From an uncultured Campylobacterales bacterium (GTDB lineage Bacteria > Campylobacterota > Campylobacteria > Campylobacterales > CACVAW01), in the NCBI GenBank assembly GCA_902727925.1, contig CACVAW010000044.1, forward strand, positions 15,111-79,110: a stretch of DNA of 64,000 bases, written 5' to 3'. Every line of letters starts with the position of its first letter. Position 1 is the first letter of the stretch. The translations under genes and the position numbers were made by a program. Shown here piece by piece: positions 1 to 64,000 of this stretch. The notes below the pieces were generated by a model, which saw nothing but the letters and a program-made list of their open reading frames with translations, was not told the DNA's origin and made no database searches.

Positions 1-507
1 TTTCCAAAATCTATATTTATAATACTATTACCAAACTCTATTAAATGTGGTGCTAACATACTATTAAATGTAATTTTATTTAAGATATCTGTTAAAAAGT
101 TTAACTTATAAAGAAGTACAATTATAATTGATAAGATTAAGAATATTTTAAATCCACCAAAAATAAACCCTAAAAGCTTATTAAATACTCCAAGACCACT
201 AAGTGAAAATATAGCTGAAAGAATATTACCTATGATAGTAATTACCAATGCAACACCTATAAAAGCTATAAAAAATCCTACTAAATATATTATAGTATCA
301 TTTGAAAGAGAAAATAAATTAGAGTGAATATAAGCTCCAACCTGATTAGCATACTTAAAGCCTACATAAAGACCTGCTACCATACCAACTAGACTAGAAA
401 GCTCTTTTATTATACCTGTCATTGAGCTTCTAAGAGCAAATATAGCAATTGCAAGAACTACACCAATATCAAAGTAATTCATCCCAGCTAAGTTAAAATC
501 ATTCATA
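1..507 (-). CDS. cvpA: CvpA (colicin V production) family membrane protein; C-terminal end runs off the window
   Basis: Not in the ORF track because there is no stop in the window. My minus-strand translation from the ATG at 505-507 reads MNDFNLAGMNYFDIGVVLAIAIFALRSSMTGIIKELSSLVGMVAGLYVGFKY... and stays open in frame to base 1. The hydrophobic N-terminus is CvpA-like. Confidence 0.6.
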
Positions 508-563
508 TTTTATTCACTCCAGTATTATAGGTATTAATTATTTCTAAGTATAACAAATATTAT

Positions 564-1652
564 TTAGGACTTTAGAATTTCTTCAATAAATGTAGTGGCA
601 TATGAGCCTTTTGGAAGCTCAAATCCGAACTCAAACCACATTTTGTCTTCTTTATATTTATAGTTAATGTTTTGTGGATATATCCAAGCATATCTATATG
701 ATCCAGACAAATCATCACTATTTTTTATGAACTTATCTTCAATTTCTTTTGCGCCACTAAGTGATGTTAATCTGTTTTTACCTGCAAGTTTTCCCATCAA
801 AGAAGTCTCTTTATTTTGAAACCTTACTAACTCAGTATCTAAGTCTTCACAATTAAATACTTTGCCATAAGGATAATGACCCAATACATCACCATCAAAA
901 ATCTTCAGAAATTGTTTTTGCTTAGAATATTTCAAATTAAGCTCATATTCTGTATTAATATAGTCTAATTTGATGTTATCTTCTAACATCTTACTGATAA
1001 TAATCCTAAAAGAGAGCCAATCATTGAACATCTTACTTTGATACGCACTTATAAAAAGATCTTTTTTCTTTTTGTTTCGTTCTTTTAATGTGCCTTCAAG
1101 TATTTTTTTACCAAGTTCATAATTATTGTTATCTCGTCCAAATCTTTGATATCCAAAATAATTTGGCATACCTGAACTTTGTATTTGAGTCAAAGCTGAA
1201 CTTAGCTTTTCATTATCTATATTATTAACTCTTTTGAATCTTATATAAAACCTATTACCTACTAAATGCCCTATTCTTATCTTATTGTTATGATAAGTGT
1301 GACCTAATATTTTAATATTTGGGAGATCTGAGGCAAGTAATTTTTCTTCATAGTTTTTATGAATTGAGATATATTGAGATGTTAAAGCATCTTTATCTTT
1401 AAGACCTGCATAACCAAAATCTCTTACTTTTGCGCCACATACTTCACTTAATTTTTGAATCAAATCCCAAGTAGTAAGATCTTTTTTTCTGACATGAAGG
1501 ATTAGATGTTCACCTTCACCGCTAAACTCATACAGAGGTATCTCATCTACTACGAAGTTATCTGAGTTTTTATTGAAATATACATTGATAGCAGAGTGAT
1601 TAAGGAAGTAAGTTCTTTTTATATCGTTCAAGTTGTAGCCTCTATGACACAC
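564..1652 (-). CDS. truD: tRNA pseudouridine(13) synthase TruD
   Basis: 362-aa ORF. TruD-type motifs FVVDEIP...GEGEHL and GYAGLKDKDALTSQ. GTG start in the track. Confidence 0.85.
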   Translation of the reverse strand: MCHRGYNLNDIKRTYFLNHSAINVYFNKNSDNFVVDEIPLYEFSGEGEHLILHVRKKDLTTWDLIQKLSEVCGAKVRDFGYAGLKDKDALTSQYISIHKNYEEKLLASDLPNIKILGHTYHNNKIRIGHLVGNRFYIRFKRVNNIDNEKLSSALTQIQSSGMPNYFGYQRFGRDNNNYELGKKILEGTLKERNKKKKDLFISAYQSKMFNDWLSFRIIISKMLEDNIKLDYINTEYELNLKYSKQKQFLKIFDGDVLGHYPYGKVFNCEDLDTELVRFQNKETSLMGKLAGKNRLTSLSGAKEIEDKFIKNSDDLSGSYRYAWIYPQNINYKYKEDKMWFEFGFELPKGSYATTFIEEILKS

Positions 1653-1674
1653 GTTCTTTAGAGGTGTCTAATTT

Positions 1675-2199
1675 TTATTTTTGTTGCTTTTGTTTTTTTT
1701 GGAATCTTTGCCATTCTTTTTCGAATTTTTTTCTTTTTATGATATCTAGTTTATCTACAAAAAGTATTCCATTAAGATGATCAAGTTCATGCTGAAAGGC
1801 AATAGAGGTTAAATCATCAAAAGTCTTATTCTGTTTGTCACCAAATCTATCTTGAAATTCAACTTCTATTATCTTGTCACGCTCTATTATTTCTGTAAAA
1901 GTCGGAAGACTAAGACATCCCTCATCATAGCTAGTTTTTTCTTTTTTCGAAATGATTTTAGGATTAATTACCTCTATTAAGTCATTTTTGTCTTGATGCC
2001 CATCAATATCAGGAACTGATAAGATAAAAACTCGTAAAGGTTCACCTATTTGAATAGCAGCTAAACCTACACCGTTTTCATCATCCATAGTATCATACAT
2101 ATCATCAAGAAGTGTATGTAAGCTTTTATCAAAACTTACAACTTCTTGAGACTTTTTTCTTAAGATTGGATTTTTATAAACTAATATTTTTTTTACCAT
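1675..2199 (-). CDS. def: peptide deformylase
   Basis: The three Def motifs are present: GVGLAAIQIG, EGCLSLP, HELDHLNG. Confidence 0.95.
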   Translation of the reverse strand: MVKKILVYKNPILRKKSQEVVSFDKSLHTLLDDMYDTMDDENGVGLAAIQIGEPLRVFILSVPDIDGHQDKNDLIEVINPKIISKKEKTSYDEGCLSLPTFTEIIERDKIIEVEFQDRFGDKQNKTFDDLTSIAFQHELDHLNGILFVDKLDIIKRKKFEKEWQRFQKKQKQQK

Positions 2200-2203
2200 G
2201 ACT

Positions 2204-2785
2204 CTATTTTTTTTCTAAAACTTTATCAATAATACCATACTTCTGAGCATCAATTGCCGTCATAAAAAAGTCTCTATCTGTATCTTTAGCAATTTTTTTA
2301 ACTGTATTTGATGTATTTTCTGCAAGTATCGCATTAAGTTCTTTTTTCATTCTAAGTATTTCATTAGCTTGAATCTCAATATCAGTAGCTTGACCTTGAG
2401 CCCCACCAAGAGGTTGATGAATCATTATTCTTGAATGTGGAAGTGCAAATCTCTTACCCTGTTCACCAGAACTTAACAAAAATGCACCCATAGAAGCAGC
2501 TTGACCAATACAAATAGTACTAACATCAGGCTTGATATAATTCATAGTGTCATATATGCTCATACCACTTGTTACTACTCCACCTGGAGAGTTAATATAT
2601 AGGTATATATCACTATCAGGGTCGTTTGCTTCAAGAAAAAGAAGTTGTGAAACAATACTTGCACCTACAGCGTCATTTATTTCACCGCTCAGCATTATTA
2701 TTCTATCTTTTAATAGTCTTGAATATATATCGTAACTTCGCTCACCTTTTGATGTTTGTTCTATTACATATGGTACGTAGCTCAT
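2204..2785 (-). CDS. clpP: ATP-dependent Clp protease proteolytic subunit
   Basis: 193 aa. ClpP catalytic contexts [11 protein letters not shown] and IMIHQPLGG. Sits in the tig-clpP-def order. Confidence 0.97.
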
Positions 2786-2788
2786 AGT

Positions 2789-4093
2789 TTATTTTAATCC
2801 TGCTTTTTCTCTGAATATTTTTTCTAATAACTTATTTTCAATAAGAGACATTTTTACAACAGGGATTAGTCCTCTTTCTTGATATAGTTTAAAGTGATCT
2901 GCTGGATTTTTACCTGATTGATAAGCTTCCATATAAATTACTTGTGAAACTTCTTGATCATTTACTTCTATAGATTCTTTTTTAGATAGTTCGTCTATTA
3001 AAAATGTCATTTTTACATTATTTTCAGCTTCTTCTACAAATTCAGTTCTTAGTTTTTCTACTGCTTCTTTGTCGTTTGAGAGTTTTTTGATTTCGTCTTC
3101 TGATTTGCTCTGCAAACTTCTATTAAGTAGGTTATCAATTTCTTTTTCTATGATTGCTTCAGGAAGATCAAATTTATGATTTTTTACAAGGTTTTCTATA
3201 AACTCAGGTCTTACCTCGTCTGCAAATACACCGTTTAATTCTTGATTTTGAAGAGATTGTTCGATATCTTGCTTTAATTTTTCTATTGTTGGGTTCTCTA
3301 CATTTGGTAGAAGAGTTTTAAGCTGCTCTTCATTAAGAGTTTCTGGAAGCTTTTTAGTTTGGATATTATTAAGAGTTACTTTAAAAATTACATCTTTACC
3401 AGCTAACTTCTCAGCTCCATATTCAGTAGGGAAAGTTACATTTATATCTTTACTTTCACCTTTTTTCATACCTACCATTTGCTCTTCAAATCCTGGGATG
3501 AATGTATTACTTCCAATATCAAGTGAATGATTTTGTGCACTTCCACCCTCAAACTGTTCGTCGCCTAAATATCCAGCAAAATCCATTACAGCTATATCGC
3601 CATTTGCTAACTTTGCAGAATCTTCGGCATCTGAGATTTCAGCAAAATTTGAATAATAATTTTTAAGATTTTCTTCTATCTTTTTATTATCTACTTTTGG
3701 TACTTTAATTTCAGGTATCATAGACTTATAATCGCCAAGTTTTACTTCTGGTCTAATAGAAATTTTGAATTCCATGTCTATTTTGTTGTCGTTGTTTTCA
3801 AATTTATTAAATACAGCGTCACCAATAACATCATTTTGAGTGATTTTTAAATCCTCAATAGATTTGCTAAGTACTTGTGAAAAAAGCTCTTGATTTCTTT
3901 GAGTAAGTATTTGTTCTTGATATGTTTTTTTTATTACGTTTAAAGGTACTTTACCTTTTCTAAATCCATCAATTTTAGCAGTTTTTGATAATGAACTTGC
4001 TATTTTGTTTTCTGTATTTTCTATAGTTTGTGATGAAATTTCTGCAACTACTACTGCATTTGCGCTATCTTTTCTAGTTGAATTTACATTCAT
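2789..4093 (-). CDS. tig: trigger factor
   Basis: 434 aa. FKBP-type PPIase core (GDIAVMDFAGY, FIPGFEEQMVGMK). Immediately upstream of clpP. Confidence 0.9.
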   Translation of the reverse strand: MNVNSTRKDSANAVVVAEISSQTIENTENKIASSLSKTAKIDGFRKGKVPLNVIKKTYQEQILTQRNQELFSQVLSKSIEDLKITQNDVIGDAVFNKFENNDNKIDMEFKISIRPEVKLGDYKSMIPEIKVPKVDNKKIEENLKNYYSNFAEISDAEDSAKLANGDIAVMDFAGYLGDEQFEGGSAQNHSLDIGSNTFIPGFEEQMVGMKKGESKDINVTFPTEYGAEKLAGKDVIFKVTLNNIQTKKLPETLNEEQLKTLLPNVENPTIEKLKQDIEQSLQNQELNGVFADEVRPEFIENLVKNHKFDLPEAIIEKEIDNLLNRSLQSKSEDEIKKLSNDKEAVEKLRTEFVEEAENNVKMTFLIDELSKKESIEVNDQEVSQVIYMEAYQSGKNPADHFKLYQERGLIPVVKMSLIENKLLEKIFREKAGLK

Positions 4094-4161
4094 TTTATTA
4101 TACCTTTATTTAATACTCTGTATAAGGCTTTGTTGCCTACATATTTTAGCTTGGGATTATA

Positions 4162-5289
4162 TTATTTTAAGCTTTCATATACCTTTAGGGCTTGATAGTG
4201 CTCTTTTACATCATGTACTCTTAATATATTTGCACCATTTTCAAGAGCTTTTATATGCAGACTAAGTGTCCCAGGAAGTCTATCTTCAGGCTTACAACTA
4301 ACTATCTTATCAATCATACTTTTTCTACTACCACCAATAAGAAGTTCACAACCAAAACTTCTAAAATGAGCCAAACTTTTAATGAGAGATATATTATGCT
4401 CTAACGTCTTACCAAAGCCTATACCAACATCAAGAATTACATCTTTGATACCAAATTCATTTGCTTTAGCCAACCTACTCTTAAAAAATTCACTTACATC
4501 ATTAACCGCGTCTTTATATTCTGGGTTATCTTGCATATTTGAAGGGTTGTTTTGCATATGCATAATCACAACTTTAGCTTTATATTCACTTGCAAGTCTT
4601 GCTATCTCATCATTTTTTAGACCTGTTATATCATTAACTATTTTAAAGCCTCGGTCTAGTGTATATTTTACTACTTTGGGGGAATAACTATCTACACTTA
4701 ATTCTGCTTTTTCATATAGTTTTTGTTTATAGATTTCATCTATTATTGGCTTGATTCTTAAAAGTTCTTCATCTTCATTTACTAGCTTTGAATTTGGAGC
4801 TGAGCTTACAGCACCTATATCAATTATATTTGCACCCTCTTGTATCATTGTATTTATTTTTTTAACAGCGTCATCACCTTTGAGTCTACTACTATCAAAA
4901 AAGCTATCATCATTTGCATTGATCACACCCATGATTTTATTTTCATAAGTTTTTGCTTTGAGTAGCTCATTCATATATATACTAAGATTTCTTAGTCCAA
5001 AAGGTTGGAGTTTTTCTTTTTTTACTAGTTTTTTTAGTTGTGCAGGAGTAGCTAGAAGTATAGCGTCAGTATACTCTTCGCCACAAAATACACAAGCTTC
5101 AGATACTCCAACATCAGCACCTACACTCAGAGCATCTTGTTTCAGAATATTTGCTGCTCCTGTTTTGATATCTTTGATGTATATCTTATGAATATATGCT
5201 TTTTGTTTGATTATAGAGATGCCCTCTTTTGTTGTACCAACACTTTGCAAAATCTTTTCTACACCACTATCTATTTCATACATTATCAT
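4162..5289 (-). CDS. folP: dihydropteroate synthase (long form with N-terminal extension)
   Basis: Pterin-binding domain motifs IMGVINANDDSFFD, IIDIGAVSSAPNS, LDVGIGFGKT. The ~375-aa length resembles Helicobacter/Campylobacter FolP. Confidence 0.85.
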   Translation of the reverse strand: MIMYEIDSGVEKILQSVGTTKEGISIIKQKAYIHKIYIKDIKTGAANILKQDALSVGADVGVSEACVFCGEEYTDAILLATPAQLKKLVKKEKLQPFGLRNLSIYMNELLKAKTYENKIMGVINANDDSFFDSSRLKGDDAVKKINTMIQEGANIIDIGAVSSAPNSKLVNEDEELLRIKPIIDEIYKQKLYEKAELSVDSYSPKVVKYTLDRGFKIVNDITGLKNDEIARLASEYKAKVVIMHMQNNPSNMQDNPEYKDAVNDVSEFFKSRLAKANEFGIKDVILDVGIGFGKTLEHNISLIKSLAHFRSFGCELLIGGSRKSMIDKIVSCKPEDRLPGTLSLHIKALENGANILRVHDVKEHYQALKVYESLK

Positions 5290-5313
5290 TATTTATGACC
5301 TTTAAAATATATT

Positions 5314-6747
5314 TTGTATACTACCGATATAATCTTGCAAATATTATTGCAAGTCAAAGGAAACAACTTGAAAAAACTCACACTTTTATTATTAATAAGT
5401 ACTTTTGTATTTGCTAATATAAGCAATGACTCCCAAAAAGACTTACAAATCACTATATATAATAGTGACTTATCACTCATCAAAGAATCAAGAGATTTTA
5501 CTATAAACAAAAGTGGTAAACAAGAATTAGTATACGAAAATGTAGCTCCAAAAATGATTACAGACTCTGTTATAGCTGATCTGGGATCTGATATCAGTCT
5601 ATATTCTCAGAACTACAGATATGATACAATATCACTAAATAAAATACTAGAAAAACTCGTAGGTAAAAATGTATCTTTCACCGACAAAAAAGACAATAAC
5701 AAAACAAAAACAGGCAAACTTCTTGCCCTTAATCCAATAATAATCCAAACACCATCAAAAATACATCACTCAATATCTCACACAGATATCATAATCAAGT
5801 CTATCCCAAAAAACTTGCTAGTACACCCATCTCTTGTATGGCAAATAAATGCAAAAAAACCTATCAAAAACGCTACAGCAAAGCTTTCATATCTAAGCCA
5901 AGGCTTTAACTGGAAAAGTGACTATGTAGTAACGTTCGAAAATAACAAGCTTGACTTGATAGGTTGGATAACAGTACAAAACTACTCAGGCAATAGCTTC
6001 TATGACGCAAGACTATATACAATAGCAGGAGAACTTAATAGAGTACAACCAGTATATAATAATAGAGTTTACAAACAAAATGTGATGATGGAAGATAGTG
6101 TTATGGGAAGTAGTATGCCACAACAAGAAAGCTTCTCAGGATACCATCTATACAAGATACCATTCCAGGTAAACTTACTAAACAATGAAAAAAAGCAAAT
6201 CAAGTTCATCAACCAAAAAGATATAAATGCAAAAAAAATCTATAAAACAAAACTTTATGGAGCTATTAATAACTTTGGGAAAAGTAAATTTAACTTTGAC
6301 CAATACATAACTTTCGAAAACACTAAAGTTAATTCTCTAGGAATCCCAATGCCAAAAGGTGTAATAAGAGTATATGAAAAAGACTCAAACGGTGATTCAC
6401 TATTTAGTGGAGAAGATAGAGTATCACACACTCCAAAAGATGAAAACATCACTGTACGTATAGGAAAAGAGTTTGACATAATAGGTGAGAGAAAGCAAAC
6501 TTATTATAAAAATTATAAAAATGGTACGATTGAATCAAGTATAGAATATCTAATCAAAAACAAAAAAAATATTCCTGTAACAGTAACCTTTACAGAGGGA
6601 ATTAATACAACAAGACTAATTAATGATACAAACTGTAAAAAGAGATGTAGTTATAAGGTAGTTAACTCGAATACTATTGAATACAAAGTTAAAATTGATA
6701 AAGATTCAACTTATACATTTACAAGTGATTATGAAGTAAGGTATTAA
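5314..6747 (+). CDS. DUF4139-family secreted protein
   Basis: 477-aa ORF. The true start is more likely the in-frame TTG at 5368, preceded by AAGGA, giving the signal peptide LKKLTLLLLISTFVFA. The beta-rich repetitive architecture is typical of DUF4139/TIGR02231 proteins. The family assignment is from memory of the fold pattern. Confidence 0.55.
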   Translation: MYTTDIILQILLQVKGNNLKKLTLLLLISTFVFANISNDSQKDLQITIYNSDLSLIKESRDFTINKSGKQELVYENVAPKMITDSVIADLGSDISLYSQNYRYDTISLNKILEKLVGKNVSFTDKKDNNKTKTGKLLALNPIIIQTPSKIHHSISHTDIIIKSIPKNLLVHPSLVWQINAKKPIKNATAKLSYLSQGFNWKSDYVVTFENNKLDLIGWITVQNYSGNSFYDARLYTIAGELNRVQPVYNNRVYKQNVMMEDSVMGSSMPQQESFSGYHLYKIPFQVNLLNNEKKQIKFINQKDINAKKIYKTKLYGAINNFGKSKFNFDQYITFENTKVNSLGIPMPKGVIRVYEKDSNGDSLFSGEDRVSHTPKDENITVRIGKEFDIIGERKQTYYKNYKNGTIESSIEYLIKNKKNIPVTVTFTEGINTTRLINDTNCKKRCSYKVVNSNTIEYKVKIDKDSTYTFTSDYEVRY

Positions 6748-6753
6748 AAACCA

Positions 6754-6780
6754 AAAGAGTGAGCTATAAACTCACTCTTT
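6754..6780. terminator. bidirectional hairpin terminator between the DUF4139 gene and bcp
   Basis: AAAGAGTGAG-ctataaa-CTCACTCTTT is a 10-bp stem followed by TTTATTTTT. It lies between convergent genes. Confidence 0.6.
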
Positions 6781-6784
6781 ATTT

Positions 6785-7252
6785 TTATGCTTTTAGCTCT
6801 TTAATCTTTTCTAAAACCTTATTTGAGTGTTCCTTAACTCTTACATTATCCCATCTATAAGCTACTTCAAAATCTGGATTTATAAGATATGTAGTTCTTA
6901 CCACACCCATATACTCTCTTCCATAAAGCTTTTTGAGTTGCCATACACCAAAGGTATTTAGAACTTCTTTTTCTTCATCACTTAGAAGTGTGATTTTTAG
7001 ATTTTGTTTGGCTATGAAGTTTTGATGTTTTTTCACACTATCTGGACTGATTCCTAATATCACAGTATCTTCATCATAAAAATCATCAATACCAGCAGTA
7101 AAATCACAAGCTTGTGTAGTACAACCTGGAGTATTGTCTTTAGGGTAGAAATACACAACTATCCACTTACCTTTAAAGTCATTTAATGACACTTCTATAT
7201 TGTCTTGATTTTTTAATGTAAAATTTTCTATTTTTTGTCCTACTTCTATCAC
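6785..7252 (-). CDS. bcp: thioredoxin-dependent thiol peroxidase (BCP/PrxQ)
   Basis: Peroxidatic Cys motif YFYPKDNTPGCTTQACDF; 155 aa. Confidence 0.9.
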   Translation of the reverse strand: MIEVGQKIENFTLKNQDNIEVSLNDFKGKWIVVYFYPKDNTPGCTTQACDFTAGIDDFYDEDTVILGISPDSVKKHQNFIAKQNLKITLLSDEEKEVLNTFGVWQLKKLYGREYMGVVRTTYLINPDFEVAYRWDNVRVKEHSNKVLEKIKELKA

Positions 7253-7379
7253 TTTTATATTCCTTACTATTAGTATTATATTTTCAGGATTCTAGCTAAA
7301 TTGAACTTTAATAATTAGATATTAATAATTTCTATGATATAAGTCGCTCTAAGTTTTGAGACCTTAAGGAAATTTTTCT

Positions 7380-7859
7380 ATGAAAAAACAACCAGTAACC
7401 CAAAAAGGTTATGATATGTTATGTGAAGAGCTAAATGATCTTAACAAAGTTCAAAGACCAGCAACTGTAATAGAACTTGATATTGCTAGAAGTCATGGTG
7501 ATCTTAAGGAAAATGCTGAATATCATGCAGCAAAAGAAAAACTAGCTTTTATAGACAATAGACTAGCAGATCTGAGTAATATAACTCTTAACTCACAAAT
7601 AATTGATCCATCTAGCTATGATCATGATAGTGTAAAATTTGGTTCAACTATAGAACTAGAAGATCTTGATACTGAAGAACTTATCACCTATACAATAGTA
7701 GGAGTAAGTCAAAGTGACCCAGAACTTAATAGAATATCGATAAACACACCTTTAGCATCTGCCTTAATGAATAAAAAAGAAGGTGCTGACCTAGAACTCA
7801 AACTTCCAAGTGGAAATAAAGAATATGAAATAATCAAGATATATTATAAGGAATTTTAA
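7380..7859 (+). CDS. greA: transcription elongation factor GreA
   Basis: 159 aa. Coiled-coil N-domain with RSHGDLKENAEYHAAKE, plus a GreA C-terminal domain. Confidence 0.95.
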   Translation: MKKQPVTQKGYDMLCEELNDLNKVQRPATVIELDIARSHGDLKENAEYHAAKEKLAFIDNRLADLSNITLNSQIIDPSSYDHDSVKFGSTIELEDLDTEELITYTIVGVSQSDPELNRISINTPLASALMNKKEGADLELKLPSGNKEYEIIKIYYKEF

Positions 7860-9041
<1,182 letters not shown>

Positions 9042-9269
9042 GTATAAATTAAGATATAATTAGATAAAAGTTCAATGTCCAAACATTGTTCTTAACTTAG
9101 AAAAAAGATTTAGAAATTGAATAAATAAACTTCAGCAAACTTAACTAACAAAAGCACTAGTGCTTTGAGCGGTCTGCTAAAGACATCGAAGAGGGATTCA
9201 CTCCCTCAAGCGTATAAAAATACTAGGTTTCCTTATTAATGAGGAAACCTCACTAATAAGGAAAATATT

Positions 9270-10241
9270 ATGGCAGTAAATGATCTAATACAAGGAAATA
9301 TGTGGGAAGAGTACTCACAAAAAGTCCAAGACTTAATGAATAGTCCAAAACACAAGGGTGAAATAACAGAAAACGAAGCAGAAGAGCTTGGTGGTAAACT
9401 TATAGTTGCTGACTTTGGAGCTGAGAGTTGTGGTGATGCAGTAAGATTGTACTGGGTTGTAGACGAAGACACAAACAAAATCAAAAAAGCAAAATTCAGA
9501 AGTTTTGGTTGTGGTACAGCGATAGCAAGTAGTGATACTATGGTTGATCTTTGTGTCGGTAAAACAGTAGATGAAGCTGTAAAAATCACAAATCTTGATG
9601 TTGAATTTGCAATGAGAGACAATCCAGAAACTCCAGCAGTTCCACCTCAAAAAATGCACTGTAGTGTAATGGCGTATGATGTTATCAAAAAAGCAGCAGC
9701 AGAATACAAAGGTGTAAACCCTGATGATTTTGAAGATGAAATTATGGTATGTGAATGTGCAAGAATCAGTCTTGGTACAATCAAAGAAGTTGTAAAACTA
9801 AACGATTTAGCAACTATCGAGCAAATCACAGACTATACAAAAGCAGGAGCATTTTGTAAAAGCTGTGTAAAACCAGGTGGTCACGAAGATAGAGAATACT
9901 ACCTAACAAACATACTAAAAGAAACAAGAGACGAAATGGCTAAAGAAAAGGTAGTTTCAAGCTCAAATGAAACTTCAGACTTTGGTAGTATGACAATAGT
10001 ACAAAAAGTAAAAAAAGTTGAAAGTATACTTGATGAAGAAATAAGAGCTATGCTTATGATGGATGGTGGTAACGTAGAAGTTATAGATATCCAAGCAAGT
10101 GGAGATACTACTGATATATATATCAAATATCAAGGTGCTTGTAACGGATGTGCAAGTAGCTCAACAGGAACACTATACGCAATAGAAACAACACTAAAAG
10201 AAAAACTTGAAATGGAAAACTTAAGAGTAATACCTCTATAA
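9270..10241 (+). CDS. nifU: NifU-type Fe-S cluster assembly scaffold (three domains)
   Basis: N-terminal IscU-like cysteines (GAESCGDAV, GCGTAIAS). Central Cys-rich BFD-like segment (CECA...CKSC). C-terminal NifU motif GACNGCASS. Confidence 0.9.
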   Translation: MAVNDLIQGNMWEEYSQKVQDLMNSPKHKGEITENEAEELGGKLIVADFGAESCGDAVRLYWVVDEDTNKIKKAKFRSFGCGTAIASSDTMVDLCVGKTVDEAVKITNLDVEFAMRDNPETPAVPPQKMHCSVMAYDVIKKAAAEYKGVNPDDFEDEIMVCECARISLGTIKEVVKLNDLATIEQITDYTKAGAFCKSCVKPGGHEDREYYLTNILKETRDEMAKEKVVSSSNETSDFGSMTIVQKVKKVESILDEEIRAMLMMDGGNVEVIDIQASGDTTDIYIKYQGACNGCASSSTGTLYAIETTLKEKLEMENLRVIPL

Positions 10242-10250
10242 AACCTTAAA

Positions 10251-10274
10251 AGAGTGAAGATTAAACTTCACTCT
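10251..10274 (+). terminator. hairpin downstream of nifU
   Basis: AGAGTGAAG-attaaa-CTTCACTCT is a 9-bp stem starting 10 nt after the nifU stop. There is no strong T-run. Confidence 0.4.
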
Positions 10275-10573
10275 AACACATTTAATTACCTTTTTTTATA
10301 ATTAATCTAGACTTAATTTACGATAAATATTTAAATATAAACTCCAAAGAAATATTAATTTGGAAACATATTGAAAGTGAGACTGTAGAAGATTACAAGT
10401 ATTTAAAACAAGAACTTATAGACTTAGGATATATCATTGAGAGTGTTACCTTGGTTATTGATACTGATAGTACAGAGAATAAACTTAAGATACCTTTTTG
10501 GTTATTTGGGTTTTTATACTAAAAAAGAGCCTTTATTTTTAAGTTTTTAAATGTTTGGATTAGTTTAGACATT

Positions 10574-11830
10574 TTATAGAACTTCCAATTTTTTTACTAC
10601 TTCACTGATATCAAAAGCTATTTCTTTTTTTGTTTGTAGAGGTATTTCTTTCACCCCATCTTTAGTCACAAAGTCAATCTTATTTTGATCACTTCCAAAA
10701 TTATTATCTTCATTGATTACATTCAGACACACAGCATCTAAAGATTTGTGCACAAGCATATCTTTAGCATTTTTGAGTGCTATATTAGCGTCTAGTTCAG
10801 CTTTAAACCCTATAGTATATATATTTGATTTTTCTAAAGACCCGAGTATATCTATATTCTTTTCTAGTACTAGATTGAGTGTATTATTTTCAGATTTTTT
10901 AAGTTTGCCATCTGTTTTAGGTAGTATATAGTCACTTACGGCTGCAACCATAAATAAGAATGGTTTTTTATGTACTATTTGTTTTGATGAGAGTTTGTTT
11001 TTTAGTGTTGGGTCTATTATGGTTGGTTTTTTACTATATTCTATAGCATTTTTTAAAGTTTCTTCCATCTCTTTTGATGTATCTACATCTATAGTATGAA
11101 TATTTGATGTAACTTGTAGCTCGTCTGTTCTTATTAGGCATACATCTGCACCTCTCATATATAGAGTGTGAGCTAGAGCATTTGCCATTTTGCCACTTGA
11201 GTTATTTGAGATATATCTTACATCATCTATAGCTTCTTTTGTACCTCCACCTGTGATTATTACTTTTCTGTTTAGCCAGAAGTCATCTTGAAGAAGATAT
11301 TTTGATACAATGTAGTATATATCACTGATATCTGCTAATGCACCACTTCCAGTATCTCCGCATACAAGAGTTTTTTCTATAGGAGGTATTATATGGTAAC
11401 CGTTTACTTTTAGCATTCTTAGGCTGGCGTCACTTAGAGGATGTGCTAGCATATTTGTATTTGCTGCTGGAGCTATTATTATTTGTTTAGTACATGCTAG
11501 TGCGGTTTGTGTCACAAGATTATCTGCAAAAGCATTACTTAGTTTATTTAGGGTATTTGCACTACAGGGTGCTATTAGATATACATCAAGCCACTTTGTT
11601 ATTCCTATATGGTTATTATCGCTGTGCCAGTTCTCTGTTGTTTCATCTAGTACTATGTTATTTGATATTGCTTCGAATGTTATAGGTGATATGAATTTTT
11701 TAGCACTTGGGGTCATTACTACACGTACATTTGCTTCGGCTCTTACAAGTTCTCTTATTAAGTCAAGAGTTTTGTATATTGATATACTTGCAGTTACGCC
11801 TATTAGTACATTTTTGTTTTTGAGTGTCAT
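10574..11830 (-). CDS. coaBC: bifunctional phosphopantothenoylcysteine decarboxylase/synthetase
   Basis: 418 aa. N-terminal flavoprotein domain (GVTASISIYKT). C-terminal CoaB motif ITGGGTKEAIDDVRYISNNSSGKM. Confidence 0.9.
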   Translation of the reverse strand: MTLKNKNVLIGVTASISIYKTLDLIRELVRAEANVRVVMTPSAKKFISPITFEAISNNIVLDETTENWHSDNNHIGITKWLDVYLIAPCSANTLNKLSNAFADNLVTQTALACTKQIIIAPAANTNMLAHPLSDASLRMLKVNGYHIIPPIEKTLVCGDTGSGALADISDIYYIVSKYLLQDDFWLNRKVIITGGGTKEAIDDVRYISNNSSGKMANALAHTLYMRGADVCLIRTDELQVTSNIHTIDVDTSKEMEETLKNAIEYSKKPTIIDPTLKNKLSSKQIVHKKPFLFMVAAVSDYILPKTDGKLKKSENNTLNLVLEKNIDILGSLEKSNIYTIGFKAELDANIALKNAKDMLVHKSLDAVCLNVINEDNNFGSDQNKIDFVTKDGVKEIPLQTKKEIAFDISEVVKKLEVL

Positions 11831-11896
11831 TTTTATTGCCTTAACCTTTTTATGTGCTCAGCGTACAGAGCTAGCTCCGTAAATACCTAAGTCTAA

Positions 11897-13189
11897 TTAT
11901 GTGTTTTTATTAAAAAACTTATAAAAGAAATTTTTTATATTTGTTTGTCTTGTTCTTGATATTGCAAGGTCACCTTTGGTTGTATCTTTTGTGATTGTAC
12001 TTCCAGCTGCTATTATTGTATCATCAGAGATATTTACAGGTGCTACAATTTGAGTATCACTGCCTATAAATACATTTTTACCTATAGTTGTTTTGTATTT
12101 GTTTTTACCATCATAGTTACAAGTGATTGTACCTGCACCTATGTTTGTACCCTCATTTATATCACTATCTCCAAGATAGCTTAGGTGTCCAGCTTTTATA
12201 GTGTTTAGTGTAGAGTTTTTGACTTCTACGAAGTTACCTATATGAGAATCCGATATATTTGAGTTGGGTCTTATATTAGCCATCGGACCAATGCTAGAGT
12301 TTATTATGGTTGAGTCTTGTATATATGAATTTGCTTTTATATGGGTATTTTTGATTACTGTATTTCCAAGTATACTAACTCCGTTTTCTATAGATGAGTA
12401 CTCATCTATACTTACTGTACTTTCTATATATATACTTTGGGGTAGTCTCATTTTTGTACCACTTTGCATGAGATTAGCTTTTATTTTATTTGCCATTATA
12501 AGCTCAGCGCTACTTAACTCATATGGAGAGTTTACCCCCATAAAGGAATCTTCACCCACATATATAGGAGATATTATTTTATTTTCAGCTTTTGCAAGAC
12601 CTATGATATCTGTTATATAGTATTCATTTTGGGCATTATTATTTGTTAGCTTTGGTTGATATTTTTTTAAGATATCTCTTTTAAATAGATATACACCTGT
12701 ATTTATAGTTGTTACTTCTAATTCTTTTTTTGAGGCGTCTTTTTGTTCTACTATTCTTTTTATTTGTTTGTCTTGTATTATTACTCTACCATAGCCTGAT
12801 GGATTATCTATATCTATTACACCTAGGTTTATATCTGAATCTTCATTTAAAAAAGCTTCTAGGTCAGTAGATGATACAAGAGGCATATCTCCATTAAGTA
12901 GCAATATTTTTTCATGTTTTGGATTAATATCTTTTATAGCTCCACCAGTACCTGGAAAGTTTTTAATATCTTGTGTTATGAAGTTTAGAGTTTTGTAGTT
13001 ATTTAAATGTTCTTTGATGAGCTCTTCGCCATGATATGTTATGATTGTTACATCATCGCTTAGTTTAAGGCTTTCATCTACTAGATATTCAATCATGGGT
13101 TTACCACATATTCTGTGTAGGACTTTTGGTAGTTTTGATTTCATACGAGTACCAAAACCAGCTGCTAATATAACAATGGATAAATTCAT
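11897..13189 (-). CDS. glmU: bifunctional UDP-GlcNAc pyrophosphorylase / GlcN-1-P acetyltransferase
   Basis: N-terminal LAAGFGTRMKS nucleotidyltransferase motif. C-terminal left-handed beta-helix hexapeptide repeats. 430 aa. Confidence 0.95.
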   Translation of the reverse strand: MNLSIVILAAGFGTRMKSKLPKVLHRICGKPMIEYLVDESLKLSDDVTIITYHGEELIKEHLNNYKTLNFITQDIKNFPGTGGAIKDINPKHEKILLLNGDMPLVSSTDLEAFLNEDSDINLGVIDIDNPSGYGRVIIQDKQIKRIVEQKDASKKELEVTTINTGVYLFKRDILKKYQPKLTNNNAQNEYYITDIIGLAKAENKIISPIYVGEDSFMGVNSPYELSSAELIMANKIKANLMQSGTKMRLPQSIYIESTVSIDEYSSIENGVSILGNTVIKNTHIKANSYIQDSTIINSSIGPMANIRPNSNISDSHIGNFVEVKNSTLNTIKAGHLSYLGDSDINEGTNIGAGTITCNYDGKNKYKTTIGKNVFIGSDTQIVAPVNISDDTIIAAGSTITKDTTKGDLAISRTRQTNIKNFFYKFFNKNT

Positions 13190-13242
13190 GATTAAATACC
13201 TTCTGTATTATATGTAAGAGTTCCCCAACCCCATTTTATAAA

Positions 13243-13524
13243 TTACTTAGATTTAGCTACTTGTTCTTTAAGTGCTTTACCTGGTTTGAATTTTGCAACT
13301 GTAGTAGCAGCAACTTGTACTTCTTTACCAGTTCCTGGAACTTTAGCAGTTCTTGCAGCTCTGTCACTTGTTGAGAAAGTTCCAAATCCTATTAATGCTA
13401 CATTTTCTTTTTTTGATAAGCTTTTACCAATAGTTTCTAATACACTATCAACTACTGATGTAACATCTTTTTTTGAGATGTTAGTTTGTGAAGCTACTTC
13501 GTTTACCAGCTCAGTTTTATTCAT
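13243..13524 (-). CDS. hup: HU family DNA-binding protein
   Basis: 93 aa: MNKTELV...GFGTFSTSDRAARTAKVPGTGKEV is the HU/IHF arm. Confidence 0.9.
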   Translation of the reverse strand: MNKTELVNEVASQTNISKKDVTSVVDSVLETIGKSLSKKENVALIGFGTFSTSDRAARTAKVPGTGKEVQVAATTVAKFKPGKALKEQVAKSK

Positions 13525-13601
13525 TTTTAGGTCCTTTTATGGGTGATTTGGGATATTGTACTTAATATTAGATTATAAAATCAAGTAAAATAACATCTTT
13601 T

Positions 13602-14213
13602 TTAATACATTGAGGTTATATTATCTATTTTATCCCAAGAATTGGTGTTTTTTGAGTGATTTAGTATATTTTCTACGTATCTAGCGAAGATGTCAGTTTC
13701 TATATTTACATGAGTATTTAAGTTGTATTTTGCGAATATTGTGTTTTGGTATGTATGAGGAATTACACCTATATAAAAGATATTGTTTTCGACCTTGTTA
13801 ACAGTTAAGCTCACACCATCAACTGCTACACTTCCTTTTGATACTATATACTTCATATATCTGTTTGGAACTTCAATTCCTATTTCATATATGTTTGAAA
13901 GCTTATTTATTGACTTAATACTACCCTTAGTATCAATATGACCCTGAAGTATATGACCATCAAGTCTATCACTCAGCATCATAGCTGGTTCTATATGTAC
14001 TTTGCCTATGAAGTTTTCTATAGCTACGAGGTTTTGAGTTTCTTCACCTATTTCAACACTAAAGCTCGAAGTATCAAAACTAACGACAGTAAGACATACT
14101 CCATTGACTGCTATACTATCCCCTATATCAGGGGTATAGTCCGCTTTGATAGTTAGTATATTATTGCTCAGGGACTCTACATTTCCCATTTCTCTGATAA
14201 GACCTGTAAACAT
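13602..14213 (-). CDS. ribE: riboflavin synthase alpha chain
   Basis: MFTGLIREMG start and two lumazine-binding repeats (GDSIAVNGVCLTV / GSVAVDGVSLTV). Confidence 0.9.
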   Translation of the reverse strand: MFTGLIREMGNVESLSNNILTIKADYTPDIGDSIAVNGVCLTVVSFDTSSFSVEIGEETQNLVAIENFIGKVHIEPAMMLSDRLDGHILQGHIDTKGSIKSINKLSNIYEIGIEVPNRYMKYIVSKGSVAVDGVSLTVNKVENNIFYIGVIPHTYQNTIFAKYNLNTHVNIETDIFARYVENILNHSKNTNSWDKIDNITSMY

Positions 14214-14214
14214 A

Positions 14215-15228
14215 TTAGATTATTTCTGCACTTCCAATGACTAAGTCATCACGGTAGAATACTGTTCTTTGACCTTTTGCTATACCCATTACATTCTCAT
14301 CTAGCTTGATTGAAGCTGTACCGTCTTTGATTGTGACTGTACCTTTTATTTTTGGGCTTCTGTATCTGATTTTGATTTGAGCTTCAAAACTTGTATCTGA
14401 TACAAACATATTAAGGTCATCAGCCTCAAATTCATTTCTTTTAAGATCATCAAGTTCACCTACGACGATAGTATTATTGTCATTATTTACATTAAGTACA
14501 TAGTGCGGAGTATGCGCACCATTTATAGTGAAGCCTTTTCTTTGACCTACTGTATAGTGCATATACCCTTTGTGTTTACCTACTACTTTACCACTTGGGT
14601 CAAGTACGTCTCCATCTTTTTTGGTTTCAGTGTGACGGTCTAGTATATCTATGTAGGTTTTATCCACAAAACATATTTCAGAGCTTTCTGCTTGTTTTGC
14701 AAAAGATTCAAGCACTGTTATCTGAGATGCATACTCTTTTACGTCTTTTTTAAGAGATTCGCCTAGTGGGAAGATAAGGTCTTTAATAGTACTTGGATGA
14801 ATTGCAGATGTGAAGTATGTTTGATCTTTTGTCATATCAACAGCTTCTTGAAGTAAGCCATCTTTGATTCTGATATAGTGTCCAGTAGCAAGTTTTTCGT
14901 AACCTTGTTCTTTTGCGAACTTTAGCATTTCTCCAAACTTGATTGTTTTGTTGCACCATACACAAGGGTTTGGTGTTTTACCGTCTATATAGGTTTGTAC
15001 AAATGGATCATATACATTTTTGGCAAATTTATCAGCGATATTTAGTATATGGTACTCTATATCAAGATACTCTGCTACTTTTTTAATTTTGTCAATGTTT
15101 TTTTTATGGTATTCGTCATTATTAAAAAGCTGTAGGTATACACCTGCTATTTCATGACCTTCATTTTTGAGTTTGTGAGCTGTGACTGTGGAATCTACAC
15201 CACCACTCATTGCTACCATTATTTTCAT
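14215..15228 (-). CDS. mnmA: tRNA 2-thiouridine(34) synthase MnmA
   Basis: PP-loop VAMSGGVDS and catalytic Cys contexts (NPCVWCN). 337 aa. Confidence 0.95.
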   Translation of the reverse strand: MKIMVAMSGGVDSTVTAHKLKNEGHEIAGVYLQLFNNDEYHKKNIDKIKKVAEYLDIEYHILNIADKFAKNVYDPFVQTYIDGKTPNPCVWCNKTIKFGEMLKFAKEQGYEKLATGHYIRIKDGLLQEAVDMTKDQTYFTSAIHPSTIKDLIFPLGESLKKDVKEYASQITVLESFAKQAESSEICFVDKTYIDILDRHTETKKDGDVLDPSGKVVGKHKGYMHYTVGQRKGFTINGAHTPHYVLNVNNDNNTIVVGELDDLKRNEFEADDLNMFVSDTSFEAQIKIRYRSPKIKGTVTIKDGTASIKLDENVMGIAKGQRTVFYRDDLVIGSAEII

Positions 15229-15363
15229 TCAAATACCTTAAAATTTCATTATTTTTTGAAATTATATTTCTTAACTCACGAAATTTTCTTATAACATTTA
15301 GTTATAAGAGATTTCATTCTTTATTCTGATATAATAATCAAATTTTTTAAAGGATAGATTAGT

Positions 15364-16533
15364 ATGAGTGAATATCTACTAAATACTTATGCAAAAAATA
15401 GTACTAATTTTGTAAAAGGCAACAACGCTAGACTATATGATGATAAAAACAATGAGTATATAGATTTTGGAGCTGGTATAGCAGTAGTGAGTGTAGGACA
15501 TGCAAATAAGAGAGTATTAGATGCTATTAATGACCAAGCGAGTAAGATAATACATATATCAAACCTATTTGGTATAGAGCTTCAAGAAAGACTTGCTCAA
15601 AAAATGGTAGAGCTTAGTGGCTATGATATGAAAGTGTTCTTTGGTAATAGTGGAGCAGAAGCAAATGAGGGAGCTATAAAGATAGCTAGAAGATATGGCG
15701 AACTTAATAAGAACAAAAGCACAAAGACAAATAGAACAAAAATAATAACTCTTAAAAACTCATTTCACGGTAGAACTCTAGCTACACTAAAAGCTACAGG
15801 ACAATCAAATATGCACAAAAGCTTTGGGCCATTCCCTGATGGATTTGAATATGCAGAGAATATAAGTGATGTATATAATCATATAGACTCTAACACTGTA
15901 GCTGTAATGTTTGAGCTTATACTAGGTGAGGGTGGAGTAAGTGCTTGGGACAAAGAAGAGGTACAAAAACTAGCAACTCATTTGAAGTCTCAGGATATAT
16001 TACTTATTATTGATGAGGTACAAACAGGAGTATACAGAACAGGGGAGTTCTTATGCTCAAACCTATATGGTATTACACCTGATGTTATAAGTCTAGCCAA
16101 AGGTCTTGCTGGAGGTGTTCCAATAGGTGCAGTGATGACGACACTAAAAGATATATTTGTTCCAGGAGATCATGGAAGTACCTTTGGAGGGAATTATCTT
16201 AGCTCGCGAGCAGCTCTTGAAGTCCTCTCTATACTAGAGGAAGCCCAAGAAGAGATGGAAAATAATATGCAATACTTTGAAAAAGAGCTTTTGATTATAG
16301 CTTCAAAATACAATCTAAGCTTAACAGGTATAGGATATATGAGAGGTATGAAACTAAAAGATGACGATACACTTAAAGCTGTAGCCGAGCAATGTCTATC
16401 AAATAAGCTAGTAGTATTAAAATCAGGTAACTCAACGCTAAGATTCTTACCACCTCTTACAATCACAAAAGAAGAGATTGATATAGGTATAAGTAGACTT
16501 AAAGATTCACTAAAGTCTGTATTAATCAAATGA
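15364..16533 (+). CDS. argD: acetylornithine/succinyldiaminopimelate-type class III aminotransferase
   Basis: Motifs GNSGAEANEGAIK, IIDEVQTG and the PLP-lysine context SLAKGLAGG. 389 aa. Confidence 0.85.
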   Translation: MSEYLLNTYAKNSTNFVKGNNARLYDDKNNEYIDFGAGIAVVSVGHANKRVLDAINDQASKIIHISNLFGIELQERLAQKMVELSGYDMKVFFGNSGAEANEGAIKIARRYGELNKNKSTKTNRTKIITLKNSFHGRTLATLKATGQSNMHKSFGPFPDGFEYAENISDVYNHIDSNTVAVMFELILGEGGVSAWDKEEVQKLATHLKSQDILLIIDEVQTGVYRTGEFLCSNLYGITPDVISLAKGLAGGVPIGAVMTTLKDIFVPGDHGSTFGGNYLSSRAALEVLSILEEAQEEMENNMQYFEKELLIIASKYNLSLTGIGYMRGMKLKDDDTLKAVAEQCLSNKLVVLKSGNSTLRFLPPLTITKEEIDIGISRLKDSLKSVLIK

Positions 16534-17669
16534 AAAAGATAGTTTTACTCTCAAGTGTTGTAGCGGTACTACTTTCTTCCGATATAAGAGAAGATAAACA
16601 AAGACTATATGAATTTGATGTTAATCAATCCAAATATGATGCAAGAGCGTTAAAGATGGATGTATTTGAGCCTATAGTACTCTCATGGCAAAAGACTAGT
16701 GACAATATAAACGGCTTTGACGTAGATAGTGAAATATATAGAGCAGGTATCAATCAATCAATCTCACTTGGTACTTACTACGCAGTAAAGTATGCGAATA
16801 AAACAAGAGATATATCATATACAAGTATAGACATAGTAAAAAACAGCGATGAGCTTACAAAGAATAGTATAGTTGTGAATCTATTGAAAATAGACCTAAT
16901 ACTCAAAAAACAAAAATTATTAATAAAAAATAGCGAGATAAATATAATTCAAAAAACAGACTCATATAAAGATGGTCTTATAGATATAAGTTTTCTAAAT
17001 GACGCAATAATTGCAAAAAATAATTTGAAAATAGCGTTAGAAGATTTGAACTTACAAAAGAATCTTCAAATACAAGAGCTTTTAAAACTAAGTAACAAAA
17101 ACTATAAACAAATAGAATTAGAAGAGTTAAACGAAATTAGCTTTGATGAGTATATAAAAGATGATTTAGAATACAAACTAAGTACTCAAACATATGATAG
17201 CCTTGATTATGAAAAAAGAGTTAGATTCTCAAGAAACCTACCATCTCTTAATCTTGGGGTAAGCTATTCTAAGAATGTGAGTAGTGATACTGAGGGGACA
17301 AACTATGTTGTGGGTGCAAGTGTTCCTATAGGCGATTTTTCGCTTATTAGTCAGTATCAAAGTGCCAAAGTACAAAAACTAAAACAAAAGCTAATTTTAA
17401 GCGAACTTAAAAGAGATAAAAAAATAGACTTTAATACTCTTGAGCTAGAACTTCAAAGCCTCAAAAATAAAATAAAAATATCAAAAGAGAATATAAAGAC
17501 CTATGATGAGCTTTTAAAAGATATAAGCGAAAAACTATCTTTAGGAGTTTCTACTTCTTATGACAAAGATATCATCAAAAATACTTTTAATATCTCCAAA
17601 ATAGAAAAAGAGCTTCTAGAGCTTGATAAAAAATTGGTTTTATTTAAAATAAACAGATGGAAACTCTGA
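16530..17669 (+). CDS. TolC-like outer-membrane protein (putative)
   Basis: Signal peptide MKKIVLLSSVVAVLLS. Long coiled-coil-type repeats alternate with short beta segments, as in outer-membrane efflux proteins. ATGA overlap with argD. No diagnostic motif. Confidence 0.4.
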   Translation: MKKIVLLSSVVAVLLSSDIREDKQRLYEFDVNQSKYDARALKMDVFEPIVLSWQKTSDNINGFDVDSEIYRAGINQSISLGTYYAVKYANKTRDISYTSIDIVKNSDELTKNSIVVNLLKIDLILKKQKLLIKNSEINIIQKTDSYKDGLIDISFLNDAIIAKNNLKIALEDLNLQKNLQIQELLKLSNKNYKQIELEELNEISFDEYIKDDLEYKLSTQTYDSLDYEKRVRFSRNLPSLNLGVSYSKNVSSDTEGTNYVVGASVPIGDFSLISQYQSAKVQKLKQKLILSELKRDKKIDFNTLELELQSLKNKIKISKENIKTYDELLKDISEKLSLGVSTSYDKDIIKNTFNISKIEKELLELDKKLVLFKINRWKL

Positions 17670-17728
17670 ATTTAGAGGTCTCAATTAATAGATGAGGTAT
17701 TAGAGTTTAAAATAATATAATCTATACT

Positions 17729-18211
17729 ATGCAAAAAATGATTCATGAAAAATATTGGAAAGAATTAGAATTAGTACTACCTTCAAACAAGTTTGATATG
17801 TCACGTCTTAAAAAAGCCTATGTCTTTGCTGACAACGCTCATATCACGGATAAACGTAAAAGTGGCGAACCTTATATAATGCATCCAGCTGCAGTTGCCA
17901 AAATTGTTTATGATCAAGAACTTGATGAAGACTGTATCATAGCAGCTTTCTTGCACGATACAGTAGAAGATACTGATACTAGTATTGAAGAGGTTGAATC
18001 AAGATTCACTCCAAGTGTGGCAACCCTAGTTGATAGTCTTAGTCATTTCACAGAAGCTCTTAATTCAAATGATATAAAAGATGTAAAAACTCTAAGAAAG
18101 ATACTGTTTTCTATGAGTAAAGATTTTCGTACGGTATGTATAAAGATAGCAGACCGTCTACACAATATCTCAACTCTGCAATATATGCCTAAAGACAAAC
18201 AAATCCCCTAA
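17729..18211 (+). pseudogene. truncated RelA/SpoT-family HD (ppGpp hydrolase) domain gene
   Basis: 160 aa with hydrolase motifs RKSGEPYIMHP, FLHDTVEDT and IADRLHNISTL. It stops about 10 codons after DRLHN, where full-length SpoT continues (IA-ET..., synthetase, TGS, ACT). No continuation is seen in any frame downstream. Confidence 0.65.
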
Positions 18212-18571
18212 ATCTTTCAAGACCTTTAATAAACATGAAAATATAAACTACAAACCAACATCCCCAAAAACCAAAAAAAAGTTAAAGAATTTTTTCCTTT
18301 TGATGTCCAAAAAACCTAAAATAAAAAGAATTCCAACCCAAATAATGTTTAAGTTTTCTAACATAATAGTACCTTCATTAATAATCTACTTTTTGATATA
18401 GATATATTATACCTCATAAGTTTTTTTATTCTGTTAACTGGTTTTCTCAAACCTGCTTTAAAATAGAGTCTTTGAATTGCACCTTCTAAATAAAAATGTA
18501 CTATCCTCTTTGTTCAGAAGGCTCACTTTAACTTTAGTAAAAGTTGGCGAAATAAAATTATATTTAGAGAC

Positions 18572-18781
18572 TCAAACCTCTGTATTTGCTAATTCAATTA
18601 ATTCTTTATCTTTAAAAAGTAGATTATTAATCATTTGTCCTAAATCTGTATTTTGTTTTTTTGCTAATTTTGCGAAAAAATTTTCTACTTCGGGTTCAAG
18701 ATAAATAGGTATATGAAAGTTGGCATTTTTATTATAAAACTTTCCTCTTTCTCCATTTGAAAAATCGTATTCTTTTTTCAT
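18572..18781 (-). CDS. brnA: BrnA-type antitoxin
   Basis: 69 aa. EYDFSNGERGKFY...IPIYLEPEVENFFAKLAKKQNTDLGQMINNLL matches the BrnA/CopG-like antitoxin pattern. Starts 4 bp downstream of the brnT stop. Confidence 0.7.
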   Translation of the reverse strand: MKKEYDFSNGERGKFYNKNANFHIPIYLEPEVENFFAKLAKKQNTDLGQMINNLLFKDKELIELANTEV

Positions 18782-18785
18782 AAAT

Positions 18786-19079
18786 TTAACCTTTTATATA
18801 TGCTTTTTGCTCATTCTTAGTTGCTTTTCTAGCACTAATAATTCTTATATTAAAGTTGTTCTTATTCACTAATCTAAATGTATGAATGACAACTAAAGTT
18901 CTAGTTTTAAAGTCCATCCCAAGAGTAATCCATCTATCTTCTACAAGACTATGTTCTTCATCAAAAATGGAAATAGCATTTTTATCTTTAAACACAGAAG
19001 TAGCATCTTCAAAACTAATTCGATGTTTTAAAAAATTACTTTTTGCTTTATTAAAGTCCCATTCAAAATTATAATTCAT
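18786..19079 (-). CDS. brnT: BrnT (DUF497) family toxin
   Basis: The track ORF is 18786..19133. The likely start is the internal ATG at 19079, giving MNYNFEWDFNKAKSNFLKHRISFEDATSVF...RIISARKATKNEQKAY. This is the classic DUF497 FEWD...KH..SF...IISAR pattern. Confidence 0.75.
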   Translation of the reverse strand: MNYNFEWDFNKAKSNFLKHRISFEDATSVFKDKNAISIFDEEHSLVEDRWITLGMDFKTRTLVVIHTFRLVNKNNFNIRIISARKATKNEQKAYIKG

Positions 19080-19399
19080 CAACAACCCTATCATAAGCTT
19101 ATAACTATTATATCTAATAAATTTGAATGTCATAAAAATTGAGTTAAAGTAAAGTTTTGGGTTGCTGAAAAGTTACTCAATATAACTTCAAAAAAAATAA
19201 ACATTAAAATACTTTAAATTTGGTAATTTATAATAGTCTATATATTTTATTGGTTAAAACAATATCCACTTTTATATCTTTCTTTTAAAAAGAAACAAAT
19301 TCATTACTTTTTGGTAACAAAAAAGTAAAACCTTGTGCTTGCACTCTCTGTGAGAAAAATAATCACGGCTTCAGAGTTTATTTGAGTACAAATAAATAC

Positions 19400-19522
19400 C
19401 TAAAAAGAGTGTATAAAATAAATCAATTGCGGAACTCATAATAGAGATATTGCTCCCAGCAATACCTCTTATTACTCAAACAGTCCTCATTTTGATAGAT
19501 TGATTTTATACACTCTTTTTAG
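19400..19522. repeat. 123-bp inverted-repeat / long imperfect hairpin element
   Basis: Arms CTAAAAAGAGTGTATAAAAT (19400-19419) and ATTTTATACACTCTTTTTAG (19503-19522) are perfectly complementary over 20 bp. After a one-sided AAAT bulge the pairing continues as CAAT/ATTG. An apical stem GAGATATTGCT-ccc-AGCAATACCTC lies at 19444-19468. Confidence 0.7.
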
Positions 19523-19749
19523 CTCTTGCAGATGTGAGAGTGAGAAAAAAACCTCAAATATAAAATCTTTATATCCCAATTTTTAGCGTTTATAGAGTGA
19601 ACAAAAAGTATAATAATTCCGTTAAGAAATTCAAATTGTTTGAGTGAAGCGAGTTTTTGAATTTTAGGAATTATTATGTTTTTTGTGAGTTTAATTTTGT
19701 ATCCAAAATCTCTATAACTAGCGAAGAGCTTTTTTTTAATCTTTTTTGT

Positions 19750-19800
19750 CGAGGAGCAAAGGAAATTCAAGCCTAAATGGCTTGGAGTAAACTTTGTGAG
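19750..19800 (-). repeat. 51-bp repeat, copy 1 (partner at 54714-54764 in inverted orientation)
   Basis: Read on the minus strand: CTCACAAAGTTTACTCCAAGCCATTTAGgcTTGAAtTTCCTTTGcTCcTcG. The first 28 nt are identical to the partner, then 17 of 23 match. Confidence 0.75.
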
Positions 19801-19873
19801 TAAAGATTAATTTAATTCGTAAAACCTTCTTATACATTTAGGTACAAAATTTTTACTCTCTTTTCAAAAGTAA

Positions 19874-20713
19874 CTAAGAATATTTTAAACTTTTTACTAG
19901 AGTTTCTAGCTCTAAGATTCTATTAGAATTAATAGCCACCCCTATATTATTTGGAATTTGTGTGATTGGCATTGGTATATTGGAGGTCGGCGCGGTCACT
20001 ATCTTTATTTCTCCTGTAGCAGTATGCATCGCTCCTGCATAATGAATACCCAGCAAGAAGATTCGATTCCCTACCATAATTGTGTTACCTCTACTATCCA
20101 TATACCCCCCTATGTTCGCTAAAAATACGGGGGATCCACTTGAACCGGGAAAGCTAGCAATATCTGTTAAAAATTCAGTATTTCCATTCCACGAAATATT
20201 AGTATGCGTGGCCGTTATACCTTTACGGATGACCGGAAGGTTATTTTTGGAGTCCCATATTCCATTTGGATATCCGATCATTACTATTTCTTCCATGGAA
20301 GATAGGTCAGAACGAATACTATCACTTGGAATCAAACTAATTGGGAGTGCCATATAAAATAATTTATCTCCGCTAGCTTTCACCTGATTTAAGAGAGGTC
20401 CTATAGGGAAAACAGCCAAATCAACCTTTGGGTCAGGATGTAGTACGCACTGATCTTCAAAATTTTCAATTTGAAATTGTTGATGGCTCCCCAAATTTGG
20501 TGCTCCATCGTCTCCTGCTGTAGTTACATGAAACCTACCAAGTTGCGCACCAGCAATTACATGCTTATTGGTAACTATCACAGGAATACTCGAATCCCCA
20601 TTTTGAAGAAAATTCATATAGAAACCTGTACCAGTAGAATTACCACCATTACGAAGAATGGTTTCAATTCTAACTGTACTATGAACTAGCTGTTCAATGG
20701 GCCCGAGATTCAT
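19874..20713 (-). CDS. cytoplasmic trypsin-like (S1 family) serine protease
   Basis: 279 aa. The His/Asp/Ser triad appears in order (VTNKHV, VDLAVF, GSSGSPVF). No signal peptide, TM segment or PDZ domain. The DNA is conspicuously GC-richer than the flanks. Confidence 0.85.
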   Translation of the reverse strand: MNLGPIEQLVHSTVRIETILRNGGNSTGTGFYMNFLQNGDSSIPVIVTNKHVIAGAQLGRFHVTTAGDDGAPNLGSHQQFQIENFEDQCVLHPDPKVDLAVFPIGPLLNQVKASGDKLFYMALPISLIPSDSIRSDLSSMEEIVMIGYPNGIWDSKNNLPVIRKGITATHTNISWNGNTEFLTDIASFPGSSGSPVFLANIGGYMDSRGNTIMVGNRIFLLGIHYAGAMHTATGEIKIVTAPTSNIPMPITQIPNNIGVAINSNRILELETLVKSLKYS

Positions 20714-20886
20714 AAATCACCTTCTTGCATAACTAGTGATAATAATATACTTTGCATAATATCACTTTCCTTTTTGATTTTAAACTATAGAATAGTATTT
20801 TCATTTTTTATTAAATTATCTGAATTATATTCAATTTACTGTATATATTAGTCTATATATTATGATATTAAAACATATTATACTAG

Positions 20887-21021
20887 TTATTAATATTTAG
20901 GATTATACTTTTAGATATTGTAAGTGATAAAATTAGAGTAAAACACTATAACCCTCAAACTGAAAGATCTTATATTGAGAGATTCTTAACTCATCTTATT
21001 CTTAAAAAGAAGTTGAGTTAA
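20887..21021 (+). pseudogene. N-terminal remnant of a tyrosine recombinase (IntI/phage-integrase SAM-like domain)
   Basis: Start-less open frame ...LLDIVSDKIRVKHYNPQTERSYIERFLTHLILKKKLS*. It resembles the conserved LLD-VR--IR-KHYS-RTE-AY--WI-RFI-FH N-terminal signature of integron-type integrases. It stops after about 44 codons, and no catalytic domain follows. Confidence 0.5.
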
Positions 21022-21040
21022 AGCCCTTTGAATTTTTGAA

Positions 21041-21610
21041 TTAACTTTTATCTATAAAACTCTTAATCTCATCAAAAATACCCTCAACACTTCTTTTAGC
21101 ATCAATCACAACATAATCAATCCCCAAAAATTCCAAAACCTTTATCATATTCTCTTGTATAGATAACAAATACTCTATACCTCTAAGCTCTATCTTATCA
21201 TGAGACTTTTTTGAAAGTCTTGTATTTAATTCATCTTTATCTAAGCTAAGAAGTATCACTTTATCAGGTAGCTTCCCATCTAAGCAAAGCTTATTTAAGT
21301 TCCCTAGCATTTCTAAGTCATCAAAGTTTTGCATCGCATAGGCGATACCTGAGACAAGCCCTCTATCACTTATTACAAAATCATTAGGCTCAACAACTCT
21401 TTTGTAATGTTCTGCTCTATCAGCTAAGAATAAAAACATTTCACAAACGCTACTTTTTATGTCATTTTCTAATACTAGGCTTCTTATGGTTTTACCTACA
21501 TTAGTTCCACCTGGTTCTTTTGTGAAGACTGCGTTTTTATATTCTTGCTTTAGTAGTTCTATTTGTGTGGATTTTCCTGCTGTGTCAATTCCTTCAAGAA
21601 TTACATACAT
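21041..21610 (-). CDS. tmk: thymidylate kinase
   Basis: P-loop ILEGIDTAGKSTQ and the DR motif (SDRGLVSGIAY). 189 aa. Confidence 0.9.
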   Translation of the reverse strand: MYVILEGIDTAGKSTQIELLKQEYKNAVFTKEPGGTNVGKTIRSLVLENDIKSSVCEMFLFLADRAEHYKRVVEPNDFVISDRGLVSGIAYAMQNFDDLEMLGNLNKLCLDGKLPDKVILLSLDKDELNTRLSKKSHDKIELRGIEYLLSIQENMIKVLEFLGIDYVVIDAKRSVEGIFDEIKSFIDKS

Positions 21611-22067
21611 ATTTTACTACTCCACTTGGAATTAGGTGTTTTGGACATGTTCCTTTATTAAGGATTGATCTTACTATTGAAGAGCTGACAAAGGCATTTT
21701 TTAGTCTAGGCATAAGATATACGGTATCTATTTTTTCATTAAGAGAGGAGTTGGCATATCCCATTTGGAGCTCATACTCAAAGTCACTAACGACCCTAAG
21801 ACCTCTAATAATTGTAAATATGTCTTTTTTTGCAGCATAGTCAACAAGTAAAGTATCAAAAGACTCAACACTAACTCTTGGCATATCTACAAATGTGCTT
21901 TCTATCATTTCTACTCTTTTATCTATATCAAACATTGGGGTTTTGTTGTCCCCATTTGCTACACCTATGATAACTTCATCAAAGATATTCAAAGCTCTAT
22001 ATATAATATCAACATGACCATTTGTAATAGGATCAAATGTACCTGGATAAATGGCTCTAGTCTTCAT
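21594..22067 (-). CDS. coaD: phosphopantetheine adenylyltransferase
   Basis: AIYPGTFDPITNGHVDII nucleotidyltransferase motif. 157 aa. Confidence 0.95.
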   Translation of the reverse strand: MKTRAIYPGTFDPITNGHVDIIYRALNIFDEVIIGVANGDNKTPMFDIDKRVEMIESTFVDMPRVSVESFDTLLVDYAAKKDIFTIIRGLRVVSDFEYELQMGYANSSLNEKIDTVYLMPRLKNAFVSSSIVRSILNKGTCPKHLIPSGVVKYVCNS

Positions 22068-22154
22068 ATGTCTAGCCTTTAAGAGTTTTAATAAAGTGTC
22101 ATTATAACACTATCAAATTATAAAGTTTTCATAAAGCTTTATAATTTTAAAAAC

Positions 22155-22168
22155 TTGACAATTATCAA
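22155..22168 (+). promoter_or_regulatory. Crp/Fnr-family (NssR-like) operator upstream of the globin gene
   Basis: TTGACaattATCAA matches 9 of 10 positions of the TTGAT-N4-ATCAA palindrome. A TATAAT hexamer lies at 22191-22196, which puts the box centre near -41.5 of a plausible transcription start (class II geometry). Confidence 0.5.
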
Positions 22169-22227
22169 GACATTAATTCAAAATATGTACTATAATTACC
22201 TAAAATATATTCAAAGGTATCAAAAAT

Positions 22228-22650
22228 ATGGACAAGCAAACAATATCAATCATCAAAGCAACTGCTCCTATTTTAAAGAGTAAAGGAGAAGAGATAACTA
22301 CACAGATGTATTTTCTTCTTTTTAATAGATATCCAGAAGTAAAAGAGCTTTTCAAGAATGCTGGCAAAGATCAATACAAAAAACTTGCAAATGCGGTCTA
22401 TGCCTATGCTGCAAATATTGACAAACTAGAAAACTTAGAAAAAAGTATAGCTACAATAACATCTAAGCACGTTGAGACAAACATCAAGCCTGAACACTAT
22501 CCACTAGTAGGAGAATGTCTAATTCAAGCTATCAAAGATGTACTTAAAGATGATGCTACAAAAGAAGTTATAGATGCTTGGAGTAATGCTTATACATTTC
22601 TAGCTGATGTATTTATAGCAAAAGAAAAAGGGCTTTATGAAGCTAAGTGA
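22228..22650 (+). CDS. cgb: single-domain bacterial haemoglobin (Cgb-like)
   Basis: 140 aa. Globin fold with TKHVETNIKPEHYPLVGECL (proximal His region). Size and context match Campylobacter Cgb. Confidence 0.8.
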   Translation: MDKQTISIIKATAPILKSKGEEITTQMYFLLFNRYPEVKELFKNAGKDQYKKLANAVYAYAANIDKLENLEKSIATITSKHVETNIKPEHYPLVGECLIQAIKDVLKDDATKEVIDAWSNAYTFLADVFIAKEKGLYEAK

Positions 22651-23260
22651 AGTACTTAAAAAAATAGAGTTTTTTTCACACTTAGATGATCATGAGTTAT
22701 TAGAGCTTGAAAATATTTCATCTTTATCTAAATATGTGAAAGATCAATCTGTATTTACCCAAGGTGACAATAATACCCATCTGCTTATATTAGTAGATGG
22801 GTCTGTGAATGTCTATAAAAGTGATGACAAGGGAAACCAAATAATAATAGGTACATTTAAACCATACTCTTTTATAGCCGAAGCAGCAACCCTAAATAAA
22901 ATACCTTTTCCATCTTCTTGTATATTCACAAGTGCAGGATATATACTAAAAATAGATTTAATAAAGTTTGAAAAGATGTTTTTATTAAAATATAGAGTCT
23001 CATACGAAATAATCAAATCACTACTAAGCAAGATAGACCTACTTCAACAAAATATTCATTTCAACCTAGCTTCAAACTCAAAAGATAAAATTTTGTATTT
23101 CTATAGCAAAAACGAAGACTTACAAACAAAACTAAAACAATATGAAATAGCTTCTATACTCAATATCACACCAGAAACACTATCAAGAAACACAAACAAA
23201 CTGATAAAAGAAAAAAAGCTAATAAGGATAGGAAGCCTTTATAAAGTCAACAAAAACTAA
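22637..23260 (+). CDS. Crp/Fnr family transcriptional regulator (NssR-like)
   Basis: N-terminal cNMP-binding beta-roll (FFSHLDDHELLELE...) and a C-terminal HTH (YEIASILNITPETLSRNTNKL). It lacks the N-terminal Cys cluster of Fnr. Overlaps the globin gene by 14 bp. Confidence 0.8.
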   Translation: MKLSEVLKKIEFFSHLDDHELLELENISSLSKYVKDQSVFTQGDNNTHLLILVDGSVNVYKSDDKGNQIIIGTFKPYSFIAEAATLNKIPFPSSCIFTSAGYILKIDLIKFEKMFLLKYRVSYEIIKSLLSKIDLLQQNIHFNLASNSKDKILYFYSKNEDLQTKLKQYEIASILNITPETLSRNTNKLIKEKKLIRIGSLYKVNKN

Positions 23261-23781
23261 CCTTCCCACCTCTTAAACAAATCATGCTCAATACCAAGTA
23301 AATCAAACCACTTACCAATCACAAAATTCTCCATATCATCTAAAGAGCTTTGTTCTGAATAGTACCCCATTACAGGAGGAGCTATGATAACTCCATTTGA
23401 AGAAAGCTTAGCCATATTTTCCAGTATGATAGTACTATATGGCATTTCACGGACTGCAAGTATTAGTTTTCTTCTTTCTTTTAGCATCACACTCGCTGCG
23501 CGCGAAATAAGATTATCACTTATACCACAAGCTATTTTACTAAGAGTATTTGTACTACAAGGTACTACTATCATAGCATCTGTCTTATATGAACCTGAAG
23601 CTACATTTGCACTTATAGTAGAGTTTTTATGTATATTTATATGATTTTCTTTTTCTAGTACTACTTTTGAGTTATCACTAAGAATAACATTCACTTCGAT
23701 ATCTTTAGGGATTAGTTTTACTAGCTTAAGTCCTAAGTTAGCTCCACTTGCCCCACTAATTGCTACTGTTATTCTTACCAT
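23257..23781 (-). CDS. ubiX: flavin prenyltransferase UbiX
   Basis: 174 aa. ITVAISGASGANLG...VVPCSTNTLSKIA pattern. Confidence 0.9.
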   Translation of the reverse strand: MVRITVAISGASGANLGLKLVKLIPKDIEVNVILSDNSKVVLEKENHINIHKNSTISANVASGSYKTDAMIVVPCSTNTLSKIACGISDNLISRAASVMLKERRKLILAVREMPYSTIILENMAKLSSNGVIIAPPVMGYYSEQSSLDDMENFVIGKWFDLLGIEHDLFKRWEG

Positions 23782-23869
23782 TGATATACTTTTAAATCAC
23801 CATCATCTAAAAACTCATTAATTACCTTGCTACCTTTAGAACAAAAAAACTTACTATAGAACACTAATT

Positions 23870-24148
23870 TCACGCAGATATCTTAATTTCGAGACCAAAA
23901 GAAGAAATTATTTTATTAATAGTTTCAAATCCTGGTTTAGCTCCATTATTAAATACTTTATATAAACTTTGTCTTCCTAGCCCAGAATTTTTAGAAATTT
24001 CACTCATACCTTTTGATTTTGCCACATTACCTAAGGCTTCCAAAAATTCATCCATATCACCATCTTTTAAAATTTGTGATAAGTATTCTGATATAGATTC
24101 TTTACTATCTAGATATTCAGATAAATCAAATTTTGTTATTTTATGCAT
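23870..24148 (-). CDS. HigA-family addiction-module antidote protein (HTH)
   Basis: 92 aa. The pattern DLSEYLDSKESISEYL...GMSEISKNSGLGRQSLYKVF is typical of the TIGR02684-type antidote. Overlaps the upstream toxin gene by 8 bp. Confidence 0.75.
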   Translation of the reverse strand: MHKITKFDLSEYLDSKESISEYLSQILKDGDMDEFLEALGNVAKSKGMSEISKNSGLGRQSLYKVFNNGAKPGFETINKIISSFGLEIKISA

Positions 24149-24398
24149 AAATTAACTCCTCTAAAACTTTCTTTGCTTTAGCAATGTCTTTAGTTTGAGT
24201 AGACTTATCTCCACCTACTAGTAATACAACTATACTGTCTTCTTTTTTTGTATAGTATATTCTATATCCGGGACCTACTTTAACCCTTAGCTCAAATAAA
24301 TTGCTAGATATGGACTTATAGTCTCCAAAATTACCATTTTTAATTCTATCAATTCTTCTTAATATTGATATACGAGCTTTAATGTCTTTAAAAGCCAA
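24141..24398 (-). CDS. RelE/ParE-superfamily addiction-module killer protein
   Basis: 85 aa. The pattern ...RIDRIKNGNFGDYKSISSNLFELRVKVGPGYRIYYTK...VVLLVGGDKSTQTKDI is typical of TIGR02683-type toxins. Confidence 0.75.
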   Translation of the reverse strand: MAFKDIKARISILRRIDRIKNGNFGDYKSISSNLFELRVKVGPGYRIYYTKKEDSIVVLLVGGDKSTQTKDIAKAKKVLEELIYA

Positions 24399-24515
24399 CT
24401 ATTAAATAACTCCGTCTTATATATATTCATATTGTATCTGATTGGAGACAAAAAGTCAAAGTATTCATTTTTAAGTTATACATTAATTTCTAGAAGAACT
24501 TCTACAGTTCTTCTT

Positions 24516-25859
24516 TTACTTCAAATACTTTCTAGGATCTGTTATCTTACCCTCTATGGCACTTGCTGCTACTGTTGCTGGGCTTGCTAAGAATACTAGT
24601 GAACTTCCGTGTCCCATACGACCTTTGTAGTTTCTGTTTGATGAGCTTATCATTTTGCCTTTGTTTGATAGTACACCCATGTGTTTACCAAAACATGGTC
24701 CGCAGTTTGAGCTTTCTAGGTTTGCTCCTGCTTTTGCGTATTTGGCGAAGTCTCCGTTTTCTAGTATTTGGTTATATATTTTTCTACTTCCTGGAATTAC
24801 TATTAGGTTTACATCTGGATGAACTTGTCTGTCATTTACTATTCTTGCGCCAATGGCAAGATCACTTAATCTTCCGTTGGTACATGAGCCAATATACGCG
24901 TTATTTACTATAGCGTCAGTTACACTTGCGAATGAGTGTGAAGACTCTCTTTGTGAGCGTTCTATCATCTCATCAAGTTTTGATATTCCTATTACATTTG
25001 CTGGAAGATGTGGGAACGCTACCATAGGCTCAATCGCACTTAAATCTATATCTATCACTTTTTCATAAGAGCTTAAGTCGTTTTCGAAGTTTGATTTGAA
25101 GCTATCCCACTGAGTCCCTGTTGCATTTATGTATTTATCGATTTCGTCATCATATTCAAATATTCCAGTTCTTGCACTCATTTCTACACACATATTTGCC
25201 ATCGAAAATCTATCATCCATATTAAGTGAGGCTATACCTTTTCCACCAAATTCTGCTACCATCTTTGAGCATCCTTGTGCACCCAACATACCTATGATAT
25301 AGAGTATCACATCTTTACCACTTACACCAAGACCAAGCTTGCCTGTTAGGTTAAAATATATTGATTTTGGTACTGTAAAGTTATACATAAATCCTGTAGC
25401 CATAGCAAGTTGCGCGTCAGTTGTGCCAGCTCCAAAGCTTAATGCGTTTATAGCTCCATTTGTATCGGTATGTGAGTCAGTCCCTATTACTATGTCTCCA
25501 GCGACTATATGACCACTCTCAGCCATAAGGATATGCTCTACTCCATCACCCTCTTTAAACATCTTGATACCAGTCTTGCCTGCAAATTCACGCATCATGT
25601 CCATACCTTCACTTACTTTTGCTGAGCTTGATGGTACAGTATGATCAGGAATAAGAAATATTCTTGAAGGATCATATACTTGTTTTGCTGGGTCTACATT
25701 CTTAAGAGTATTTCCAAAATCATTTTGAAAGTATGCAAGTGCTGGAGGTGCTATTACTTCATTCATAAACATTTTTGTTATAGGAAGACGCTCTACTAGG
25801 TCTCCTGCTTTGACTGATCTACCAATATTATGTGATACTATTTGTTCTACTAATGTCAT
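24516..25859 (-). CDS. leuC: aconitase-family dehydratase large subunit (LeuC type-2-like), no adjacent small subunit
   Basis: 447 aa. Fe-S ligand contexts GTDSHT, IGSCTNGR and CGPCFG. No leuD-like ORF on either side. Confidence 0.75.
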   Translation of the reverse strand: MTLVEQIVSHNIGRSVKAGDLVERLPITKMFMNEVIAPPALAYFQNDFGNTLKNVDPAKQVYDPSRIFLIPDHTVPSSSAKVSEGMDMMREFAGKTGIKMFKEGDGVEHILMAESGHIVAGDIVIGTDSHTDTNGAINALSFGAGTTDAQLAMATGFMYNFTVPKSIYFNLTGKLGLGVSGKDVILYIIGMLGAQGCSKMVAEFGGKGIASLNMDDRFSMANMCVEMSARTGIFEYDDEIDKYINATGTQWDSFKSNFENDLSSYEKVIDIDLSAIEPMVAFPHLPANVIGISKLDEMIERSQRESSHSFASVTDAIVNNAYIGSCTNGRLSDLAIGARIVNDRQVHPDVNLIVIPGSRKIYNQILENGDFAKYAKAGANLESSNCGPCFGKHMGVLSNKGKMISSSNRNYKGRMGHGSSLVFLASPATVAASAIEGKITDPRKYLK

Positions 25860-25900
25860 CTTTTGTTATCCTTAATTATTCTTATAAGTTTTTGTATTAT

Positions 25901-26602
25901 CTATTCTAAATATCCGCATCCCATTATACCGCCAGCAAGATTTATCGCATTTTTAAAGTCAAATCTATCTTTTAGTATTTGGCATACTTGAGCACTACGT
26001 GAACCTGCATGACAATATACTACTGTTGGAATATCTTTAAAGTCTTTGATACTGTCAACATCTTTAAAAAACATACTTGTAGGCAATATCACATCAGTAT
26101 CAGGAATTTTCCCATTTCTTTCTTCTAAAAGTTCTCTAACGTCTACAAGTTTGAAGTTAAGTTTACCTTCATTTCTTGCGTCTAAAAGCCGTCTAAGTTC
26201 ATGTGATGATATTTCTGGTCTACTAAGTATTCCCTCAAGTTCTTTTGGGACACTACTATTTATTGATTCTTCTTTATTCTTTACAAAAGTAGGATCATTA
26301 AATATTTTACAATGACAAGAACCTTCATTTGGTATTTCATTTGTTAATGCTGGTGTACAAGGACACATTCTATTTTCAGAATCTTTTACTTGTTCCTCTT
26401 TCGTCTCACCCATCACCATAAAACAAGGACAAAAATACTCACCATAAACTATCTTATTTCTAGTCAGTCCGATTTTTATGTTTTCGTTTATTTCATTGTT
26501 TTCGTTATATACAAAATTATTAACTTTACATACATTATCAGTATATCTAACTGTGTTTTTTAACTCTTCTTTAAATTGTGGTGAATTTATATCTATTTTC
26601 AT
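25901..26602 (-). CDS. ferredoxin-thioredoxin-reductase-catalytic-like domain fused to a rhodanese domain
   Basis: N-terminal half has CPC-x19-CPC-x13-CHC (FCPCF...MCPCT...SCHCK), the FTR catalytic-subunit cysteine pattern. C-terminal half has a rhodanese fold with active-site loop YCHAGSRS. Confidence 0.6.
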   Translation of the reverse strand: MKIDINSPQFKEELKNTVRYTDNVCKVNNFVYNENNEINENIKIGLTRNKIVYGEYFCPCFMVMGETKEEQVKDSENRMCPCTPALTNEIPNEGSCHCKIFNDPTFVKNKEESINSSVPKELEGILSRPEISSHELRRLLDARNEGKLNFKLVDVRELLEERNGKIPDTDVILPTSMFFKDVDSIKDFKDIPTVVYCHAGSRSAQVCQILKDRFDFKNAINLAGGIMGCGYLE

Positions 26603-26618
26603 CTGTTTTCCTCAAGTA

Positions 26619-29417
26619 TTATTTATTTAAATATTTCGCTGTATAGCTTCCTGATTTGTCCACTCTTGAGACAAGATCTTTTACCGTTCCTGCGTCTACT
26701 ATAGTTCCACCTTTGTTTCCTCCATCTGGTCCCATATCGATTACATAATCAGCATTTTTGACAACATCAAGGTTGTGTTCGATTACTATCATTGAATTCC
26801 CTAAGGTCACAAGATGATGAAGTACACCTGTTAATCTATCTACATCGCTAAAATGCAAGCCTGTTGTTGGCTCATCTAATATATACAGAGTCTTACCTGT
26901 ATCATTTTTACTTAGTTCTCGTGAGAGCTTTATTCTTTGGGCTTCTCCACCACTTAGTGTTACTGCATTTTGACCTAGTGTTATATAGTCAAGTCCTACA
27001 TCTTTAAGTACTTTTAATTTTTTATGTAGTTTTGGAATAGCTTTGAAGAACTCGTAAGCTTCATTTACACTCATGTTTAGAACATCTGAGATATTTTTGC
27101 CTTTGTATAGAACTTCAAGAGTTTGAGTATTATATCTATGTCCATTACACAAATCACAATTCACTATCACATCAGGTAAGAAGTGCATAGAAATTTTAAG
27201 TTCACCCTCGCCTTTACACTTTTCACATCTTCCACCTGTGACATTAAAAGAAAATCTTCCTATTTTGTAGCCTTTTATTTTGGCTAATTTTGTTTGTGAG
27301 AATATATCTCTTATATCATCCATTATTCCAGTATATGTTGCTGGATTACTACGAGATGTTTTACCTATTGGTGATTGATCAAGATATATTACCTTATCAA
27401 GACCTTCATATCCACTTAGCTTTACATCTTTGATTATAGTAGTATTCTTGTACCCAAGAGCATTTTTTATAGCTGGAAGAAGTACTTGAAGTATGAGTGA
27501 GCTTTTACCACTTCCACTTACTCCTGTAACTGCCACAAAGTTATTAAGTGGTATTTTTAGATTTAGTTTATTAATATTATTTATAGTTACATTGTCAATT
27601 TTTAGAAACTTTTTTTGAGGTCTATTATGTAAGTGAGTTACTTTTTTCCTACCAAAAAGATAATCAGCTGTTTGAGTTTTCGCTTTTTGAAGTTCTTTAT
27701 ATGTTCCAGCAAAGACTATATCTCCACCATATTTTCCAGCTCCTGGACCAATATCTATTATGTAGTCTGCTGCTTTTATAGTCTCTTCATCATGCTCTAC
27801 AACTATTAGTGTATTACCTTTGTCTTTTAGGTTTTTGAGTGTTTTTATTAGTTTAAATGTATCTTTTTCATGTAATCCGATACTAGGCTCATCAAGTACG
27901 TACATAACACCTGTAAGACCACTTCCTATTTGAGATGCTATTCGTATTCTTTGAGCTTCTCCCCCACTAATACTTCTTGCATCTCTTCCAAGACTCAAAT
28001 AACCAAGCCCCACATCAAACAAAAAATACAATCTTTGTTTGAGTTCTTTTAATATAGGTAAAGAAATTTGTTGTTTTATTGATGATAAGTGTGCAAAGTT
28101 TGCTTCAGTTGAGAAAAATTTATATACCTCTTCTATTGGTAGATTTATCATTTGTGAAATAGGCTCATTTGCTACTTTTACAGCCAGAGATGAAGCGTTA
28201 AGTCTATTGGCATCACAGACATCACACTTCATTTCTACCATATACTCTTTCATATCTTTTTCGTCTTTGTTTATACTATATGCTATTACTTTTACACCTT
28301 CAAAAGGCTTTTTAAGACGGTGTTTTTTCCATGTAAAGTTAACATCACTTGGAGCACCATTTAGTACTAATTTTTTGTTATGAGCTTCTAGGTCTTTAAA
28401 AGGGATTGTTGTATCAATACCATTTTGTTCACAAAAGGCATTTAGGAACTTAGCATAGTAGCTTTTATTAAACCCATAAAGTATTTTGATTGCGCCATCG
28501 TTTATAGTCTTGTCTTCATCTATGATTTTATTCATATCAAGAGTATACTTGATACCAAGGCCATCACAGCTCTTACAAGCTCCTTTAGGAGAGTTGAAAG
28601 AAAAACTTAGTGGTTCAAGCTCTTCATAACTGATTTTACAATCAAAACAAGCAAAATGTTCACTGTATTTTTTGTGAGGTTCAAGTCCTACTTCTTCATG
28701 ATTAAGAATATCAAGTTCAACTACACCAAAGCTTTCTTTGAGTGCTTTTTCTATATCGTCTGAGATTCTTTGCTTATTTTCTGGTTTAATTACTACTCTA
28801 TCGACTACTATCTTGATGGTATGAAGTTTAGTTTTTTTTAGATCTATATCTTCATCAAGTCTTACCATCACACCATCTATCATAGCACGGACATATCCTT
28901 TAGCACGAAGAGATTCTAGTACATCTGCGTATGCACCCTTTTTACTATTAACTATAGGTGAGAGAATATTTAGTTTTGTTCCCTCAGGAAGTAAGAGTAT
29001 CTGATTGATAATATCTTCTGTATTCATATGAGATATTTCTTGATGACACTTATGACAGTGCTGAACCCCTACTCTTGCATAAAGAAGCCTTAAGTAGTCA
29101 TATATCTCAGTGATAGTACCTACTGTACTTCTTGGGTTTTTGCTTGTTGTTTTTTGATCTATTGCGATAGCTGGAGTTAGTCCATCTATCTTATCAACAT
29201 CAGGTTTATCCAGCTTTCCAAGGAATTGTCTTGCATACGATGAAAGTGATTCTATATATCTTCTTTGACCCTCACTATACAAAGTATCAAAAGCAAGAGT
29301 AGATTTTCCACTACCACTAATCCCAGTTACTACCACAAATGAGTTTTTAGGAATTGTTAAATCTATATTTTTTAAATTATGCTGGCGTGCACCTGTTATA
29401 ACTATATTATTTGTCAT
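26619..29417 (-). CDS. uvrA: excinuclease ABC subunit A
   Basis: 932 aa. Two ABC modules (GISGSGKST, GVSGSGKSS), LSGGE signature motifs and zinc-finger cysteines. Confidence 0.97.
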   Translation of the reverse strand: MTNNIVITGARQHNLKNIDLTIPKNSFVVVTGISGSGKSTLAFDTLYSEGQRRYIESLSSYARQFLGKLDKPDVDKIDGLTPAIAIDQKTTSKNPRSTVGTITEIYDYLRLLYARVGVQHCHKCHQEISHMNTEDIINQILLLPEGTKLNILSPIVNSKKGAYADVLESLRAKGYVRAMIDGVMVRLDEDIDLKKTKLHTIKIVVDRVVIKPENKQRISDDIEKALKESFGVVELDILNHEEVGLEPHKKYSEHFACFDCKISYEELEPLSFSFNSPKGACKSCDGLGIKYTLDMNKIIDEDKTINDGAIKILYGFNKSYYAKFLNAFCEQNGIDTTIPFKDLEAHNKKLVLNGAPSDVNFTWKKHRLKKPFEGVKVIAYSINKDEKDMKEYMVEMKCDVCDANRLNASSLAVKVANEPISQMINLPIEEVYKFFSTEANFAHLSSIKQQISLPILKELKQRLYFLFDVGLGYLSLGRDARSISGGEAQRIRIASQIGSGLTGVMYVLDEPSIGLHEKDTFKLIKTLKNLKDKGNTLIVVEHDEETIKAADYIIDIGPGAGKYGGDIVFAGTYKELQKAKTQTADYLFGRKKVTHLHNRPQKKFLKIDNVTINNINKLNLKIPLNNFVAVTGVSGSGKSSLILQVLLPAIKNALGYKNTTIIKDVKLSGYEGLDKVIYLDQSPIGKTSRSNPATYTGIMDDIRDIFSQTKLAKIKGYKIGRFSFNVTGGRCEKCKGEGELKISMHFLPDVIVNCDLCNGHRYNTQTLEVLYKGKNISDVLNMSVNEAYEFFKAIPKLHKKLKVLKDVGLDYITLGQNAVTLSGGEAQRIKLSRELSKNDTGKTLYILDEPTTGLHFSDVDRLTGVLHHLVTLGNSMIVIEHNLDVVKNADYVIDMGPDGGNKGGTIVDAGTVKDLVSRVDKSGSYTAKYLNK

Positions 29418-29421
29418 ATAC

Positions 29422-29706
29422 TCACTTAATTGAAATTATTTCTATCTCTGTTGGTATTAATCTAGACTCAGATTTTTTTAAAATCTTTGCTTCCACTGCT
29501 ATTACATGACTTTGATACTCTTCATAGTTTTCATTGTTTACTATTTTATATGATTTCTTAGAATCAATTTCTTTGATAGACAAATAAGAAAACGGTTCAT
29601 TCCCTACGCGAGATACTTTACCCTCGATATGTATTGAGTCAGAAGAATTAACACATCCGTTTAACATAAATCCAAAACCAACTATCATTAAAATTTTCTT
29701 TATCAT
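29422..29706 (-). CDS. small lipoprotein, unknown function
   Basis: 94 aa. Signal peptide with lipobox MLNGC. Tightly packed between uvrA and the upstream ORF. Confidence 0.45.
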   Translation of the reverse strand: MIKKILMIVGFGFMLNGCVNSSDSIHIEGKVSRVGNEPFSYLSIKEIDSKKSYKIVNNENYEEYQSHVIAVEAKILKKSESRLIPTEIEIISIK

Positions 29707-29716
29707 TATATATCCT

Positions 29717-30091
29717 TTATTCGTTAAAATTCGTTTTCATAGATTTTACATATTTTTTAGTATAAAAATATTGTAAAATGCTAAATGCTAGTAAAAAAGA
29801 CCCTATCGCCAGAATAAAAATATCGTTTTTAATAAAAAAATGAAAACCAAGAAAAATTAAACCAAAAATAAGAGTGTATAAATTTGGAATTAAACTATTT
29901 TTGCTCATTTTTGAATAAATTTTTTTGTTATTTTCAATCAAATCATTTAAAAATCTAACTTCGTTTTTACAATTATCATCTTTACAAGCAAGTCCCATAC
30001 CAGTATCTACCATACAATTTTGACATATACCTTTATTACAATATTTACAAGTTCCTAAAGAGTCTTGATTGTTATGAATAAAACATTTCAT
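29717..30091 (-). CDS. zinc-ribbon (Cys-rich) membrane-anchored protein, unknown function
   Basis: 124 aa. N-terminal CxxC pairs (CKYCNKGICQNC...CKDDNC) are followed by two hydrophobic helices. 1-bp overlap with the bamA stop. Confidence 0.4.
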   Translation of the reverse strand: MKCFIHNNQDSLGTCKYCNKGICQNCMVDTGMGLACKDDNCKNEVRFLNDLIENNKKIYSKMSKNSLIPNLYTLIFGLIFLGFHFFIKNDIFILAIGSFLLAFSILQYFYTKKYVKSMKTNFNE

Positions 30092-32286
30092 TAAAATCTA
30101 CTTCCTATAGAAAAACTAAATCTCTGTGTATCATCTCCTACCTCATCTTCAGGTGTTGAAAATATAAACTGTAATGGTCCAAGAGCAGTAACCCAACCTA
30201 TACCCCAACCAAAAGAGCTTCTTTTGATTTCATCAAAACTTGATTCACCAATCATACCATAATCATAAAATCCAAATAACCTCATCTTTGCGTCTTTAAT
30301 TAGAGGTATACTAACCTCAATAGAACTTGCAAAAAGTCTTTTACCACCTATTTGATCTCCATTTGAATTTTCTGGACTAAGTGAGTTTGTGTCAAACCCT
30401 CTTAATGTACTTAATCCCCCAAGATAGAGTTTTTCATTTATTGGTAGATATCCTTCATCTTGTGCGAGCTGAACATTTGCTCTATATCTAACAATAAGAT
30501 CATACCCAATCAAATCCTCAAAACCATAAAAAGCGCTCACTTTACTATAAGACTTAATAAACTCCATATCTCCACCAATACCAGCATATTGTAAACTTGT
30601 ATTAGCTTTAAATCCACTTCTTGGTAAGAAAAAATCATCTGTTGAGTTATACCCAATAAACGGAGTTACAAAACTTTTAATGTTTGAGCCTTCCCTATAA
30701 AGTCCCGTACTATTAACATCTATATTTGTAAGCTCTATATCTTCAAGTCCATAAGAAAGAGATGCTGTTAATCTTCTTGTAAGCTTTCTACCTACTTTTA
30801 CACTAAATCCAGTTTTATCTTCATCGTAACTAGTAAAGTCATACTCTTTTTTAAAGATACTTGCACCTAAACTATACTTTGAGTCATTAAATCTTGGATT
30901 TTGAAAATATAATTCACCTTTTGTTGTAGTAGCTGATCTATCTACTGAAATACCAGCTTCTATCCCACTACCAAATATATTTCTATCATTTACATTAGCA
31001 TTAAGAAGTAGACCATCACTACCGTATCCTATACTACCTATAAGACTTCCAGTAGGTCCTTCTGATACATTTACTACAATATCAACTTGATCATCCTCTA
31101 CAAAATTTTTATCTATTACTATACTATCGAAATATCCAAGTCTTCCAAGACTTGATATCGTATCAGCATAATTAAGTTCAGTATATACTTCACCAGGTAT
31201 TAAGTATAACTCACGCCTGATAATCCTATCAAGAGTTCTACTGTTTCCTTGAATATCTACATTTCTTACATATACTTTATTTCCTAGACTCAAATCAAAA
31301 TATATATTAATAGTTTTATTTGCAATACTTTTTTCAAACTTCGGACGTACCTTTGCTTTTGCAAACCCTTGTGTGTATAGCTCATTTTGAATATCTTTAA
31401 TATCTGCTCTTAATTTATACACATCAAATAAATCGCCACTTTTGGTATTTAGCTCTTCTTTATATAGAGACTTGTCACTTACACTTACTTGACCTATAGT
31501 GTATTGTTCACCTTTAGTTACTTCATAATAAATTGAAGCTTCATTCATACTAAGATCAGCAGACAAAAAAGGCTTTGTCAAATCTACATCTATATATCCA
31601 TTTGAGAGATAATAGTCTTTAAGCTTACCATAATCAGTTCCAAGTTCAGCAAGACTAAGCTTACCATCATCTCTTCCCCATAACCATCCTAAAAACTGCT
31701 GTTTTTTGTTTTTGAGTTCATCTGAGGCTTCTTTATAGTTTGCATTATCACCTACAAGGTCAAACTCTTTTATTCGTACAACTTTTCCCTTGTTCGATAC
31801 AAATTTAAGATTAACTGCATTTTTATTTATATACTCAGTTTGAACTACCACACTACTTCCAAGATACCCTCTAAATTCCAAAAATGAAGTCAAAGTTTTT
31901 TTAGATTTTTCAACTTTGTACTTATCGTAAAGCATACCTTTTTTTAATCCTAATAACTTTAAAGTCTCTTCAACTTTTAGCTCATCAAATCCCAATATCT
32001 CGATATTTGCTATATTTGGCTTTGACACTGTTATAAATGTTAGTGTTGAACCATCAAACTTTGATTCTATAGAGTCAAAGTAGCCTTTAGAATAAAGACT
32101 TTTGATTGCTCTATTGACTTTTATTTTACTAAAACTATCTTGTTCTTGTATATCTATAACACTTTTTGCTTTTGTAGCAGAGATATGTAAAAGTCCTGTA
32201 AATTCTATTTTGTTTATAGTACTAGCAAACGAAATACCACCTAATATAACTAATACTAAAAATCTTTTCATCCAAAAATTCCTCAT
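30091..32286 (-). CDS. bamA: outer-membrane protein assembly factor BamA
   Basis: 731 aa. Signal peptide, POTRA repeats, C-terminal beta-barrel ending ...FSFSIGSRF. Confidence 0.9.
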   Translation of the reverse strand: MRNFWMKRFLVLVILGGISFASTINKIEFTGLLHISATKAKSVIDIQEQDSFSKIKVNRAIKSLYSKGYFDSIESKFDGSTLTFITVSKPNIANIEILGFDELKVEETLKLLGLKKGMLYDKYKVEKSKKTLTSFLEFRGYLGSSVVVQTEYINKNAVNLKFVSNKGKVVRIKEFDLVGDNANYKEASDELKNKKQQFLGWLWGRDDGKLSLAELGTDYGKLKDYYLSNGYIDVDLTKPFLSADLSMNEASIYYEVTKGEQYTIGQVSVSDKSLYKEELNTKSGDLFDVYKLRADIKDIQNELYTQGFAKAKVRPKFEKSIANKTINIYFDLSLGNKVYVRNVDIQGNSRTLDRIIRRELYLIPGEVYTELNYADTISSLGRLGYFDSIVIDKNFVEDDQVDIVVNVSEGPTGSLIGSIGYGSDGLLLNANVNDRNIFGSGIEAGISVDRSATTTKGELYFQNPRFNDSKYSLGASIFKKEYDFTSYDEDKTGFSVKVGRKLTRRLTASLSYGLEDIELTNIDVNSTGLYREGSNIKSFVTPFIGYNSTDDFFLPRSGFKANTSLQYAGIGGDMEFIKSYSKVSAFYGFEDLIGYDLIVRYRANVQLAQDEGYLPINEKLYLGGLSTLRGFDTNSLSPENSNGDQIGGKRLFASSIEVSIPLIKDAKMRLFGFYDYGMIGESSFDEIKRSSFGWGIGWVTALGPLQFIFSTPEDEVGDDTQRFSFSIGSRF

Positions 32287-32288
32287 AA

Positions 32289-32702
32289 TTAAACTTGCCT
32301 TACAATTAAACTTGTCGGTAAATCAAAATGTTTTATAATCTCTTCTTCTTTATTTCTCATCTCACCAAAATCTTTCTCGTGATCATATCCTAATAGATGT
32401 AACAGTCCATGAATAAAAAGTAAACAAAACTCATTATAAAAAGAGTGTTTATAAAAAGATGCTTTACTCTTAACTTCATCTATATTAATAACAATACTAC
32501 CAAGTACTAAAAAATCTTGTATTCCAAAACTAAGTACATCCGTACTTTTGTCTTTTTTTCTATGTTTTTTATTTAAATCTTTTATATACTCTGAATTACA
32601 TACAATTAACTCTATATCTTTAGAATTAGCAAAATAATTTGAAATTTTTTCTAAAAACTCCACTTCTATCTCAAAGTCAGTAAGATTATCTATTTCTATC
32701 AT
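32289..32702 (-). CDS. ybeY: rRNA maturation RNase YbeY
   Basis: 137 aa. Zinc motif [11 protein letters not shown]. Confidence 0.9.
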
Positions 32703-32830
32703 CAGAGTATACCTTTGTAGTTTCGAATAATACTAAAAATAAATTTGAATTGCTTAAAACTTTATATCAAAGTTATATAATCCTGAAAATATTTTATAGT
32801 AGATATAAAAAGTATATACAAAGGTCATTT

Positions 32831-33982
32831 ATGAGCAAAAATTTCTTATTTACAAGTGAATCAGTTACAGAAGGTCATCCTGATAAAATGGCTGATCAAA
32901 TCAGTGACGCAATACTAGACTATATAATTGAAAGAGATACAAAAGCAAGAGTGGCTTGTGAAACTCTTCTTAGTAATGGATTCTGTGTAATTGCAGGTGA
33001 AATCAAAACAAACGCATACGCACCAATGCAAGAAATCGCAAGAAATATAATAAGAGGTATAGGATATACAAATGCAGACTATGGCTTTGACTATAGAACA
33101 GCAGGTATTCTAAACGGTGTAGGTGAACAAAGCCCTGATATCAATCAAGGTGTGGACCAAGCAAATGGAGAAATAGGAGCAGGAGATCAAGGTCTAATGT
33201 TCGGATATGCTTGTAAAGAGAGTGAAAACCTCATGCCTTTACCTATAAGCTTAGCTCACACACTTAGTCAAAGACTCGCATCCGTAAGAAAAAATGGTTC
33301 ATTACCATTTCTAAGACCTGATGGAAAATCTCAAGTAAGTGTAAGATATGAAGACGGTAAACCTGTAGCAATAGATACTATAGTAATATCTTCACAGCAC
33401 TCTGAGAGTGTCGATATGCAAATGCTCAAAGACTCTATAATCGATGAAGTTATACTTCCAAGCTTACCAACAGACATAGATACATCAAATATCAAATACC
33501 ATATCAATCCAACTGGAAGATTCGTCATAGGTGGACCTCAAGGTGACGCTGGTTTGACTGGTAGAAAAATCATTGTTGATACATACGGTGGAAGCTGTCC
33601 TCATGGGGGAGGAGCATTCTCAGGTAAAGATCCTACAAAAGTAGATAGAAGTGCTGCATATATGGCAAGATACATAGCTAAAAACCTAGTAGCAAGTGGA
33701 GCTTGTGACAAAGCAACTATACAACTCGCTTACGCAATAGGTGTAGTTGAGCCAGTATCAGTTATGGTAGATACTCACGGAACTTCAAGTATCCAAACCT
33801 CAAAAATCGAAGACTGTGTAAAAACTCTTTTTAAACTTACACCAAAAGGTATTATAGAATCTCTAGATTTACTTAAACCAATATTCTTAAAAACAGCAGC
33901 TTACGGACACTTTGGTAGAGATGAATTTAGTTGGGAAAAGACAAACAAAGTAGATGAAATAAAAGATTTCCTAAAAATCTAA
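32831..33982 (+). CDS. metK: S-adenosylmethionine synthetase
   Basis: The track ORF starts at a TTG at 32750. The ATG at 32831, with AAGG upstream, gives the canonical [19 protein letters not shown]. Also [12 protein letters not shown] and GGGAFSGKD. Confidence 0.97.
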
Positions 33983-33985
33983 GAA

Positions 33986-34927
33986 ATGGCAACTCAAAAA
34001 CCCCAAAGTGTAACAAAGAAAAAAACTACTAAAAAAAGAAAAAAACTTACACTGAAGCAAAAAGTCAGGTTATATACTTGGCTTTTTCGTATAACTCTAT
34101 TCTTACTTTTTATTTCTTTGGGGTTTTTAATATATTCTTTTAATACTACAAAGACAATACCAGAAATACAATATATAGAGCTAGAATGTGAAACAATCCC
34201 CGAAAGAGATATCTATATTCCAACTATAAAAACACCAAAAGAAGAAATACCAAAACAACCTATAGTTAAAAATATTCCAAAACCAAAACTAGCAATCATC
34301 ATAGATGACGTAGCGTCATCTTATGAAACAAAAAATATACTCAAAAGTTCAAAGTCCATAACACCATCATTCTTCCCAAAGAATTCAGATCATCCAAATA
34401 CTCCAGAACTCTCAACTAAATTTAAAACCTATATGATTCACTTACCACTTGAGGCAAATAGCAACTTCACAAGCCAAGAAGCTGGTGTACTAAAAGTAGG
34501 AGATCCAATATCAAAGATAGATAATACAATCAAAAATATCCTTGCTAGTTTTCCTGACTTAAAATATGTTAATAATCACACAGGAAGTGTATATAGTAGT
34601 GATTATAACTCAATGTATAAGCTACTAAGTGTATTAAAGAGATATAACCTAAAATATCTTGATAGTAAAACTATATCATCTACAAAAGCATCTATCGTAG
34701 CAAAAGACTTAAATATGAATATTCTAGTAAGAGATGTATTTATAGATAATATTTTAGATAAAAACATCATAAAAAAACAACTCAAAAAAGCTGTAAACAT
34801 AGCAAAAGAAAAAGGAAGTGCAATAGCTATAGGACACCCAAAAAAGATTACACTACAAACAATCAAAGAATCAGCCTCACTCTTTAAAGATGTAGAATTA
34901 GTACTTATTCATGAACTCTATAACTAA
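33986..34927 (+). CDS. divergent polysaccharide deacetylase family protein (YibQ-like)
   Basis: Basic N-terminus plus a TM anchor, then LAIIIDDV..., IHLPLEA, NNHTGS and IGHP, the metal-site pattern of the YibQ family. Confidence 0.6.
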   Translation: MATQKPQSVTKKKTTKKRKKLTLKQKVRLYTWLFRITLFLLFISLGFLIYSFNTTKTIPEIQYIELECETIPERDIYIPTIKTPKEEIPKQPIVKNIPKPKLAIIIDDVASSYETKNILKSSKSITPSFFPKNSDHPNTPELSTKFKTYMIHLPLEANSNFTSQEAGVLKVGDPISKIDNTIKNILASFPDLKYVNNHTGSVYSSDYNSMYKLLSVLKRYNLKYLDSKTISSTKASIVAKDLNMNILVRDVFIDNILDKNIIKKQLKKAVNIAKEKGSAIAIGHPKKITLQTIKESASLFKDVELVLIHELYN

Positions 34928-35669
34928 TCACCAAATCAATAGCGATCTAAAAATAGACAATCTATACTATGAAGGTAATATAGACTTAATAAACAGACCA
35001 AAAATCAGTATTGTAGGAACAAGACGACCATCACATTACACTCAAATACAAACTATGAAAATAGCCTCAGCACTCTGTAACGCAGGATTTGTTATAGTCA
35101 GTGGCGCAGCTCTGGGAGTTGATGCTATAGCACATAAAGGTGCATTCCCAAATACTATTGCTGTAATGGCAAACTCACTTGATATAACATATCCAAAAAC
35201 AAATGCAAATATAATAAACAACATCAAAAAAGATGCTCTTACATTGAGCGAATACAAACCTACAACCAAAGCCACAAGATACTCATTTGTGCAAAGAAAT
35301 AGAATTGTCGTATATCTGGGAGACATACTAATAGTAAGCGAAGCTGATATTAATAGTGGTAGTATAAGAAGTGCTGAGTATGCAATAAAAATGGGTAAAA
35401 AGATATTTGTATTGCCACATAGATTAGGTGAAAGTCTAGGTACAAACGAACTTGTCAAAAATGGATATGCAACTACTATACTAAATGTAGATGAGTTTAT
35501 AAGCTCATTCGCTCCAACATATATGCCAAAGATAAATGACGAGATATTAGAGTTTTGTAAAGATGGAGTATTTTTGGCCACAGCTCTTGAAAAATTTGGA
35601 GACACTATATATGAATACGAAATTGAAGGCAAACTGAAAAATGATGGAATTAATGTCTATGTTGTCTAA
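34911..35669 (+). CDS. dprA: DNA-processing protein DprA
   Basis: IVGTRRPS...VSGAALGVDAIAHKGA Rossmann-like DprA core. 252 aa. Confidence 0.85.
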   Translation: MNSITNHQINSDLKIDNLYYEGNIDLINRPKISIVGTRRPSHYTQIQTMKIASALCNAGFVIVSGAALGVDAIAHKGAFPNTIAVMANSLDITYPKTNANIINNIKKDALTLSEYKPTTKATRYSFVQRNRIVVYLGDILIVSEADINSGSIRSAEYAIKMGKKIFVLPHRLGESLGTNELVKNGYATTILNVDEFISSFAPTYMPKINDEILEFCKDGVFLATALEKFGDTIYEYEIEGKLKNDGINVYVV

Positions 35670-35675
35670 AAGCTA

Positions 35676-36539
35676 ATGAAGAAAGAAAGACAAGGAGAAT
35701 ACTTAGCTCTTGGACTAGCTATGATTGAGAGCTGTTTCCCCATACTAAGCATTGTATCTATGTCATATATAGGCGCTATTAATACTTATGCTTATTCTCT
35801 TGTTGTAGCTCTATTTTTTCTAACTCTACTAATGCTAAAAAGAAAAAAGTTCAATGAACTCAAAAATACAAAAGAATATAAAAGCCTAGTACTAACAACC
35901 TTTTGGATTACATCTTTATTTCTACTGGTATTTATTGGTATGAGATATACCACAGCTGGGAATATGGCTGTTATAATATTTTTGCAACTTCTTTTTTCTT
36001 ACCTTTATTTTAATGTCTTCGGCAAAGAAAAAATGCAAAGTATTCACCTTCTTGGTGCTATATTTATGGGAATAGGAGCTTTGACTATATTAGTCCCAGA
36101 TGAGCTTACTTTTAACAAAGGAGACTTACTAATACTCTTAGGTGCTATGATATCTCCCATAGCAAACTACTATCAAAAACAAGCAAGAACTCACTACTCT
36201 ACAGAAACTATTCTAAGCTTTAGAACAGTTGTAGCACTCCCTTTTGTATTCATCTTAGCATTCATATTTGAACCAACTATCACTTATGAAAACTTCCTAA
36301 AAGCACTTCCATATATCCTAACTATAGGAGTACTAGTATATGTAATATCAAAGATAATGTGGATAGAAGCACTTTATAGAATTTCTATAACCAAACTCTC
36401 AGCGATGATTGCACTTATACCGGTAATGACACTTATACTTGCATATTTTTATCTAAACGAAATACCTAGTGTAAGACAGATACTAGGAGTACTACCCGTA
36501 CTCCTAGGTGGATACCTAATTACACGAGAAGTTAAATAA
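35676..36539 (+). CDS. EamA/DMT family transporter
   Basis: 287 aa with about 10 TM helices in a duplicated EamA-type arrangement. Confidence 0.7.
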   Translation: MKKERQGEYLALGLAMIESCFPILSIVSMSYIGAINTYAYSLVVALFFLTLLMLKRKKFNELKNTKEYKSLVLTTFWITSLFLLVFIGMRYTTAGNMAVIIFLQLLFSYLYFNVFGKEKMQSIHLLGAIFMGIGALTILVPDELTFNKGDLLILLGAMISPIANYYQKQARTHYSTETILSFRTVVALPFVFILAFIFEPTITYENFLKALPYILTIGVLVYVISKIMWIEALYRISITKLSAMIALIPVMTLILAYFYLNEIPSVRQILGVLPVLLGGYLITREVK

Positions 36540-36622
36540 TTGCAGATAAATAACACTACTAATTTTCTCGGTGGTAGAGTCTTTTCTGACATGAAAGAAT
36601 TACTGAATGTATATGCTGGTAT

Positions 36623-36649
36623 GTCTAAATCTGTGAAAGAGATTTAGAC
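36623..36649. terminator. bidirectional hairpin between convergent genes
   Basis: GTCTAAATCT-gtgaaag-AGATTTAGAC is a 10-bp stem. It overlaps the stop codon of the minus-strand 111-aa ORF. Confidence 0.5.
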
Positions 36650-36984
36650 TATATAAATAATAGTGGTATCAAACCAATTAAACAACCTAATATAATACCT
36701 AGCGTCTCTGCAAGTATAACTTGATTCTTTGACAAGCTATTCGATAAAGTTGGAGGCAATTTCATATGAATTAATTTTTCTACCCATCTTCCAGTTAATA
36801 TTCCTACAGCATCTGAAAGAGTATTTCCCAAACCAGCGGCCAAAAGAGTATTTGAAACACCAATTCCCAGAAAAAACGAGTCAATTTCATCACCAAAGAT
36901 TATCATTAAAAAATTATCAATAAATCCAAATATAATAAATGCTACCATAACAGACAACATTCTATTTAATGTTTTTCTTATCAT
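36649..36984 (-). CDS. small integral membrane protein, unknown function
   Basis: 111 aa with 3 predicted TM helices and a GLGNTLSDAVG motif. No function assigned. Confidence 0.4.
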   Translation of the reverse strand: MIRKTLNRMLSVMVAFIIFGFIDNFLMIIFGDEIDSFFLGIGVSNTLLAAGLGNTLSDAVGILTGRWVEKLIHMKLPPTLSNSLSKNQVILAETLGIILGCLIGLIPLLFI

Positions 36985-37105
36985 AAGACAAACTACCTTT
37001 ATAATTTTTACGAATAATAGCCTAAAATATTATAAACAGCCCAAAAACTACTACAAGTTAATGCAAAATAATCATATAATAACAGATATAAAATTGGAGT
37101 AGTAA

Positions 37106-38332
37106 ATGAAAGTAGCTGTTATTGGTGGTGGTATAAGTGGTCTTGGTGCATCTTATATTCTAAGTCAAAAGTATGAAGTTGATTTATATGAGAAGGATTC
37201 TCGTTTAGGCGGTCATGCTAGAACAACTACAGTTAATGAAAACTCACAAAAGCTTAATATGGATACTGGGTTTTTAGTATTTAACTATGAGACATATCCA
37301 AACCTTACAAAACTATTTGCCAAACTTGATGTAAAGGTAGAAAAAAGTGATATGACTTTTGGGTTTTGGGATGAAGATAAAAATATTGCTTATAATGCAG
37401 CCAGTCTTAGCGGTATGTTTTTTCAAAAGAAAAACATATTTTCACTTAAGCATTATAAAATGATTTTTGATATATTAAAATTCAACAAAAAAGCAAATAA
37501 TGATCTTAAAAATAACAGTATAGAACTGAACCTACCTCTTGATGAATATTTAAAAAAATTTAGTCAGACTTTTAAAGATAGATATATACTTCCTATGGGA
37601 GCTGCTATTTGGTCTACACCTAGTGATGAGATATTGAGCTTTCCGACTTTAAGCTTTTTGAGATTTTTTCAAAATCATGGTCTTTTGGGTATTACAACTC
37701 AGCATCAGTGGTATACAGTAAGTAATGGAAGTATTAATTATGTCAAAAGCATTGTTCCTCATATATCGGGTAAGGTAATACTTAATAGTGATATCGTATC
37801 TGTTAGAAGAGAAAAAGATGGTGTTTATCTAATTAACAAAAACAACAAAGAGGCTTTTTATGATAAAGTGATATTTGCAACCCACGCTCCTGATACATTA
37901 TCTCTAATATCTAATCCGTCACAAGATGAAATAGCTATATTAGGTTCTTTTAAATATAAAGGAAACAAAGCTACCTTACACTCTGACAAATCAGCTCTTT
38001 ATCCAAACAAAAAGATATATGCAGCTTGGAACTACAAAAAAAGTTCTGATATTTCATTATCATATTGGATCAACAAACTACAAAACTTAAAATCAAAAAA
38101 AGATTATTTTGTGACACTTAATGATACTCAAGAGTATAAAAATACAATAGAAAAAATAGAATACTCTCATCCTCAGTTTAATGAAAATGCTATAAATGCA
38201 CAAAAAAACAAAGATGAAATTGATGGTAAAAATCATACCTATTTTTGTGGGGCATACTGGAGATACGGGTTTCATGAAGATGGACTTTGGAGTGCTACTA
38301 AAGTAGCAAAAAAACTAGGATGTGAGCTTTGA
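37106..38332 (+). CDS. FAD-dependent oxidoreductase, amine-oxidase/desaturase-like
   Basis: N-terminal dinucleotide fold VAVIGGGISGLGAS...YEKDSRLGGH. 408 aa. First gene of the translationally coupled operon. Confidence 0.8.
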   Translation: MKVAVIGGGISGLGASYILSQKYEVDLYEKDSRLGGHARTTTVNENSQKLNMDTGFLVFNYETYPNLTKLFAKLDVKVEKSDMTFGFWDEDKNIAYNAASLSGMFFQKKNIFSLKHYKMIFDILKFNKKANNDLKNNSIELNLPLDEYLKKFSQTFKDRYILPMGAAIWSTPSDEILSFPTLSFLRFFQNHGLLGITTQHQWYTVSNGSINYVKSIVPHISGKVILNSDIVSVRREKDGVYLINKNNKEAFYDKVIFATHAPDTLSLISNPSQDEIAILGSFKYKGNKATLHSDKSALYPNKKIYAAWNYKKSSDISLSYWINKLQNLKSKKDYFVTLNDTQEYKNTIEKIEYSHPQFNENAINAQKNKDEIDGKNHTYFCGAYWRYGFHEDGLWSATKVAKKLGCEL

Positions 38333-39063
38333 GCCACTATTTTCTTGAAGGTAGTATATATCACAAAAGATTTGTGCCTTTAAACAATAGTTTTAAATAC
38401 CCTTTTTATATGCTCGATATTGATATGTCTAATGTAAATTCACTCAAAAATAAATTTTTTGGAAAATTCAGACCTCTTAACTTCAAAGCAAAAGATCATT
38501 TTGGAGACTCTAATGATTTTTTACAAAATGTAAAAGATTTAGTTAAGAAGTTTGATTTTTTTTCAACTAACGATATGAGATTTTTGACACTACCTAGGAT
38601 AATGAATTTTGTATTTAATCCTATTAGTATATTAATTATATTTAAAGACAAAAAGCCATATCAAGCCCTAGTAGAAGTACATAACTACAATAATGGAAGA
38701 GTTATCTATCCTCTTACTCTAAGTGAAGATAAAAATGGATATTTTAAATGCACGACAAACAAAGATATGTATGTATCTCCATTTTTTGGCTATAATGGAG
38801 AGTATGACTTTACTTTTAAATATACAAAAGAAAATATTTTTATAAAAATAGACTTATATGAAGAAAGTACGAAAAAACTTGTTGCTATATTTGAGAGTAA
38901 GAAAAGAGCTTTTAACTCTAAAAGTAGCTTAATTATGTTTTTTAAATATCCATTTATAACCTTTGGTGTGGTTACAAAAACATTATACCAATCAATAAAA
39001 CTATTTTTCAAGAAATTAAAATTTTATAAGCCAAGAGATATCGATAAAGTAAGGAGATATTAA
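38329..39063 (+). CDS. DUF1365 family protein
   Basis: 244 aa. N-terminal GSIYHKRFVP...FKYPFYMLDIDM matches the DUF1365 pattern. ATGA overlap with the upstream gene. Confidence 0.7.
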   Translation: MSHYFLEGSIYHKRFVPLNNSFKYPFYMLDIDMSNVNSLKNKFFGKFRPLNFKAKDHFGDSNDFLQNVKDLVKKFDFFSTNDMRFLTLPRIMNFVFNPISILIIFKDKKPYQALVEVHNYNNGRVIYPLTLSEDKNGYFKCTTNKDMYVSPFFGYNGEYDFTFKYTKENIFIKIDLYEESTKKLVAIFESKKRAFNSKSSLIMFFKYPFITFGVVTKTLYQSIKLFFKKLKFYKPRDIDKVRRY

Positions 39064-40256
39064 TGAGAGGATTTTGGAATAAGTTAGGTCATAGGTTTTT
39101 ACTCAAAATTAGTGAGGGTTCACTAATGGTAACTTATCCTTGTGGCGAGAGTATTAACTACGGAGATGACAGTAGTAAGACTAAAGCCATTTTAAAGATA
39201 TATAAGAATAGCTTTTTTAAAAACCTATTTTTATATGGTGATATAGGATTTGGTGAAAGTTATATGTATGAAGACTTTAGCACAAATAGCCTTGATAATC
39301 TAATCAAGATAGGTATAATAAATTCTAAAAAACTTGGAACTCTAACAAATGATGAAAAAGGCAAATGGATAAATCTTTTACCAAACTTAAATATACTAAA
39401 ACAAAAATTAAGAAAAAACTCTAAAAAGAATTCCAAAAAAAATATTTCAGAACATTATGATCTTTCAAATGATTTCTTTGAACTAATACTTGACGATAGT
39501 ATGCTGTACTCAAGTGCTGTTTTTAATGAAAATAATTCTTTATCAAAAGCTCAAGAAAATAAGTTACAACTTCTTGTAGACAAACTTGATATAAAAGAAA
39601 ACTCACACATCCTTGAAATCGGTTCTGGTTGGGGTGCAGCAGCTCTTTATTTAGCAAAAAATACAAATTGTAAAGTAACAACAGTAACACTAAGTATAGA
39701 GCAAAAGAAGTTCTGTGAAGAAAGATTTGCAAAAGAAGGTCTATCAGACAAGATAGAAGTACTACTCAAAGACTATAGAGATGTACAAGGTCAATATGAC
39801 GGAATTATATCTATTGAAATGTTTGAAGCTGTAGGCAAAGAGTATTTCGCAACTTTTTTCAAAAAATGTGATGAGCTTCTTAAACCAAATAAAAACCTAG
39901 TAATGCAAGTAATTACAATTCCTGCACAAAGATATAAATACTACTCAAAGAGTACTGATTTTATCCAAAAGTATATTTTTCCAGGAGGACATCTTCCTAG
40001 TATTGAGAAGATGATTGAAAATACTTCAAAACATACTAGCTTTAACCTTACGCATTTAAGTGATTATACTAATGACTATGCAAAAACTTTAAATACTTGG
40101 TATGATAATTTTCAAGGTAATATAGAAAAAGTAAAAGAGTTAGGTTTTGATACAAAATTCATAAAAATGTGGGAAATGTACTTAAAATACTGCGAAATGG
40201 GTTTTATTGACAATAAAATAAACCTTAATCAACTCACATTAAAAAAGGCAATATAA
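39063..40256 (+). CDS. cfa: cyclopropane-fatty-acyl-phospholipid synthase family SAM methyltransferase
   Basis: SAM motif ILEIGSGWGAAALYLA, HYDLSNDFF and the CMAS-type C-terminal region. 397 aa. Confidence 0.85.
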   Translation: MRGFWNKLGHRFLLKISEGSLMVTYPCGESINYGDDSSKTKAILKIYKNSFFKNLFLYGDIGFGESYMYEDFSTNSLDNLIKIGIINSKKLGTLTNDEKGKWINLLPNLNILKQKLRKNSKKNSKKNISEHYDLSNDFFELILDDSMLYSSAVFNENNSLSKAQENKLQLLVDKLDIKENSHILEIGSGWGAAALYLAKNTNCKVTTVTLSIEQKKFCEERFAKEGLSDKIEVLLKDYRDVQGQYDGIISIEMFEAVGKEYFATFFKKCDELLKPNKNLVMQVITIPAQRYKYYSKSTDFIQKYIFPGGHLPSIEKMIENTSKHTSFNLTHLSDYTNDYAKTLNTWYDNFQGNIEKVKELGFDTKFIKMWEMYLKYCEMGFIDNKINLNQLTLKKAI

Positions 40257-40816
40257 TGAAATATATAGTTCTAATAACAATATTAATATTTACAGGATGT
40301 AGCATGAAATTAGAAGATTTTAAAAATACAACACCCAAGTTCATTCCAAAAGTTCACTTAAATGGCACTATAAAAGCTTATGGTCTTATCAAGTCAAGAA
40401 GTGGGAAAATCACAAGAAGATTTGAAGCTGATATGATAGGTAGCTGGGAAGAAAATGGTTCAGGGGAGCTAAAAGAGAACTTCATATACGATGACGGTGA
40501 AAAAGAACAAAGAATTTGGAAGTTAACACCAAATAAAGATGGAAGTTATAATGCAACTGCAAATGATATAGTAGGTGTAGGAGTAATGAAAGTAGAAGGT
40601 AATAGCCTATTTATAGATTATGTACTAAGAATAACTTACAATGAAAAACCTTTAGACGTTAGAATAAAAGACTGGCTACACTTGCAAAATGATGGTGTAA
40701 TACTAAATAATTCAGATATCACAAAATGGGGATTTAAAGTAGGCGAAATAGTTGCTACTATGATAAAAACACCGTTTAAGCCCAAAGATATACTAAGAAA
40801 AGAAGTAAACAAATGA
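40256..40816 (+). CDS. DUF3833 family lipoprotein
   Basis: Lipobox IFTGC. RRFEADMIGSWEENGSGELKENFIYDDGEKEQRIWKL and DWLHL follow the DUF3833 pattern. Confidence 0.6.
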   Translation: MKYIVLITILIFTGCSMKLEDFKNTTPKFIPKVHLNGTIKAYGLIKSRSGKITRRFEADMIGSWEENGSGELKENFIYDDGEKEQRIWKLTPNKDGSYNATANDIVGVGVMKVEGNSLFIDYVLRITYNEKPLDVRIKDWLHLQNDGVILNNSDITKWGFKVGEIVATMIKTPFKPKDILRKEVNK

Positions 40817-41532
40817 AACATATCTGGATAATTGGAGGAAGCAGTGGTATAGGGCTTGAACTTGTAAAAATTTGGTGTAAAGAAAATGTCAAACTAACAA
40901 TAAGCTCAAGAAATATATCATCCAATGAAACTCTTGTCTCATTAAGAAATAGCCATGATAATATCTTTCTACTTGATATAGATGTATCAAAAGAGATACA
41001 AGCCGTACCTACTGATATAGACCTACTCTTTTATAATGTGGGTGTTTATGAACCAACCACTATGGATTCTAGTTTTGAAGATTTTGAAAATATGATTAAT
41101 ACAAACTATTTAGGTTTTTTAAGAGTATTTAAAAAAGCACTTAAAAATATGAATCCAAATTCAAAGATAGTAGCAAATGCAAGTCTATCAAGCTATTTTG
41201 GACTTGTAAATTCAGGAGCATATTCAGCTTCAAAATCAGCCCTTGTAAACCTATGCCAATCATTCCAACCTGAACTAGCACTAAAAGGTATTAACCTTCA
41301 AGTTATTAACCATGGTTTTGTAAAAACCAGACTTACAGATAAAAACGAATTTGAAATGCCAGGATTAATGACTCCAAAAGATACAGCAAAAAGAATCATC
41401 AAAGAAATTAATAAATCCAATAAATTCGAAATTAGATTTCCCTTTAAAGTGAGTATGTTTTTGAGCTTTTTTAGATTTAGTCCATATAGACTTTCACTAT
41501 ATCTAAACAAAAAACTACTCAAAAACTCTTAA
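40813..41532 (+). CDS. SDR family oxidoreductase
   Basis: IIGGSSGIGLEL cofactor motif and the YSASK catalytic motif. Confidence 0.8.
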   Translation: MKHIWIIGGSSGIGLELVKIWCKENVKLTISSRNISSNETLVSLRNSHDNIFLLDIDVSKEIQAVPTDIDLLFYNVGVYEPTTMDSSFEDFENMINTNYLGFLRVFKKALKNMNPNSKIVANASLSSYFGLVNSGAYSASKSALVNLCQSFQPELALKGINLQVINHGFVKTRLTDKNEFEMPGLMTPKDTAKRIIKEINKSNKFEIRFPFKVSMFLSFFRFSPYRLSLYLNKKLLKNS

Positions 41533-41542
41533 AGGTAATATA

Positions 41543-42763
41543 ATGAAAAATATATTTTTATATGGTACTTTGGCTTTTCCTATAGCTATAATGGGTCTGC
41601 CTCTTTATATTTATTTACCTAATTTTTATTCTACTACTATCAGTGTTGGGTTAGTGGGATTAGTGCTATTTGTAGCTAGAATTATAGATATGGCACTTGA
41701 CCCTTTTACAGGAAGACTAAGCGATTTGCTTCCAAATAGAATGATACTTATATTTATTGGGTGTTTTTGTCTTCTTTTTGGTTTTTTTGGGCTTGTTAAT
41801 CCTGCAGAGAATCATGAAGTCGCTTGGCTTTTTATCTTTTCTATATTTACATATACAGGATGGAGTATCTTAAATATATCTTATTTTGCACTAGGAAGTG
41901 ATCTTGGTAAATCATACCAAGAGAACAACTACTTTGCATTTTCAAGAGAGGTATTTACCATATTTGGAGTGATATTTGCACTTTTAGTGCCATATATATA
42001 TAGTGTATCTCAAAACTCAGAAGAATCATTACAGCTATACCTTAATTATATATTCATTGTATTACCTATTGTTTTTATTTTGTTTTGGTTATGCTTAAAA
42101 GAGCCTAAAAGAAAAACAAAAATAATACCTTTTGCCTCATCTCTTAAAGCTTTTTTTATAAGTTTTAAAGAATCAAAATACCTTTTTATTGGGTTTATTT
42201 TGAATAGTACAGCAAATGCACTTCCAGCAACTCTATTTTTATTTTTTGTTGATTTAGTTTTACAAACTCCAGAAAAATCAGGTCTTCTTCTTATTGTATA
42301 CTTTGCTTCGGGTGTATTAGCACTTCCTATCTGGCTTTTTTTAAGCTCAAAAATTAGTAAACTCAAAGTTTGGATTATATCTATGGTTTTAGCTTGTATT
42401 ACATTTGCATTTGTTCCATTTGTTGGAAGTGGAGACTTCATACTATTTCTTATTATTTGTGTAATTACTGGTATGAGTTTGGGTGCGGATATGGCTCTCC
42501 CCTCTTCTATCCAAGCAGATATTTCACAAGATATTAGTAGAAATGAAAACGAACTCTCAGGAGTACTTTTTGGAATATGGGCAATGATCACAAAACTTTC
42601 ACTTGCTCTTGGGGTTGGTATATCTTTTATTGCCTTAGAACTTTGCAACTTTGATACAGTAAATCCCGAACCAAACTCTTTGGGAATACTTATATTTTTA
42701 TACTCAGTTTTACCTATAATACTTAAAATATCAGCGATACTATTTTTAAGGAAATTTAAATGA
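41543..42763 (+). CDS. MFS transporter (GPH-like)
   Basis: 406 aa with about 12 TM helices and a DPFTGRLSD loop motif between TM2 and TM3. Confidence 0.7.
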   Translation: MKNIFLYGTLAFPIAIMGLPLYIYLPNFYSTTISVGLVGLVLFVARIIDMALDPFTGRLSDLLPNRMILIFIGCFCLLFGFFGLVNPAENHEVAWLFIFSIFTYTGWSILNISYFALGSDLGKSYQENNYFAFSREVFTIFGVIFALLVPYIYSVSQNSEESLQLYLNYIFIVLPIVFILFWLCLKEPKRKTKIIPFASSLKAFFISFKESKYLFIGFILNSTANALPATLFLFFVDLVLQTPEKSGLLLIVYFASGVLALPIWLFLSSKISKLKVWIISMVLACITFAFVPFVGSGDFILFLIICVITGMSLGADMALPSSIQADISQDISRNENELSGVLFGIWAMITKLSLALGVGISFIALELCNFDTVNPEPNSLGILIFLYSVLPIILKISAILFLRKFK

Positions 42764-43236
42764 AATTTATAGTTTTTTTATTACTTGTTTTAAATACTCT
42801 TAGTGCTGTAGACAAAGAGAAGTTTTCAGGTAGATGGTATGAAATAGCAAGAACACCAAACAAATATCAAAAAGAGTGTACAAAGTCGTATGTAGAGTAT
42901 GACTTTGTAAATAAAAACAAAGTAAAAAATATATGTCAGACTAAAGATAATGAAACAAACAAATATAAAGGTCATGCAAGTCTTGTAGACAAGGACTATT
43001 TAAAACTAAGGTATTATTTAATCTTCACAGTAAAATACAAAATTACTTATTTAAATGACTATAAAACAGCTGTAGTAGCTGATGATAAATATTTGTGGAT
43101 ACTTAGCCGTGAAAAGAATATTAATGAGACAGAACTAGAAAAAATTTTGAATATTATTAAAGACCATAAAAACTTTTCAAAACTAATTTTTTCTGACTAT
43201 GCTCCAATAAAATATACAAAAAAGAAGAATAAATGA
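42760..43236 (+). CDS. blc: bacterial lipocalin (Blc-like)
   Basis: Signal peptide followed by the lipocalin signature FSGRWYEIARTPNKYQKEC. Confidence 0.75.
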   Translation: MKFIVFLLLVLNTLSAVDKEKFSGRWYEIARTPNKYQKECTKSYVEYDFVNKNKVKNICQTKDNETNKYKGHASLVDKDYLKLRYYLIFTVKYKITYLNDYKTAVVADDKYLWILSREKNINETELEKILNIIKDHKNFSKLIFSDYAPIKYTKKKNK

Positions 43237-43775
43237 AATATATAATCTCACTAATAGTAACAATAAATATTGCGTTTGCAAATATTTATGATTTTAATGT
43301 AACAACAATAGATGGGAATAATACATCTATGCAAAAATACAAAAATAGAGTTATTTTGATAGTCAATACTGCAAGTAAATGTGGCTTTGTAAATCAATTT
43401 AAAGGGTTAGAAAAACTTTATCAAAAATACAAAGACCAAGGTCTTAGTGTATTAGGCTTTCCTTCTAATGGATTTAAAAATCAAGAACCTAAAACAAATA
43501 AAGGTATAAAAAATTTTTGCGAAGCTAACTACAACGTGAGTTTTGATCTCTTTAGTAAAATTGAAGTCAATGGCAAAAATATCCATCCTATGTATACATA
43601 TCTTAAAGACGAAGCACGAGGTTTTTTAGGAAGTAAAAGAGTAAAGTGGAATTTCACAAAATTTTTGGTTCGTAGTAATGGTCAGATATATGATAGGTAT
43701 TCACCATATACCAAGCCTAAAAGCCTAGAAGAAGATATAGAGATGCTACTAAATGAAATCAACACCACACACTAA
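43233..43775 (+). CDS. glutathione peroxidase (Cys type)
   Basis: Motifs NTASKCGF, LGFPSNGF and WNFTKFLV. The catalytic residue is encoded by TGT, not TGA. Confidence 0.9.
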   Translation: MKYIISLIVTINIAFANIYDFNVTTIDGNNTSMQKYKNRVILIVNTASKCGFVNQFKGLEKLYQKYKDQGLSVLGFPSNGFKNQEPKTNKGIKNFCEANYNVSFDLFSKIEVNGKNIHPMYTYLKDEARGFLGSKRVKWNFTKFLVRSNGQIYDRYSPYTKPKSLEEDIEMLLNEINTTH

Positions 43776-45154
43776 TGATATATGATCATATCGTTGTAGG
43801 CTCAGGAATTGGAGGAGCACTTGTATTTAATAATTTAGATAACGCTTTGCTTATAGAAAAAGACTCTAACCTAGGAGGATGTGCCTCAACCTTTAAAAAA
43901 AATGGCAAATTCTATAACGCAGGTGCAACTACATTTATAAAAAACAATATTATAGATAAGCTAATAAATAAAAAACTCAACCTAAAAAAAAGTACAACAG
44001 CAATTAGAATTATACAAAACAATAAAATAATTGATAGAACTACTAATTTTGATAAATTCATAAAAGACTTGAATACTTCTTATCCTCATCCTAATAATAA
44101 AATATTCTGGTCAAAAATAAAAACTCTAGACGAAAGATTTTGGGAAATAAAAAATATATATTACTCAAAACATTCAATCAAATCATATTTTAAGACTTTT
44201 GTTTTCGCTCTAAAATTATTATTTGTATTTAGACTGGATTTATTCCGTACAGCTGATTCTTTTATCAAAAAAACACTTCCTAACTTATCACAAGAATACC
44301 TTAATATGATAGACGCTCAATGCCTAATAACTTTACAAGAAAAATCAGACAAAGTACCATTACTAGGACTTGCCCTTGGACTGGCTTATCCATTCAAAGA
44401 TATATACTATCCTGTAGGTGGAATGGGAAACATTATAGAAAGTATATTAGAAAACAAAAACATAAAGCGTAATGAAAAAGTAGTATTAATAAAAAAAGAA
44501 AAAACCGATTTTTTAGTAACAACAAACAAAGATAAATATAGATGCAAGAATATAATTTTAAATAGCTCTATATATTCATCAAAATATCTATTTTGTAACA
44601 AAAAGATACAAAAATATTATGATAAGTTTGAATTTAGTGACAAAAGTGCCTTTGTAGTGAATATGTTTATAAAAACAAAACAAAAATTTCTGCATCACTA
44701 TCAAATAATACTAAACAACAATATACCAAACTGTATATCAAATTCATTTTTTATATCTTTTTCTGACTTAGATGACCCAAAAATGAGTGATGGTGGATAC
44801 AGCCTAACAATATCCACACACACAAAAGCCCTACTCTGGAAAAACTTATCAAAAGATGAATATAAAACCCAAAAACTAAGAACTCAAAATTTCATATTAA
44901 AAGAATTCTTAACATATTTTGGAGAAATTCATAAAAATGATATTGAAACTATATTTAGTGCAACATCTACAACTTACCAAAACTATATATCAAGACTAAA
45001 CTGCGGAGGCAAAGCAGTAAGTTTCAAAAATATATTGAAAATTCCAAGTCTCAAAACACCATTTAAAGGGCTATATAATGTAGGAGACACTACTATAGCT
45101 CAAGGTTGGCCAGGAGTTGCAATTGGCTCAAATATAGTACTAGGCGAATTATGA
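43775..45154 (+). CDS. phytoene-desaturase-family (CrtI-like) FAD-dependent oxidoreductase
   Basis: N-terminal VVGSGIGGA...EKDSNLGGC and a C-terminal GDTT...GWPGV motif. 459 aa. Confidence 0.6.
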   Translation: MIYDHIVVGSGIGGALVFNNLDNALLIEKDSNLGGCASTFKKNGKFYNAGATTFIKNNIIDKLINKKLNLKKSTTAIRIIQNNKIIDRTTNFDKFIKDLNTSYPHPNNKIFWSKIKTLDERFWEIKNIYYSKHSIKSYFKTFVFALKLLFVFRLDLFRTADSFIKKTLPNLSQEYLNMIDAQCLITLQEKSDKVPLLGLALGLAYPFKDIYYPVGGMGNIIESILENKNIKRNEKVVLIKKEKTDFLVTTNKDKYRCKNIILNSSIYSSKYLFCNKKIQKYYDKFEFSDKSAFVVNMFIKTKQKFLHHYQIILNNNIPNCISNSFFISFSDLDDPKMSDGGYSLTISTHTKALLWKNLSKDEYKTQKLRTQNFILKEFLTYFGEIHKNDIETIFSATSTTYQNYISRLNCGGKAVSFKNILKIPSLKTPFKGLYNVGDTTIAQGWPGVAIGSNIVLGEL

Positions 45155-46140
45155 CACATCAAACAGAACTAAAAATATCTATTAAAGATTGGGTGTACAT
45201 CACTTTTATAGCTAGTTTATTTGGCTTTTTTATATCTTTTCTTTTTTATTACATTGAAGACAACTTTAGAGATATATCAACAGTTTTTTTTGGTACAGTT
45301 AGTGCTATGAGTATATCTTTGGCTTCATCTTTTTTTATCACCATTTCAAATAATTTTATCTTACCTCATACAAGTGAGAAATTTTGGTATATTATAAGCT
45401 TTATGTTTTCTTTTATTTCTGGAGTACTTGGATTTTTAGTAAGCTTTAACATATTTTTCTTTTTTGAGATTAGTATTATAGAAGTAATTAAGCCTTTTTG
45501 GCTTCATATCACAATACTAAGTGGATTTCTAACATTTTTGATAGGATTTATATTACATCAGTTCATATCACATAGATACAAAATTCAACTAATCAAATCA
45601 AAACTTCTTGAAAATAAAATACTAGCACTTGAAAACGAGCTTAACCCTCATTTTTTGTTTAATGCACTTAACTCTATTTCTGAACTCATTCACATAGATA
45701 CACAAAAAGCAGAAGACTCAATATCACACTTATCTCAGTTCTTACGTAATGCAATAACAAAAAAAAGCTTGATAAGCCTTCAAGATGAAGTAGAGATGGT
45801 AAAAACATATGTAGCTATAGAAAATATAAGATTTAGTAATAAAATAAAACTCACGATCACTGATGATTTACCAAATATAAAAATACCAAAATTCTCAATC
45901 CAGCTCTTAGTAGAAAATGCTATTAAACATGGTCTTACATCTTCTAATCTAGAAATAAAAATTAATGTTAAAGAAAATAAAATCATAATATCCAATAATG
46001 GTAAAAAACCTCAAAATATAAAATTTGGAATAGGTCTAACAAATCTAAACAATAGATTAGAACTTCTAGATATTGGAAGTTTAAATTATAATATTGAAGA
46101 TGAAATGATTTTTAATATACAACTAAAGGATATTAAATGA
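45151..46140 (+). CDS. LytS/YehU-type sensor histidine kinase
   Basis: The likely start is the ATG at 45151, an ATGA overlap with the upstream stop. About 5 TM helices, then the His_kinase motif NPHFLFNALNSI and the ATPase N-box LLVENAIKHG. Confidence 0.8.
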   Translation: MTHQTELKISIKDWVYITFIASLFGFFISFLFYYIEDNFRDISTVFFGTVSAMSISLASSFFITISNNFILPHTSEKFWYIISFMFSFISGVLGFLVSFNIFFFFEISIIEVIKPFWLHITILSGFLTFLIGFILHQFISHRYKIQLIKSKLLENKILALENELNPHFLFNALNSISELIHIDTQKAEDSISHLSQFLRNAITKKSLISLQDEVEMVKTYVAIENIRFSNKIKLTITDDLPNIKIPKFSIQLLVENAIKHGLTSSNLEIKINVKENKIIISNNGKKPQNIKFGIGLTNLNNRLELLDIGSLNYNIEDEMIFNIQLKDIK

Positions 46141-46844
46141 AAGTACTAATAGTAGATGACGAAGAACTATCTCTACAAAAACTAAGAAGATTACTTAAAA
46201 ATGAAGGAATAGAAGATGTAACCTCTTTTGACAATCCTATAGAAGCCCTTAAAAAGGCTAAAAGCACTAAATTTGATATTGTTTTTTTGGATATATCTAT
46301 GCCCGAAATGAGTGGTCTTGAGTTAGCAAATAATATTTTAGAATTAGAACCAGCAACCTTTATTATCTTTCAAACTGCATTTAGTGAATATTCACTTCAA
46401 GGTTTTCAAAGCGGTGGGATTGATTATCTTTTAAAACCAATCACAAAAGAAAATATAAAAAAAGCTCTTGAAAAAATTTATAATCTACTACCAGAAAAAA
46501 AATCCAAACCTAAAATATTAGCAAAAAACCTAAATACACTATACTTAATTGATATAAACGATATCTACTACATACAAGCTGATCTTGATGAAGTGATAAT
46601 CAAAATAAAAGACAATATAGCATACACAAGAAGAAAAATAAGCGAACTTGAAAGCTTTTTGAAAAGTCATAATTTCTTTAGAATACATAGATCGTATATT
46701 GTAAATGTAGATAAAATCAAATCAATGAAAACAGTAGAGCAATCAAAACTACAAATAAGTTTTGATGATATTGAAGAGGTAATTACAAGCTCAAAAGATG
46801 GGGCAAAAGAGTTCCGTGAGTATATAGAAAGACGTAGTCTTTAA
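46137..46844 (+). CDS. LytTR-family response regulator
   Basis: Receiver domain (VLIVDDE, FLDISMP) and a C-terminal LytTR domain (FFRIHRSYIVN). ATGA overlap with the kinase. Confidence 0.9.
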   Translation: MKVLIVDDEELSLQKLRRLLKNEGIEDVTSFDNPIEALKKAKSTKFDIVFLDISMPEMSGLELANNILELEPATFIIFQTAFSEYSLQGFQSGGIDYLLKPITKENIKKALEKIYNLLPEKKSKPKILAKNLNTLYLIDINDIYYIQADLDEVIIKIKDNIAYTRRKISELESFLKSHNFFRIHRSYIVNVDKIKSMKTVEQSKLQISFDDIEEVITSSKDGAKEFREYIERRSL

Positions 46845-46869
46845 CATACTCACAATTTATTTAACTATA

Positions 46870-48501
46870 TCACTTCTTATAAGATAAGTTTATAGCACTT
46901 ATCAGACCTTTTATAGATGAATGAGTGATATTATCATCTATGCCAACCCCATAATATATTTTGTTGTCTTTTTTGATACCAAAGTATGCTGCTGCTTTTG
47001 CTTCTGCACCTGAACCTAAAGAGTGTTCAGAGTATTCAAGTACTTTAAAGTCTATTCCTAACTCTTTAAAAATCTCAGATATAGCTTCTATCGCACCACT
47101 TGAGTCTAGTTCTTTATGATAAGTTTTACCATCTATGATAAAATCAGCTTTAACACTAACTTTACCTTTTTCACTTTTTAGAGTTATATTTTTGATATTC
47201 ACTATTTCATTTCTATTTACAAAATGTGATTCAAAAGACTTTAGTATTTCACTGTTTTGTAATACTCTATTAGATTTGTCACTGATTTTTTGTACTTCTA
47301 TACCAACATACGCTTGCATGCCTTTTGGTATTTTGTATCCATATTTTGACTTAAGTATATATGAAACACCACCTTTTCCTGATTGTGAGTTAATCATAAT
47401 GATAGCTTCATAATCACGCCCAACATCACTAGGGTCAATCGGCAAATACGGAACTTCCCATATAGTGTCCACACCTTGCAAGTCCATACCTTTTTTAATA
47501 GCATCTTGATGTGAACCACTAAATGCAGTATATACCATATCTCCAACATAAGGATGTCTCAGATGCGTTTTGATATCAGTTACATCTTCTACTACTTTTC
47601 TTATTTCGTCTAGGTTATTGAACTTTAGTTTTGGATCAATTCCTTGTGTGAACATATTAAGAGCTAAAGTCACGATATCTACATTACCAGTTCGCTCACC
47701 ATTTCCAAAAAGTGTACCCTCAATCCTATGAGCTCCTGCCATGAGTGCCAATTCACTTGAAGCTACAGCAGTTCCCCTATCATTATGATTATGTACACTT
47801 ATATATATATTGTTGATATGTTTTAAATTTCTTATCATCCATTCAACTTGATCTGCATATATATTAGGAGTTGAAAGCTCTACAGTTGCTGGAAGATTGA
47901 TTATTACCTTCTCGTCTTTTTTCGGATTCCATGCTCCTACCACTGCGTCACATATATCACAAGAGAATTCTAGCTCAGTACCAGTGAAACTCTCAGGTGA
48001 ATATTCAAGTCTTAAGTTTCCCTCATAGTTTTTGAACTCTTCTTTTACAATACGAACACCATTAAGTGCAAGTTCTATTATCTCTTCTTTGGTTTTTTTG
48101 AATACTATTTTTCTTTGTGCTACTGATGTTGAATTATATAAATGCAAAATAACATTTTTTGCACCTTTTACTGCAAGTGCTGTTTTTGCTATCAAGTGTT
48201 CTCTTGCTTGTGTTAGAACTTGTATTGATACATCATCAGGTATAAGACCATCTTCTATGATTTTTCTAGTGAATTCAAATTCTGTTTCACTAGCACTTGG
48301 AAACCCAATTTCTATTTCTTTAAAACCAATATCTACAAGTAATTTAAAGAGTTTTAGTTTTTCGTCTATATCCATAGGTTTGACAAGTGCTTGATTGCCA
48401 TCACGCAAATCTACACTACACCATATTGGTGGCTTTGTTATTTCATTATCTGGCCAAGTTCTATCTTTTAAGTTGACCTTAGGATATGGTTGATATTTCA
48501 T
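46870..48501 (-). CDS. leuA: 2-isopropylmalate synthase (long form)
   Basis: 543 aa. CSVDLRDGNQA and HNHNDRGT in the HMGL-like barrel, plus a C-terminal LeuA dimerisation/regulatory domain. Confidence 0.9.
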   Translation of the reverse strand: MKYQPYPKVNLKDRTWPDNEITKPPIWCSVDLRDGNQALVKPMDIDEKLKLFKLLVDIGFKEIEIGFPSASETEFEFTRKIIEDGLIPDDVSIQVLTQAREHLIAKTALAVKGAKNVILHLYNSTSVAQRKIVFKKTKEEIIELALNGVRIVKEEFKNYEGNLRLEYSPESFTGTELEFSCDICDAVVGAWNPKKDEKVIINLPATVELSTPNIYADQVEWMIRNLKHINNIYISVHNHNDRGTAVASSELALMAGAHRIEGTLFGNGERTGNVDIVTLALNMFTQGIDPKLKFNNLDEIRKVVEDVTDIKTHLRHPYVGDMVYTAFSGSHQDAIKKGMDLQGVDTIWEVPYLPIDPSDVGRDYEAIIMINSQSGKGGVSYILKSKYGYKIPKGMQAYVGIEVQKISDKSNRVLQNSEILKSFESHFVNRNEIVNIKNITLKSEKGKVSVKADFIIDGKTYHKELDSSGAIEAISEIFKELGIDFKVLEYSEHSLGSGAEAKAAAYFGIKKDNKIYYGVGIDDNITHSSIKGLISAINLSYKK

Positions 48502-48557
48502 AAATTACCTCTTTAATATTACTTACCGCGATTATATTATAATTTCAGTTAAAAGCT

Positions 48558-49886
48558 TTAAGAAAATACCTTATCTAGTATCATCCAAATAAGCGCAATT
48601 GGGATGATAAATCTAAGATTAAATATCCATACATTAAATACTACTTTGTTCATCTGATTTTTCATTGTATTTATAAGTAACTCACGAGGAAGAACAAACC
48701 CAACAAAAAGACTCATGATAATACCACCTAATGGCAATAATAAATAAGTAATATGATCTATCCAGTCAAATAGATTTTTATCACCCCAAGTAAGATACTC
48801 TTTTGTACTATCAATACTAGAAAATATCACAAGTATCCCAACTATATAAAAGAATAGTCCACTATAAATAACAGCTTTAGCTCTTGAAGTTTTTAGTACA
48901 CGTATAAGATACATTACAACTGGTTCAAGAAGAGATACAGCAGACGAAATACCCGCAAAAAACAGCCCTACAAAGAATATCAGACTTAAGAAATTCCCAA
49001 GTACTCCAAACGATTCAAAGACAACTGGCAATGATATAAATACAAGACCTGGACCACTATTCGCTTCACTAGTATAAGAGAATAAGAACGCATATATCAT
49101 AACTCCTGCAAAAAGTGCCACGGCTGTATCAAAAAAAGCTACCCAAAAAGAAGCTTTAACGATATTTGTTTTTTTAGGTAGTGACGCACTATAAGTAAGT
49201 ATCGTACCCATACCTAAAGATATAGTAAAAAACGCATGTCCAACAGCACTAAGCATCACATCAGAATTAAGCTTAGAAAAATCAGGATTAAATATAAATG
49301 ACAAAGATGTACTAAATGAATCCAAACTAATAGAATAAACAAACAGTCCAAATATGATGAGCATTAGTACTGGCATAAGAAAATAATTAGCCTTTTCTAT
49401 ACCTGATTTTATTCCTTTTATCACAATAAAAGCAACAACAATAAAAGCAAGTGTATGAAAAGATATTTGAGGTATAAAATCAGATGAAAGAAAGCTTTCA
49501 AATAACTCTTTTGAGTTTTCTATTCCCACAGGAAGTGAACCAAAAGACAAGAATATATACCTAACTATCCAACCAATAACAACAGAATAAAATGTAAGTA
49601 TAAAGAGTCCCGTAAAAGCCATAAATACACTTTTGCCCCAAAGGTATTTATTCTTTGTAGCTAGTACTTCAAAACTCTGCCCTACATCTCCTCTTCCAAG
49701 ATATCCTATAAGCATCTCAGCAATAAGTACCGAAATACCAACAAATACAATAGTAAAAAGATATATTAAAACAAATGCTCCACCACCTTGCTCTGCTACC
49801 ATATAAGGAAACTTCCAAATATTTCCAAGACCAACAGCAGCACCTACAGTTGCCATTATAAATCCAAGTTTTGTAAAGTTATTCAT
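48558..49886 (-). CDS. sodium-dependent neurotransmitter:sodium symporter (SNF/NSS) family transporter
   Basis: GLGNIWKFPY signature. 442 aa with about 11-12 TM helices. Confidence 0.85.
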   Translation of the reverse strand: MNNFTKLGFIMATVGAAVGLGNIWKFPYMVAEQGGGAFVLIYLFTIVFVGISVLIAEMLIGYLGRGDVGQSFEVLATKNKYLWGKSVFMAFTGLFILTFYSVVIGWIVRYIFLSFGSLPVGIENSKELFESFLSSDFIPQISFHTLAFIVVAFIVIKGIKSGIEKANYFLMPVLMLIIFGLFVYSISLDSFSTSLSFIFNPDFSKLNSDVMLSAVGHAFFTISLGMGTILTYSASLPKKTNIVKASFWVAFFDTAVALFAGVMIYAFLFSYTSEANSGPGLVFISLPVVFESFGVLGNFLSLIFFVGLFFAGISSAVSLLEPVVMYLIRVLKTSRAKAVIYSGLFFYIVGILVIFSSIDSTKEYLTWGDKNLFDWIDHITYLLLPLGGIIMSLFVGFVLPRELLINTMKNQMNKVVFNVWIFNLRFIIPIALIWMILDKVFS

Positions 49887-49895
49887 TTAAGACCT

Positions 49896-50555
49896 TTATA
49901 AATTTATGAAGTTTTGTATCATTTTTATTCCATTATCATGGCTTTTTTCTGGATGTGGTTGTATCCCATATATATTATTGTTTTTGACTATACTAGCAAA
50001 CTCATATCCATACTCAGTAGTTCCTATGATATATTTGTCCTCACATTCTATATGATGACTATGTACAAAATACAGATACACATTATCATCAATACCATCA
50101 AACACTCTGTCTTCTTTAAGGCGAACCTTATTCCACCCCATGTGAGGGACTTTGAGTCTAATTTTGAATCTATTTTTATCAAATATCTTCACAGTACCAG
50201 GAATCAGACCAAGCCCAGAATGCAGACCGAACTCATCTCCCTTATCAAAAAGAAGTTGCGCTCCAAGACAAATACCTAGAAGCTTACCCCCATTATTAGC
50301 ATACTCTTTAATACTCTCATCAAAGCCACTTTCTTTAAGAGAATCCATAGCATCACCAAAAGCGCCAACACCAGGAAGTATCACATGATCATATTTGAAA
50401 ATATCATCTTTGTTTTTTATTACATCTGCTTCTTGTTCACATTTCAAAAAAGCATTTTTAACACTGGCAAGATTGCCCATATTATAATCAACAATTGCTA
50501 TCTTCAAATATTTAGCCTTTTTATTTTTATTTTGGTGTTCAAATACTAACTTCAT
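49896..50555 (-). CDS. hisH: imidazole glycerol phosphate synthase glutamine amidotransferase subunit
   Basis: IAIVDYNMGN, GICLGAQLL (nucleophile Cys) and QPHPEKS. The N-terminal ~18 aa of the track ORF are probably upstream of the true start. Confidence 0.9.
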   Translation of the reverse strand: MKLVFEHQNKNKKAKYLKIAIVDYNMGNLASVKNAFLKCEQEADVIKNKDDIFKYDHVILPGVGAFGDAMDSLKESGFDESIKEYANNGGKLLGICLGAQLLFDKGDEFGLHSGLGLIPGTVKIFDKNRFKIRLKVPHMGWNKVRLKEDRVFDGIDDNVYLYFVHSHHIECEDKYIIGTTEYGYEFASIVKNNNIYGIQPHPEKSHDNGIKMIQNFINL

Positions 50556-50615
50556 ACGCTTAAGGCTTTTACTTGTTCCGAAATCTCAACTACTAAGATT
50601 TCTAGTTTTTGGATA

Positions 50616-51629
50616 TTAGTCTTGAAATTTTTGTTTTATATCTTCCATTACTTTTTTATCAAAGTCTGATTCTATTTTTTGAGTTTTATTGAACTTATCA
50701 TATTCATTATGAGCTTTTGTCTTAGCTTTAGCTTTTGATATTTTACCATTATCTTCAAGTATTTCATATTCATTGAATTCTAAAAACTTATTTACACTAT
50801 TAGCTACTTGCTGCATAGTAAAGTCTGTTTTATTTTCTATTAGTCTTTCTATATAATCAAAATATCCAGATATTGCTCTTTCTAAGCTTTTGATTTCATC
50901 TTGACTTAGATAGTTTTTAGCTATTATTGTATCTGATTTTAGGATTCTACCCTTTGGAGAATTTTTCCAGTTTGTCATACCCATATATGGTTTTTTGTTG
51001 TCTACTTTTTTATATATTATTTCAGATGCCGTATGTCCTGTGATTGCATAGTGGAATTTATTTTGTATAGTTGCGTAGAAATTTGTGCTTATTTCTGAGT
51101 GTTTGTTATAGTCTCTTGTACATTCAGCAAATATATCTGTGATTTGTTGGTATATTCTTCTTTCACTTGCTCGTATAGAACGAACTCTTTCAAGTAGTTC
51201 TTTAAAGTAGTCTTTACCAAAGTATTTTTTACCATGGGCTAGCCTATCATCATCCATAGTAAAACCCTTGATGATATACTCTTTTAGTACATTAGACGCC
51301 CATATACGAAATTGTGTAGCTTGTAATGAATTTACTCTATATCCTACTGATAGTATTGCATCTAAGTTATAAAAGGCAATATTTCTTTGAACTTCTCTAT
51401 TACCCTCTGTTTGAACTATTAGGAAATTCCTAATAGTTGAATCTTCTTTTAACTCTTGGCTTTTATAAATGTTTTTTAAATGTTCATTTATCGTTGCAGT
51501 TTGCACTCCAAAGAGTTCAGCCATTCTTTTTTGTGGTAGCCATACATTTCCATCACTTGCTAATATTTCTACTTTTATCTCATCATTAGGTGTAGTATAG
51601 AGTAAGAACTCAGATATCTTATTTTGCAT
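50616..51629 (-). CDS. rhuM: RhuM-family virulence/Fic-associated protein
   Basis: 337 aa. The N-terminus EFLLYTTPNDEIKVEILASDGNVWLPQKRMAELFGVQTATINEHLKNIY is the characteristic RhuM opening. Overlaps the upstream R-M gene by 11 bp. Confidence 0.8.
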   Translation of the reverse strand: MQNKISEFLLYTTPNDEIKVEILASDGNVWLPQKRMAELFGVQTATINEHLKNIYKSQELKEDSTIRNFLIVQTEGNREVQRNIAFYNLDAILSVGYRVNSLQATQFRIWASNVLKEYIIKGFTMDDDRLAHGKKYFGKDYFKELLERVRSIRASERRIYQQITDIFAECTRDYNKHSEISTNFYATIQNKFHYAITGHTASEIIYKKVDNKKPYMGMTNWKNSPKGRILKSDTIIAKNYLSQDEIKSLERAISGYFDYIERLIENKTDFTMQQVANSVNKFLEFNEYEILEDNGKISKAKAKTKAHNEYDKFNKTQKIESDFDKKVMEDIKQKFQD

Positions 51630-54612
51630 TTGAAGTTTCCTCTACTATTCTTATCTCATCATCATTTAGATTATAGAGTTTATAGACCATAGTATCTATT
51701 TCATTTGTAGAGTTTTGGATTTTTGTTTCTAGTTTTTCTATCTCTTCTTTTATTTCTATTTTTTCTACTGGATTAAGAGTATCAATATGCTTATTATATT
51801 TTTTGATTGTTTCTTTTGATTCTAAGATAGTATCTACTAACTGGATAAATGGCTTTTGTTCTTCTTGTGATACTTTTGGAATGGGTATTTTACCAACACC
51901 ATTTTCAAAATATTCATAAATACCATTTCCAGTTTGCTTTCCTATACTCTTATATCTAAAATTTAAAGTTTTAGAGTTTAGTAATGCTAATAAGTATCTT
52001 AAATCTAAGTTTTTATTTGTATCAAATATTACTGTTGTATTTGTTAATCCTATGTATTCATTTGTATTATCAAAACAAAAAATATTTTCTTTTGATCTAT
52101 AGGAACACCAAATTTTATCTAAACTATAGAAGTTCTTATGCATTGGACGACTATATTTCCACCAAACCCTACCTTCATTTCTTACTGTTGCTCTATTATC
52201 TAAAACTTTTTTATTTTCAATTAAATGATTTTGAATAGATAATGGTAGGTCTACAAAACTTTGAGTATCTTCAAAATATAAAATATACTCTTTCAAACTA
52301 TTTATTTCATATTTTTTTATTATTTCTCCACTCATTCTTTTTTTAATAAATTCTTTTGGAAATTGACTTGGATATTTTTTGAATACAAATTGTTTATTAG
52401 CAGCAGTCTCCATGCCTTTACCAATTTTAAAAGTTGTTTTTAACTTCGGATAATCACTATCTATCTTATCATTTATTGCACCTATTTTTTTGTCTACAAG
52501 TGCAAAAACATCATCTTTTTTTAAATTAAGTTCAAAATAATTATTTTCAAAGTTTATAAAGTTTGATATAAAGTCTATATCGTAATTTTTATTTTTAAAA
52601 GAATATGCTAATGTTTTCTGAGTTAATGTTTTTTTATCAAGTTCAATAATTGCAGTAGTAACTGAAGCATCTTCAAAAACCATATATTTTTCAAAATTTA
52701 TAATTTTTGAAATGTTTATATTATCTAATATATAGTTTCTTAATTTTTTTGCTTTATCTGAAAATAAAAAAGCATTTGAAACAATAAGGACAACTTTATT
52801 TTTTGTAAGTTCAATTGCTTTAGCTATAAAATAAAATATTATATCACTTTTATCTTGCCAAACTTGAGGGTAATTATTTTGTATTGATTCAGCAATTATA
52901 GATTTTGCTCCTAATGTTTGAATATTAAAATAAGGGGGATTACCAATAACTACATCAAAACCACCCCTTTCAAAAACTTCTCGAAACTCATCTTCCCAAA
53001 CAAAAGCTTTATCACTAACACTTTTATCATCTATTAAGCTATTACCAACTTTTATCTTCTTACTTAAGTTTGTGAGCTTTTTATCTTTGGTGGCAGTTCT
53101 AAGCCATAAGGATAGCTTAGCAATCTCTACTGCTGCTTCATTGATATCTACTCCGTAGAGGTTGTTTTCTAGTATGCTTGTTTCTATTTCGTAGTATGCT
53201 GTGATATCTTCCATCACTACTAGCTTTTTTTGTAGTGATTTGTGTTCGGATATTAGAAAGTTTAGAGCTTGGTTTAGGAATGCTCCACTACCACACGCTG
53301 GATCTAGTACTTTTAGGTTTAGTAGGTAGTTTCTATATATTTCAAGATTTTGTTTTGTGCGTTGTTCTTTTTGGGTTGGTTTCTTGGGATTTTTGGGAGG
53401 TGTGATATCTTCTATGTTTAGCTCTTCTTTTTTAGCTTCACATAGCTTACCTAGTGTATTTTGTACTATGTAGTCTGTGATGTAGTTAGGAGTGTAGAAT
53501 ACTCCATCTTTTTTTCTTTTGCCTTTTTTGGTGTCGAAGTCTTGGTTATCTATACTAGCTTGTATCTCTTCAAGCTCACTTATGGAGTTTTCGAATATAT
53601 GGCCTAGTATGTTTACACTCACATCACTAGCAAAATCATAGCTTGAGAGTCTGCTTGGTAATTCATTTAGTATCTCACTATCTATTTTTAGACTATCAAG
53701 CTCTATATCAGGTGCAAATAAGCCTCCGTTGTAACCCTCTTTGATATCTAGCTTTTCATTTCCTTTATCTATAGCTTGGAAGTAGATTTTGTAGAAGTAG
53801 TATAAGTCTTTATTGTCCCAGTCATTTTTGTACTGTTTTATGATTTTGTCTATAGTGTAAGGTTGAAGTAGGTTTGTATCTTCTGCAAATAGTATGAAAA
53901 TGATTCTATCACATAGCTTTTGAGTGAGTTTTAGGACTTGGGATTTGTTTATATTTGGGTTATTTATGATGATATTATCAAATAAGTTGTTTCTAAAATT
54001 TGAATAGATTTTGTACACTTCATTTGATATTTGTGTTTCGTGGTTTTGAGTTTTTTGTTTGATTTGTAGAGGTATAGCGTCTTTGATACTTTCATAGCTT
54101 AGTATGGTGTGTAGTTTTTTAAAACCCTCATAGTCTAATTCAAAAAGCTCAAATCTTTCATAAGATGTTTTCTTGTCTATATAAAATCTTAGCTCATTGA
54201 AGTTCGATATAATTATATATTTTGAGTTGGAGTGTGAGTTATGGTAGTTGAATGCTTGTGATTCTATTTTGTCTAGGTTTTGTGTGTTTTGTGCTTTTAG
54301 TTCTATTACACCTGTTACTTTGTCATCTAGGTATATAACTCCATCTGCTTTTTTTGTATCGTTTTCATTCTTTTTTTCTCGTTCTAGGTTAAAGTTAGAT
54401 GGGTTTGTAATATCAAGGGTATAACCTAAACACTCTTCAAAGATATCTTTTAAAAATCCATCTTGGTATTTTTCTTCTTTGAGTGTCTTTATGTAGTCTA
54501 TTTTTTCTAAAAACTTTTGGTAATTGTTGTATCTTATAGCGATTAAATTTTCATTTTGTTTAGTGATATATGTTTGAAGTACTTTTTTATTAAAAATAGG
54601 GTTATGGTTCAT
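51619..54612 (-). CDS. type IIG (Eco57I-like) fused restriction endonuclease / N6-adenine DNA methyltransferase
   Basis: 997 aa. N-terminal PD-(D/E)xK-like ADGVIYL...GVIELK...IIISNFNELRFY. SAM motif I VLDPACGSGAFL. Catalytic motif IV VIGNPPY. Long C-terminal target-recognition region. Confidence 0.85.
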   Translation of the reverse strand: MNHNPIFNKKVLQTYITKQNENLIAIRYNNYQKFLEKIDYIKTLKEEKYQDGFLKDIFEECLGYTLDITNPSNFNLEREKKNENDTKKADGVIYLDDKVTGVIELKAQNTQNLDKIESQAFNYHNSHSNSKYIIISNFNELRFYIDKKTSYERFELFELDYEGFKKLHTILSYESIKDAIPLQIKQKTQNHETQISNEVYKIYSNFRNNLFDNIIINNPNINKSQVLKLTQKLCDRIIFILFAEDTNLLQPYTIDKIIKQYKNDWDNKDLYYFYKIYFQAIDKGNEKLDIKEGYNGGLFAPDIELDSLKIDSEILNELPSRLSSYDFASDVSVNILGHIFENSISELEEIQASIDNQDFDTKKGKRKKDGVFYTPNYITDYIVQNTLGKLCEAKKEELNIEDITPPKNPKKPTQKEQRTKQNLEIYRNYLLNLKVLDPACGSGAFLNQALNFLISEHKSLQKKLVVMEDITAYYEIETSILENNLYGVDINEAAVEIAKLSLWLRTATKDKKLTNLSKKIKVGNSLIDDKSVSDKAFVWEDEFREVFERGGFDVVIGNPPYFNIQTLGAKSIIAESIQNNYPQVWQDKSDIIFYFIAKAIELTKNKVVLIVSNAFLFSDKAKKLRNYILDNINISKIINFEKYMVFEDASVTTAIIELDKKTLTQKTLAYSFKNKNYDIDFISNFINFENNYFELNLKKDDVFALVDKKIGAINDKIDSDYPKLKTTFKIGKGMETAANKQFVFKKYPSQFPKEFIKKRMSGEIIKKYEINSLKEYILYFEDTQSFVDLPLSIQNHLIENKKVLDNRATVRNEGRVWWKYSRPMHKNFYSLDKIWCSYRSKENIFCFDNTNEYIGLTNTTVIFDTNKNLDLRYLLALLNSKTLNFRYKSIGKQTGNGIYEYFENGVGKIPIPKVSQEEQKPFIQLVDTILESKETIKKYNKHIDTLNPVEKIEIKEEIEKLETKIQNSTNEIDTMVYKLYNLNDDEIRIVEETSNAK

Positions 54613-54713
54613 ATGATGTTTCTTTGTGTTTTTGTTATTTGTATTTTAGCCTTTAAGGTTTAGAGATGTCTATTGATATTATACTTCATATAGTAAATAT
54701 AGATAATGTTAGA

Positions 54714-54764
54714 CTCACAAAGTTTACTCCAAGCCATTTAGTATTGAACTTCCTTTGTTCTTGG
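54714..54764 (+). repeat. 51-bp repeat, copy 2, abutting the 3' end of tRNA-Ala
   Basis: CTCACAAAGTTTACTCCAAGCCATTTAGtaTTGAAcTTCCTTTGtTCtTgG. See copy 1 at 19750-19800, which is in inverted orientation. Confidence 0.75.
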
Positions 54765-54837
54765 TGGAGACAAGGGGGTTCGAACCCCTGACCTATGCAC
54801 TGCCAGCGCATCGCTCTCCCAGCTGAGCTATGTCCCC
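54762..54837 (-). tRNA. tRNA-Ala (anticodon GGC)
   Basis: Hand-folded cloverleaf: GGGGACA-TA-GCTC-AGCTGGGA-GAGC-G-ATGCG-CTGGCAG-TGCAT-AGGTC-AGGGG-TTCGAAC-CCCCT-TGTCTCC-ACCA. It has the G3:U70 alanine identity pair, a TTCGAAC T-loop and an encoded CCA. Confidence 0.9.
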
Positions 54838-54908
54838 ATACTTCCCAAGCGTTAGATTAGCAAATTTTTGATAAAATTACTAATAAACCAATATATAAAG
54901 ACAAAAAT

Positions 54909-55604
54909 ATGATAAAAATACTAATGATAGAAGATGATATTGAGCTTGCTGAGATTATTTCTGAGTATTTAGCTCAATTTGATATGAAAGTGACAAACTA
55001 TGATGATCCCTTTATTGGAGGTAGTGTTGCTAGTAGTGAGGACTATGAGCTTCTTATACTTGATCTTACTCTTCCTGGTATGGATGGGTTAGAGATATGT
55101 AAAGATATTAGAAAATCTTCTGATATACCTATTATTATTTCAAGTGCAAGGAGTGATATCAAAGATAAGATTGAAGCTTTTGATCTTGGTGCTGATGATT
55201 ATCTACCAAAACCGTATGACCCTCAAGAACTCCTAATAAGAATAAAGACTATACTAAAAAGATATAACAAGATAAATGAACAAGGTGAAGTAATAGTAGA
55301 CAAAAAAGCGTTTAAAATAAATACAACCAAACATCAAATACTTTTTTATAATAAACCTCTTCAACTTACTCTTGGAGAATACGGTCTACTAGAGTACTTA
55401 ATCAAAAAAAATGGCGATATTGTTTCGCGTAATGAGATAATGTATAATGTAGAGTATATATCTGCTGATAGCTCTAAAAAAAGCGTTGATGTAATAATAG
55501 GAAGACTAAGAAATAAAATAGAATCAGATGTTAAAAATCCTAAATATATCTTATCAGTAAGAGGACTTGGCTATAGACTAGAGAATGTCTCTCAAGAGTC
55601 ATAA
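54909..55604 (+). CDS. OmpR-family response regulator
   Basis: Receiver domain (ILMIEDD, LLILDLTLPGMDG, KP) and a winged-helix output domain (LTLGEYGLLEYL, VRGLGYRL). Confidence 0.9.
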   Translation: MIKILMIEDDIELAEIISEYLAQFDMKVTNYDDPFIGGSVASSEDYELLILDLTLPGMDGLEICKDIRKSSDIPIIISSARSDIKDKIEAFDLGADDYLPKPYDPQELLIRIKTILKRYNKINEQGEVIVDKKAFKINTTKHQILFYNKPLQLTLGEYGLLEYLIKKNGDIVSRNEIMYNVEYISADSSKKSVDVIIGRLRNKIESDVKNPKYILSVRGLGYRLENVSQES

Positions 55605-55606
55605 AT

Positions 55607-56791
55607 ATGAATAAATCTTCTTTATCATCAATAATCAACTTCATCTTTGCTATGGCAGCTGGATTTTTGATACTTACATTTTTGCTATTTATTATCTACG
55701 AGAAAGATCAATTTGCGAACAAATTTGCAAGTAAATACTCTGTCATAACTTCGATAATCGAAGATGAAAAAAGCTATAGTCTGTCAGGTTTGTCTCAAAA
55801 AATAGAAAAACTAAACTTGAAATTACTTTTTGATAAAGATGTTTTAGATCATGCCAAAAATAATTTTGATGATAGAATTGAAGTATTTGAGTATAAAGAA
55901 AAACTTTATTTAACTTTTTTGTATAATAATCTAAGACTACTTTTTCTAGATAAAGACTATGAGCCTTATGAGTATTATAAGATGTTGATTCTATTTCTTA
56001 TAAGTCTTATTATTTTACTATTTTCTTATTATCTTATACATATAAGCTTGAAACCTCTTCAAACACTAACATCAAAAGTTGAAGAGTTTTCCAAAGGAAA
56101 CCTTGATGTGCAAGTAAAGATAAAAGGAACTACTGAGATATCAAACCTCGCACTTGCTTTTAACAGTGCAATCACACATACAAAAAAGATAAATGAATCA
56201 AGAAGGCTTTTCATGCGTAATATCATGCATGAAATAAAAACACCAATAACAAAAGGTAAGCTTCTCCTTAGTTTGCCACAAAATGATACAAATTCTAAAA
56301 GAATGCAAAATGTTTTTAATAGACTTGAAGAACTTATAAAAGAATTTACAATCATAGAAGAATACAGTGCCGGACTACTTAACCCAAAATTGCAAATTCA
56401 TACATTCAGTGATATATATAAAGATGCGGTTAACCTTGCTATGGTTGGTTCAAGACATATAAAAACAAGAGGCAACCTAAATAACACATACTTAGTCGAT
56501 AAAGACCTTCTTATCATAGCTGTGAAAAATATGATAGACAATGCTATCAAGTATTCACCTGATAAAGAAGTTCTGATATCTGTACAAAAAGACAAAATAG
56601 AGTTCATAAACAAAGGACAAAGGCTTGATAAAGAATTAAAATACTATATACAACCGTTTGCTAAAAAATCTTCAAGTAAAGATAGCTTAGGGTTAGGTCT
56701 ATATATAGTTAGTAATATCCTAAAATCAAATGAGATTAAACTCAAATATAGATATTCAAAAAACAAAAATATCTTTATATTTGAGTTCTAA
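55607..56791 (+). CDS. sensor histidine kinase (HAMP-HisKA-HATPase)
   Basis: Two TM helices, a HAMP segment, H-box FMRNIMHEIKTPIT, N-box NMIDNAIKYS and G-box LGLGLYIV. Starts 2 bp after the regulator. Confidence 0.85.
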   Translation: MNKSSLSSIINFIFAMAAGFLILTFLLFIIYEKDQFANKFASKYSVITSIIEDEKSYSLSGLSQKIEKLNLKLLFDKDVLDHAKNNFDDRIEVFEYKEKLYLTFLYNNLRLLFLDKDYEPYEYYKMLILFLISLIILLFSYYLIHISLKPLQTLTSKVEEFSKGNLDVQVKIKGTTEISNLALAFNSAITHTKKINESRRLFMRNIMHEIKTPITKGKLLLSLPQNDTNSKRMQNVFNRLEELIKEFTIIEEYSAGLLNPKLQIHTFSDIYKDAVNLAMVGSRHIKTRGNLNNTYLVDKDLLIIAVKNMIDNAIKYSPDKEVLISVQKDKIEFINKGQRLDKELKYYIQPFAKKSSSKDSLGLGLYIVSNILKSNEIKLKYRYSKNKNIFIFEF

Positions 56792-56800
56792 GGTCTAAGC

Positions 56801-58213
56801 TTGACATTTATAAAAAGATTTTTTACAAATAGTTTTGGTATATTGTTTTCTCGTATATTTGGATTTCTTAGAGATTTAAGTATGGCTTCAGTACTTGGTG
56901 CAAGTATATATACTGATATGTTTTTTGTAGCTTTTAAATTTCCGAATCTATTTCGTAGGATATTTGCTGAAGGTGCTTTTACACAAGTATTTATGCCATC
57001 ATTTATCAAATCAAAATATAAAAGTATTTTTACCTTTTTAATACTAAGAAGGTTTTCTATAATTCTTATTATATTTACTTTAGTTGTTATTATGTTTAGT
57101 GAGCTTTTTACTAAGTTGATAGCTTTTGGTTTTGATAATTCTACTATAGCTTTGACCGCCTCATATTTACGTATTAATTTTTTGTATTTGATACTGATTT
57201 TTATAGTTACACTTTTTTCAAGTTTGTTGCAATACAAAAATCATTTTGCGACTACATCATTTTCTACATCTTTACTTAATATATCAATGATATCAGCTCT
57301 TCTTATATTTAGAGAGTATCCACCTTCAGATATCGTATTCTATCTTAGTATTTCTGTAGTTATTGGTGGTATTTTACAACTAATAGCACATTTAATAGCA
57401 CTAAAATATAAAAAGCTTTTAAAGCTCTTTACCATAGGCTTTAAAGCAAAAAAATATAAAGCGAAAGTTTCAAAAAACCTAAAAGAGTTTAACAAATCTT
57501 TTTTACCTGCAATATTAGGAAATTCTACAGCTCAGGTTTCTGCATTTCTTGATACTTGGCTTGCTTCATTTTTGAGTGCTGGGAGTATTAGTTATATGTT
57601 CTATTCAAATAGGATATTTCAACTACCTTTAGCCCTGTTCGCTATAGCTTTATCAGTGGCTATATTCCCCAAGATTGCAAAGCTAATAAACAAAAAACAA
57701 ATACCTGAAGCTCTTACCTTGCTTAGAAAATCATTTTGGTTTTTACTGTATCTTCTTACAATTGCTACTGTTGGAGGTATTATACTTTCAAATGAGATTG
57801 TGACTTTACTTTTTACTAGAGGAGCTTTTAGTTCTACTGACGCTCTAAATACATCCAATGTACTTATTATGTATATGATAGGTCTTATACCTTATGGTAT
57901 ATCAAAGATATTCCTTCTTTGGATATATGCACACCACAATCAAAAACAAGCTGCAAAAATAGCTATGTACTCACTTGTAAGTAATGTATTGTTATCAGTT
58001 GTTTTAGTTTTATATATGGATGTTATGGGTTTAGCACTTGCAAGTAGTATTGCTGGAATTGTGCTTATCTTTTATATTTTAATTCATTTTGGATTACGAA
58101 GATTTGCAAGTTTTTGGGATAGTAAAAAGTTTATTATTCTAGTTGTAATAATAAGTCTAGAAATTGGACTTTTACTTTTAGCTAAGCCTTATATTACAGA
58201 TTTACTGCAGTAG
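56801..58213 (+). CDS. murJ: lipid II flippase MurJ
   Basis: 470 aa with about 14 TM helices and the N-terminal SRIFGFLRD motif. TTG start. Confidence 0.9.
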   Translation: MTFIKRFFTNSFGILFSRIFGFLRDLSMASVLGASIYTDMFFVAFKFPNLFRRIFAEGAFTQVFMPSFIKSKYKSIFTFLILRRFSIILIIFTLVVIMFSELFTKLIAFGFDNSTIALTASYLRINFLYLILIFIVTLFSSLLQYKNHFATTSFSTSLLNISMISALLIFREYPPSDIVFYLSISVVIGGILQLIAHLIALKYKKLLKLFTIGFKAKKYKAKVSKNLKEFNKSFLPAILGNSTAQVSAFLDTWLASFLSAGSISYMFYSNRIFQLPLALFAIALSVAIFPKIAKLINKKQIPEALTLLRKSFWFLLYLLTIATVGGIILSNEIVTLLFTRGAFSSTDALNTSNVLIMYMIGLIPYGISKIFLLWIYAHHNQKQAAKIAMYSLVSNVLLSVVLVLYMDVMGLALASSIAGIVLIFYILIHFGLRRFASFWDSKKFIILVVIISLEIGLLLLAKPYITDLLQ

Positions 58214-59000
58214 AAATTATTTTTTGATTATCTTTTGTGTAGAGTTTGATTTTTTGTGCACTTTTTATAAGAGAGTCTTCTAAGTCAATAACAAGAAACT
58301 GAAATATATTGTTATTTGACTCTTTTACTACATCAAGTGCATTTGAAACACCTTCTTTGAATCTTTTTATTGGGTTTGCTTGATCCATACCAATGATACC
58401 ATCAAGTGAACCAGTCATTCCGATATCACTTACATAAGAGCATCTATTGTTGTAAATCTCAAGGTCATCAGTACCTATATGAGTATGTGTACCATATATA
58501 ATATTTACCTCATCTTTAAACATCTGATAGACTGCTCTTTTTTCGCTTGTAGCTTCGGCGTGTACGTCTATGATGATATTTTGAATTTTGTTATTTTTGA
58601 GTGAAGTTATCTCTTCTTCAAGACGAAGAAATGGATTAAAAGGAGTAGATGGAAGTCCAAAAACTCCCATTACATTTATGATGGCTGTATCATCTATAAT
58701 AGAAGTTGAATTACCAGCTACAGTATCAGGATAATTAATAGGTCGTAAAATATTTTCTGTATTCATCAAAGACATAATCTCCTTTTTATCAAAAGAGTGA
58801 TTACCTCCGGTAAATATATCAACACCATAACTTTTAAGCTCATGAAAATGTCTTGGAATGAGTCCAAATCCATGAGTGGCATTTTCGGTATTAGCAATAA
58901 CTAGATCAATTTGATACTCTTTTTTAATATTGGCAAGATTATCTCTTATGAGATTTCTTCCAATACTTCCTACAACATCACCAATTATTGCTATTTTGAT
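58194..59000 (-). CDS. YmdB-like (TIGR00282) metallophosphoesterase, apparently non-canonical start
   Basis: The track ORF (58194..58775) begins at an internal Met. The same frame stays open upstream and encodes the conserved N-terminus IKIAIIGDVVGSIGR...DLVIANTENATHGFG...FTGGNHSFDKKE. In-frame stops TAG-TAA lie at 59013-59018, and there is no ATG/GTG/TTG after them. The candidate start is ATC at 58998-59000, with AAAGGA 7 nt upstream. Confidence 0.7.
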   Translation of the reverse strand: MKIAIIGDVVGSIGRNLIRDNLANIKKEYQIDLVIANTENATHGFGLIPRHFHELKSYGVDIFTGGNHSFDKKEIMSLMNTENILRPINYPDTVAGNSTSIIDDTAIINVMGVFGLPSTPFNPFLRLEEEITSLKNNKIQNIIIDVHAEATSEKRAVYQMFKDEVNIIYGTHTHIGTDDLEIYNNRCSYVSDIGMTGSLDGIIGMDQANPIKRFKEGVSNALDVVKESNNNIFQFLVIDLEDSLIKSAQKIKLYTKDNQKIISTAVNL

Positions 59001-59015
59001 ACCTAGTTCCTTTTA

Positions 59016-60503
59016 CTAATCTCTTCTTCTTGAACCGCCACCTGATCTGTTTCTGTCTCCGCCAGATCTATTTCGGCCACCACCAGACCTATTCCTGTCT
59101 CCACCACCTCCAGATCTATTTCTATTGTTATATCCACCACCACCTGGTCTTCTTCTTCCTCCACCTCTTCTATCTTCTTTAGCTCTAAGTTTTAGCATTT
59201 CTACATCTTTTATGCTTTTACCTATTTTGTCTTTACCTGCAACTTGTTGTGAAGCTAGTGCCATTGAAGCAAGTTTATAACAAATATGTGACAAGTCTAA
59301 ATCTTGTTTTAACTGGTCTATTAGTGTATATACATCTTCATTTATAGGAGTTTTTTCTATCTCTTCTATGAATGCTGATGATCTTTTACTTTTTACATCA
59401 GGAATACTTGGTATTACTTTTACATTCATTTCTGAACCAACATCTTTTTGTATACGAAGAAGTTGTCTTAACTCTCTTGGGCTTACTATTGATACAGCTA
59501 CACCATCTCTACCAGCACGTCCTGTTCTACCAATTCTATGAACATAGCTATTTGAATCAAATGGTAATTCATAGTTAAATACGTGACTTATATCTTTTAC
59601 ATCAAGTCCACGAGCAGCAACATCAGTAGCTACAAGTATTTCTATTTTTGAGTCTCTGAATGCTCTAATTACACGTTCACGTTGCTTTTGATCCATATCA
59701 CCATGTAACCCACTAGAAGTAAAGCCTTGTGCATTAAGTGTATTTGCTACTCTATCCACATCTCTTCTCATTTTACAAAAGATTATCGCTTTTGTAGGTT
59801 CTTTAAAGTCAAGTAATCTTATTAGTGCTTCATCTTTTTCGTATTCTTCAACTACATAATAGTTTTGAGTGATGTTTTTGTTTGTAGTATCTTTTTGAGT
59901 GATAGTTACATACTTAGGCTCTTTAAGTATTTGTGTCGCTAGTGCTTTGATAGCTGGAGGCATAGTTGCACTGAACATTAAAGTCTGTTTTCTTTCTTTT
60001 ACAAAATTAAATATCTCTTTAATGTCATCTAAAAATCCCATATCAAGCATTTCATCAGCTTCATCAAGAACTACAACTTTTGGAGATATTTTTATTTGAT
60101 TGTTTTTAAGTAAATCTATAAGTCTACCTGGAGTAGCTATTACAATAGAAGCTTCTTTTACTTGTTTGATTTGTCTTGCGTATGGTGCTCCACCATATAC
60201 ACACGCTGTAGTAAGTCCTGAAGATTTACCAAACCTAAATAGCTCATCACTTACTTGAATAGCAAGCTCACGAGTAGGAACTATAACAAGTCCTTGAACT
60301 CCACTTCTTGGCTCCATATCATTTATCATAGGTAGACCAAATGCAGCAGTTTTTCCTGTACCTGTTTGTGCTTGTGCTACTAAGTCGTGTCCTTCTAATA
60401 CTAGAGGTATCGCATCTAATTGCACTGGACTAGCTGTTTCAAATCCCATTTTTGCTATTGCTTCTTGTATCTTATCATTTAACTGTAATTCTTTAAAACT
60501 CAA
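59016..60503 (-). CDS. DEAD-box ATP-dependent RNA helicase with Arg/Gly-rich C-terminal tail
   Basis: Motifs AQAQTGTGKTAAF, DEAD, SAT and HRIGRTGRAG. The C-terminus has repeated (D)RNRSGGG units. Confidence 0.9.
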   Translation of the reverse strand: MSFKELQLNDKIQEAIAKMGFETASPVQLDAIPLVLEGHDLVAQAQTGTGKTAAFGLPMINDMEPRSGVQGLVIVPTRELAIQVSDELFRFGKSSGLTTACVYGGAPYARQIKQVKEASIVIATPGRLIDLLKNNQIKISPKVVVLDEADEMLDMGFLDDIKEIFNFVKERKQTLMFSATMPPAIKALATQILKEPKYVTITQKDTTNKNITQNYYVVEEYEKDEALIRLLDFKEPTKAIIFCKMRRDVDRVANTLNAQGFTSSGLHGDMDQKQRERVIRAFRDSKIEILVATDVAARGLDVKDISHVFNYELPFDSNSYVHRIGRTGRAGRDGVAVSIVSPRELRQLLRIQKDVGSEMNVKVIPSIPDVKSKRSSAFIEEIEKTPINEDVYTLIDQLKQDLDLSHICYKLASMALASQQVAGKDKIGKSIKDVEMLKLRAKEDRRGGGRRRPGGGGYNNRNRSGGGGDRNRSGGGRNRSGGDRNRSGGGSRRRD

Positions 60504-60808
60504 TTTTTGCCTTTTTACTTTATACTACTCTTTATTAAAAATAGAAGTATTTTGTATTGTTTATTATGTATATTTTATTGAACAGGCACTTCTGAAAATT
60601 ATTTTAGATTTTTCATATTTAATAGTTTTGAGAAATGCCTTATCACATTCTTGAAACTTTAAATACATTTATTTGTGTGGAACGAATGTTTAGGAAAGCT
60701 TTAAGTTATACTATATGTGAAGCGGGATTATACCTGAAAATTATAAAAGCTCTTACTTGTATCCCCAGATAAACTTTTCTAATTCATTGTAATACATATT
60801 TTTATGCG

Positions 60809-61426
60809 ATGCAAGTTTCAACTGTAGCTATTGGAATGATAAGCTTTTTTACATTTCCGATTATAGTTTTGTTTTTAGAAACATTTTTGACAAAAACGAA
60901 AATAAACCTAGTACCTATACTCTATGGTCTTTTGATTTTATTGTCAGTATTTATTATATCTCCTAAAATTGATTTTAATGATAGTATTACACTGGGAGTA
61001 TTCTGGGGTTTACTATCAGCTTTTTTTGTTGCACTTCGTCATACTATTGTTAAAGTTTACTTAAGTGAATATAATAGTTTCAGTATTATTAAATGGCACA
61101 CTCTAATAGTATGTATATGTTATATTCCTTTTGTTTTATTTGATTTTGGGAATTTTATTCCCTCTTCAAGTTCAGACTGGTGGTACTTAATACTTTTGGC
61201 ACTTATTACTACTGTTTTAGGACATTCACTATTTGTAAGAGGTATGAAAAGTTTTAATGCTAGGGTTGCAAGTATTTTTAGTTCTGTACAAATTTTATAT
61301 GGTGGACTAATGGCTTATTTTATTTTATCCGAAACTCCAACAATAAATACTATTGTTGGAGGATTGATCATAATAAGTGTAGTTATCCATCAAGGGGTAT
61401 ATTTTAAAAAATCAAAAGATATTTGA
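60809..61426 (+). pseudogene. N-terminally truncated EamA/DMT transporter
   Basis: 205 aa covering roughly TM4-TM10 of a 10-TM EamA protein. An in-frame TAA lies about 13 codons upstream of the ATG, and no first EamA half is present. Confidence 0.45.
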
Positions 61427-61581
61427 TTAAGTTTTATTCTTTGTTTTTACTCAACTTTTTTTCTTTATTCATAGTTTTATCACTTTTCTTCAATAAAAAT
61501 TGATTTTTACGCTAGAGGATAGGTATTTTGATATATAATTTCATCGTTAATAAATATACTATAACAAATAGGATATAACAA

Positions 61582-62385
61582 ATGCAAAAAATATTTCTGG
61601 GAGTACTACTACTCATCACTAGCGTCTTCGCTGATAATAATCAAACACAAAACGGCGAAAAAAACACAACAGAAGAGAAAGTAGGTATCTTTGAAAACCT
61701 CGGTGCATACATACCTCTTGACACAGAGTTCATATCTCATACTGGTAAAAAAGTCACTATAAAAGAACTCTCAAATGGCAAACCTCTTGTTATGACATTC
61801 AACTATCACAGGTGTGCAAGTATTTGTTCTCCACAATTAGCAGGTGTAGCAGATGTTGTAAATAAGCTTGACCTTATTCCTGGAACTGACTACAATCTTG
61901 CCACTTTTAGTGTTGATCCGACTGATAGCTATCTGTTTGCGGCAAAAAAACAAATAGCATTTAGTAATATCATCCAAAATCATCCAAGTATTGAAACTTC
62001 TTGGAACTTTCTAGTTAATCCTGATGAAAAAACAATAAAAGACTTAGCCAAACTTGTAGGTTTTGGATATAAAAAAACTGAGAAAGACGGTGTAGTTGAT
62101 TATCTTCATCCTGCAATTCTTGTCATAATGTCACCAGAGGGTAAAATTACAAGATATTTAAACGGTCTTGATAACTATTTACCATTTGATTTAAAACTAG
62201 CTCTTATCGAATCAGGTGACGGTAAAACTGGACCTACAATTGCTAGAACAATAGCATATTGCTTTGCTTATGACGCAGCAAGTAAAAAATATGTATTACA
62301 AATGGAAAAAATATTTGCAATACTATTTTCTTTAATACTATTAGTATTTTTCATCTATTTAGTAAGATCAAGAAAAAAGAAGTAG
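61582..62385 (+). CDS. SCO1/SenC-family copper chaperone
   Basis: Signal peptide, thioredoxin-fold CxxxC (HRCASIC) with a downstream His (DYLHPA), and a C-terminal TM anchor. Immediately upstream of the oxidase subunit I gene. Confidence 0.75.
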   Translation: MQKIFLGVLLLITSVFADNNQTQNGEKNTTEEKVGIFENLGAYIPLDTEFISHTGKKVTIKELSNGKPLVMTFNYHRCASICSPQLAGVADVVNKLDLIPGTDYNLATFSVDPTDSYLFAAKKQIAFSNIIQNHPSIETSWNFLVNPDEKTIKDLAKLVGFGYKKTEKDGVVDYLHPAILVIMSPEGKITRYLNGLDNYLPFDLKLALIESGDGKTGPTIARTIAYCFAYDAASKKYVLQMEKIFAILFSLILLVFFIYLVRSRKKK

Positions 62386-62473
62386 AAGCTGGGAGCTTCT
62401 ACGCGTCTAAGTTCATTAAATAATGTAATATAGACTCAAAATTTATAATTATAAAAACTTTTAAAGGAAAACA

Positions 62474-64000
62474 ATGAGCAGTTTTTACGACCATACTCAT
62501 ACAGTATTCGGACATCATAAGTCTAAAATACTTAATTGGATATTTTCAATAGATCATAAAAGAGTAGCAATACTTTATTTATTTACTACCATGGCATTCT
62601 TCTTAGTTGGAGTTGCTGTAGCACTTCTTATGAGATTAGAGCTTTTTGCTCCAGGACAACAGTTCATTGACCCTGATACCTATAATCAAGCATTTACTTT
62701 GCATGGAACTATAATGACATTCTTGTTTATTATCCCTGCTCTGCCTGCTATATTTGGTAACTTTCTTCTTCCTCTTATGATAGGAGCAAAAGATGTATCA
62801 TTCCCGAGACTTAACCTCTTATCTTGGTGGTTATATATGGCTGGGGCAAGTTTGGCTGTATTCTCTTTATTTTGGGGTGAAGGATTTGCTGATACTGGAT
62901 GGACATTCTATGCACCATATAGCTCAACAACTGGTACAAATGTGGTTATGGCATTAACAGCTGCTTATATCTTGGGTCTATCTTCTATGCTTACAGGTAT
63001 TAACTTTGTTGTTACTATCCATAGACTAAGAGCTCCTGGTATGACATTCTTTAAAATGCCTTTATTCATCTGGGGTTCATACTCAGCTGCTTGGATACAA
63101 ATACTTGCAACTCCTGTTGTAGGTATCACTCTTATTCTTGTTGTACTAGAAAGAACTCTTGGAGTTGGTATATTTGATCCGAGTAAGGGAGGAGATCCTA
63201 TACTTTATGAACACCTATTCTGGATATATTCTCATCCTGCTGTATATCTTATGATACTTCCAGCATTTGGCGTAGTATCTGAGATAGTTCCTACATTTTG
63301 TAGAAGAACTATATTTGGGTACAAGTCTATAGCTATATCTTCACTACTTATAGCAATCGTTGGTTATATGGTATGGGGACACCATATGTTTACATCAGGT
63401 ATGGCTGATTGGGCAAAAATAGTATTCTCATTCCTTACATTCTTTGTAGCTGTCCCAACAGGGGTTAAATTCTTTGACTGGGTAGCAACAATGTACAAAG
63501 GCTCAATAGTATTCAAAACTCCAATGCTTTGGGTAATGGGTACTATTATCACTTTTGGTATTGGTGGTATTACAGGGCTTGTTCTTGGTACTGTTGGTAT
63601 CGATATACATGTTCACGATACATATTATGTTGTAGCACACTTTCACTATACTATGTTTGGTGGTGTTGCATTTATGCTTTTTGCAGCTATGCACTACTGG
63701 TTCCCAAAAGTTACAGGTAAGATGTATAACGAAGCAAAAGCAAAAGTTTCATTTTACCTTATATTCATAGGGTTTAATGTACTTTGGTTCCCTATGTTTA
63801 TCGCAGGATTTTTAGGTATGCCACGAAGATATTTTGATTATTTACCACAATTTGAAATATATCATCAAATAGCAGGTATTGGGGCATTAATAACTGTTGC
63901 TGGTATATTCTATATGATATATGTACTTATCAAAGGTGCGAGAAAAGGCGAAAAAGCTCCTGATAACCCATGGGGAGGAACTACACTAGAGTGGCAAATA
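62474..64000 (+). CDS. ctaD: heme-copper oxidase subunit I (CtaD/CoxA-like); 3' end runs off the window
   Basis: Not in the ORF track because there is no stop in the window. My translation from the ATG at 62474 (AAAGGA upstream) reads MSSFYDHTHTVFGHHKSKILNWIFSIDHKRVAILYL...TLHGTIMTFLFIIP...WIYSHPAVYLMILPAFG...WGHHMFTSG...VAHFHY...MPRRY. It is open for all 509 codons to base 64000. Confidence 0.9.
   Translation, partial: MSSFYDHTHTVFGHHKSKILNWIFSIDHKRVAILYLFTTMAFFLVGVAVALLMRLELFAPGQQFIDPDTYNQAFTLHGTIMTFLFIIPALPAIFGNFLLPLMIGAKDVSFPRLNLLSWWLYMAGASLAVFSLFWGEGFADTGWTFYAPYSSTTGTNVVMALTAAYILGLSSMLTGINFVVTIHRLRAPGMTFFKMPLFIWGSYSAAWIQILATPVVGITLILVVLERTLGVGIFDPSKGGDPILYEHLFWIYSHPAVYLMILPAFGVVSEIVPTFCRRTIFGYKSIAISSLLIAIVGYMVWGHHMFTSGMADWAKIVFSFLTFFVAVPTGVKFFDWVATMYKGSIVFKTPMLWVMGTIITFGIGGITGLVLGTVGIDIHVHDTYYVVAHFHYTMFGGVAFMLFAAMHYWFPKVTGKMYNEAKAKVSFYLIFIGFNVLWFPMFIAGFLGMPRRYFDYLPQFEIYHQIAGIGALITVAGIFYMIYVLIKGARKGEKAPDNPWGGTTLEWQI

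Follow-up and report, generated by a model that had tools for sequence, protein, structure and literature searches.

The right-hand end of the interval at positions 18212–21040 is, with a probability that we place at about 0.6, what remains of a wrecked chromosomal integron, of a kind that low-GC metagenome contigs commonly contain. The interval forms part of a 64 000 nt stretch of DNA, hereafter the window, and displays a coding density of approximately 49 % (some 1.4 kb out of 2.83 kb). Since an intI stub lies beside a toxin–antitoxin pair and a candidate anti-phage protease, the interval is most likely what is left of an ordinary gene-capture platform, and not an element of a novel kind. 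An earlier note on this DNA had read the interval as a decayed, integron-like island, and the features that it listed were all found again, at or near the same coordinates. Its interpretation is supported in part: the orientation of the genes relative to the stub is that of an integron, whilst attC and attI are absent. As had been claimed, the genes for the protease, BrnT and BrnA share the (−) strand and read away from the (+) strand stub, an arrangement that is layout only and no proof of cassette origin.

The stub does derive from an integron integrase gene and is a true relic of it. It occupies positions 20905–21033 (+) and corresponds to codons ~5–71 of a 322-codon integrase, of which about 48 codons are kept, with everything after codon ~71 lost. 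The 44-codon frame spanning 20887–21021 has no start codon and ends in a stop at 21019–21021, and the relic also carries a 23-codon (69 nt) in-frame internal deletion, with one conserved block matching on each side of the 23-residue gap. Similarity continues past the stop, ending 8 bp before the stop codon of tmk. An HMM specific to this IntI clade returned the stub (E-value 6.9e-8) as its sole significant match amongst 1555 six-frame stop-free fragments of the window, the next best having an E-value of 0.21; the start-less frame had already been likened to an IntI-type N-terminal domain, and it is one. The check proposed at that time, PF13495, stays below threshold when used alone (20.1 bits, E-value 9e-4), and it is the clade HMM and phmmer that make the match significant, so that an integrase-like peptide with no significant match, which would have told against the idea, is not what was found. 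From a library of 1.84 billion proteins, phmmer retrieved eight matches to the stub at E-value ≤ 1e-3; seven are PF13495 N-domains, with TIGR02249 'integron integrase' (positions 1–85) as the best NCBIfam model. Nucleotide identity between the stub and related intI genes is 72–84 %, and a PDB sequence search with the stub gave no match. Elsewhere in the window there is no alignment to the full-length relatives, nor did the clade HMM reveal a second recombinase of the stub's type amongst its six-frame fragments.

Integron-derived elements are sorted by IntegronFinder into complete integrons, In0 elements (a recognisable intI without attC) and CALINs (two or more attC sites but no intI) (Cury et al. 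2016, PMC4889954). The window fits none of these classes and represents a relic beyond In0: the parts of intI that IntegronFinder uses are deleted, and attC is absent. As IntI is called from catalytic and C-terminal profiles, IntegronFinder would report nothing here. An IntI-family N-terminal domain, divergent genes with a toxin–antitoxin pair among them, and an integrase whose close relatives head canonical attC arrays are shared with sedentary chromosomal integrons. The window differs from these in lacking attI, attC, the catalytic domain (PF00589) and the IntI-specific C-terminal insertion, only residues ~5–71 of 322 being left.

The relatives of the stub are true integrons, and plentiful in low-GC metagenome contigs. 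Their full-length IntI proteins of 322 aa score 412–421 bits on TIGR02249 (cutoff 265), and their loci contain at least 73 attC sites (E-value ≤ 1e-5), all on the strand opposite intI, with a consensus structure that displays covariation. Given that these relatives are canonical integrons, the earlier suggestion of a different kind of gene-capturing element finds no support. Amongst 80 related loci, BrnT-like genes lie upstream of intI and on the opposite strand in six (L074, L075, L076, L093, L116 and L134), with BrnA-like genes detected in L074, L076 and L134. attC sites bracket the BrnT/BrnA-like genes in L076, L093 and L116, and in L074 attC comes after BrnA; Rfam searches of L074, L076 and L134 returned nothing. 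BrnTA is thus a recurrent cassette among the related integrons, and toxin–antitoxin pairs are classic cassette cargo (PMC8618304). Decay is also common in this group, with a broken intI in at least 16 of the 80 loci, and L134 provides a direct parallel to the window: it holds a truncated intI of 130 codons, BrnTA and a VapBC-like pair, and is essentially devoid of attC, retaining one attC-like site of 14.7 bits. Fifteen CALINs with nearby intI pseudogenes have been reported elsewhere (PMC4889954). A broken intI, retained toxin–antitoxin modules and adjacent housekeeping genes are common to the window and to such decayed arrays, including L134, but the relic in the window is far shorter (about 48 codons) and every attC has been lost.

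With regard to recombination sites, covariance models for attC (R1 and R2) were built from the IntI clade's own sites, and true sites score 43–88 bits on them. With filters off, no sequence in the window exceeded 13.5 bits and none in the region exceeded 9.5 bits, all at E > 1. No RYYYAAC...GTTRRRY core pairs were found in the region, and relaxed attC regular expressions were likewise empty; the earlier note, which had found no attC cores, was therefore correct by strict and relaxed patterns and by clade covariance models alike. The AT-rich non-coding stretch from the spoT fragment to brnA (18212–18571) is the place where a BrnTA cassette would carry its attC; its best attC score is 6.9 bits, with no significant match, and it folds no better than shuffled sequence. 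A candidate attC at 19178–19266 was rejected for want of a fold (z = +0.6), though it lies beside a 30 nt match to the end of a cassette in L138. In 11 related loci the clade attI motif, TATTYAAYGAACATTATA, is located 213–252 bp upstream of intI, and this motif is absent from the region even with three mismatches allowed. The divergent intergenic spacer at 20714–20904, which was aligned with nine related upstream regions, is the expected place of attI and of promoters, and from it, too, the motif is missing. The protease start is ~190 nt from the expected intI start, nearer than the attI of the relatives (213–252 nt), which counts against the reading as an integron wreck. The best promoter-like site (20930–20902, (−) strand, 10/12 matches) falls inside the intI relic and is directed toward the protease; promoter-like sites in the region are no commoner than in shuffled sequence. 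An Rfam search over the region gave nothing but noise at E ≤ 5. Since attI and attC are absent, the platform is dead and gene capture or excision is impossible now; for the same reason, we infer the cassette status of the window's genes rather than observe it.

It is possible, though on balance rather unlikely, that the intI relic is a stray, and that BrnTA and the protease were never cassettes, having instead landed separately in a recombination-prone, non-essential break in synteny. The outcome would be a small defence and addiction islet, the orientation of which relative to the stub is coincidental. The missing attC and attI speak for this account. It is opposed by six related integrons that have BrnT/BrnA-like genes upstream of their intI, by the location of both Brn genes of the window on the cassette strand and less than 1.8 kb from the stub, and by L134, which has reached the same end state and is demonstrably integron-derived.

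The toxin gene of this pair lies at 18786–19133 (−) and encodes a BrnT ribonuclease toxin (PF04365, E-value 9e-26, 90.4 bits against a cutoff of 34.5). Translation probably begins at the internal ATG at 19079, and the resulting protein of 97 aa retains the domain match (E-value 5.5e-26). The BrnA-like antitoxin gene (18572–18781 (−), 69 aa) starts 4 nt after the brnT stop on the same strand, as is expected of a cognate downstream antitoxin. No direct Pfam match was returned for this 69 aa ORF, which is 39 % identical (E-value 7e-11) to the BrnA of L134, itself matching PF14384 and PF12441; BrnT and BrnA had thus both been named correctly. The pair shares with the BrnT/BrnA type II system (PF04365, PF14384) the order toxin before antitoxin, the 4 nt gap, a strongly matching BrnT domain and a ribbon–helix–helix antitoxin resembling BrnA; it differs in that this antitoxin, at 69 aa, is short and has diverged beyond the reach of Pfam. 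The module is predicted to be functional, with the BrnT RNase restrained by BrnA. The BrnT of the window displays 45 % amino acid and 67.6 % nucleotide identity to the BrnT cassette of L076; identity to cassette-borne copies of just 45 %, together with the occurrence of BrnTA outside integrons too, argues against the reading as an integron wreck. Exact-protein look-ups with the 115 aa form of BrnT, a response regulator and the HD-domain ORF described below gave no match.

The protease is a trypsin-like serine protease of 279 aa at 19874–20713 (−) (PF13365, Trypsin_2, E-value 3e-11). Its description as GC-rich was apt, given a GC content of ~39–40 % against ~25 % in the flanks. The protein matches PADLOC PDC-S45 near full length (E-value 3e-114, 378.9 bits, residues 1–275 to profile positions 11–285 of 293) and phrog_7688 (E-value 6e-65), and by motif reading its catalytic triad would be H51, D98 and S192. 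It seems to be a functional Ser-His-Asp enzyme of the cytoplasm, and its family is a candidate for single-gene anti-phage defence. Family members have been reported in prophages and called hypothetical (PMC12429752). With PDC-S45 the protein shares the profile match, trypsin-like fold motifs and homologues on viral contigs, and here as elsewhere PDC-S45 is a candidate defence family only. The homologues on IMG/VR viral contigs are 47–51 % identical; for three of the four copies the contig ends no more than ~1.3 kb away, and a scan of ten neighbouring ORFs identified no integrase. No PDC-S45 homologue was found in any of the 80 integron loci, which counts against the reading as an integron wreck. 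The distinct GC content, and homologues that reside on viral contigs and not in integron arrays, similarly favour separate landings beside a stray intI relic.

Between the protease and BrnT are two hairpins. The larger, an imperfect palindrome of 133 nt at 19395–19527 with 33 nt arms (88 % complementary), surpasses every other local hairpin of the window in strength (DNA fold of −29 kcal/mol, z = −7.5); it had been described previously as a 123 bp element, and so is present but somewhat longer. It scores only 8.7 and 7.1 bits on the attC models, and could be a decayed attC. The second-cleanest local hairpin in the window is of 86 nt, at 19601–19686, with 20 nt arms (90 % complementary, z = −6.9), part of which scores 7.9 bits on the attC model. 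Both might be viewed as working, divergent sites, with TAAA/TTTA in place of TAAC/GTTA and an integrase encoded elsewhere acting in trans, which we consider highly improbable. In favour of this view, no other local hairpin in the 64 kb is as clean as these two, which fall exactly between the two would-be cassettes; their lengths are broadly like those of the two attC size classes in the relatives, and the attC model can be aligned to the larger over its whole length. These alignments, however, amount to 7–9 bits at E > 1, even in a search of 3.5 kb, and TAAA/TTTA are the expected best approximations to the model in DNA of 75–80 % AT. Furthermore, each hairpin occurs just once, none of the 80 related loci contains sites of this sort, and AAC/GTT are the triplets that are invariant in attC. 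A separate inverted repeat (18056–18143 with 19830–19936) is ~70 % complementary and was dismissed: its local-alignment score of 18 was equalled in 3/500 shuffles and 3/300 real segments, and is not significant after multiple testing.

A 51–52 bp repeat at 19750–19801 (+), downstream of the protease, holds a terminator-like stem on the (−) strand. The repeat is real, as the earlier note had it, but the other copy is found beyond the region, inverted, at 54713–54762, where it forms the immediate 3′ flank of tRNA-Ala(GGC). The last 31 nt are identical between the copies, the 29 nt core of the repeat is absent from IMG/VR, and the Logan contig L052 breaks within the repeat. If this sequence were an att site beside the tRNA gene, then the region would be a displaced or rearranged piece of a tRNA-linked island, with the stub as its integrase. 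We consider this improbable, even if the repeat does start exactly at the tRNA-Ala 3′ end and both copies border defence genes (an MmeI-like restriction–modification system with RhuM in one case, the PDC-S45 protease in the other). Instead of direct repeats around an island, there are two inverted copies separated by 35 kb, and they begin after the tRNA and contain no tRNA sequence. No second recombinase of the stub's type is present in the window, the sole recombinase trace being IntI-type, and the repeat core is missing from IMG/VR. The stub moreover belongs to the integron-integrase family, which is not known to use tRNA-flank sites. That the two attC-sized hairpins are live non-canonical sites served in trans by an integrase elsewhere in the genome, and/or that the 51 bp sequence shared with the tRNA-Ala 3′ flank marks a mover of defence genes, shuttling the MmeI-like system with RhuM or the PDC-S45 protease from a tRNA-flank hotspot to a former integron site or back, seems quite improbable.

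At the left edge, an HD-domain ORF of 160 residues (17729–18211 (+); PF13328, E-value 2e-30) is a real N-terminal fragment of a RelA/SpoT protein, located at a break in synteny. In agreement with the earlier description it ends soon after DRLHN, 14 codons on, and it matches only positions 1–130 of 687 in TIGR00691. The catalytic HD and DRLHN motifs are kept, and the synthetase, TGS and ACT parts of a long RelA/SpoT homologue are missing, with full-length SpoT proteins matching nothing else in the window. Searches of species-representative genomes gave matches of ≤ 48 % identity only, from other phyla, and a protein search, seemingly capped in match length, gave only proteins of less than 280 aa. 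The junction between this fragment and BrnA is also present, with 100 % identity, in the Logan contigs of two read sets.

The right edge is formed by an intact tmk (thymidylate kinase; 21041–21610 (−); PF02223, E-value 3e-35), which opens a conserved tmk–coaD–ubiX block that is syntenic in L054–L058. The window's own genome is that of a member of the Campylobacterales. In the relative L054 (85 % aconitase-like and 81 % CoaD identity) a membrane protein and glnA come after tmk, in more distant relatives hisS does, and after OEP distant relatives carry a Methyltransf_28 gene and not spoT. The segment beside tmk is variable among relatives, none of which carries it as shared core synteny; had they done so with no recombinase, that would, by the earlier note, have been grounds for discarding the integron idea. 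The statement that housekeeping synteny is interrupted requires rewording, as the argD–OEP and tmk–coaD–ubiX blocks adjoin in no relative found, with the spoT fragment situated at the break. Nor does intI adjoin tmk in any relative, which counts against the reading as an integron wreck. A HigBA-like pair and crp with a globin gene are small insertions in the neighbouring block relative to L054; from these it follows that the genome gathers such genes without integrons, a point in favour of separate landings around a stray relic. A reading of the area as the replication terminus was discarded, the GC skew tracking gene strand only.

The intI gene is disabled in several ways, namely loss of its start, the 69 nt deletion, a stop codon and loss beyond codon ~71, and the deletion responsible for this last loss ends against the 3′ end of tmk. 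Under the preferred reading, that of a wrecked chromosomal integron, the genes reading away from the stub would stand where the cassette array had been: BrnT/BrnA is very likely a former two-gene cassette of that array, whilst the PDC-S45 protease may have been its first cassette or a later insertion. BrnTA may plausibly have outlived the platform by virtue of its addictive nature. The left edge is a second gene wreck, comprising the first 160 codons of a spoT-type gene.

The element is of a known kind, knowledge of how integrons work is unchanged by it, and it matters chiefly for annotation and natural history. For the organism itself, the genome may have lost most of a spoT-type gene, unless a further copy exists outside the window. 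With regard to the family, the intI relic is recognisable though the parts that standard integron finders need are gone, and a clade-specific IntI N-domain profile, together with attC models built from the clade, could recover other relics. The PDC-S45 protease and BrnTA, finally, sit at the wreck of an intI, and would thereby offer a candidate case of a defence gene settling at such a site.

Homology searches identify the frame at 20887–21021 (+), beside the thymidylate kinase gene tmk (21041–21610, -), as a genuine, multiply disabled relic of an integron-integrase (intI) gene from a canonical integron clade. With Pfam PF13495 this stub scores 20.1 bits, below the cutoff of 27, and a PDB search returned no match. 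Comparison of the stub's 44 residues with 1.84 billion representative proteins using phmmer gave eight matches at E ≤ 1 × 10−3, seven of them PF13495 N-terminal domains aligned from profile position one, which among NCBIfam models match TIGR02249 'integron integrase' best (positions 1–85 of 315). MAFFT and tblastn resolve the stub into two conserved blocks with a 23-residue gap between them: LLDIVSDKIRVKHYNPQTERSY, aligning with LLDIVRDKIRVKHYSxSTERTY, and IERFLTHLILKKKLS, aligning with IEQFLTHLAVxKKVS. Beyond the stop codon the similarity extends as far as 21033, leaving 8 bp to the stop of tmk. When an HMM from 51 full-length relatives was applied to 1,555 stop-free fragments (≥20 aa, six frames, whole window), the stub was the sole significant match (E = 6.9 × 10−8; second best 0.21), bearing out the IntI-type reading of the earlier note. 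Neither this search nor alignment of full-length relatives located further parts of the gene in the window.

Used as the query of a metagenome scan, the N-domain alignment recovered at least 508 loci; 80 were retained for analysis, most of them from one set of JGI metagenomes (GC 25–40 %). Around 50 carry a full-length, 322-aa intI, five full-length proteins scoring 412–421 bits on TIGR02249 (cutoff 265), and at least 16 of the 80 genes are broken. An attC alignment grown from eight clear sites has the classical R''/L''-L'/R' hairpin as its consensus fold, with 9 of 22 pairs covarying, and the resulting covariance model detects 73 attC in the 80 loci (E ≤ 1 × 10−5, 43–88 bits), every one on the strand opposite intI and as many as eight or more in a single locus. 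Eleven loci share a conserved GTTGAAT-containing motif 213–252 bp upstream of intI, which is probably attI. The attC sites of the clade (L079, L087, L121 and L129; e.g. 4218–4353 of L121) fall into two sizes, approximately 68–70 and 130–136 nt, the longer form having a large terminal-loop insertion. In one otherwise AT-rich integron, L076, the stretch between the putative attI motif and the first cassette contains a GC-rich element (1261–1440, about 180 nt) without an Rfam match, whose 3′ end is common to locus L074 (~4036–4060).

The locus itself retains no recombination sites. With filtering disabled, two attC covariance models from the related clade (R1 and R2) scored no higher than 13.5 bits (E about 3) across the window, and only at unrelated positions; restricted to 17.6–21.1 kb, the search gave ≤9.5 bits (E > 1). 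The region likewise contains no strict attC core pairs, confirming the absence of RYYYAAC/GTTRRRY cores reported earlier, and no clade attI motif. It belongs to none of the IntegronFinder classes of complete integron, In0 or CALIN, as defined in PMC4889954. The window's two cleanest local hairpins (133 and 86 nt) stand next to each other in the gap between the protease gene and brnT and are roughly comparable in size to the two attC classes of the relatives, but both fail the attC models.

All of the features listed in the earlier note (HD-domain ORF, BrnA, BrnT, hairpin, repeat, GC-rich protease and integrase-like frame) are present. BrnT (18786–19133, -; PF04365, 90 bits) is followed after 4 nt by a 69-aa ORF, which has no Pfam match and is 39 % identical (E = 7 × 10−11) to the PF14384/PF12441 BrnA of a related locus. 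Downstream of brnA, the non-coding stretch includes a putative 38-codon hydrophobic ORF (18248–18364, -), MLENLNIIWVGILFILGFLDIKRKKFFNFFLVFGDVGL. BrnT homologues occur in six related integron loci (L074, L075, L076, L093, L116 and L134), on the opposite strand and upstream of intI, with BrnA homologues detected in three; in L076, L093 and L116 attC sites stand on both sides of the BrnT/BrnA-like genes. Over 182 nt, the brnT genes of the window and of L076 share 67.6 % nucleotide identity. A direct parallel is L134 (6701–9171), in which intI is truncated to 130 aa and a glyoxalase-like gene, a VapBC-like pair and BrnTA are retained ahead of the housekeeping genes apaH and prmC, together with a single weak attC-like site (14.7 bits).

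The protease gene (19874–20713, -; Trypsin_2 domain) has a GC content of 39–40 %, against ~25 % around it, and matches the PADLOC candidate phage-defence model PDC-S45 nearly end to end (E = 3 × 10−114), a family that published work (PMC12429752) treats as no more than hypothetical. Homologues at 47–51 % identity occur on IMG/VR viral contigs, where three of the four copies are no more than ~1.3 kb from the end of the contig and the copy on L062 adjoins genes for an AbiEii-like ATPase and for a HigB toxin; none was found in the 80 related integron loci. Beside the protease is a 51–52-bp repeat (19750–19801, +), with an inverted copy 35 kb away (54713–54762, -) that begins exactly at the 3′ end of a tRNA-Ala(GGC) gene (54762–54837, -); the final 31 nt are identical. 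Both copies adjoin defence genes, that at the tRNA preceding an MmeI-like type IIG gene and RhuM. This islet (50616–54612, -) encodes a restriction-modification enzyme of 997 aa (Eco57I, MmeI_Mtase and TaqI_C domains), then a RhuM-family protein of 337 aa. The repeat might act as an att site or anchor recombination between the two defence islets; its orientation and spacing are at odds with a simple island, and its core is absent from IMG/VR.

At the left edge, the HD-domain ORF (17729–18211, +; PF13328, E = 2 × 10−30) ends 14 codons past DRLHN (a few codons in the earlier note) and covers just positions 1–130 of the 687-position RelA/SpoT model. Since full-length SpoT proteins from the fetched loci align to 17756–18205 and nowhere else in the 64 kb, it is a true 5′ fragment. 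It keeps its own start and the HD and DRLHN hydrolase motifs, there is no second RelA/SpoT gene within the window, and the product could, from its motifs, still be active as a small alarmone hydrolase.

The window (GC ~30 %) has a Campylobacterales host, judged by its thymidylate kinase, whose best homologue is 63 % identical and whose named matches are Campylobacterota or Campylobacterales MAGs. A scan of the species-representative genome set brought up no close relative. Window proteins recur on one contig of 84,671 bp and on short Logan contigs (runs ERR3801603 and ERR3801542), and the spoT'–BrnA junction and the protease–tmk stretch are 100 % identical in Logan contigs from two read sets, so the arrangement is not one assembly's artefact. 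Coding density in the interval is ~49 %. The nearest relative found, L054 (aconitase-like protein 85 %, CoaD 81 %, UbiX 74 % and Tmk 63 % identical), has the order aconitase–ubiX–coaD–tmk, with genes for a small membrane protein and glnA next; in more distant relatives tmk is followed by hisS, and on the other side, in L143 and L144, argD–OEP is followed by a Methyltransf_28 gene, not spoT. Because relatives differ after both tmk and argD–OEP, ~17.7–21.04 kb unites two blocks that are non-adjacent elsewhere, and on gene order the spoT fragment itself belongs to the break. The interval does sit at a synteny break, as had been claimed, but does not interrupt blocks that are neighbours in the relatives found. 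The aconitase–ubiX–coaD–tmk block, contiguous in L054, is split in the window by a globin and Crp-family regulator pair (22228–23260, +) and by an HI1420-type antidote gene (23870–24148, within ~23870–24400, -), upstream of which a Gp49/HigB-like partner is called on Logan contig L052.

A less likely alternative is that chance alone brought the relic and the accessory genes together at a variable site; the missing attC sites and the protease's absence from related integrons would suit this, and the attC-flanked BrnT genes of the relatives would not. The best reading, to which we give a probability of about 0.6, is a decayed integron in which BrnTA, and perhaps the protease, are presumed remains of the stub's cassette array. 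Deletions would have taken most of intI, as far as tmk, on one side, and on the other the attC sites, possibly reaching into the spoT-type gene. The earlier proposal of a decayed integron thus holds for the most part in kind, through an IntI relic with canonical relatives; a cassette origin of the accessory genes, with no attC or attI left, can only be presumed. The alternative of a different kind of capturing element is very unlikely: nothing suggests a new class, and the locus is a heavily eroded integron of known type. BrnTA may plausibly have been kept because its loss is costly, by analogy with the toxin–antitoxin cassettes that chromosomal integrons carry (PMC8618304 and references therein).
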